A stretch of DNA of 63,970 bases, the filler included, from Octopus bimaculoides (taxonomy: Eukaryota): the NCBI RefSeq assembly GCF_001194135.2. It is 4 parts of 4 records of this genome, joined end to end, with 100 filler letters (N's around TTAATTAATTAA, not from the genome) between each part and the next. Parts side by side here need not be neighbours in the genome. Positions count along the whole stretch, not along the records: positions 51,701 to 58,189 come from NW_026385165.1; 3 more parts are not named here. One strand, 5' to 3'. The translations under genes were made by a program, and so were the position numbers. Shown piece after piece: positions 1 to 63,970 of this stretch (position 1 is its first letter; each line of letters opens with the position of its first letter). The notes under the pieces are model-generated. The model saw only the letters and a list, made by a program, of their open reading frames with translations. It was not told the DNA's origin and did not search any database.

Positions 1-56
<56 letters not shown>

Positions 57-343
57 TTCTCTCTATCTATCTATCTCCTTTCAAACCTCTCCGCCATTTG
101 CTTTCGCTCTCCAACACATACACGCACACAAACACACGCTACGACATTGCGTACAAGGTGTGTTTGTGTGTGTGCAATAAACATACGTACATATAAAAGC
201 ACACGTAAGCATATACTATGATATCGACATGTTTATATACGTCATACATGTATGTAATTTTCTTGATATCTTCGTGTATGTAGTCAGACAGACAGACAGG
301 CAGATAAGAGGGAGAGACAGAGACAGAGACAGACATACATGCA

Positions 344-375
<32 letters not shown>

Positions 376-729
376 TGTGTATTTAAAGTCGTTAGAGCAT
401 CAAATTGAATGTATTGTGCTAATCGTTACGGCTCTCTGCGTTGTAAGTTCAAATCCCGCCAAGATCAGCTTTACCGTTCATCCTTATAGGGTGGAGAAAA
501 CTGGGTACCAGTCCTGTACTGAGATCGAGGGATCCATTCTTCTCTTCTCTAATTCCTTCTGTCTGTCTGTCAGTCAGTCTGTCAGTCAGTCTGTCTGTCT
601 GTTTGCCTGTCTATTTCTCTCCTTCTGAAACAAGACGATGAATTGGCTCCGCTTGTTGCTATAATGTCCAAGACACTTCGTTTGTCCCGACGGCGCCACA
701 CCACCGCAATGAGTTAAGACCCAATGATA

Positions 730-773
<44 letters not shown>

Positions 774-807
774 GCACGCACACGCACGCACACATACTCA
801 CTCTCTT

Positions 808-841
<34 letters not shown>

Positions 842-1001
842 TAACTCACTCACACATACACACACAAACCGCATGGAGTGGTGGTCCCAGGAAAGCATTC
901 TGGAATGGGCCCTCGATTTTGAAGGAAACTGCTCTCACTGGTTAGAGGATACCAGTGAAGAATTACCGTTCTCTCGTTCTTTTTAGTATTTAGTAAGTAC
1001 A

Positions 1002-1037
<36 letters not shown>

Positions 1038-1742
1038 ATTACAATATCTTATCCGTAAGCTGTGTATATTTAGCACTGATTAAAATGTTTCGTAAGTAGT
1101 TTGACATGAGGCATACATACATTTCTCAATTGCCCTGGGCCTATTGCTTTGCTTTGCTCGGGTCTGCTGTATGTGTGTGGCGATGTGGAGATGACGCTGA
1201 AGATGCATGTGTGTGTGTATGCATGCATGTACACACACACGCACAGAAAAAGAGAGACAGACAGGCATGCAGGCTGGCAAGCAGGCAAACAGACAGAAGC
1301 TTTGATTACACCAACTTCAGACAATGTGCACATTGATATGTAATTGAAATAGTAAGCTACGCAAGCTGTGTTTAGTTCCAGGTCATCTCCGATCAAGCAG
1401 CCGTGACCATCATTATTTTGTTTTATTATAGGGATATTTGCTGCTATGTTTAGCAAAAGACACTGCCTTGTAGGTGTTACGTCATTAACTCACATGTCAC
1501 TGAGACACAAGTTATTGTTGTTGTTGTTGTTGTTTAGTTTCTAGTCAGCCTTGATGGAACAGACCTATGATCAAAGGCGTTCCAGCCGTGATCATCACCT
1601 CCCTCTCTGTACATATATACCAAGGACTGAAGAATCCAGTGTGTTATTTCTATCTTGTAAGACTGGAGATTTGGTGCAAGATTTGGTGATTACTTCTATA
1701 AGGCACAAAGATCACTCGAGACTTGCTTTGATATATGCTGTA

Positions 1743-2075
1743 GGCGTGGCTGTTTGGTAAGAAGCTTGCTTACTAACCACAAGGTTCCGGGTTCAGTCCC
1801 ACTGCGTGGCACCTTCGGCAAGTATCTTCTACTATAGTCTCGGGCCGGCCAAAGCCTATAAGGCGGAGAGCTGGCAGAAACGTTAGCACGTCGGGCGAAA
1901 TGCTTAGCGGTATTTCGTCTGTCTTTACGTTCTGAGTTCAAACTCCGCCGAGGTCGACTTTGCCTTTCATCCTTTCGGGGTCGATAAATTGAGTACCAGC
2001 TGCGTACTGGGGGCGATCTAATCGACTGGCTCCCTCCCGAAAAATTTCGGCCTTGTTCTTGGAGTAGAAAAGGAT
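1743..2075 (+). mobile_element. Head of tRNA-derived SINE family A fused to a copy of SINE family B
   Basis: 1743-1856 matches the family A head at 60082. 1861-2075 matches the family B body at 5559, including ctttcatcctttcggggtcgataaa, which resembles the Meta/MESC-type central domain (from memory). Confidence 0.8.
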
Positions 2076-4617
2076 ATATGCTGGCTTTTGTTGTTGGTGT
2101 GGCCAAGGTCGATTTTGATGATGTAGACATATGGTTCCAGCTGTGACCATCCTACCTTTTTTATGCAGAATGGACCTACATTATTCAAAGTGTTCAATTA
2201 TCCTTTTTTAAGAGGGTAGGTTGGGATTTGAGTATGTTGTAGCTATTTCCAGCAGGTCGAGCAACTACGCAAAGCTTCCCTCTCTGGCTTTTTGAAGTTG
2301 TTGTTGTTTAACCACAACTCGATGCTAATCTATCAGATCAATGATTAAAAGCATTCCAGCCCGTGACTATCCCGTCGGAGGATGTAGCAGCTAACATAAT
2401 CACTTTTCTACTATTATTTTTTATCCCTTTTTTCTTTTTTTTTCTTTTTCATTTCAAATCTGTCCCTAAACATCCAAAAGCCTCCTCTTTCATTACCTCT
2501 CTCTTTTACTCTGTGTCTCCCTCCCTCCCCTATCTTTTTGTCTATCTCTTTCTTTCTCTCCCTCCCTCCCCTTTCTTTCTCTCTATCTGTCTCCTTCCCT
2601 TCACCTTTCTCTTTATCTGTCTCCGTCCCTCTCTTTCTATCACTTTCTCCCCCTCCCTCCTATCTCTCCCTCCCTTCTCTCTCTCCCTCTCTCTTTCCCC
2701 TCTATCTCGTGAGTGCGCACTCACACTTATCCATACAATCGAAGAAACAAACACTGAGATATTCACACACACATACGTACACTCATACTTACAGTTACAT
2801 ACACATGCATACACATGCACATACCTCCACAATGCATGCACACACACACACATACACACACACACAAGACGCAAATAACAGGCATCTATACATTTACTTA
2901 AGCACACTCGCACATAAACATTTACATATAACTACACACAATCCCCCTCCCCCATACACACACACATAACCTCGTGCATATGGACACGCCTACCTCTATA
3001 TATACACATACACACACACAGATCCGCCTACATTGGCCCTGCTTGTTTATCAAATCTCAACAGCACGGACACACAGACACAAGTTCAAGCCTTTCTCACA
3101 GTCACCTTATCAACACGGCGCCTCCTANNNNNNNNNNNNNNNNNNNNNNNNNNNNNNNNNNNNNNNNNNNNNNNNNNNNNNNNNNNNNNNNNNNNNNNNN
3201 NNNNNNNNNNNNNNNNNNNNNNNNNNNNNNNNNNNNNNNNNNNNNNNNNNNNNNNNNNNNNNNNNNNNNNNNNNNNNNNNNNNNNNNNNNNNNNNNNNNN
3301 NNNNNNNNNNNNNNNNNNNNNNNNNNNNNNNNNNNNNNNNNNNNNNNNNNNNNNNNNNNNNNNNNNNNNNNNGACGACGACGACGACGACGACGACGACG
3401 ATGATGATGATGATGATTAACATCACCGTTATTGTCCTTACCACCACCACCACCACCACCACCACAAATGAAAAGAACGAAAACAAAGATGACACATTGA
3501 CGTGATATATTTAATTGATGGCAGACGATCAGGAAACGGACGACGATGACGACTATGACGACAACGATGAACAAACATCATGTAACATTCAACCTATTAC
3601 GTACACTTACGTATTACACAACACACGCATACACACAGACATGCTACACGATGCAAAATACGAATGCACATAGGCAACACACGCGCATGCACACCAACAT
3701 ACACTCACACACATGCATGCACCGTACACTTCCTGAGCGTCTCAATGAGGAAAATTGCAGTTAAACTGTTTGAAACAACAGTCACATCTCCCTCAAGTCA
3801 TACCCTACTCTCTCACAAATAAGGAACGAATGAATTGGGTTCGCATGTTTATGGTTAAGGATATAACGTTAAAAAAATTAAGAAGAGCAATTCATGCTCG
3901 ACATACTAGAAACAGCAGCTTAAATCTCCCTCAGATCACAACTTTTATACAAGTTTAAGGAAANNNNNNNNNNNNNNNNNNNNNNNNNNNNNNNNNNNNN
4001 NNNNNNNNNNNNNNNNNNNNNNNNNNNNNNNNNNNNNNNNNNNNNNNNNNNNNNNNNNNNNNNNNNNNNNNNNNNNNNNNNNNNNNNNNNNNNNNNNNNN
4101 NNNNNNNNNNNNNNNNNNNNNNNNNNNNNNNNNNNNNNNNNNNNNNNNNNNNNNNNNNNNNNNNNNNNNNNNNNNNNNNNNNNNNNNNNNNNNNNNNNNN
4201 NNNNNNNNNNNNNNNNNNNNNNNNNNNNNNNNNNNNNNNNNNNNNNNNNNNNNNNNNNNNNNNNNNNNNNNNNNNNNNNNNNNNNNNNNNNNNNNNNNNN
4301 NNNNNNNNNNNNNNNNNNNNNNNNNNNNNNNNNNNNNNNNNNNNNNNNNNNNNNNNNNNNNNNNNNNNNNNNNNNNNNNNNNNNNNNNNNNNNNNNNNNN
4401 NNNNNNNNNNNNNNNNNNNNNNNNNNNNNNNNNNNNNNNNNNNNNNNNNNNNNNNNNNNNNNNNNNNNNNNNNNNNNNNNNNNNNNNNNNNNNNNNNNNN
4501 NNNNNNNNNNNNNNNNNNNNNNNNNNNNNNNNNNNNNNNNNNNNNNNNNNNNNNNNNNNNNNNNNNNNNNNNNNNNNNNNNNNNNNNNNNNNNNNNNNNN
4601 NNNNNNNNNNNNNNNNN

Positions 4618-4664
<47 letters not shown>

Positions 4665-4665
<1 letters not shown>

Positions 4666-4818
4666 GATCGGCTTCTTTCAGTTTCCGTCTACCAAATCCA
4701 CTAGCAAGGTTTTAGTCAGTCCGAGGCTATAGTAAAAGACACTTGTCCAACATACCACGCAATGGGACTGAACCTGGAACCATATGGTTGTGAAGCAAGC
4801 TTCTTACAACACAGCCCA
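4665..4818 (-). mobile_element. SINE family A, 5' half
   Basis: Reverse complement of the 5' ~150 nt of the 60082 copy. Confidence 0.8.
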
Positions 4819-5205
4819 TGACTGTTTGTTTGTTTTTTTGTCTTTCTTTTTTCCTTTTTTGCTTTTTAAGTCTTTTTTAAAATTTTTTACTTTGATCTTT
4901 TTCGTTGTTTTGTTTATTGCTTTGTCTTCCAGAGCTGACACGAGGCGAAACAACTGTCATTTGTTTCCTTTATCGTCCATTTTTGGTTGCATGTTTATTT
5001 GAATGTTGGGTTTTTGGCCAAATACTTCTTATCCAGATCGTTCTGTTTGTTAAGCTACCATCCACTCCAGGAAAAAAATAAATCACTTAGCTAATACCAT
5101 ATTTTACTGTATTTTGCAGTAATTGTCTGTGGGGAGGCGGGGAGATGTTGCGGAGGCAAGGAAATGTCTAGCACTGCACGTGCACAGCTTATACGCCGAG
5201 GAAAA

Positions 5206-5240
<35 letters not shown>

Positions 5241-5558
5241 TGGGGTGGGAAAGACAAACACAGACACAAAGACACACACAAACACAGACACGCAAACACA
5301 CGCGCGCGAACTCACATACACACTTAGACACCCTACACATACACACACACGTATACATACATGCATGCATGCATACATACATACATACATACATGCATGC
5401 ATACATACATACATACATACAGACAGACAGACATAGATACATACCTACATACATACATACATACATACATACATACATACATGCACGCATACATACATAC
5501 GCAAGCATACACATACACGTATAGACAGCATGGACGTACATACACATGGGCAAAGTAT

Positions 5559-5791
5559 AAGGCGGCTAGCTGGCAGAAACGTTAGCACGCCGGGCGAAAT
5601 GCTTAGCGGTATTTCGTCTGCCGCTACGTTCTGAGTTCAAATTCCGCCGAGGTCGACTTTGCCTTTCATCCTTTCGGGGTCGATTAAATAAGTACCAGTT
5701 ACGCACTGGGGTTGGTATAATCGACTTAATCCGTTTGTCTGTCCTTGTTTGTCCCCTCTGTGTGTAGCCCCTTGTGGGTAGTAAAGAAATA
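5559..5791 (+). mobile_element. Full-length, young SINE family B
   Basis: Flanked by a perfect 17-bp target-site duplication acacatgggcaaagtat (5542-5558 and 5792-5808). Pol III B-box-like gagttcaaattcc. Confidence 0.92.
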
Positions 5792-6639
5792 ACACATGGG
5801 CAAAGTATGGTTCAACTTGGGATCGATCTTGAGCAGAGAACGCTGACCCTTAATTCATATTCTACAAATGGACACAATATCTGGGGCAATAAAAATCTGC
5901 AAGGCCGTCTTAAGATTTAAAGGATGATAAACAAATCGTTTTCTTCCACAACCTTGCTACCAAGTAACTGGCTGGTCAAAATTTTACTCTAAATCAAAAA
6001 GAGAACGAAGAGCATACGTACATACATACATACATACATACATACATACTGAACAAACGTCTCTGTGTAAAGATGAAAGACGACCAAGTCCTCTTATTTA
6101 CAACTGATTCATTCATTTATTTATTAATACGAAGATAAAATTGTTTTATTTATGTTATTCTTAAGAAGATTACTAAGCAACACGCCTAATAATCAAAGAT
6201 ACCCTTACACACACCCATACACGCACACATATATATATAAAGGAACTAGATAAACGGACAGGTAAAGAGATGTGTTTACGTGCGCAAATACAATCATACA
6301 CACATGCACGCAAGCCGTCGTCATCTTCTATATAACCATACAAGAGAACCAAATATAGGGATATGTTCACGAACATAAGTCAAATCATATTCACACACTA
6401 TGGTATGACGCAAGCATATATACTTAATTGCACATACATACATACATACATACATGCATACATACATACATACATACGAACATGCATACATACATACATA
6501 CATAAATATATACCTACATACATACATACATACATACATACATACATACATACATACATACATGCATGCATGCATAAAATGCATGCAGGCATATAATTGC
6601 TTTATCTTGTCAGATGAAAGCCATTTGATGAGACATGTG

Positions 6640-7190
6640 TATATCATTCGATTATCGTGACATACGCCTGTACGACACGTGTGTCACTCGCTGCGTATCC
6701 ATAGTTAAATATCCGGTATTAAGCAAGTGCAAGATGACCAGTAAAAATCTATATCAGAACATATCGCCTAGGCTTTTCCAGTTAAAGAAATCCCACAAGT
6801 CAGACAGAAGGGGTTTGTTTTGAGCGTTTTCGTTCTCCACGTAGCTTCACTGAGTGCCCAAATACAACCCAGCTTATTTTCTCCCACGCGAGCATTTATC
6901 TCTCCATGAGATGAATTACTCGTGCCTGACACCAACCTTATATTCGTCTCTGCAGTACACGCTATGATTGCGGTTTGACGAGGGTGATTTTTAGATTACC
7001 ATCATCCATATTCTGTTATGCGCTTTGACGAGTCTTCTTTTGTCCTGCTGAGTTCCTGACAACCCTTCCCATCTGGTTTAATCACTGATAACCCGATTAT
7101 GCACTGAGTTAACATTACCTGTACGTGTAACCCAGTGCTTACACATTACACATTGATGGTCACAAGCGAGAGGTCATCAAGTACACAGGC
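6640..7190 (-). mobile_element. Old RTE-clade LINE reverse-transcriptase fragment
   Basis: A minus frame reads GEINARVGENKLGCIWALSEATWRTKTL, like the RTE EINARIxKAxxAFGxL...W motif. Many stops and frameshifts. Confidence 0.5.
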
Positions 7191-7964
7191 GACAACGCAT
7201 TTACCCATAAATATATATACATACATGAACACGCATAAATACATGTGTAACAGTTAAGAGAAGGCTTGTTTTATGTTTATGAGCATAATTCATTGCTTCA
7301 TTAATATAGATGTTCATGCAATACAAGAAAAGGAATATTCAGATAAAACAACGTATATGACAAGTGCAGAAAGTCCTCATTAGAAATTGAATATTTGAGC
7401 TAATTCTTACACATCTATTCATATTCTTGTTGCCGTAGTGAATCTTCTTCAAATGTTCCAGGTTGAATATGTTGCTGTGAAAACAGCTGTGTGTGAAGAG
7501 TGAACGTCAAAGGAACCGAACCACTCTGAAGTGTTGGCGCTCAATTGAGCTGTATTCGTAGGCTCTGTTCAGAGGAGGTTCTAGTGATGCCACCAGACTA
7601 TCACCTTAACAACAGTATTTGCACACATGATCAAACTGTGATTTCTATTTGACAAAATGTGGGATCGAATCCAATTGTTATACATGCATAGATACACGTG
7701 CATCCGATCATAAAGAGCAATGAATCAATGCACGCTCATGTACTAAAAAGCCATGCACGCCCATTGCATGGGTGCAGATGTATTCACACATGTACCTAAT
7801 ATACATTTTAACTCGCTCCCAAGAGCCTTGTCACTTTGTTCATCGCCCGCTTGGTATTCGGTGGAGAACTTAAGTAGATTTCAAAGAAAAACATACATGG
7901 GTACAAACTTACATATATTTTGTCTGTAGGTCTATCGACACCGCTATCCTTCTGTATTTATTAT

Positions 7965-8155
7965 TAATTCAAATGTTGACACAAAGCCAGCAAGTTCGGG
8001 TGAGTGGGTAAGTCGGTTACATCGACCCCAGTGCTCAACTAGTACTTATCTAATAGACCTCGGCAGAATTTGCACTTAGAACGTAAAGACAGACGAACTG
8101 TCGCTAAGCATTTAACCCGGCGTGGTAACGATTTTGTCAGCTCGCTACCTTATCT
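7965..8155 (-). mobile_element. Degenerate SINE family B
   Basis: Reverse-complement similarity to 5559-5791 (gacctcggcagaatttgcacttagaacgtaaagacagacgaa). Confidence 0.7.
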
Positions 8156-8550
8156 GTATGTATTGTTGATAATTAAAAGTATTGATAAGAATTTTCTAAT
8201 TTGGGCACATGGCCAACAGTTTTGAGGGGCGGAGTAAGTCGATAGTAACAGCCACAGTTCTTGACTCCTCTATTTTTTTTATTGATCTCTGGAAAACAGA
8301 AGTCGAAGTTGACCGACCGGAGTTTTCCAACGTAAAGAGCCGAAGAAACCCCTCTATGAACTTCGTCCCACGCTCTAATGATTCTCACACAACCTAGAGC
8401 CACAACCCTATATATGATCCATAAAATGTCCTTTCGGTTGCCAGAAACAACAGCTACATCACCTTTAAATTACACGCAACTGTTTTAGAGAAGAACACGT
8501 TGTATATTGTCTTCCAAGATTCCTTGCACAGAGTGGGGGAAAGACAAGAC

Positions 8551-8608
8551 AGTTCTCATTGAGCAGACCCAGTGAAATGCCTTTCACTGGGTCTGCTCAA
8601 TGAGAACT
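8551..8608. repeat. Perfect inverted repeat, 27-bp arms, 4-nt loop
   Basis: agttctcattgagcagacccagtgaaa-tgcc-tttcactgggtctgctcaatgagaact. Confidence 0.97.
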
Positions 8609-9676
8609 ATCCTGGGACTAAAGAGCAACAACAACAACAACAACAACCATACACGAGCTAACAGCTGATCTTCTTATCTGGTAACTCGACCAGCTGGAAA
8701 CAGATGTCAAATCTCCTCTCAAATCACAGATTCTAAATGACTGAAATCAGTCAAATGAATTAAAGAATGTATTCTTTTGTTCATTTGACTGAAATGGATT
8801 TTCGGATTGACCTTATTGCAATTTCTCAAAGTTTTTGATTACAGGCTGGTGGCAACTCGATACTCTATTGAATTTTTATAATGGCCAACAGGAATCCCTG
8901 CTGTTTGCCTTCTTACTTTCCGTGTGATTTGAAACCGGAATTTCGCTAACTTGAGTCACACAATGAACTCGGCATTCAGATTACCCAGGCTAGTTGTGAC
9001 ACCTAACACTCTGTCCCGCCTTATAGGTTATTCCTTGAGCAATGTGTAGGGGAGGAGTGTACGTTTCTGAGTATGAGTGTGTATAAGCGTGTTTTTGTGT
9101 GAGTGTGAAGTTAAATTTGTATGAACATGAATGTATCTATTATTATCTGTACGTAAGTGTGTGTGTGTGTGAGTGAGTTTTTGTTAGTGTGCAAGAAAGT
9201 TCATACGATCGAGTATTTCTATGTTAGTAAATGTGTTTGTGTGTGTGTGTTAATGTATGAGTGTGCTTGGAAGTTTACTTTAGTGTGTATGCGTATGCTT
9301 TTATGTGTGGGGGAGAGGTGCGCACGTATATACACAAGCATTTTGTGGTTGTTTAGTCAGAGAAACATTCCCACCGCATGGGAGATGCAAGGGGATCATT
9401 TAACATGCTAGACATAGCAGCCAAATATTCATTAAACCACACTTAGCTATCCCAAAGAGAGAAGAGGAAAGACACATTGGATACAGCAATACTTATGCTG
9501 GGAATATTTGGCTGTTATTACTAGCCGCTCGAGCGACCATGAAGTGGTTTTTCTCTCTGGTTTTATGAAGACACGGGTTGTTGAAAACATCTTGTATCTA
9601 TAATATGGCCGTTAACGGGTTTTTCAAATTGCCAGAAAGAGCAAGCAACAGTGGTTATACATAATACACTAACAGC

Positions 9677-10046
9677 CATGGATCCCAACCACCGGACCGC
9701 GGATCATGTAGTACCGGGCCGCACAGAAAGCATAAATTTTAAAATATTATTTCTATTTTATTGACTATCCCAGTCAACGAGGCATGTTTGCATTATGTAT
9801 GTATTATATATACACATAACAAGCATGACGGAGGTCAGATTAGTTGAAAACACCTAACAAAAAAACCTAACATTAGCAATTTTATTTAGTGAAATTAGCG
9901 CTCAACGTACAAACTTGTTTTGTATAATTATGTAGATAATTAAATTATATGTATTGTTTTGTTATGCATCTGACTCCCCCGATCCGTGAAAAGAACCGTC
10001 TTGCATAAAACCTGTCCGTAGTGCAGAAAAAGGTTGATGACCGATG
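9677..10046 (+). mobile_element. hAT (Charlie-like) non-autonomous element
   Basis: Degenerate ends catggatcccaacc...ggttgatgaccgatg with typical ccggaccgcgg and ccgtagtgcagaaaaagg subterminal motifs. Internal sequence recurs at 20656-20740. No clear TSD. Confidence 0.6.
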
Positions 10047-10547
10047 CCATATTCAACCAATATTTTAGCCAACGAAGCAACCATCGTTCGGACTTACGAA
10101 AAAAAAGATGGCAGCCGAACTTTCCCTCAAATCTCACCCGACCACCTTAAAAAACGAGGATGATGAAGGTGGTGGCGATGGTAGTGATAATGATGATGGT
10201 GGTGGTGGTGTTGATAATTACGATGATGATGATATTAATGACTATGTTTATTACCATACTGTTGGCGACCATGATGATGTAACGCGGCCAAAATATTGTG
10301 TGAAATGTTATAAATAGAAAACTTGTTCAGAAAATAAATCTCCTTTTTGGCACTGAAAGTTGTATTGGTTGTGTGAGGTGGTGAGGGTTGGAGTTGTGGT
10401 GGGGGGTTGGAGTTGTGGTGGGGGTGGTATTCGTGGTGATGAGGATTAATGGCAGTGGTGGTAGTTTTGGTGGAGGTTGTGTCAATAATGAGAGTTGATA
10501 ACGATGACAGCATTAACAATGAGATAGGGATTATGATGGTGATAGTG

Positions 10548-10611
<64 letters not shown>

Positions 10612-11449
10612 CAGCAGCAGCAGCAATAGTAATAGTACGTTGGATAGTGGTGTGAAGAATATTGATGGTGAGGTGGTATTGAATGTGTGTGAAGTGGTTT
10701 ATGATGCTTCAATATCAATGCTGTTGCTAGTTTAGCCACAGGCCGGTCCTCATTGAGTAGAAAGACAGATATTTAAAACGATATGTCCACCCACACCTAT
10801 TTTTTAAGACAGGTGGGTATGATTTGAGAGCATTTGGCTGTTACTTCTAGTATATTGAACCACTATTTAAAGGTCCCTTGGCGGCCCTTGTTAATAATGA
10901 AGAAAATGACAACGTTATTGATGACGGTCATAATGAATGAATATTGAGACTGGCCAGTGTTAGAGATTAGCTTCAATGAGAATAGCATAGGTTTATGACG
11001 ACGACGGCGGCGGTGGCGGTAGTGGTGGTGGTGGTGGTGGCGACGATGACAATGATGATGATGACGTTGTGCGCCAGAACTGATGATGCGGATGTAAATC
11101 GATAAATCCTATAGGTTACAGTGATACTAAGTGTATATTGGTGAATTTGGCAAAGAATTTGATTAGAACCATTTTCCCTCGGGTATTAGTTTCAGGTGAC
11201 TAATGATAAATAGCCAAGACACCCGTCATCAATTTTCACCTGTCGCCAGCTTTTACTTTTTCTACTCCTGATATTGATGTAATGTGTATGATTATAGTGG
11301 GGAAAAACATACTAAGACAAGAATGCAAATCCTTAGTCTGTCTGCCTGTCTGATTGTCTGTCAATCCGTTAGGTTTCCTGTCTATCTTTAAGCTGCTGTT
11401 TGACGGTCTGTCAAACACGAGAAGCACTATCATTTTGGTTATTTATGAA

Positions 11450-11690
11450 ACACTAGAATTATCCATCAAACATTAAGATTATCTATCAAATTTTAAGATT
11501 ATCCATCAGACATTAGGATTATTCACCAAACATTAAGATGATGCGTCAAACATTATGATTATTCACCAAATAAAAAGATTATCCATAAAATATTTAGAGT
11601 ACCCATCGAACATTAGAATTATTCATCAAATATTAAGATTATCTATCGAACACTAGGATTATCTATCAAACATTAGGGTTGTCCACCAAA
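11450..11690. repeat. Degenerate 20-bp minisatellite, about 12 units
   Basis: Units such as attatccatcaaacattaag, attatctatcaaattttaag and attatccatcagacattagg at an exact 20-nt period. Confidence 0.9.
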
Positions 11691-12335
11691 TACTGGGAAT
11701 TATCAAACAAAAACTGTTATCTATCAATTGTTATCACTTAACACTACTATTATCTATCAAACACGTGGTGCCCATCCAACAGTTGAGGTATCTCTTAAAG
11801 ATTAAGATTAGCTGTCAGCGTGGCTTTTCAAACAGAACTTATTCTAGTTACACAATGTCTGAAAGAAGACGACAAAGATATAACTAGAAAGCCTTGGATA
11901 CAACAACGACAACAACAACAACATGGCATTTAATAGGTACTATAGTCCATACTAAAAGCTCTGGTTAGCTATCAAACACTAGGATTATCTGTCAAACATT
12001 AGAATTGTTCCTGAAGCACTAGGAGTTAACAAACAAGAACTGTTATTTATCAATTGTTATTATTTAACACTATTATTATTTATCGAACACCAGAATTGTC
12101 TATCAAACACAAAGAGTCTATTCAACAGTTGAGACTAAGATTATCTATCAGCGTTGTTTTACAAACGAAATTTACCCTTGTTACACCATGTTTGAAAGAA
12201 GACGACATAGATATGACCTGAAAGTCTTGGTTATAACAACACTGACAGCGACGACCACGACGACGACGACGACAACAACAACATGGCGTTTAGTAGGTAC
12301 TAGAGTACATATGAAAACCCCAGGTTAGCTATCAA
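11640..12335. repeat. Diverged tandem duplication, period about 360 bp
   Basis: Shared blocks such as tgaaagaagacgaca, caacaacaacatggc and ggttagctatcaaa recur about 330-360 nt apart. Confidence 0.85.
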
Positions 12336-12981
12336 ATATCAGATGCATCTTCTAATTCATGTGCCGATTGACAAGAGACGAAGGTGAAAAGAATTGGAGG
12401 CTGAAGTGTTGGTTTGAGTCAGTAAAAACAGTTAATTAAATTCGTAAAGATACTTTCGTGTTGTTCCGTGAGAAGAACTGGGACTTCATTACAAGTTTCA
12501 GTTATAATTATGGATTGCCCAGAGGATATATTTGCCAGTAATGTGACAAATAAGCGAATTCAAAAGCCGGTGTTCGGTTGCACGTCAACTGTAGTAGAAT
12601 ATTACTACGTGTATACACACGCACGCGCGCGCGCAAACACCTACACGCACACTGGCAGAGGTAAGAAATGTAAAACCACAAGATACAAACCAAACTTGAT
12701 GTCATTATAAACATCGGTGTATATAATGGAAAGAGTGCATAACATTGAAAATAGTACTATTATAGAAAAGTGTTAAACTCGAGAACCATGCAAAAGACGT
12801 GCGTTTCTTAGAAATTGGTAGAAAAACGAATATCGAAGCCAATTATTTATTATACTACGCTTCATAAATATCTCCACTTATCTGTCTAATAATCTATCTT
12901 TCTCAATGTCTATATTTATCAACCTATTTAAATATCCATATTTATTAAATCAACTATCTCTATATCTATCAATTGTTACAT

Positions 12982-13033
<52 letters not shown>

Positions 13034-13464
13034 NNNNNNNNNNNNNNNNNNNNNNNNNNNNNNNNNNNNNNNNNNNNNNNNNNNNNNNNNNNNNNNNNNN
13101 NNNNNNNNNNNNNNNNNNNNNNNNNNNNNNNNNNNNNNNNNNNNNNNNNNNNNNNNNNNNNNNNNNNNNNNNNNNNNNNNNNNNNNNNNNNNNNNNNNNN
13201 NNNNNNNNNNNNNNNNNNNNNNNNNNNNNNNNNNNNNNNNNNNNNNNNNNNNNNNNNNNNNNNNNNNNNNNNNNNNNNNNNNNNNNNNNNNNNNNNNNNN
13301 NNNNNNNNNNNNNNNNNNNNNNNNNNNNNNNNNNNNNNNNNNNNNNNNNNNNNNNNNNNNNNNNTGTGTTCGTGTGTGTGTGTGTGTGTGTGTGTGTTAA
13401 ATAAAATGAGACAACAAAGCCAAGGCCGTGTGAAATTTTCAGGACATTTATAAAGAGAAACTTA

Positions 13465-13512
13465 GTCTTACAGCTGTTTCTGGGATATTAGGGATATCCC
13501 TTCATCAGAGAC
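13465..13512 (-). ncRNA. Minimal type I hammerhead-like motif, probably in a Penelope-like element end
   Basis: RNA GUCU-CUGAUGA-A-GGGAUAU-CCCUA-AUAUCCC-A-GAAA-C-AGCU-G-UA^AGAC. 4-bp stem I, 7-bp stem II, palindromic AGCU loop, GUA triplet. An extra A on each side of stem II. Confidence 0.65.
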
Positions 13513-26497: not shown

Positions 26498-27455
26498 ATG
26501 GGTCAGAAACATGATCTTACCTTGAATGAAAAGTCTACCATCGTACCAGAGCTTGAAAAAGGAAAAACAACCATAGAAATATCAAAAATACTGGGAAGAG
26601 ATCACCAAACAGTGAAGAAATTTGTGCAGTCTCTTATTTCTGTCCAGTTGAAGGCAAATAAGGGTAAGTTGAGGGTTGCTTCGAATCATACTTTGTCACA
26701 TGTGGAAAGGAAAGTTGTGCAGAACCTATGTCTGGCAAGAAGGGAAGTCTTCAAACGTTGTGGCAGGGAAGACGTATCGAAAGCTACCAAGTGTTGCCTC
26801 TTGAAGCAGGTAGCCAGGAATGTTAAACTTATTACAAGGCCCCCTCTGAAGGCTGTTGCTAAGCAGAAGAATACATGAAGATAGATTTATCAACAGTTCT
26901 ATTCACTGACGAATGCCCTGGAGTAAAGGTTGGATATCAATCAGAGGGAACAGTCATCATAGTTTGAGATGCCAACAGGGAAGAGGTGGGGTCCTGTTTT
27001 GGACTGGCATCATTGGTGGTATGATGGTTAGGCCATGGAAAGTGCCAGATGGCACTAAGAGCACTTTGAAAACATATGTTACCTTGTTAAAGGGCAATTT
27101 CCAGCCATGGTTCAAAAAGCAAAAACTTTCATTCAAGAGAAAGCTGGTCTTCATGCAAGATAATGCCCCGTCTCATGCAGCGAAAGGTTCTAAGGAATAC
27201 TTGCAGCAAACAGGCTTTTCTGGAGGTCATTTGATGAAGTGGCTACCTTGTTTCCCTGTCTTAAATCTGATTCAGAACCGGTGGAGTGTCCTGAAGAGGC
27301 ACATTTACCAAGATGGACTGCAGTTTTCAAGTAAAGTTTCCCTCTGGGATGCTGCTCAAAGCATGGCACAAGAGGATATAATCACCTTGACAAATTCAGT
27401 GGATCAATGCGTAAGGAAGGTTATTGCATGTGGAGGATCATGCGTCAAACATTAA
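26498..27455 (+). mobile_element. Tc1-family transposase pseudogene
   Basis: N-terminal HTH (MGQKHDLTLNEKSTIV...EISKILGRDHQTVKKF), LFTDE, GGVLFWTGI, FMQDNAPSHAA and a degenerate WPxxSPDLNPIEN. Frameshifted, no TIR found. Confidence 0.88.
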
Positions 27456-27484
27456 GAGCTGTATGACATCTTTGCGCTCCATAG

Positions 27485-27968
27485 ATCTGGTCACTTTCAC
27501 CAAATGTCCTCCCTCAAACATTTTAAAATATCACTGTAAAACTCTTGATTGACAGTCTGGCCCTCAGGGACAAATTCTTGATGCTCAATACCACAGATAT
27601 CATGCTCTTGGTTGAACTGCAGCTCTGTTGTGGACCTGTGCCACTCGAAACATTGTGTACAACCCATTGCCTTATCACCATAATCTTGCCAAAGTATGCT
27701 CATTGTCTCTATAGTAGACTTCCCAAGTTTAATGCAAAATTTCCTGTTGGCTCTTTGTTCCAAATTTCTGTCCATGACAAAAATCAGACTACAGCATACT
27801 CATGATCACAAAAACACAGATTTCACAACTTGTGGAGTAAACAGAGTGATGTCATTCAGCACACTGCCCCATGAAGGTTACTGCTAGCTCTCACTGTGCA
27901 TGCAACCACATGCTGGCATCTGTTGGCATGCTGCAGAAATAATCCAGGAATTTTTTGATACCACCTTG
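27485..27968 (-). mobile_element. Internally deleted mariner fragment with 5' TIR
   Basis: MDRNLEQRANRKFCIKLGKS...QCFEWH joined directly to GIEHQEFVPEGQTVNQEFY. TIR-like caaggtggtatcaaaaaattcctgga at about 27942-27968. Confidence 0.8.
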
Positions 27969-28068
27969 TGTGTGTATATGTATATATATATGTTTACTTC
28001 ACAAGTTGTGAAATCTGTGTTTTTGTGATCATGTGTATGCTGTAATTTGTGATTTTAGTCATGGACAG
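27768..28068. repeat. Inverted duplication, ~77-bp arms (27768-27843 and 27991-28068)
   Basis: The mariner 5' UTR block catgatcacaaaaacacagatttcacaacttgtg is present in both orientations, with a ~147-nt spacer. Confidence 0.9.
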
Positions 28069-28070
28069 CA

Positions 28071-28242
28071 GGAGTGACCTTAACACTTCTGCTGTGGAGG
28101 GTGTGCCTTCTTAAGTACAGCAAGTTGGTAGATATCTTGGTCCTTTGTCATCTCCAAAGAAAAATGATATACCAGCTTTACAGTGTGTGCTGGGTACTTT
28201 AAGAAGGCACACCCTCCACAGCAGAAGTGTTAAGGTCACTCC
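28071..28242. repeat. Fold-back with perfect 44-bp arms
   Basis: ggagtgaccttaacacttctgctgtggagggtgtgccttcttaa (28071-28114) has an exact reverse complement at 28199-28242. Imperfect pairing continues inside. Confidence 0.95.
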
Positions 28243-28269
28243 CCCTGATGAAGAAGATTGGCCTGTAAG

Positions 28270-28520
28270 AGCCCTGTGCTAGTGCAACGTAAATACCACT
28301 CATGCTAGTGTCACATAAAAGCACTCATGCTGGTGCCATGTTAAAAGCACTCAGCACACACTGTAAAATGCTTGGCATTAGGAAAGGCAACCAGCCATAG
28401 AAACCAAGCCAAATCAGACTGGAACCTGGTGCAGCTCTCTAGATTTCCAGCTCTGGTCAAACCATACAACCCATACAACCCATGCCAACATGGAAAACGG
28501 ACGTTAAAGGATGATGATTA
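28270..28520 (+). mobile_element. RTE LINE 3' end
   Basis: ...aaaagcactcagcacacactg...ggcattaggaaaggcaaccagc...catggaaaacggacgttaaaggatgatgat. Confidence 0.75.
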
Positions 28521-29192
28521 TCTATCTATAATACATTAAAAGTCAGTTTCAATTTTGCTTGCCTGCGATGTTGCTCAGCGAAACTGGTGCATAATGGGAA
28601 AAAAATGTTCCACAAATAATCATGCTGGAAGGGAAGAAACTCTTATCTTTCTATTAGACTGAGTTGACAATGAAACAATACGATTTTTTTTTTTTACAAT
28701 TTCTATTTTTGCTTTTGTTAAACACAATATTTTAATAACTTAGAAAATTTTTTAAGTGAATGTGATTTCAAAAATGTAAGTTGTTTGTACTGTAAGTATG
28801 TATATTTTAGCTTTCTTTAAACAGGCAATATCTTAATGTTTTTTAAAAATATTTTCACGTGAATACCATTACAAAATTTTTTTGGCATATTTAAAAAAAT
28901 ATACAGCGAAAATGACTTTAAAAATACAGTAGGTATTTCATGAAAGACCCATTCGTAACCTCAGTATGAAATATTTTTCAAGTGCATTCAATGTATCTCA
29001 CCTCCAAAGACTTGGCTGCTATTTCTAGCATGCCCTACTACCACGTAACAGCTATTTGTGATAAAGGACCTGAAATAGGTTACGTGGTAGAAGGGCATGC
29101 AAGAAATAGCAGCCAAATCTTTCCAACCCACACAAAACTCTGTAGCTGGGAAACTTAGTTTCCCAGTAACCCAACATGTCATGGGTAGTGTA

Positions 29193-29245
<53 letters not shown>

Positions 29246-29248
<3 letters not shown>

Positions 29249-30079
29249 GGTCTGATCAATAAGTAATGAAGCTAAAGTATGCAGAGTGAAGCTACTTGGC
29301 ACAGATTAACCTTGAACTCTGCTGTGCATGCGCTCTAAGTTTTAATATTCTAGCTCACTTCCGGTGTTTACGGCAGTGCTTGGAAGGAAGGTGTGTAGCG
29401 TGTGATCATCGCAAATATCATGACAGAGAAAGTTGAGCAGAGAATCTGCTCAAATTTTGCCAAACGCTTGACAATACCTGCTCAGAGGCCAATGCAAAGT
29501 TTTCAAAATTCTCGACACAACCAAAGAGATCTTGTGCAACTGAAACTTGAGTGTCTTTTTGGTCAGCTGAAAGCAGTTTTGACAGACACGCATCTCATAC
29601 CCAAATCTCCAGTGATAATGGACTGAACTGAACTATAACTAATCTGCACATCCCCTGATAAGTCACAGATGGTGATTCAGTGGTTTCCTCTCACAGCTGC
29701 ATGCACATGTGATGTTTTTCTCAGTTCTACCGGTTGCGGGTCTCCCAGAACGTTCGTCAATATCGATATTTTTCAGCCATCTTGGAAACGTCTGAAACAC
29801 TCATACACTTGTGTGTGGCTCATACACTCCTCTCCATACACTTTCTGCAACTTCACATAAGCCTCTGAGCAAGTTTCGCCATGATAACTCTTTCATGGTC
29901 AATGCAACAATCACACATTACTTTGAAGCACTGCTGCAAACAACAGAAGTGAGGTAGAACGTTAAAACTTAGTGCACATGCATAGCAAAGTTCAAGGTCA
30001 ATCTTTGCCTAGTGGCATCACTGTGTGTTTTAGATTTGTTACTATGACAACAGTCTGGATACTTACTGATCAGAACTCG
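29246..30079. mobile_element. Mariner derivative made of two 5' ends in opposite orientation
   Basis: TIR ggtctgatcaataagta at left and its reverse complement at right. Left arm (+) encodes MTEKVEQRIC. Right arm (-) encodes LQKVYGEECMSHTQVYECFRRFQDG...SYSSVQSIITGDLGMRCVS. The arms are homologous to each other. Confidence 0.8.
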
Positions 30080-30589
30080 TATATACACACATACAAGAGG
30101 TGGTGTTGTACACACTTGTCTTCACATCATACAAGCCAGGCTTGTTGGTTTCTATTCTACTGTAAACAAATACATTTGATATGGGGGCATATTACCATGC
30201 TTGGAAACAAATGAGGGTTAGTGACAGGAAAGGCATTCAGCCATAGTAAATCGCTCTCAACAAAGCTGTTGGATCCATGCAAGCACAGAAAAGAAATTAA
30301 ACAATGATAAATTGGTCCCACAACCTAGAGTTAGTTCACCTTCTAGAAGATAATTTCTGTCATTTTGCTCAGACCTGCACAAGTTCCTCTATTGCTCCTA
30401 GACATCCCTCGAGTTCTAAATTTCTTTAGAAATCTGGTATAATTAGTTGTGATAGACTGAAGCTCCATCATCATCATCGCTTTAATGTCCACTTTGCCAC
30501 GCTTGCTTAAGTCAAAAAGAGTTTGCCAAGGTAGATTTTTCTTTGGCCAGATACCCTTGTCTGGCCATGGGGAAATATAACAGGACTTG

Positions 30590-30775
30590 AAAAGCACTCA
30601 TGTGGTGCCACATTAAAAGCACCCAGCACAAACTGTAAAGTGGTTAGTATTAGGAAGGGCATCCAGTCATAGAAATCATGCCAAATCAGAATGGAACCTG
30701 GTGAAACTTCTCAGCTTCAGTCAAACCCACACCAGCATGGAAAATGGACGTTAAAGGATGATGATAATGATGATT
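30590..30775 (+). mobile_element. RTE LINE 3' end
   Basis: aaaagcacccagcac...ggaagggcatccagt...catggaaaatggacgttaaaggatgatgat. Confidence 0.75.
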
Positions 30776-31536
30776 GAAAAGTAATATTTTGCCATGGCCA
30801 GACATGTTTTCACAGAAGATTGGAAATGAATACTACTATATGATAGTGACACACGTATAGTTTTTTTCAGTTCCCATCTTCCAAATCTATGTACAACACA
30901 TTGATTGGCTCAGGGCTATTGTAGAAAACACTTATCCAAGGTGCAATGCAGTGGGACTGAACCTGAAACCATGTAGTTGGGAAGCAAACTTATCACATAG
31001 TCACACCTGTATCTACAAGGGTAATTTTCATTTCATGTAGCGTTTCTTCAATTCAGGAAGTTAAACAATTTGGCTTTTTTGAGATTTAGGAAACATTTTC
31101 ACTTTCAAATCTAAATATAACCCTTCCATATATATTGGTTGATGTGATTCAGACTCAAGATGTCCAATGAACAAACTTTGACCTTGAGTCCAAACATCAG
31201 TGGACATACCCTCCACATTCATCAATGAACAATAAATGTAGAGACATAGAAACATTAAAAAAAAAAAGACAACCCAAAACAATATGTTTACTCAACTTGT
31301 TAGACTACCTACTTTACCTGGATCAGCAGATAAAGTGGGAAGTTTGATAGGGAGATTGGCAGATAGATAAATATGGAGACTAGGAGGTATGTGGGTGATA
31401 GGTAGATAGTTTGGCAGATAAATTGATAGGTAGGTAATTATGGATGTAAGTAGGTAGACAGATAAATATAGATGCAGGCAGACGTGTAGGTTTGTTAAAA
31501 GATAAGTAGGTTAATAGGCTGGCAGGTAAGGACTTA

Positions 31537-33881
31537 CAGGGTGTTCAGGTTAAATTTGACAGTTTGCATAAAAGGAAAAGAAAACACAATAACCCATCCA
31601 AAAATTAAAATATTTAAAAAATTCAAAGAGAATATTAACTAGATTATGGCTGGGTGATAACAGTTTACTCAAAGAAGCTGCCTTCAGGTTCCACTCTACC
31701 CTCAAGAAGGCTCCAGATTCTGGCACATGCATTTCTCATTGTGTCTCTGGGAAGATCTTCAAACATTTCCTTGATCTTTGTCACCAGTAGACCTTGGTGT
31801 TGCAGGCAGAATATTTTTCAACTGTGTTCCATACATAGTAATCGGGGCAATTAGGAGGCTAGAAATTGGGGCTGGTGAAGTTGTAGAAATTTTCTGACAA
31901 CAGCTTCTAACTCTTTTCAGAGGTATGGTAAAGAACTGAATCCCATTGCTACATTCACCCAGAACCATGCTAATAGCTTAGGAGTGAGATTTAGGATTTC
32001 TTGGCTTTTTGTGAATTGATTTTGATAAAACTTTTCCCAACTGGTTTGCACACTATGGCAACACCATTGTTATGTTTTCATTATTCTGTATAATTTCCTT
32101 TCTTTTTTATTTCAGATTCTTTAGATTTTGGGTGAACCATGGTAATAGCTTTTGAATGAAAATATCCCATCTAGACATTGTTTTTCAGAAAATGAAGAGT
32201 AATGATAAATATATACTTAATGTATGCTTAATATGTAACAAAACCATAATAATATTATAACCATTATTGACACAATGAAGTATTTAGCCACATGAGCACT
32301 AAGGAAGAAATGATCTGATTGTGGGACCTCCAAGACTGTGACAGCTAGGGATTTAAGGAATATTGGCCACAAATTATGTGGGAAACCTGGACAAACAAAC
32401 AAAGCCATTTTCACCTTCAGGTTTCCTTATGTACCAATAACCACCAAAAATTGCATCCTCGGGACCATGGCTTCTGTACGAGAACCCCTGAAACTGCTTT
32501 CCTCACAGGAGTTTGACGTTAGACAGGAGTTGTGTTCTGTTCACTGACGAAACCAGGGTGACCCTCGACGAACCTGATAGTTGGGCAAATGATTGGGTCT
32601 ATTTTGGAAATGAGCATCAACAACAGTGTGGAGGAGTCATATTGTGGGCTGGTATCATTGGGGACAGACTTGTTGGTCCAGCCAGTGTACCTGAAGAGGT
32701 TAAAGTGACCGCAGCCGCCAACTGCAATCTCCTGAAAGAAGTCTTGGATCCCTGGCTAGATGACACATCACTATCACTTCTAAGGAATCTCATTAATGCA
32801 TGACAATGCTCCCTCCCACTCTGCTAGGACCACCCAAGCATTCTTAGGGTCTTGTGGCATACAAAATGAAAGGTTGATGGTGTGGCCGCTAGCATTTCTG
32901 TATCTCAACCCTATCGAAAATCTTTGATCCATCATTAAACAAGATGTTTACGCCAATGGACGCCAATTTATGTCGAAAGATGTCTTATGGGCAACCATGA
33001 AAGCTGCAGCAGAGGCAGTCCAACCTGCTACTATTAAGAAATTGATAGATTCCATGACTAATAGGGATTTTGAAGTTATCTGTTGAGATGGTGCTCATAT
33101 GGCTAAATAATTCATTATGTCTATAAATGTTATTAAATTATTGTTTTCTGTTAAATATATATTCAATGTATGCTTAATATGTATCATTACCCTTCATTTT
33201 CTGAAAAAAAAAAAAGAAGTGTACATGGGCTATTTTCATTCAAAAGCTATTAGCATGGTTCACCCCAAAACGGAAGAATCTGAAATATAAAAGAAAGGAC
33301 ATTACACAGAATAATGAAAACAATGATGTTGCCATAGTGTGCAAACCAGGTGAGAAAAGTTTTATCAAAATCGATTCACAGAAAACTGAGACATCCTAAA
33401 TTTCACTCTTATGCTATTAGCGTGGTTTTGGGTGTACATGGCCTTCCAGCAGCAACCCTCTCCAGTCAGGGAGTGACTGCAGTTCCAACAACTTCACACA
33501 GCTATCCGAATTGAGCCTAAGATCCTGTTCAAAGATGTAGGGATGAATTCCAATGTGCAGACACAGAAAACCTGCTGTGTCCCTTCCTACTTTTTCATGA
33601 TTTCATAATCTTCCTTGTAGCTGTCCATGTCATGTCTTACAACTTTTACAGTGTCCACAGAGCATCGAGAAGCAGTCATGATGTTGGCACTTTAATCATC
33701 ATCATACAGGTAACTCTTTTCCAATATTCAGATGACTTGCGGCCCTTCACATCAATTAACTTTTTCTCAACTACAACTTTAATTTTTAAGTTCTTCAATG
33801 CCATTAACTATTCACCAATACATCAAGCTGTTCCTGAAAAAAGGAGACAAAAAAAAAAACAAATTTACCCCTAATACTTTG
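31537..33881 (-). mobile_element. Internally deleted DD37D (maT-like) transposon interrupted by a Tc1 element
   Basis: TA-flanked TIRs cagggtgttcaggttaaatttg and caaagtattaggggtaaatttg. Minus strand reads ...LERVAAGRP | QWDS..HTSEKS*KLLSENFY...PPNCPDYYVW...FEDLPRDTMRNAC on the two sides of the Tc1. DD37D assignment is by resemblance. Confidence 0.75.
31952..33434 (+). mobile_element. Tc1 element with ~250-bp TIRs and deleted transposase
   Basis: Long inverted repeats at 31952-32205 and 33168-33434, TA duplicated at 31950-31951 and 33435-33436. Reads VLFTDETRVTLDEPD...GGVILWAGII...MHDNAPSH...LNPIENL. Confidence 0.9.
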
Positions 33882-34279
33882 TATAATTAACTAAATACCA
33901 CAAATTTCTTAGCTAATTAAACAGCTTTCTTTGCTAACTAGATGCCACAATGCTCTTTGCTAATTAGACACCGCAGTTTTCTTAGTTAATTAGAAGCCAC
34001 AGTTTTCTTAGATACTGCCAGTTCAATAAAATCAGGTAATGAGGAAGTTGAGGTTAAGACAAAGATGTCAGACAAACAAAAGCCAAAAGAAAAGACAGAA
34101 AACAGGAAAAAGTAAAAAGGAACAAACATAGGATAATTTCTTGAAAAATCTTTCTAATCTCAAGAAACCACTACCACAACCCCTCACACCACCACCACCA
34201 CAACAACAAATAGATAAAAACACTGACAAGGAATTCTTAAAGAAATGAGAACGTTTTTTTTCCCCCTTAATTTTACAAA

Positions 34280-34285
34280 TTTATT
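34280..34285 (-). terminator. Putative polyadenylation signal AATAAA of GLTP
   Basis: tttatt on the + strand, about 115 nt past the GLTP stop codon. Confidence 0.5.
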
Positions 34286-34399
34286 CAGAATATGTAGTTC
34301 AATAATCAGTTATGTGCCACTGCTCTGTGCCATCACTGTCACTGCACCATGCTGAAAACAATGTACCATGATCCACCACTGTGCTCTGCTGTGATGATG

Positions 34400-34504
34400 T
34401 TACACTTTATCATTGTTATCCAGGTTATACTTGATCAAAATAGACTTAAATACTTCCAGGTTGCTTGATAATGAGTCCAGATAAACCTGAAGGTCATTTA
34501 TGAA
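34400..34504 (-). CDS. GLTP: GLTP terminal coding exon, 105 nt including TAA
   Basis: Acceptor ...tttttctatttcAG. Reads FINDLQVYLDSLSSNLEVFKSILIKYNLDNNDKV*, ending in the GLTP-type KV C-terminus. Confidence 0.93.
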   Translation of the reverse strand, partial: FINDLQVYLDSLSSNLEVFKSILIKYNLDNNDKV

Positions 34505-34627
34505 CTGAAATAGAAAAATATACATATATTACACATACAATTTAAAAGTGTGCTTGAAGGCATGACACATTACCAAAAATTTGGGCTCAAAAAAGATAGT
34601 CCTACACTCCACTCCTATACTCTATGC

Positions 34628-34800
34628 CAGCATTTCTCAACTGGGGTTCTCCAGAACCCTAGAGTTCTGTGAGAAAGAGTGAGATATGCTAATGCTAATT
34701 TCATGATTGTAATATTACTATACATGGACAACATATTATTGGTTATTGTAATATAGACATCATCCTATCTAACCTATTATGCTATCAAAAAATATAACCA

Positions 34801-34842
<42 letters not shown>

Positions 34843-35094
34843 CTGGAGCCTGGTGTTGCCATCCGGTTTCACCAGTCCTCAGTCAAATCGTCCAACCCAT
34901 GCTAGCATGGAAAGCGGACGTTAAACGATGATGATGATGATGATGATGATGATATATATATATATTTACCATGTGAGCTATGATGGAAAACATTTGAGAA
35001 AGACATGATATATAATTTTTTTTGTGCAGGGGTTCCTTCAGACATGTAATTTATTTTAAGGGTTACGCAAGGGTAAAAAGGTTGAGAAACACTG
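34628..35094. mobile_element. hAT-type MITE containing a nested RTE 3'-end fragment (about 34840-34955)
   Basis: TIRs cagcatttctcaac and gttgagaaacactg. Imperfect 8-bp TSD ctctatgc / ctctatat with central TA. Confidence 0.75.
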
Positions 35095-35774
35095 CTCTAT
35101 ATAATTTGAAAACAACCATGTCCGGATAGGCTAACATATAGAGTTTGAGTCACATTATATACTAATAAGAAATGCAGAAAATGTAATTGGTATTTTAAAG
35201 TTTTATATATTGTGTTGAGTTAAAAGTTTCACAATGTATTTATGTTATTCGTCAAGTTACAACAAAAGCTTATTTACTTTATTTGTCAAGTTACAACAAA
35301 AACAGCCTAACATTCAAAACAGAGGCCATCATGTTGCACTGTCTAAAGCTGCACTTTCTAACAGTTCTTTGATCCTATGCTGATACTAACAGTCAAGACG
35401 TTTTTTAATGTTTGTGAGGTGTTTGTCCTACAGGTGTTTAAAGTTTTAGTATAGTAGTTTGATTTCAATTTTTTACTTGCTTTGGGCATATTTAGGCTGT
35501 AGCTCAAAGTTAGTACTGGGGTTGAGGAGTGTGATTTGGTTAGTATTAAGTTTACAAAAATTTGACCAGTATATAAGAAACAATGCAGATGGCAAAACTA
35601 TTTCAATTCTTGAAAATGAGACTATGAAGTTCTGGAAAAATTGAATATAGAACTACATATTTAGGAACTTCATTATTTAAGGCTAAATACAAAAAAACTG
35701 ATACAAAAATACAGAAAATCTGTAATAAAAAAGATTAAACTGGAACAATCAAATCTTTAATAAAACACATAAAT

Positions 35775-36125
35775 ATCATCATCATCATCATTTAACATCC
35801 GTTGTCCATGCTGGCATGAGTTGGATGGTTTGACCAGGGTTGGTAAGCTGGAAGGCTGCACCAGACTTCAGTCTGATTTGGCATGGTTTTCTACAGCTGG
35901 ATGCCCTTCCTAATGCCAACCACTGAGAGTGTAATGGGTGCTTTTACTTGCCACAGGCATGGGTATCATTTGCATGATACCAGTACCTGCTACAACTGTG
36001 ATTTTGCTCAGCTTGATGGGTCTTCTTCTCAAGCACAACATAATGCCAACAGTCTCGGTCATTGCCTCTGTGAGGCTCACAGTTCAAAGATCATGCTTCA
36101 ACACTTCGTCCCATGCCTTGTGAGT
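35775..36125 (-). mobile_element. RTE LINE 3' end
   Basis: (cat)n tail followed by ttaacatccgttgtccatgctggcatg...ctacagctggatgcccttcctaatgccaac. Confidence 0.8.
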
Positions 36126-36199
36126 AGATTTGGCAGACAGAAGCTGAAAGGAGGTTCTCACATACATATATCATCATCATTATATATAAATAAAATGGC

Positions 36200-37165
36200 A
36201 GTGGCACATAAAAGCACTCGTCTGATGACATGTAAAAGCATCCATGCAGCAACACGTAAAAGCACCTGTGTGGTACCACATAAAAGTGCCTGTGTGGTAC
36301 CACGTAAAAGCACCTGTGTGGTACCACGTAAAAGTGCCTGTGCAGTACCACATAAAAGTGCCTGTGTGGTACCATGTAAAAGCATCTGTGTGGTACCACG
36401 TAAAAGTGCCTGTGCAGTACCACGTAAAAGCGCTTGTGCAGTACCACATAAAAGCACCTGTGTGGTACCACGTAAAAGCACCTGTATGGTACCACGTAAA
36501 AGCACCTGTGTGGTACCACGTAAAAGCACCTGTGTGGTACCACGTAAAAGCACCTGTGTGGTACCACGTAAAAGCACCTGTGTGGTATCACGTAAAAGCA
36601 CCTGTGCAGTACCACATTAAAGTGCCTGTGCGGTACCATGTAAAAGCACCTGTGCAGTACCACGTAAAAGTGCCTGTGTGGTACCACGTAAAAGCACCTG
36701 TGTGGTACCATGTAAAAGTGCCTGTGCGGTACCACGTAAAAGCACCTGTGCAGTACCACGTAAAAGCACCTATGCAGTACCACGTAAAAGCACCTGTGTG
36801 GTACCACGTAAAAGTGTCTGTGCAGTACCACGTAAAAGTATCTGTGCAGTACCACGTAAAAGTGCCAATGCAGTACCACGTAAAAGCATCTGTATGGTAC
36901 CATGTAAAAGTGCTTGTGTGCTACCATGTAAAAGTGCCTGTGCAGTACCACGTAAAAGCACCTGTGTGGTACCATGTAAAAGCACCCAGCACACTGTGTT
37001 AAGTTGTTAGCATTTGGAAGGGCATCCAGCTGTAGAAACCATGCTAAAACAGCCAGGAGTCTGGTGCAGCCACACTGGCTTGCCAGCTCTGGTCACACAT
37101 TTGTCAGCGCTGATCCAACCCATGCCAGCATGGACAACAGATGTTAAATGATGATGATGATGATA
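36200..37165 (+). mobile_element. RTE LINE 3' end carrying an expanded 24-bp array
   Basis: The array runs directly into aaaagcacccagcacactg...ggaagggcatccagctgtagaaac...gatgttaaatgatgatgat. Confidence 0.8.
36205..36985. repeat. 24-bp minisatellite, about 33 units, no indels
   Basis: Consensus cacgtaaaagcacctgtgtggtac, with unit starts at 36205+24n through 36973. Confidence 0.97.
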
Positions 37166-37343
37166 TATAAACACACACGTGTGTTGTAGTATATTGTCAA
37201 CTTAATGTGACAATCCCAATAAGGGAACACACTACTACCGTTTAGCCCTAGGAAGCTGGACCGCTTCCTGTTGGCCTTGACACAATTACTGTGTCCTTAA
37301 GTTTGCGAGGGGGAGACAAGCTCCTCCACCCAGCCTAGCCAGC

Positions 37344-37388
37344 CTTCAGGGACATGTTTCTGAGTCTTTCCTCGTCATCAGCCTGAAG
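37344..37388 (-). ncRNA. Minimal type I hammerhead ribozyme motif
   Basis: RNA CUUCAGG-CUGAUGA-CGAG-GAAAGA-CUCA-GAAA-CAUG-UC^CCUGAAG. Perfect 7-bp stem I, intact CUGAUGA and GAAA boxes, GUC cleavage triplet, very short helix III with palindromic CAUG, C-A mismatch at the base of stem II. Confidence 0.85.
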
Positions 37389-37852
37389 TAGCTTGCCAGC
37401 TGGATAAAGAAGCCCGTTTCGCCTTCGCAAACTTATATAAATCATAGTGAAGTTTATTCACTGATCAGCAAAATTAGAAATATAATATTTCTAAATCTCT
37501 CAGAGAGATTTAAGCAGTAGTGGAGCGATAAAGTTGTGTTGTTCATGTGTATCCTTACCTCAAAATCATGGTTGTTAAAGAACAACCAGCACAGTCATTC
37601 AACTGATGTTTGTTTCCAGCCTTCTGTGGAAAACGTTTGGCCATGGGGAAATACATGCTGTTGGGTATTGAACTCACGATCTTATGATCATGAGTTGAAT
37701 GCCCTAACCACTAAGCCATGCACCTTCACAAAAGCCAGAATGTTATGAGTGGTAACACAATATGGGCACACAGTTTGTTCAGTACTGTCCATGGGGAAAG
37801 ATCAATTTACTTGGAATATGCAATCATTAAGTAAATAATTTAGTTAACCGAC

Positions 37853-37930
37853 CTGTTCTTCATTTAAGTTGGTATCTTTACACAAAATGTTCATAAGGCC
37901 TGTACGACTTGGGGCTGCTATTGAAATAAT
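37853..37930 (-). CDS. GLTP: GLTP coding exon 5, 78 nt
   Basis: Strong pyrimidine tract ...tctctctctctttcaccAG, donor GTCGGT (weak consensus). Reads IISIAAPSRTGLMNILCKDTNLNEEQ, aligning to human AALYAAPYKSDFLKALSKGQNVTEEE (from memory). Phase 0 to phase 0. Confidence 0.88.
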
Positions 37931-38119
37931 CTGGTGAAAGAGAGAGAGAGAGAAATATTGAAAAGATTAACAGAAACAGCAATAACAACGGCAACAATGA
38001 AACAAGTTAGACACAAGCCAAAGCAAGAGCATCGAACTGATCTTGACCTGCTAGAAATAGCAGCCATATCCTCAAGGATATATTGAGTAATGAAATGCAG
38101 TCCTAAATATAGGCACAAG

Positions 38120-38695
38120 TGTGTCTATGTACTGAGAAGCTTGGTTCAGGGTTCTGTTCCACCTTGGGCAAGTGTGTTCTACTATAGCCTCGGGCTGACC
38201 AAAGCCTTATGAGTGTATTTGGTAGACAGAAACTGAAAGAAGCCGGCGAGCTGGCAGAAACATTAGCACGCCGGGCGAAATGCTCAGTGGTATTTCGTCT
38301 GCCGTTACGTTCTGAGTTCAAATTCTGCCGAGGTCGACTTAGCCTTTCATCCTTTCAGGGTCGATAAATTAAGTACCAGTTATGCACTGGGGTCGATGTA
38401 ATCGACTTAATCCCTTTGTCTGTCCTTGTTTGTCCCTTCTATGTTTAGCCCCTTGTGGGCAGTAAAGAAATAAGCCCATCATATATGTATGTGTGTAGTT
38501 GCTCCCTCCACTACCACTTGACAACTAGTGCTGGTTTGTTTATATCCCTGTAATTTAGCGATTCATTAAAAGAGACCAATAGAAATAGTACCAGGCTTTA
38601 AAAAAAAAAAAACTCTGAGCTTGATACATTTGACTAAAAATTCTTCAAGGCAGTGCCCCAGCATGGCTACAGTCTAATGACTGAAACAAGTAAAA
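38120..38695 (+). mobile_element. SINE family A with nested full-length SINE family B (about 38246-38471)
   Basis: Family A head ends ...gaaagaagcc, the family B body follows, then aagcc and the family A tail resume. Confidence 0.85.
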
Positions 38696-39010
38696 AACAG
38701 AGATACTTTATATGAATACAGGGCATGTTACAGTTGGAAGACCTGATCATAGTTGTCTAACATGGACAACTGGATCGAAACTGACCTGAGGATAAAGAAT
38801 GACATATGAGAGAGAACTTGGTTGTTAATTCTATCAGATCAAACTCTCTTATACGGTAGTTAGTTCTACTATTACTGTTGACTTCAGTTATCTCATCACA
38901 GTTTTCAAATGGTTCACTTTAGTTTGAGTTCATTCATTCCATAAGATTTTAATCTGGTTTTGGGTTCCATCCCATTGTGTGGCTCCTTGGGCAAATGTTT
39001 TCTACAATAC

Positions 39011-39270
39011 TGTGTGGTACCATGTAAAAGTGCCTGTGCAGTACCACGTAAAAGCACCTGTGCAGTACCATGTAAAAGCACCTGTGCAGTACCACGTAAA
39101 AACACCTATGCAGTACCACATAAAAGCACCTGTGCAGTACCCCATAAAAGCACCTGTGTGATACCACGTAAAAGCACCTGTGTGGTACCACATAAAAGTG
39201 CCTGTGCGGTACCACGTAAAAGCACCTGTGTGGTACCATGTAAAAGTGCTTGTGTGCTACCATGTAAAAG
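39011..39270. repeat. Second 24-bp array (about 11 units) inside a degenerate SINE A
   Basis: Same unit, starts at 39021+24n through 39261. Flanked by SINE A sequence on both sides. Confidence 0.95.
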
Positions 39271-39548
39271 ACAGAAATTGTGTGGAAGCCCATTATGAGT
39301 GTGTGTGTGTTGCATAATTCTTGATGTGAAACCATGTGTTGAAACAAATGTTATATTTTTCACTAGCTTGGCAGTTAAATACCCAATATGGCAGAGAAAA
39401 AAAGAAAAACAAAGAACTCAAATGGGTTTATATTCAATATACAAAAATTAAAAAGAAAATGGAGATTTACGATTGACACATTAAAAAATGAGTGAATGAA
39501 AGACAGAGCAAATGAATGAAAGCAGAAAAAATAATAGTAATTCCTTAC

Positions 39549-39699
39549 TGGAAATAGTTTCTGTACAAGCCATCCGTGGTATCGACTAAGTGTTTCCTCA
39601 TAGGATTTTTGAATGAGTGGATGTAGTGATTGAGATGTGTTTCCAGCTTTGTGTTCTTCCAAAAATCCAGACAGAAAAACATGTATGAATTCTAGAGCT
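39549..39699 (-). CDS. GLTP: GLTP coding exon (homologous to vertebrate exon 4), 151 nt
   Basis: Acceptor ...tttctacttttAG, donor GTAAGG. Reads (R)ALEFIHVFLSGFLEEHKAGNTSQSLHPLIQKSYEETLSRYHGWLVQKLFP, with the YxxxLxxYHGWxVQKxF motif. Phase 2 to phase 0. Confidence 0.96.
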
Positions 39700-40151
39700 C
39701 TAAAAGTAGAAATAACACCATCATCAGACTCATCAATGCATTTACGTCCAAATTTTTATGCTGGCATGAATTAGATAAAACTTAGTGAAGCGGATATTCT
39801 TTGGCCAAATGCTCTTTCGGTCAACAACCTCTTGTTTTCAAATAATGTATTTTTATCTTCCAACTGATCTTCAAACATTGAAAGCAGTAAAGCTAATGAA
39901 CAAGGTTTTTGTTTACTAGAAAACATACAAAACATCAATATTAATGAAGACACAAAATCACACATTCTCTTTCTTCCACTTTCATGAACATACATACACA
40001 CAAAAGGTATCCACACAGTTTTCATCTACCAATTTCATTTACAAGGAATTGGCCAAACAGAGACAAGAGTAGATTAGTAGATACTTGTCCAAGCTGTCAT
40101 GCAGTGGGACCAAACCTCAAACAGTAGGATATGAAAGGAACTTTGCAACCA

Positions 40152-41382
40152 CGTTGGCAAGAAAGTAATTTGGTTATTTTAGTATGAAGTCATTTTTTTT
40201 CATACAAAGAATGGACGTTAATCAATTATATGTTTTCCATTTTGTTCAATGGCCTTTTGCCATCTTTCTGGCAACTTCATGATTCCATGCTCTGCAAGTG
40301 GAATTTAAGGTCATCATCATTATTGAAAGTTTTACAATTCAAAGAATCTTGCAAACTTCAAAATAAATGGTAATCTGATGATGCAAGGTCAGGGCTATAT
40401 GGTGGATGTGACATGGCTTCCCAACCAAGTTCCAATAATTTTTCATGAGTTAGTAAAGACATGTGTGGTCTAGTATTGTCATGGTGGAATACAATTCCTT
40501 TATAATTTGCCAATTCTGGCTGTTTTTCTTTGATTGCTTTCCCCAGTTTCATTAGTTGTTGACAATAAACATCTGAATCGATCGTTTGGTTCCTTGAAAG
40601 CAGCTCAAAATACGCAACACCTCTGTAATCCAACCAAATTGACAGCATGACCTTTTTTTGATGCAATTCACCTTTTGATGTGGTTTGTGCTGGCTCATTA
40701 CGCTTGGGCCATGATCGTTTCCAAAGGAAAATGAATTGTTTACAATAATATCAATCACCAGTGATGATTTCTTTCAAAAAAAAAAAAAAAAAAAAAAAAA
40801 AAGGCCAATTTCATTGCATTTGAGATGAATATTGCAAATATTGACTCTTTGTGTTAATTGAATCTCTTTCAATTTATGTGGAACCCAAATATCGAGCTTC
40901 TTAACAAATCCAAGACATTTAAAATTATTTTCAATTGTTGTGTGATACATATAACGTCTCTGCAATCTATCGCACAGTTATATGACAATCAAATTCAATA
41001 ATGGCTTTGATTCAGTCATCATCAACTTCAGTAGGTCAACCAGAACATTGGTCATCTTTGAGTAAAAAAATCTCCAGAACGGAATTTCTTATATCATTTC
41101 TGACATGTGCATTCTGTTAAGCAATCAACACCATAAACTTCACATATCTTTTTGTGAGTCTCAGTAGCTTTCTTGCCTTTATGGAAATAAAAAAACCAAA
41201 ATATGGTGAAAATGTTTGTTTTTTGCACTCAATGTTAAAATTGACACTGAACTAACAGTAAGCTAAAAGGAACAGCTTTCAAATGTCAAAAGGTAAAAAA
41301 ATCATAACATTGACAAAAGTCATTAAAAAAAAAGTAACTATTTACGAAAAATGAAATAATGAAATTAGTTTCTTGCCAACCC
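40152..41382 (-). mobile_element. Near full-length degraded mariner (DD34D)
   Basis: TIR gttggcaagaaa(g/c)taatt at both ends. Reads FHHDNTRPH...HPPYSPDLASSDYHLF, and a WVPHKL-like motif in the 40774-40965 ORF. Multiple frameshifts. Confidence 0.92.
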
Positions 41383-41417
<35 letters not shown>

Positions 41418-42066
41418 CTATATATATGCACACGCGCATACATACATATAGTTCAAATGTACAGAAAACAAAAGACAGAGACAGGTGAGGGAATAGCAAG
41501 CAGGTGTATTAATTTGACTCCCAGGAGAAATGGAAGTCTTTGATATTTTGAGCCTATGCTCTTTGACAGAAAAAGATGAAAGGTAAAAAATGGAGAGATA
41601 ATGAAAAAAATTAACAATTTGGGATTAACAGTTCTACATATTGAAGTGACCGGAATAAAAGAAGCCAATGAAAAGGAAGATAACAGTGACTCAGCCGAAC
41701 TGGGTGCTCAAGTGCATGTGTGTGTGTGTGTGGGGGTGAACATAAGATTAGCACTCCACACAAATGCATACTATTAATGTAGTTCTCGGGGGGGGGGGGG
41801 AATTCAGCATAACAGTGTGACAAGGCTGACCCTTTGAATTACAGGTACAATTCATTTTCCGTCAGCTGAGTGAACTGGAGCAATGAGAAATAAAGTGTCT
41901 TGCTCAAGGAAGAAAGCATTGCAAAACAAAGAGAGGGAAAAACATAAAAGGTGAGGATGACATACAAGAGGAAAGACATATTGCAAGGCAAGAGGAAGCA
42001 AACACCAGCTGACTAGAATTAAATTTATACTGGACAAAATACAGTTGGAGTGCCTTAAATGATTAC

Positions 42067-42188
42067 CTCTTCAACCAGAGTCCACTGATACCAGCATAGT
42101 TTGTTGTCTTGTTCTCTTGTTCATCCAAGAACATCGCTTCAATGTGGGAGAAGGTAACAGGGTCTGTGTTATACTTGGTTTGTAGTTT
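42067..42188 (-). CDS. GLTP: GLTP coding exon (homologous to vertebrate exon 3), 122 nt
   Basis: Acceptor ...caactctacAG, donor GTAATC. Reads KLQTKYNTDPVTFSHIEAMFLDEQENKTTNYAGISGLWLK(R), containing the LWLKR motif. Phase 0 to phase 2. Confidence 0.95.
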
Positions 42189-42249
42189 CTGTAGAGTTGA
42201 GACAATTGAAACACTTGAATTTATGAAGAACATATACAATGATGTAAAC

Positions 42250-44994
42250 CAGCGGTTCCCAACCTTTTTGTCGTTATAGCCCACTTTTCCACACACAAAA
42301 GTTCCCATTGCCCACCTGTGCAGTAATTTTTAGGATGCAAAAATAAAGCATATTCAGAACGATTGCTTAAAAAATGAAATATTTATTGAGATGAAATATT
42401 GCAAAATGGGCATTCGGAGTTGAAATGTTATTCAGAAGAATGAAGTTTTTGATTGCTAAATGTTTCTCAATGAAATAAAATTGAAAAATGATACATGTAT
42501 TAAATGTTCAACAAACTTACCATGTTCAGCTTTCAGTGTGATCCTTGAGGCTTATGCGATGCAGCTAGTGCAGACACATTTGGTTGCAAATTTGTCAATT
42601 TTAATCACAAGTCTCCTCGTTTGGCTACATCCAGTCCACTTCTGCTTTTAGAAAGTTAAGTACCATCGTGACTGAAACCAGATTCGACCAAGTACAACGT
42701 TGGGAAGGCAAGCAAAATTAATTTCAAATGCTTCCATAAGTTTGGGTAAGAATTCAATATACCTTGATGATACCACAAGCCTTCTTTACCATGAAACCGA
42801 TATCACATTGTGGCCTCATTATGATTTTGCAATTCAATTAGCTCCTGAATGTCGTCTTTGCAATAGACTGCTTGGACTTCAAACGGTTTGCTATACCAAT
42901 TTGAAATATTCAATGTAATAACATCTTGAAATCGCTCCATTGTGTCATCATGCAATGATTGTAGATAGTCCCAATAGGTAACAATATCCTCATCAACCAA
43001 CTCATCTTTCAAAAAATCTAGTTGTGGAAATTGATGCAATTGACGTTTAGAAATGTTTATTTTATACAGGACCAATTTCGAAATGAAGGCAGTGATAAAT
43101 GATTTACAGTCGACAAGAGTTTTTTGCTTTTCTTGCAACAACTTAATCAAATTTAGTGAATATATCGCTCAGAAAAAAAATATCATGCTTTGCAGCTATT
43201 AATGAAGCCAACAGAGGAGTACTTTCAAAAAAAGATATGATCACATGAAACAGTTCAACAAAGCGAATAACACAGTTGCTCTTTGACAGCCATCGTACTC
43301 CGGTATAGTACAGAAGTTTTACAAAGTCATCATCATTATCCAGACACAGTTGATGGAAAATTCGATCTGACAAGGAATTCGATTTCAGTTTATTCACAGT
43401 TTTGAAAACCAACTGCAGTGCATCATTCAATTTGACCATTGATATTTTTTGCCACTAAATGTTGTCAGTGTATCACACAATGAACTATTAAAAATCTGTT
43501 GAGAAATTTCACACTTTAGGAGAGATGAAAAAAACCTCTGTATCTTCCAACCATAGAAGGGGCCCCATCAGACGCACAGGCAATAATATTGGTCAGTGGG
43601 ATATGATGTTCAGAAAGGAAATGCTTAAGCATATTGAAAATAGATGTACTTTTTGAATCAAGCAGCATGTTCTCTGTGAACAGCATTTCCTCACAAGGTT
43701 GAAGGTATTCATTGAAATATTGAACATAAACCATCATCAAACAGTGGTTATCTATAACCGTTGACTCATCCACTTGTATAGAAAATTCAGAACACTGGAG
43801 AATTTGAATGAGTTGAAGACATTCGTGGCCATTTCATCTATTCATCAAGAAATTGTATTGTTACTAAGTGGAATTTTCTTGATAATTGTGTCAGACTTCT
43901 TGTGCATTACAGTTGACAGAACTTCTTAAATGACAGGTCAAAGCAATGTTTCTCCTATAGTGTGGGACTTCCCGGTCTTTGCAGCCAGTAATGCAATATT
44001 GTACAATGCAATCGTACCATCATTTTCCTGTACAGTTGCTTCCATAAACATCATGTTCAGTGTTTTCTGCTTTTCGAAAGAGGCCTTAAGTTGAAAAAAA
44101 ATGACAATGGTTTGTCTTTTTTATCAGAATGCTTAGAATCAAAATGATATTTCAAGTGCAAAGGTTTCATAGCTTCATTGCTCAAAGTTTGCTGGCATAG
44201 AAGACACATGGGAAATTGATAGTTCTAAAGAGAAGCAATGAATCCATATGATAAATAATTAATGCTGTACTGGTGACAAGTTTTCTTTACTGGAGGCATC
44301 AGGAAAGTTAAAATTCAGAAAAAGAATATATAGAAGCAGAATCAGCAAAGGCAGAAATTCATGATGCATGCTGATATGTGTGCATCCAATGCAAGTGGAG
44401 TGACGTGGTTAATGGGTCTGGTCACTACTTCTGATCTGATCTGAGAATAGCCCTAAAAAGGACTGTTATCATATATGATAAGGATGAACGGACGAGCAAA
44501 CAACATATTGTTCATTCAATGATTTCTTCCATACATGAAGCGGCAATACAGAAGTACAAGGAGTGTATGAGCAGCAGAGGAGAGAAACGATGATATGCAA
44601 GCAGGGTCTGTTAAAGGTCAACTGGCGAAATCGTTTGAAGCCACTCTATTTATGCCAAAATAATCGTTTGATGTTTAGACACTGTGTAGGTGTTTTATTT
44701 TGGTGATTGAAGGATTGTTTGTCTCACTAGGATGAGGGAGCTAGGTAGCAGATAGTGTTGTTTGCTTCATTAAGCAGATTGATAGGGTTGTTTATTTCAC
44801 TGGTAAGGACAGATGAATTACAATCATACAGCTGGATACTACTTCCATAGTTTAGACTAGGGAAAACATAATTACCAAAAATCCTTTATCACCCACCAAA
44901 ATTTTAATTACTGAAAATCCTTTATCGTCCACCATTTCCTAAAAGTTCGTTCATCGCCCACCAGTGGGCGATATCGCCAGGTTGGGAAACCCTG
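42250..44994 (-). mobile_element. Full-length hAT transposon, Buster/Charlie group, fossil transposase (about 42457-44299)
   Basis: TIRs cagcggttcccaacc and cagggtttcccaacc. Perfect 8-bp TSD atgtaaac (42242-42249 and 44995-45002) with central TA. Reads MPPVKKTCHQYSINYLSYGF...CLLCQQTLSNEAMKP, DESTVID...MVYVQY, CASDGAPSMVG and LLYYTGVRWLSK. Confidence 0.95.
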
Positions 44995-45846
44995 ATGTAA
45001 ACATACCATACAGCCACTGACTTTTTCCTTCTTGTATCCAGGTCAAGCTAACCCCAACCCAGCAAAAATATGATCAAAGAAAAAAAAAAAAAAAACTCTA
45101 GCACTGGGCCTCATCTTTTACTTTGGTGGCAGGAGTCAATAAAGAACCAGTCAAGTACTGGAATTGGTTTATCTTGTCTCATTCTCCCCCTTGAATCAAC
45201 TGTACAGAGGGGAAGAGTGACCATGTCAAGGGAGCCACCAATCTTTCCACTACCACTTTGTGCACTTGATAAGAGAAACTGGGTAATGTGGTCTCCAGAT
45301 ATGCAATAATGAGAGGCTGACAGGAATGGTCAGGCTGGAAGACTTTTAATTGTAAGTCTGCTTGATCAAAGAACTACCTTGAAGCTAAACAAAAAGTCCA
45401 AATTACATGCCTGTCACTGAGGGCACTGCCCCTTCACTATTCAATGGTGCACTCTCAGATTTACTCTACTTTAGCATTATTACAAGTAAGTGTCCACCCA
45501 GAATATTCTGAAGTACCCCACGTACCAAAGTCTGGCAGCAGGTCTGCCAAATCACAAAATAGTCATAGTAACATTTAAATTGTTAATTTTACATCTATTT
45601 TTCTATGTTAGGATGGGTTAGATGAGTAATTATTCTGAGGTAGTATTTTTATGATTAAGTATTCTTCTTGTCACCAACACTCATCTATTTTACAAGCAAG
45701 GTATTTTAATTTTTTTAATTTTACTCCTACAGGTGTGCAGAGCTATAAGAACAATGTTCACAGGGAATATAAACACAAGGATGTTGTTTCTTCAGTCAGA
45801 CACTCTCATAGGAAACATAGAAATGACAACTTACACACACACGTGT

Positions 45847-46250
45847 ATCTATACACACAGTACTGAACCTCTTATTAACCCTCCAGAAATTTGGAATTAT
45901 CAAAACCCAGCTATTTTTGAAATTGGCTAGTTTTGAATTTCTTGGGCTAGCTGTAAATTCAACACATGGCCACTTAATTTTGGTTTCCATGACACATGTC
46001 TAACAGGGCCAGTTCCAGTGTGGCTATGGCTGTGTAGCAGGTAATCCTCTCTCAGCTATGTATTTGTTTGTGTGAATTTATTATAACTCATTCATAACCA
46101 TGTCTAAATGGCTAATAGAAAAGTGAAAAGGGAACATTTAGTGCTCAACATAATGAAGAAAGTAGAGTACTCAAGAGATCTGATAAAGGTGCTTCTATAA
46201 GGCTCTTGAGAGAGAAGTATAGTGTTGGTACACCTACTATGTATGATATA
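45847..46250 (+). mobile_element. Tigger/pogo-like 5' fragment
   Basis: TIR-like cagtactgaacctc. Reads MANRKVKREHLVLNIMKKVE..KGASIRLLREKYSVGTPTMYDI (CENP-B/psq-type HTH). Confidence 0.55.
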
Positions 46251-46511
46251 TCTATACAGTGTATTTTTTTCAGTTTCCATCAACCAAATCCACTCACAAA
46301 GCTTCGGTTAGCCCAAGGTTATAATAGAAGACACTTGCCCAAGGTGCCACACAGTATAGTCAACATTTCAAACTTTCTTGCACTTTGGTTTGACATCTTC
46401 AACATCAGCAGTAACAATTTGCTTGACAACATATTACTTGACTCAACAATCTTTTCCTTATCAACTTTAAACCAAACGGCAGTCTGAATATATTAGAACT
46501 TGAACTCTTAC

Positions 46512-46567
46512 CTCAATGTTTCCAGAAATATCTGATCGAATTGGTGAGAAAGTAGTTCCAAAGCCTT
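46512..46567 (-). CDS. GLTP: GLTP coding exon (homologous to vertebrate exon 2), 56 nt
   Basis: Acceptor ...ttttcttttttattgcAG, donor GTAAGA. Reads (E)GFGTTFSPIRSDISGNIE, matching the GLTP motif FxPxxxDIxGNI (human DCLGSPVFTPIKADISGNIT, from memory). Phase 1 to phase 0. Confidence 0.93.
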
Positions 46568-47371
46568 CTGCAATAAAAAAGAAAATATTATCAGGACTAT
46601 AATTTCATTCACCAACATGACTATAACTTCAATCAGCAAATGAAAATAGAGTCTACCATTGAACAGGATAGAAGTCTTTTTCAGGTAACATGTCAGAGAG
46701 ATTTGATTGAGTTACTTGCCATTTTTATAGTGCAGCACTATTTATAACACTCACTTGCAGCTAGGTAGACTGGATAGTCAAGGCAGATAGACTAAGTTTT
46801 TATGTTAACATTAAAATGTCATGTTCATAGTTACAGTAGAATGCTGGTGACAAAGTATAAGCTACTAATCTCTCAGAAGCTCATCTGTTACCCAACCCAC
46901 TCAGCCATTCATATTCTTTCCAGACAATAAATACACAAATATAATTATAAAAGAGGTCTTATTCCACTTTGTAGCTGATGTTTAACACCCAGTCTGGTTC
47001 AGTAGACCTATGATCAAAGGCGTTCCAGCCATGAATATTCTATCTCTTTGTCAGGTATAATGTATTTAGGAATAATATAGGTTTTGAAACTGACCTACTT
47101 TCCATTACATTTCAGACAGATTCAGTACTGAGTTGCTGAAGCAGAAATATCATTATCGCGAATATTCTGCTCAATGCAACAGATTTGCTTGTCAGTTGCT
47201 TGACCTTAAACCACTTGATCATGTCTCTTAGGGGCTGACATCATGTGCATCTCTGATTATGATCAAGAGTAGTTAGGGAGCACCATAGCCATGTGTGGAA
47301 AAGGATTCTTTAGGGATTGAATGAATATAACAAAAGTAAAGATTGAAAGAAATATTAACTATTTTTCATAC

Positions 47372-47420
47372 CTTCCAAGGGTAAGCAAATAGGAAATAAC
47401 TTGCTACACAAGGACAAAAA
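47372..47420 (-). CDS. Candidate upstream GLTP exon (49 nt), uncertain
   Basis: Acceptor ...gtgtaacacAG, donor GTATGA, ends in phase 1 as required. Reads FLSLCSKLFPICLPLE(E), loosely like FLxxCxxxxPx of GLTP-fold helix 1, but about 4-5 residues too long and needs another upstream exon. Confidence 0.3.
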
Positions 47421-47454
47421 CTGTGTTACACAGTGTAATTAAAGAGAAAACTAA

Positions 47455-48715
47455 AAATATTATGTCTATCCATCTATTTTCTCTGCCTACTATTCCTAGG
47501 AGGGTTGTGCGAGGTAGAGTCCTCAGCCACCTCCTACATAGGGTCCTACCAGAAGCTACCATCATTAGATATTCTGAAACAAAAGCACCTGCAATTTTAG
47601 CATCAAATTCAACCTTCTGCTTTCTGTGAGTTGTGAATAAGGCGCTGAGATACTTAAAATGCTTCAATTGTTTCAGTGATGTCCCACTTACATGCAGAGT
47701 GCACTAAAAAGACTTTCTTGAGAGGACCAATGTCTCAGTCTTCGCAACACTAATTCTCATCCCTGCCTTGCAACTCTTGGCAATGAACCATTCAGTGCAT
47801 GTTTGAGATCACCTTCTGATGAGTCATGTAGTGCCATGTTGTTAGCAAATATCAGCTGACCAATTCTACACTCTTCAACTGAAATACCATTTCCACAATA
47901 GCTGTGCGTGTCAATCCAGTTCATAAAAATAATGAAAGAGTGAGGTGACAATATACACTCCATCAGAAGTCCAAACACTCACATTGAAAGGTTTCAACTT
48001 AAGACAATTTAATTGAAACATAGACATCTGGGCATTCATAGAGAGACTTCATGACAACCAGAAGTTGCTCATTAGTCCCAAACTCTTGCAAAACTCTCCA
48101 CAGCATGTCTTGTGGCATGTGATCATATGCTATTTTGAGCTCTACAACACAAGTGTAGACCTCTTGGCAATATTCCCATGACTTCTCAAAGACCTGCAAT
48201 AGAGTGATTATCTGGTCAGTTGTGCTGCATCCAAGATGGAAGCCACCCTGCTCTTCAGTTAGCTTGGAATCAACAATTTCCCTACATCTCTTTTCCAGAC
48301 TCTTAAGTGTCAACTTTACTAGAGAGGCTCAATAAAGAGATTCCTCTATAATTATAGCACTCTCTCATCTCTTTTTAAAAATTGGGATTATCACTCCAGA
48401 TTGCCATTGCTTTCGTATCTTTTCAGAGGTCCAAGGTACCTAGCACACAGGAGTCAGCCAGAAAACACCTTCTCTATTTTAGGCTTTTAATATTTCAGAC
48501 CAAATTTCATCCTCTCCAGCAGTGTTGTCAAATTTGAGCACTTTAACCACCTCTAACTTCAGCCTTTGAGGTTAGCATCCACCCCTAGATGCATCACATT
48601 TCCACCAAATTTTATTGAGACTGAATTGAGGAGAGCCCAGGGATGCTCTTCTCTGTAGAGAAGAGTTCTTAATTGGGATGTTCAAAAGAGTGCTTACTGT
48701 TACAAAGTCAGTAGA
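47455..48715 (-). mobile_element. Degraded RTE LINE reverse-transcriptase region
   Basis: Reads GVIIPIFK...NYRGISLLSL, EEQGGFHLGCSTTDQIITL...VELKIAYD, FGLLMECILSP and IFANNMAL. Confidence 0.88.
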
Positions 48716-49031
48716 AGCTCTGCCAGAATACTTTATTAATAAGGCGGCAAGCTAGCAGAAATGTTAACATGCCGGGTGAAATGCTTAGCGGTATTTCGTC
48801 TGAAGTCATTGGTATTTTAATCAAAATAAAACTAAATATTTATCATAAATTATATCTATTTTACCAATATCACACCCACACATAAAGACATATGAAATTA
48901 AATATTAAATTCTTGTTTTCAAAGTATTATCAGTCGAGTAACATTTATATATATTCTTTCATTTAATTTCCTTTCTTTTTAGTCCATTTTTCCATGCTTG
49001 TATGCACATGCATAGATGTATAAATATGTAC

Positions 49032-49065
<34 letters not shown>

Positions 49066-49067
<2 letters not shown>

Positions 49068-49410
49068 TAAGCAAGTTTGCTTCCCTACCACATAGTTGTG
49101 GATTCAGTCCCACTGTGTTACACCTTATGTAAGGTGTCATCTATTATAACCCCAGGGTGACCAAATACTTGTGAGTGGAATTGGTAAATGGAAGATGTAT
49201 ACATGTGTGTGTGTGTGTTTCTGTGTTTGTCTACCACATCTGCTTGACAACAGGTGTTGGTTTGTTTACATCCTTATAAATAAGAGGTTCAGCAAAAAGA
49301 AACCGCTAGAATGAATGCCAGGCTGAAAAAATACTGGGGTTGATTCATTAAACTAAAAACTTCGAAGTTGTGTCCCAGCATGGCCACAGTCTAATGATTG
49401 AAACAAGCAA
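49066..49410 (+). mobile_element. Older SINE family A copy
   Basis: Collinear with 60082-60482 but more diverged. Confidence 0.8.
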
Positions 49411-49714
49411 AACATAACTTATTGGGATATAATTGCTTTGGCACTCAGCTTACAAAGTCAATAATAAAAAAAGTTTTCTTTGTATAACAGACTTTTTTAA
49501 TTATTTCATCTAGGAATACCCTACTTAATCTAAGAAATGAGAAAAGTATTTCCTGTGTTCATGTGGGAAAATATGTATTTTCCAAATTTAAATAACTGAT
49601 TTATTATCTCTCTCACTGAAATACCGGTATATTCACTTTGAATCCCTAGCTCCACTAATATAAATTCCCTCCCCCATAATTACTACCTAAATAAATCACC
49701 TTTAATATTAATTT

Positions 49715-50390
49715 CTATCTCTATTACACATATATTACACCTACTTTTAGCAAAATTTTATAAAAATCTCTTATACTAATTAATATCTTGTACACACCCT
49801 GAGTAAACTTCTACCAACATTTGAGCATACATTATTGCTAACTTTTATAACTGCTTGACTATCATTCTAACTTTCGAATTGACACACTTGGTAATATTCG
49901 TACCTGTTTGATTATTATTCACACATCTACTTTCCATTAATAATCATATTAACCCATATTTAACAACAAAACAAGGTCTGATTTGCACACACATCTTTAT
50001 ATATTCTATAACTTTATACTTTCCTTTTTACACATATATTCATATTGATTATTTAATTTATTTAATTATTATTTATATTATTACATTACACCTCCATTAC
50101 ACCTTTTTATTATCTTTTTATACCAATCATCCATTATAACTAATCAATTGTACACATTATGAGTAACCTTCTACCAACATTTGAACATACACAATTGCTA
50201 AATTTTATAACCATTTGACTTTTATTCTAACTTTTGAACAGACAATTGGTAACACATACATCAGTTTGACTATTATTCAGAAAACTACCTTTCTGTAATA
50301 ACCATATTAACATTTCCTTAACAACAAAAAAAATGCTCAATATACACTCACATTTTTATATTCATATACTTATTCCTTTACTCTTATTTT
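49715..50390. repeat. AT-rich tandem duplication, period 360 bp
   Basis: gagtaaacttctaccaacatttgag at 49801 and gagtaaccttctaccaacatttgaa at 50161. The flanking blocks also align. Confidence 0.88.
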
Positions 50391-50959
50391 AATATACATG
50401 CATGTTTAATGTGTGTGCATGTATACACATGTGAAGGTGTGTGTATGGGTTAGCAGTACAGGTACAAAGGTGTGCATGTGTGGATATGTGTGTATGGGCA
50501 CATGTAAATATATGTGTTTGTATATATTGATGTGTGTACTGATTTATGCGTAGATGCATTTATATACATGTCACTATGGTTGTATAGGTTACTAATACAG
50601 ACATGTATGTGTACATATGTGTGCATTAATATGGGCACATTTGACTATATGTGAATACATATGTATGGATCTATGTATGGATCTATGTGTAAGTGCATTT
50701 ATATATGTGAATATATTTATATGTGCTATAATCTATGAGTGAATACATCTTTACACCTATTTGTATATATGAGTTTATATGTATTTGTGTGTGTGCTTAT
50801 GTATATGTATGTGTGTATATATATATATATACATATGTGTGTGTGTGTGTGTATGTATGTACGATTATGAATGTATGTGTATGTACACATGATCATCTAT
50901 GTATATTAGAGTATATATGCATATGGGTGTATATATATATGTGTAAGTATATGTGTCTA

Positions 50960-51001
<42 letters not shown>

Positions 51002-51241
51002 TAATGCACACCTGTATATGCGTGTATTTCTTTGCAAAAATACAGACAGGTGCATGTGTACGTATAGGGGTATATGCGGATATATAGATGTATATGTATA
51101 TATAATGTATATGTATGCACTTATGTAGGTATGTATACATGTATACCTGTATGCATGAGAATCTCTTGCCCATATATGTGTATGAATACATATGCATATG
51201 TGTATTACTCATCTATTTATCTATTTACACTTACATATCTA

Positions 51242-51600
51242 TTAGATACAAATAATTACAGAGGCATCAAGCTGTTAGATCAGGTTATGAAAGTTACAGA
51301 GAGGGTCATAGCCCAACTAATTAGGGAGCGAATCAATTTAGATGAGATGCAGTTTGGGTTCGTGCCAGGTAAAAGCACTACTGATGCCTTATTTCTAGTG
51401 AGACAGTTGCAAGAGAAATACCTAGCCAAGGATAAACCTCTGTACCTGGCTTTCGTTGACATGGAGAAAGCCTTTGACAGGGTCCCCCGATCCCTTATCT
51501 GGTGGTCAATGAGGAAACTTGGGATAGAAGAATGGCTAGTGAGAGCTGTGCGAGCCATGTACAGAGATGCGGCCAGTAAGGTGAGGGTTGGAAATGAGTA
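51242..51600 (+). mobile_element. Uninterrupted RTE LINE RT fragment running into a gap
   Basis: Open frame NYRGIKLLDQVMKV...MQFGFVPGKSTTDA...LAFVDMEKAFDRVPR...VRVGNE with no stops. Confidence 0.93.
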
Positions 51601-52010
51601 NNNNNNNNNNNNNNNNNNNNNNNNNNNNNNNNNNNNNNNNNNNNTTAATTAATTAANNNNNNNNNNNNNNNNNNNNNNNNNNNNNNNNNNNNNNNNNNNN
51701 TATATATATATATATATATGTAGGTATACACACACACACACACATATATGTATAGATATATGTATGTATTCTTTCATTGGATTTAACGATCCAGTTTGTA
51801 TTCTTCCTAATTACTGTGTGTCAAAGGAAATACTACAATCCCCGATGACATATAGACTTACTTGTATTTAACAAATTGAAGTTGACTTGAAAGGATAGAG
51901 ATTAAAGAGATTGCGTGAAAAACATTCACTAGTTATCCAAGTTGAAATAATGACAGGGGAAAATCATTCAATGAGAGCCCTCCGCATGAAAAATTTACAG
52001 TAAATTGTCC

Positions 52011-52083
<73 letters not shown>

Positions 52084-52445
52084 CCTACCNNNNNNNNNNN
52101 NNNNNNNNNNNNNNNNNNNNNNNNNNNNNNNNNNNNNNNNNNNNNNNNNNNNNNNNNNNNNNNNNNNNNNNNNNNNNNNNNNNNNNNNNNNNNNNNNNNN
52201 NNNNNNNNNNNNNNNNNNNNNNNNNNNNNNNNNNNNNNNNNNNNNNNNNNNNNNNNNNNNNNNNNNNNNNNNNNNNNNNNNNNNNNNNNNNNNNNNNNNN
52301 NNNNNNNNNNNNNNNNNNNNNNNNNNNNNNNNNNNNNNNNNNNNNNNNNNNNNNNNNNNNNNNNNNNNNNNNNNNNNNNNNNNNNNNNNNNNNNNNNNNN
52401 NNNNNTTCATAACATAATCTTCTAACATAATCATAAGAACAATAA

Positions 52446-52560
<115 letters not shown>

Positions 52561-52922
52561 TCTATGTACATATCTAAACTCATAATAAATATCAAATATA
52601 TATAGAATAATACATATTTTAGCAATAAAAAATCAAAAAAATTATTCAACAATATTACTTAAAAACAAAAGCATAACTTATCTTATCGAAGAATTTCTTT
52701 AAAACGAAAATTTCAAACGTAATACGAAAAACCTAGCGTTTACAAGAAATATATGGCGTGATAATATAGCGTAAACATACGATAAAGAATAAATAGATAG
52801 AATACGTATTTAAACTGTTAAAACGACAAAATGTATTGTGTGACATTTTTCATTGTTCGAGTTTGATGATAGCGGTTTTTCTCTAAATTATATATATATA
52901 TATATATATTACAATATTGAAT

Positions 52923-53390
52923 ACATATACAGGTTACGAGTTTAATTGTTCGTGGGTAGCCTGCGCTTATATGTGTAAGAGAATATATTCTCATCAATGC
53001 ATCTGGTGTAAAAAGCACTTGGAACTTATAGTCAACCGAGATAACTCGCATCAGGCCCCATACAAGAGCGATGGACATGGATGTTTTGTCGTTGTTGTGG
53101 CTATCAGCATCGCGTACCGAAGCGAAGTCCGGTGCAAGCTAAATCGTTCTTTGAGACTATATGCAAAATGGTGCAAGAACCGGGCCTTGTTCGGGTACGT
53201 GGTATTGACAAGTCACAACAATGACGAAACATTGATGTCTGTTGCTCTTGAATGGAACCTCATGCGAGTTATCTCGCATGAATATGACATCCAACTGTTT
53301 TAACGTCAGGCGCATTGTTGAAAACATATTCTTTTACGTCAATAAGCGCAACCTACCCACAAACTAGAAAAACGCATACCTTGTGTATGT
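52923..53390. repeat. Long imperfect inverted repeat (~210-bp arms, 45-nt loop)
   Basis: The left arm 52923-53133 aligns with the reverse complement of 53179-53390. The core 53038-53099 / 53214-53275 has 51 of 62 Watson-Crick pairs. Confidence 0.92.
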
Positions 53391-53531
53391 CTGCTCGATA
53401 ATCATTATATCCCCCGAGCTACTTCTAATTCATATTTGAATGAATGTATGTATGTATATATTTAGGTGTTTATATATACGTATGTGTATATAGGTATACA
53501 TATACACACACATATATAAATACTTATATAT

Positions 53532-53570
<39 letters not shown>

Positions 53571-53968
53571 NNNNNNNNNNNNNNNNNNNNNNNNNNNNNN
53601 NNNNNNNNNNNNNNNNNNNNNNNNNNNNNNNNNNNNNNNNNNNNNNNNNNNNNNNNNNNNNNNNNNNNNNNNNNNNNNNNNNNNNNNNNNNNNNNNNNNN
53701 NNNNNNNNNNNNNNNNNNNNNNNNNNNNNNNNNNNNNNNNNNNNNNNNNNNNNNNNNNNNNNNNNNNNNNNNNNNNNNNNNNNNNNNNNNNNNNNNNNNN
53801 NNNNNNNNNNNNNNNNNNNNNNNNNNNNNNNNNNNNNNNNNNNNNNNNNNNNNNNNNNNNNNNNNNNNNNNNNNNNNNNNNNNNNNNNNNNNNNNNNNNN
53901 NNNNNNNNNNNNNNNNNNNNNNNNNNNNNNNNNNNNNNNNNNNNNNNNNNNNNNNNNNNNNNNNNNNN

Positions 53969-54023
<55 letters not shown>

Positions 54024-54630
54024 TGTGTGTGTGTGTACATACATTTATATATAGGTATATACTTAGTAGTTTGAGACAAGTTCAACGACGAACATTGCTG
54101 TGGAAATAATGTCTTATATGAGTAAAAAAATTGTATATATCCCATCATAATTGTTGAACTTCCTTCTTGCATTGAAGAACTGACATATATGTTAGAGCGT
54201 GGGACAAATCACACGGCAGAATTTATACTAGTCCTCTGCCATCATAGTTCAGATCCCATCGAAGTCAAATTTGCCTTTCATATATCTTAAAATTCGATGA
54301 AATAATTTTTTCAGTGCAGTGGTGTAATGAATTGGTATAATTGTTAAAGTGTAAAACGAAATGAAACCTACTATTGGTTCCGAACCATTGATTATTGGGT
54401 TTTTGGGTGGCCGACTTTATCCATGGCCAACTGCAATAAAAGTAGGACAGTAAAATATTTAGACTTCAATTCTCATCGTAATGTATCTTGCTGAATGTTT
54501 GTTGCTGGTGAGAATGCTAAATTTAAGATGTTGCTGTATTGTAGTTCTAATGTTTCAGACCGAGGGCAGCCTCGATACAGCAGACCTTTGTGCAGCTCTA
54601 TTTTGCCCGTTGAGATACTCTGCAGGCGCA

Positions 54631-54683
<53 letters not shown>

Positions 54684-55535
54684 GTCTCAATACTTCTAAG
54701 TGCGATAAAAGTATCTGCCATTTTTTCCCACAGCTCGGAAATACTAGTATGGAAATATAGTGTTGCTTATAACGATAGGTTTTGGATAAAAATATCGCAA
54801 AATAAATAAAGCTTTTACATCATATACAATTCCTCATTATTTTTAGCAAAAGAAACTTAAACATTTGGAAATGACACGTGGTCTCTTTCAGAAGATGAAT
54901 TCTATATATGGAATATCATGAAAAACTGTGCTTACCAAATGGCTAGGCACTTAAATTTTAGGTTGTGTAGTAGTGAACAAAACAAACTCACTCACTGATT
55001 CACTGACTGTGTGTCTGTCTGTGTGTATGTCTGTCAGTCTCTGTCTGTCTGTCACTCTCTCTCTCACTTTCTCTCTCATCTCCCCGAACATATATGCACA
55101 CGTACACACGAACAGACGGATGAACATAAGAAAGCACTTGCTCAGAGATATACAACACTTGAAGTAGAATTTTATTTTTCCTCCAGTGAACACACGGCTT
55201 TTAGAAGCTATAGCGACGTAGTTACCGACAGTTGGATGCAACGACCGTAAAGAGAAGAAAATATCAGTGGCAAATATCTTTCTACTTTACTCTTCATTTT
55301 CACCATTAGTTCCCGGCAAGTGCCAGACAGTATTGTCTTCGCTTGCACTTGGTTGCAAAAGCACAAAATACTGTAGGATAACAATCATTTGCATGCGTTT
55401 ACGTTTCTAAGAAATGCCACCTCACGTTCAATAAAATGTTACTTATGTATGCTATAGTTGATAATTCTTTTATCATCTTAATTACTAATAACATACAGCA
55501 TATATTTTTAATTATCTATGTCTGTCTGTCTGTTC

Positions 55536-55611
<76 letters not shown>

Positions 55612-55692
55612 CTTTCNNNNNNNNNNCAAAAAGAAAAGCTCTACATTGTATTTGTCCCATCTTCGTTGAGCCCTGTGTGGCTAATAAAAGAA

Positions 55693-55728
<36 letters not shown>

Positions 55729-55989
55729 GTCTGTCTGTCTGCTTGTCTGTCTGTCTGTCTGTCTGAATTGATTTATCTGTCCATTTATCTATCTATCCAT
55801 TCAAACTTCTCTCATTTTACACTACTACACACTCACATACACACTCACACAGACATGGACGGACACACATGCACACACATACAAACGCGCATGCACACCA
55901 CATGTACGCGCATCCCCCCCCCACACACACACAATAGGAATACGATAATTTATAAAATTGTATTACACAGGATACGTAATAGTTATTTA

Positions 55990-56640
55990 CTCATTTTTAT
56001 TCAAGTCTTAAGTAATAATGATAATTCACATAAATGGTTGTGTGAAAGGGCAATTCTTGTTCCAAAAAATGAGACAGTAGCAAGGATTAGTCATGAAATA
56101 ATGAATAAGATTCCAACGTTCATTAAGAAGTATAAATCAGTTGATTTAGTCCTTCATGAAAATAAGGCTGTCCATCACACAACAGAGCTCCTTAATTCTC
56201 TTGAGCCACCTGGATCTTCTCCACATAAGCCTTTTCTGAAGGTAGGAGTCCCAATAATGCTTCTAAGAAATTTAGATCCGCCTAAATTATACAGTGGGAC
56301 AAGGTTGATTGTGAAGACATTATCACCTAACGTGGCAGTAGTTACCATCATCAATGATGGAGAAGAGGTTTTCATTCCAAGAATTCCAATCAAACTAACA
56401 GACATGCCGTTTGAGTTCAGATGAACATAATTCCCAGTGTGACTTTGCTTTTCAATGTCTATTAATTAAGCTCAAGGTTTTATGTTGGTTGCTCCATGGC
56501 TGGTAGTTTGCAGGATTTATTTGTCTATGCTCCAAACTAGAAACCAAAGAATGTTTACCCAGAAGGTCTTATGTAATTTCCTTCAACATATGTGGTAGAA
56601 TTTATCTCCTTTCACAAAAGTGGTAAATTTTGTATTTTCG

Positions 56641-56693
<53 letters not shown>

Positions 56694-56830
56694 TTCAGAC
56701 AGAATTTATTTCCCAGTTAAAGAATAAATTAAATTTAGAATTACGAATTTCTCTACAACATATTTTGCTTTTTCCTTCCGATATGTAAGGAAAAAGTTAA
56801 TTCCCGGGCAGCGCCGGGTGACTTTGCTAG
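55990..56830 (+). mobile_element. Helitron 3' fragment (helicase C-terminus and canonical end)
   Basis: Reads ERAILVPKNE...LKVGVPIMLLRNLDPPKL..GTRLIV...FIPRIP...FPV.LCFSMSIN*AQG. Hairpin cccgg-gcagcg-ccggg (56803-56818), then CTAG (56827-56830) followed by T. Confidence 0.92.
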
Positions 56831-57666
56831 TAAATATATATGTGTATGTGTGTGTGAGTGTATGTATGTATATNNNNNNNNNNNNNNNNNNNNNNNNNNN
56901 NNNNNNNNNNNNNNNNNNNNNNNNNNNNNNNNNNNNNNNNNNNNNNNNNNNNNNNNNNNNNNNNNNNNNNNNNNNNNNNNNNNNNNNNNNNNNNNNNNNN
57001 NNNNNNNNNNNNNNNNNNNNNNNNNNNNNNNNNNNNNNNNNNNNNNNNNNNNNNNNNNNNNNNNNNNNNNNNNNNNNNNNNNNNNNNNNNNNNNNNNNNN
57101 NNNNNNNNNNNNNNNNNNNNNNNNNNNNNNNNNNNNNNNNNNNNNNNNNNNNNNNNNNNNNNNNNNNNNNNNNNNNNNNNNNNNNNNNNNNNNNNNNNNN
57201 NNNNNNNNNNNNNNNNNNNNNNNNNNNNNNNNNNNNNNNNNNNNNNNNNNNNNNNNNNNNNNNNNNNNNNNNNNNNNNNNNNNNNNNNNNNNNNNNNNNN
57301 NNNNNNNNNNNNNNNNNNNNNNNNNNNNNNNNNNNNNNNNNNNNNNNNNNNNNNNNNNNNNNNNNNNNNNNNNNNNNNNNNNNNNNNNNNNNNNNNNNNN
57401 NNNNNNNNNNNNNNNNNNNNNNNNNNNNNNNNNNNNNNNNNNNNNNNNNNNNNNNNNNNNNNNNNNNNNNNNNNNNNNNNNNNNNNNNNNNNNNNNNNNN
57501 NNNNNNNNNNNNNNNNNNNNNNNNNNNNNNNNNNNNNNNNNNNNNNNNNNNNNNNNNNNNNNNNNNNNNNNNNNNNNNNNNNNNNNNNNNNNNNNNNNNN
57601 NNNNNNNNNNNNNNNNNNNNNNNNNNNNNNNNNNNNNNNNNNNNNNNNNNNNNNNNNNNNNNNTAT

Positions 57667-57819
57667 ACAGGTGCTATGTGGTAGGAAGCTTGCTTCCTAA
57701 CCACATGGTTCTGGGTTCAGTCCCACTGCGTGGCATCTTGGGCATGTGTCTTCTACTGTTGCGTCTGACTGCTCAAATCCTTGTGAGTGGGTTTGGTAGG
57801 CGAAAACTGAAAGAAGCTC

Positions 57820-57863
<44 letters not shown>

Positions 57864-58188
57864 TAAATACATAAGTGCTGTGTGGTAAGAAGCTTGCTTT
57901 CCGACCACATGGTTCTGGGTTCTATCCCTCTGCATGGAACCTTGAGCAAGTAAGTGTCTTCTGCTATACCTTTTGGCTGCCCAAAGTAATGTGAGTAGAT
58001 TTGTTAGACGGAAAGTGTATTTGTGTGTCTGTGTTTGTTCCCACTAACACTTGACAACTGATGTTGGTATGCTTACGTCCCTGTAAACACACCGATAGAA
58101 TAACTACTAGACTTACAAAGAATAAGCCCTGAGATCGAATTGTACGACTAAAGGCGGTGCTCCAGCATGGCCACAGTCAAATGACTGA
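57667..58188 (+). mobile_element. Two adjacent SINE family A copies (57667-57822 and 57875-58188)
   Basis: Both start with (g)tgtggta(g/a)gaagcttgctt...ccacatggttctgggttc. Confidence 0.82.
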
Positions 58189-59599
58189 ANNNNNNNNNNN
58201 NNNNNNNNNNNNNNNNNNNNNNNNNNNNNNNNNTTAATTAATTAANNNNNNNNNNNNNNNNNNNNNNNNNNNNNNNNNNNNNNNNNNNNGGTGATGGAGG
58301 TGGGGTGATGATGGAGGTAGGGGTGGTGATGGAGGTGGGATGGGGTGGTGATGGAGGTGGGATGGGATGGTGATGTAGGTGGGGTGGTGATGGTGGTACT
58401 GGCTGTAGTGGTAGTAGTAGTAGTGATGGTGGTGGTGATAGTAGTTGTGATGGTAGTGGTGGTGGTGGTGGTAGCAGCAGCAGCAGCAGTAGTAATAGTA
58501 GTAGTAGTAGTAGTAGTAGTAGTTATGTTATGTTATTGATGTTATTCTACCTGTGATGGAAATGGTAGTGGCTATGGTGGTGGTGGTGGTGGTTGTGGTG
58601 GTGGTGCTTACTGTGCCATCACCATCAATGGTGTTCTTGGTGATGGTGATGGTGGTGGTGCTAGTAACGGCACGGATCGCTGCTGCTGGTGCATATGGTG
58701 ATAATGATAATGATAATGGTGGTATTGGTGGTGTTGGTGGTGGTGGTCACTTTTGGATGAAGTCAAAAAGAAATATAAGAAAATAGAGAGAGAGGGACTG
58801 AATAAAGGAGAGAGAGAGAGAGAGAGACAGAGAGACAGAGAAAGAGAGAAGAGAAAGAAACAAAGTGAGAGATGGTGGGGATGGGGGAGTGTCTGTGTGT
58901 GAGGGAAATTCAATTTTGGAGTGAATGGGTATAAGTGTGAGTGAAACTTGTGAAAGTGTGTAGGTGTAAGTATGAGTGGACGTTTGAGTGACAGTGGGTG
59001 AGTGATGAAGCTTAGCTGTCATGCAACTGTCAGTCTATGCTCCATTGATCTGTCGCTTCTTCTCTATTTCTCTCTCTCTCTCTCTCTCTCATTCTCTCTT
59101 AGTCACTCTCTCTCTATCACTCTCTGTCAATCTCTCCATCACCCAGTCTTTCTCTCGCTCTCTCAATTTCCCTTCCTCTGCCTCACCGTCTGACTCTCTC
59201 TGTCTCTGTGTCCCTTTTTACACCCACTCCTCCTCATTTTCTTCTTCTACCTCCTTCACTTCTTCTTTCTCCGCTTCGTATAGCGTTGTTACCACCACTA
59301 TTACTACTACCATCATCGCATCACCACCATCACCACTACCAAAACCACCATCACCACCACCAACATCATCACCATCATCACAACCGCCACAACTGCCATC
59401 ACAATCACCATCACCACTACCCCTCAATTACCACCCCAATCCCCACCCCACCCCACCCACCACCACATACCCTCGACACCACCAGTTACCCCCTATTTTC
59501 CTCTTTTACCTTCCACACTCACATCCATCGTACTCTCACCATCGTTGCCTCTACCATTAACAACAACAACAACAACAACAACAACACTACCCTTAAGAA

Positions 59600-59790
59600 C
59601 TGATAAGTTACGGGGACGTAAACACACCAACACCAATTAAGCGGTGGAGGATGACAGGCACAAGCACACATACACACACACACATATCTACAACGGGCTT
59701 CATTCGGTTTCCGTCTACCACATCTACTCACAAAACTTTGGTCGGCCCGGTGCCATAGTGGACGACAGTTGCCCGATGTATCACACAATA
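59600..59790 (-). mobile_element. SINE family A fragment
   Basis: aagttacggggacgtaaacacacc...gggcttcattcggtttccgtctacc in reverse orientation. Confidence 0.75.
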
Positions 59791-60081
59791 GGACTGAACA
59801 CGGCACAATAGGGGCGGGGATGAGCGGCAGTTTTTCTCGAATACTTTCGTTAGGTGTGCTGTGTGGGGACCGACGTGTCATAGAATACAACCAACGTTTC
59901 ACGTGCGAGTCGTAAAAGGCGACGAAAATGGGTTGTGGTAGGATTTTCACTTCGACCTCGTAAAACCCTCATCAGCAACAACTACCAAAACAAACCAAAC
60001 CCATGCGTTGGAGGGTTCTCGCCTGAATGGTGAAAGGGTGTCATTTGCCAAGGCTTGTAGGAAATCACTAACAAATGGCGC

Positions 60082-60482
60082 AGGAGTGGCTGTGTGGTAA
60101 GTAGCTTGCTTACCAAACCACATGGTTCCGGGTTCAGTCCCACTGCGTGGCAACTTGGGCAAGTGTCTTCTACTATAGCCTCGGGCCGACCAAAGCCATG
60201 TGAGTGGATTTGGTAGACGGAAACTGAAAGAAGCCAGTCGTAGATATGTATATATATATATGTATATGTGTGTGTGTTTGTGCGTCTGTGTTTGTCCCCC
60301 AAACATCGCTTTACAACCGATACTGGTGTGTTTACGTCCCCGTAACTTAGTGGTTCGGCAAAAGAGACGAACAGAATAAGTAATAAGCTTACAAAGAATA
60401 AGTCCTGGGGTCGATTTGCTCGACTAAAGGCGGTGCTCCAGCATGGCCGCAGTCAAATGACTGAAACAAGTAAACGAGAGAG
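60082..60482 (+). mobile_element. Full-length tRNA-derived SINE family A (reference copy in this window)
   Basis: Head ggagtggctgtgtggtaag...ggttccgggttcagtccc (A/B-box-like), central (TA)(TG)n, tail ...gactgaaacaagtaaa. Confidence 0.9.
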
Positions 60483-60526
60483 TAAATGGTGGAGGCAGCG
60501 ACGCGATCTTGCAGCGCATTCCCCCA

Positions 60527-60580
<54 letters not shown>

Positions 60581-61139
60581 CACTACTACTACTACTTTGT
60601 CAGGACTCGAGCTAACATGGGATGACGGGATTCCCTATGCTGTGACTAAACTGGCTACACATAGCAATCAAGTCTACTTCAACTCATAATCTGCTGTCTT
60701 GAAAATAGAACCTGCCGAATAATGTGGTTCTGACTTCCCTGTACATAATAAACACGACATGATGGCCATGGCTGGAAAGGTATTCATCATAGGACTGTTG
60801 CCTCAACCCTAACTTAGCTGAACAATAACAATATCTAAAGAAATAGGTGATATATTGTCACTTAAACTGCAAGAAATAGCAGCTGGTTCTCCTTCATATT
60901 AAATACTGTTGTCCTAAAACAAAAGAGGACACAGTTGATATAGTCGTGGCTACAGGACACACACTCTCTCACACACACATACACACATATACATACACAC
61001 ACAGACGCACATACTCACACACATACACACACGCGCGCACTCACACATACATACAGACACATACACACATTCACACACATACTCACAAACACACACACAC
61101 GCACACAAATCATCGTCGTCTTTTTTTCTCGTATCGACT

Positions 61140-62580
61140 TTAGTTTCTTCTTCGCTGACCGTTTCCTTTATGGTGATGGCGTAGAACAATTCTTGCATAG
61201 AAGAACCGATGCCATTGGTTGCAGGATCAAAATGGTTTTGTCGAACCTTTCTCTCTTGTTTGATTTCTTTCTTTTCTCTACTGGAGGCTTCGAAGTTTGT
61301 GTTTCCCATGGTGATAGAACACCACCACTTGGTACGATCTCGAGCTTGTGTCTCAAACAATTTAGGTTCAAGTCCAGTGGCTTTCAGTGTTGTTTTCAGT
61401 TGGTCCTTGTATTTTCGAAGAGGTCAACCTCGTAGTCTTTTCCCAGAAGTGAGCTCGTTGAATAAGACTTGCTGTGGGAACACTTGAGTTTTCCATTCTT
61501 GCTACATGTCCCGACCATCTACAACAGTGTTTCATGATCAGCGATTCGATGCTTTGACTGTTGGCTCTTTTCAAGACTTTGTTGTTGGTCCCATAGGGTT
61601 CCTATGGGACGAAACAACACTTGGATCGAAAGTGACTGAATGAAAATGGAAGTTACGCTATAAAGTGTAACGGAAGACTAAGTAAGAGAGGGTCGGAGGA
61701 GGATGAGAGGAGAAGAAGTAGAGGAGATGAAGCTGTAGGAATAGAGAAGTAGGAGGTGGAGTGGAGATATAGATACACCCAAGGCGCATGGCTCAGTGGT
61801 TAGGGCATCGGGTTCGCAATCATGACGGAGTGAGTTCGATTCCAGGACCGGGCTGTGTGCTGTGTTCTTGAGCAAGACACTTTATTTCACGTTGCTCCAA
61901 TTCATTCAGCTGTAGAAATGAGTTCCGGCATCACTGCTGCCGAGCTGTATCAGCCTTTTCCTTTCTCTAGGATAATATCGGTGGCGTCGAGAGGAGAGAC
62001 TGGTATGCATAGGTAACTGCTGGTCTTCCATAAACAACCTTACTTGGACTTGCGCCTCGGAGGGGAACTTTCTAGGTGCAATCCCATGGTCATTTGTGAT
62101 CAAAGGGAGTATTTTCTTTTGTACTCCTAATCTTCACCTATTTTTCTACTCCTCCCATTTCTCCACTCTTCATCTCCTCTACTTCTCCTTCTCCTATCAT
62201 CCTCCTCCCACTCTCTCTTACTTAGTCTTACGTCACACGGAACACTTTATAACATAGCTTCCATTTCCATTCAATCACTTCCGATCCAGTACTGGATGAA
62301 TTTGATGCTCAAGATTGAACGAAGCTTTTGCTGTTGAAAGCGTTCTAAATTTCGAATGTCGCAACGATATAAAATCCAGGTTTCGCAACCATATGACAAG
62401 GTTGAAATGACAACAGCATTATAAACGATCATTTTCGTTGTCAAGTTCAGATCTTTGTTGTTGAAGACGCCTTTGATTAACTTTCCAAATGTCCCGCGTG
62501 CAGTTTCACTTCTGTGTTCCACATCCTTTTTCTAAGGTACGCTTGTTTGATAAAAGGTTGCCTAGATACGGAAAAGGCTC
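61140..62580 (-). mobile_element. RTE (BovB-like) LINE 3' ORF fragment split by an insertion at about 61590-62288
   Basis: EPFPYLGNLLS...ARGTFGKL...VYNAVVISTLSYGCETW...LRSILSIK on one side and TNNKVLKRANSQSIESLIMKHCCRWSGHVARM on the other are consecutive RTE sequence. Confidence 0.88.
61622..62288. mobile_element. Element with ~115-bp inverted ends, containing SINE family D (61783-62110)
   Basis: tggatcgaaagtgactgaatgaaaatggaagttacgctataaagtgt versus the reverse complement of the right end, tggatcggaagtgattgaatggaaatggaagctatgttataaagtgt. The SINE has A box tggctcagtgg and B box gagttcgattcc. Confidence 0.78.

Positions 62581-63970: not shown

What the first reader, a model, noticed from the sequence alone, without database searches (positions are those of the whole stretch)
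52923..53390. 470-bp ancient fold-back with a G-U bias, a candidate hairpin RNA or ADAR substrate
Seen: ~210-bp arms stay collinear with few indels despite roughly 25-30% divergence, around a 45-nt loop, in CpG-containing non-microsatellite DNA with no recognisable TE protein or TSD. By hand alignment about 20 differences give G-U wobbles on the + strand versus about 9 A-C mismatches, whereas neutral decay predicts parity, so this is suggestive only. On the minus (GLTP) strand those positions become A-C mismatches, which ADAR favours. The right arm also holds a nested hairpin tcatgcgag-ttat-ctcgcatga. Inference: a structured ncRNA, like endogenous hairpin-RNA siRNA precursors, or an old palindromic MITE.
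Basis: partly seen in the sequence, partly recalled or inferred. Interest (0 to 1): 0.7.

Follow-up and report, generated by a model that had tools for sequence, protein, structure and literature searches.

The report
Old decaying fold-back repeat in octopus DNA
The 470-base inverted repeat is real, but it looks like one of the many old, neutrally decaying fold-back repeats in non-coding octopus DNA, and nothing here shows that it is a selected hairpin RNA gene.

Summary
The fold-back is real. The arms are 52923-53134 and 53180-53390, 75.5% complementary, with about 5 indels and a 45-nt loop. Predicted RNA folding energy is -232 kcal/mol on + (z -22) and -205 on - (z -15).

The feature that made it interesting does not hold. 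G-U versus A-C is 19 versus 10 (binomial p = 0.14). The 27 kcal/mol difference between the strands falls inside a neutral randomisation (two-sided 0.09).

The differences between the arms look like neutral decay:
- No codon periodicity (19/16/16).
- An ordinary indel-to-substitution ratio (0.10, against 0.02-0.09 in neighbouring junk repeats).
- An excess of transitions at CpG sites (p = 0.03).

There is no Rfam match and no believable protein or Pfam match. The host is an Octopus, shown by a Helitron fragment and SINEs in the same piece.

In about 220 kb of Octopus DNA fetched for comparison there were about 12 independent complex fold-backs of 100-1064 nt. That is roughly one per 18 kb, so the class is commonplace. 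No copy of this particular one was found.

Published work reports the endo-siRNA machinery as lost in molluscs. If transcribed, the element would be a passive ADAR substrate like any inverted repeat. Transcription and orthologue covariation could not be tested.

The parts
52923..53134 (.). Left arm of the fold-back (212 nt)
   Evidence: Aligns with the reverse complement of 53180-53390: 157 matches, 51 mismatches, 7 gapped bases. Self-BLAST E 9e-54.
53135..53179 (.). Central spacer or loop, about 45 nt, 36% GC
   Evidence: Unpaired or weakly paired in both predicted folds. Composition.
53180..53390 (.). Right arm of the fold-back (211 nt)
53260..53281 (.). Nested perfect palindrome TCATGCGAG-TTAT-CTCGCATGA in the right arm
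   Evidence: Read in the sequence. The only perfect 9-bp hairpin in the element; 6 of 500 shuffles contain one.
53032..53053 (.). Degraded mirror copy of the nested palindrome in the left arm (6 of 9 stem pairs left)
   Evidence: Sequence. It includes the longest identical run between the arms, CGAGATAACTCGCAT.
52889..52909 (.). (TA)n microsatellite next to the left end; it blurs the left boundary
   Evidence: Tandem Repeats Finder. The local alignment of the arms can be stretched to 52902 and 53410.
53449..53570 (.). TA/TG-rich microsatellite to the right of the element, ending in a 398-N assembly gap
   Evidence: It gives false microRNA-family hits in Rfam.

Best explanation
This is an old fold-back (inverted-repeat) DNA element in non-coding, repeat-rich DNA of an Octopus genome.

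Shown: it is an inverted repeat, and its two arms now differ at 24.5% of aligned sites.

Inferred: it began as a much more perfect palindrome. Its source was either a decayed non-autonomous palindromic DNA transposon (MITE-like; my split is about 0.5) or a local inverted duplication made by template switching during replication (about 0.3). The arms then diverged independently and neutrally, to about 0.30 substitutions per site between them, or about 0.15 per arm.

Inferred: it has no selected RNA function. If it lies in a transcribed region, either strand would fold into an imperfect duplex of about 210 bp. ADAR would then edit it passively, as happens to inverted or palindromic repeats in general.
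For: 1. The pattern of differences between the arms is what neutral decay gives.
- 29 transitions and 22 transversions. G-U against A-C is 19 against 10, p = 0.14.
- The energy difference between the strands lies within the randomisation, two-sided 0.09.
- No codon periodicity: 19/16/16, p = 0.84.
- Gap openings per mismatch: 0.10 for the arms, against 0.018 among SINE copies and 0.086 among Helitron copies of the same genus.
- 9 of the 29 transitions are CpG to TpG or CpA. The transition rate is 0.26 in CpG columns against 0.11 elsewhere, Fisher p = 0.03. This is the signature of methyl-CpG decay.

2. The divergence between the arms is of the same order as that between copies of the dead repeats nearby. 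Arm distance is 0.30. SINE copies are about 75-81% identical. Helitron fragments are about 78-83% identical.

3. The base rate is high. Self-BLAST of 220 kb of O. sinensis and O. bimaculoides DNA finds 21 self-palindromic segments. About 12 are independent, complex fold-backs of 100-1064 nt at 79-99.7% identity. A further five belong to one palindrome family linked to a Helitron-like repeat. That is roughly one per 18 kb.

4. There is no match to any Rfam family on the element. There is no real protein homologue or Pfam domain. The five hits are chance sums over tandem-repeat proteins.

5. Context: the piece consists of microsatellites, assembly gaps, a Helitron Pif1-2B fragment and two SINE copies.
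Against: - No second copy was found in 217 kb of Octopus DNA, in JGI metagenome contigs, in GTDB genomes or in IMG/VR. No target-site duplication or defined terminal motif could be recognised. A transposon origin is therefore unproven.
- CpG observed/expected is 1.14 in the element, against 0.67 in the rest of the piece and 0.34-0.44 in the Helitron and SINE copies. The element is therefore not depleted as typical old repeats here are. I explain this by a very CpG-rich ancestor, but it remains an oddity.
- The G-U excess runs 2:1 both at CpG sites (6:3) and at other sites (13:7). A real but weak bias cannot be excluded with 29 sites.
- Transcription, editing and conservation in orthologues could not be examined at all.
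- The 220 kb sample is biased, because every locus was anchored on a Helitron fragment.
Confidence: 0.8

Rival explanations
1. It is a selected long-hairpin RNA gene, transcribed from the + strand. It resembles Drosophila hpRNA loci or mouse oocyte hairpins, whose duplex is diced into endogenous siRNAs that silence a target.
For: The + strand is predicted to fold 27 kcal/mol better than the - strand. G-U wobbles outnumber A-C mismatches 19 to 10 on +.
Against: - The bias is not significant (p = 0.14; 0.09).
- The arms are only 75% complementary.
- The arms resemble no gene or protein that could be a target.
- siAGO and DICER2 are reported lost in all Trochozoa, and no endo-siRNA signature was seen in a mollusc small-RNA library (PMC11114477, read).
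- Comparable fold-backs occur about once per 18 kb in Octopus DNA.
- The + strand contains T-runs, and no promoter could be assessed.
Confidence: 0.03
2. It is a functionally retained dsRNA element within a transcript. Possible roles are an ADAR-recruiting or ADAR-titrating duplex, or an editing-inducer element that influences editing or splicing of the host pre-mRNA in a cephalopod with very high editing activity.
For: - The duplex meets the criterion used for hyper-edited dsRNA, at least 65% identity within 2 kb.
- O. bimaculoides has one of the two highest hyper-editing signals among the species studied.
- A palindromic Harbinger repeat is edited on its own in Xenopus.
(All three from PMC5625713, read.)
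- The - strand would present 19 A-C mismatches. ADAR edits A-C mismatches well (established knowledge).
Against: - Any transcribed inverted repeat has these properties, so they do not indicate selection.
- The differences between the arms look neutral.
- No host gene, exon or strand could be established in the piece.
- PMC5625713 reports that hyper-editing sits overwhelmingly in repeats and in weakly expressed loci.
Confidence: 0.07
3. It is a relic of a coding sequence duplicated in inverted orientation, such as two head-to-head fragments of a transposase or host exon. This idea comes from the fully open 70-codon frames in the left arm and the 128-aa ORF at 52917-53303.
For: The left arm is open over all 70 codons in + frame 0 and in - frame 2. 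An ORF of 128 aa spans the left arm, the loop and part of the right arm.
Against: - Differences between the arms show no third-position excess: 19/16/16.
- No homologue shares even three 5-residue words among 5.8 billion clusters.
- No Pfam domain.
- The profile-free search of 1.8 billion representatives gave only spurious repeat-protein hits.
- The right arm has stops in every frame.
Confidence: 0.03
4. It is an assembly artefact, such as a chimeric snap-back join.
For: The scaffold is a short-read draft with four N gaps in 6.5 kb.
Against: Artefactual palindromes are near-perfect. These arms differ at 24.5% of sites and carry indels. The element lies in continuous sequence, 820 nt and 180 nt from the nearest gaps.
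Confidence: 0.01

Closest known systems
Palindromic MITEs (for example the palindromic Harbinger-derived repeat of Xenopus tropicalis described in PMC5625713)
   Same: A short (under 800 bp) non-coding element that is an inverted repeat over almost its whole length. It would fold into a tight hairpin if transcribed, and is therefore a stand-alone ADAR substrate.
   Different: No target-site duplication, no recognisable terminal motif and no other copy were found in the DNA I could search. The arms are far more diverged (75%) than in the heavily edited Xenopus example.
Inverted pairs of repeats (the IR-Alu type) that form most hyper-edited dsRNA in animals
   Same: An intramolecular duplex of a few hundred base pairs with mismatches. 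Identity is above the 65% criterion used for putative dsRNA (PMC5625713).
   Different: Here the two arms are not copies of a recognisable dispersed family. The local SINE copies at 57671-58017 are in direct, not inverted, orientation.
Drosophila hpRNA loci (precursors of endo-siRNAs)
   Same: A long inverted repeat with a short loop, predicted to form a single long hairpin.
   Different: By established knowledge, hpRNA arms are highly complementary, derive from their target genes, and need Dicer-2 and AGO2. Here the arms are 75% complementary and match no gene. The pathway proteins are reported absent in molluscs (PMC11114477).
Foldback (FB) elements of Drosophila
   Same: Long inverted terminal repeats that make up most of the element.
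   Different: By established knowledge, FB arms are built from tandem subrepeats. Tandem Repeats Finder finds no tandem array inside 52923-53390.

Membership tests
MITE (miniature inverted-repeat transposable element) | Small size with no coding capacity | tested here: met
   468 nt. The ORFs have no homologue, no Pfam domain and no codon periodicity.
MITE (miniature inverted-repeat transposable element) | Terminal inverted repeats with defined ends | tested here: inconclusive
   The whole element is an inverted repeat. Its ends fade into a (TA)n tract: they are 52923 and 53390 by BLAST, and can be stretched to 52902 and 53410.
MITE (miniature inverted-repeat transposable element) | Target-site duplication flanking the element | tested here: inconclusive
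   No matching direct repeat is visible at either candidate boundary (flanks printed). Boundaries are uncertain at this age, and a TA duplication could hide in the (TA)n tract.
MITE (miniature inverted-repeat transposable element) | Many dispersed copies in the genome | tested here: inconclusive
   0 hits in 217 kb of Octopus DNA, where the SINE gives 29 and the Helitron fragment 14. This excludes only a very high copy number, roughly more than a few tens of thousands of copies. The whole genome was not searchable.
hpRNA / endo-siRNA precursor | A long inverted repeat folding into one hairpin | tested here: met
   Minimum free energy -232 kcal/mol, z -22.
hpRNA / endo-siRNA precursor | Arms homologous to a target gene | tested here: not met
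   No real protein-level match for the 128-aa + strand reading frame (left arm, loop and part of the right arm) or for the longest minus-strand ORF of each arm. A nucleotide search of Octopus transcripts was not possible.
hpRNA / endo-siRNA precursor | Dicer-dependent siRNAs of about 21 nt loaded into an siRNA-class Argonaute | not testable with these tools
   No small-RNA data. The literature reports siAGO and DICER2 lost in Trochozoa (PMC11114477).
ADAR hyper-editing substrate | A reverse-oriented partner with at least 65% identity within 2 kb | tested here: met
   75.5% identity, with 45 nt between the arms. Criterion taken from PMC5625713.
ADAR hyper-editing substrate | Transcribed, with clusters of A-to-G mismatches in RNA reads | not testable with these tools
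Curated RNA families (Rfam 15, including microRNA precursors) | A covariance-model match at or near the gathering score | tested here: not met
   No hit inside 52923-53390 at E up to 1. The only hits are microsatellite look-alikes of mir-297, mir-466 and similar families in the flanks, far below their gathering scores.
Drosophila-type Foldback element | Arms composed of tandem subrepeats | tested here: not met
   No tandem array within the arms.

The most novel reading that the evidence does not exclude
The weak 2:1 excess of G-U over A-C on the + strand is real and reflects selection to keep a + strand hairpin paired. This would make it a cephalopod long-hairpin RNA. It might be processed by the single remaining Dicer, or it might act as a dedicated ADAR-binding duplex, in a lineage that lacks the canonical endo-siRNA proteins.
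Probability: 0.04. Interest if true: 0.55.

Novelty: new member of a known kind. Interest (0 to 1): 0.12.

Why it matters
As it stands it matters little. It is one more decayed fold-back in a genome that holds on the order of one per 10-20 kb in the sample examined.

The useful results are negative:
- A hand-counted G-U excess of 20 to 9 in a single hairpin is within neutral expectation.
- The high density of fold-backs fits the published link between dsRNA-forming potential and the very high hyper-editing signal of Octopus.

If RNA data later showed discrete processing of such hairpins in an animal without siAGO and DICER2, that would be of real interest. Nothing here points that way.

Tried and rejected
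- **Protein origin of the arms.** The word-indexed search found nothing and Pfam found nothing. The exhaustive representative search gave five hits. All are artefacts of weak matches of about 24 bits summed over tandem Listeria-Bacteroides or ankyrin repeats.
- **Coding constraint between the arms.** Rejected, because mismatch phase is 19/16/16.
- **Orthologous locus through the neighbouring Helitron fragment.** The best O. sinensis proteins (77-78%) proved to be paralogous copies. Similarity stops at the repeat edges, 56004-56847.
- **Six-frame Pfam scan of the whole piece by DNA reference.** I replaced it with scans of individual ORFs, which found nothing except Pif1_2B.
- **Exact-pattern scans.** Scans for the best-conserved arm segments in JGI metagenome contigs, GTDB genomes and IMG/VR gave zero hits. 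These collections are not expected to hold Octopus DNA, so this says little.
- **Bacterial promoter and terminator scan and tRNA scan.** Neither is informative for a eukaryote.
- **Parvovirus-like terminal hairpin.** Considered because of the nested palindrome. Rejected because the small palindromes sit about 100 nt from the symmetry axis, not at it, and no viral sequence is nearby.

Full report
**What is there**

Reading 52700-53650 and the repeat finder show an inverted repeat. It appears there as two collinear blocks, 53012-53102 with 53211-53301 at 78%, and 52941-53014 with 53298-53371 at 74%. A global alignment of 52923-53134 against the reverse complement of 53180-53390 gives 157 matches, 51 mismatches and 7 gapped bases in about five events. 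That is 75.5% identity around a spacer of about 45 nt.

Self-BLAST of the whole piece with low-complexity masking returns only two repeats. One is this fold-back on itself, at exactly 52923-53390 (E 9e-54). The other is a pair of direct SINE copies at 57671-58017.

As RNA, the + strand is predicted to fold to -232.3 kcal/mol (shuffles -119 ± 5, z -22). The - strand folds to -205.4 (z -15). The nested hairpin is at 53260-53281, with a perfect 9-bp stem. Only 6 of 500 shuffles contain one, so it was probably a feature of the ancestral arm. Its mirror copy at 53032-53053 keeps 6 of 9 pairs.

**The G-U bias**

I classified each arm difference by what it forms on the + strand. There are 19 G-U, 10 A-C (which are G-U on the - strand) and 22 transversion mismatches. 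The binomial test of 19 against 10 gives p = 0.14. Four other gap-penalty settings give 18-20 against 10-11, with p between 0.15 and 0.18.

I then randomised the orientation of the 29 transition sites 300 times and refolded both strands. The strand difference has sd 16 kcal/mol. The observed -26.9 is reached or exceeded in absolute value in 9% of trials.

Even if it were real, the bias equals an excess of C>T and A>G over G>A and T>C on the + strand. A strand-asymmetric mutation process linked to transcription or replication would produce that without any selection on RNA. This last point is inference from established knowledge.

**Do the arms decay like neutral DNA?**

- Mismatches fall on the three phases of the open reading frame as 19/16/16 (p = 0.84). 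There is no coding constraint, although the left arm is open for 70 codons on both strands and a 128-aa ORF spans 52917-53303.
- Gap openings per mismatch are 0.10 for the arms. Among SINE copies the figure is 0.018, and among Helitron-fragment copies in Octopus DNA it is 0.086. 'Few indels' is ordinary.
- Nine of the 29 transitions are CpG facing TpG or CpA. Columns that carry a CpG in either arm have a transition rate of 0.26, against 0.11 elsewhere (Fisher p = 0.03). This is the usual mark of methyl-CpG deamination in unconstrained DNA.
- The distance between the arms is 0.30 substitutions per site. That is of the same order as the divergence among the dead repeats nearby. SINE copies are about 75-81% identical and Helitron fragments about 78-83%.

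**What it is not**

Rfam 15 at E up to 1 has no hit on the element. The listed mir-297, mir-466 and mir-5014 hits lie on the flanking TA/TG microsatellites at less than half their gathering scores.

The translated arms have no homologue in the word-indexed search and no Pfam domain. The exhaustive search of 1.8 billion representatives returned five proteins. Each is a bacterial or ankyrin tandem-repeat protein in which one 24-bit chance match is summed 8-9 times. There are no tRNA genes in the piece and no tandem subrepeats inside the arms.

**Where it is**

The ORF at 55990-56421 carries a Pif1 2B domain. Its best relatives are uncharacterised proteins of Octopus sinensis and O. bimaculoides at 70-78% identity. 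The host is therefore an Octopus, and the fragment is part of a dispersed Helitron-like repeat at 56004-56847. The rest of the piece is microsatellites, four assembly gaps and two SINE copies. Among the listed ORFs of at least 35 aa, nothing resembles an exon. I could not establish a host gene or a transcribed strand.

**Copy number and base rate**

I fetched nine Octopus loci through the Helitron proteins. Together they hold 217 kb of non-N sequence. BLASTN with word size 7 finds the SINE 29 times and the Helitron fragment 14 times. It finds the fold-back and its upstream flank 0 times. This excludes only a very abundant family.

The same 220 kb scanned against itself holds 42 inverted pairs of at least 100 nt within 2 kb. 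Of these, 21 are self-palindromic segments. After setting aside microsatellite-like segments and a five-copy palindrome family that sits 750-1000 nt upstream of the Helitron fragment, about a dozen independent, sequence-complex fold-backs remain. They are 100-1064 nt long and 79-99.7% identical. That is about one per 18 kb. The sample is biased towards Helitron neighbourhoods, but the class is clearly commonplace in this genus.

**Literature**

Porath et al. 2017 (PMC5625713) report the following:
- Hyper-editing tracks the genomic potential to form long dsRNA.
- O. bimaculoides and Xenopus have the highest signals.
- A palindromic Harbinger repeat in Xenopus is edited without needing a partner.
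- Such loci are mostly repeats with weak expression.

Formaggioni et al. 2024 (PMC11114477) conclude that siAGO and DICER2 were lost in Trochozoa, which include molluscs. They found no endo-siRNA signature in an oyster small-RNA library.

**Conclusion**

The interpretation as a selected hairpin RNA is unsupported. The most likely account is an ancient fold-back repeat, of MITE-like or local inverted-duplication origin, that is decaying neutrally. At most it is a passive ADAR substrate when it is transcribed.

One oddity remains. The element keeps CpG at observed/expected 1.14, and its AT-rich upstream flank at 2.69, while the rest of the piece is at 0.67. Counting shared and arm-specific CpGs suggests a very CpG-rich ancestor. 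I have no tested explanation for this.

Transcription, editing, small RNAs and orthologue covariation could not be examined with the tools available. These are the decisive tests.

Noticed in passing
window 55990-56421 (+); repeat extends over 56004-56847: A fragment of a Helitron-type Pif1 helicase (Pfam Pif1_2B_dom, E 1.4e-10). It lies inside an ORF that begins in a microsatellite. It is 70-78% identical to many 'uncharacterized protein' models of O. sinensis and O. bimaculoides. The DNA repeat recurs 14 times in 217 kb of Octopus DNA at about 78-83% identity.
   Followed up: partly
window 57664-57810 and 57868-58017: Two direct, adjacent copies of a short interspersed repeat, about 75-81% identical and separated by an (AT)n tract. 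The unit gives 29 hits in 217 kb of Octopus DNA. ARAGORN finds no tRNA in them.
   Followed up: partly
window 52565-52888: The unique flank just upstream of the fold-back is very AT-rich (23.5% GC) yet has 12 CpGs, an observed/expected ratio of 2.69. Many sit in A/T-flanked ACG or CGT motifs. It has no copy in the sampled Octopus DNA. This is unexplained.
   Followed up: partly
window 52923-53390 compared with the rest of the piece: The fold-back has 42.5% GC and CpG observed/expected 1.14. The rest of the piece has 32.7% GC and 0.67, and the Helitron and SINE copies have 0.34-0.44. The shared and arm-specific CpG counts (5 shared, 7 left only, 6 right only) suggest an unusually CpG-rich ancestor.
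   Followed up: partly
L001 9129-9285, L002 8994-9387, L005 9060-9281, L007 9020-9241, L009 8941-9155: A family of fold-backs of about 200 nt lies 750-1000 nt upstream of the Pif1 fragment in five O. sinensis copies of the Helitron-like repeat. Members are 70-83% identical to each other. The window's copy of the repeat lacks this part.
   Followed up: no
L007 14753-15063 and L005 19484-19767: Near-perfect fold-backs in O. sinensis: 311 nt at 99.7% and 284 nt at 98% self-complementarity, both sequence-complex. They look like young palindromic elements and would make much better dsRNA than the one under study.
   Followed up: no
window 51701-51772 and 53444-53541: TA/TG/CA microsatellites give hits to the Rfam microRNA families mir-297, mir-466, mir-5014, mir-3688 and mir-1277 on both strands, with E as low as 1e-5 but at less than half the gathering score. 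These are low-complexity false positives.
   Followed up: yes
window 52917-53303 (+) and the left arm on both strands: A 128-aa ORF runs through the left arm, the loop and part of the right arm. The left arm is free of stops for 70 codons in one frame on each strand. There is no homologue and no codon periodicity, so I take this as chance in a 44% GC stretch.
   Followed up: yes
window 52090-52405, 53571-53968, 55617-55626, 56874-57663: Four runs of N (316, 398, 10 and 790 bases), each next to a microsatellite. This is typical of a short-read draft scaffold. The repeat finder's top 'inverted repeats' I1-I3 (53487-54053) are artefacts of one N run.
   Followed up: yes
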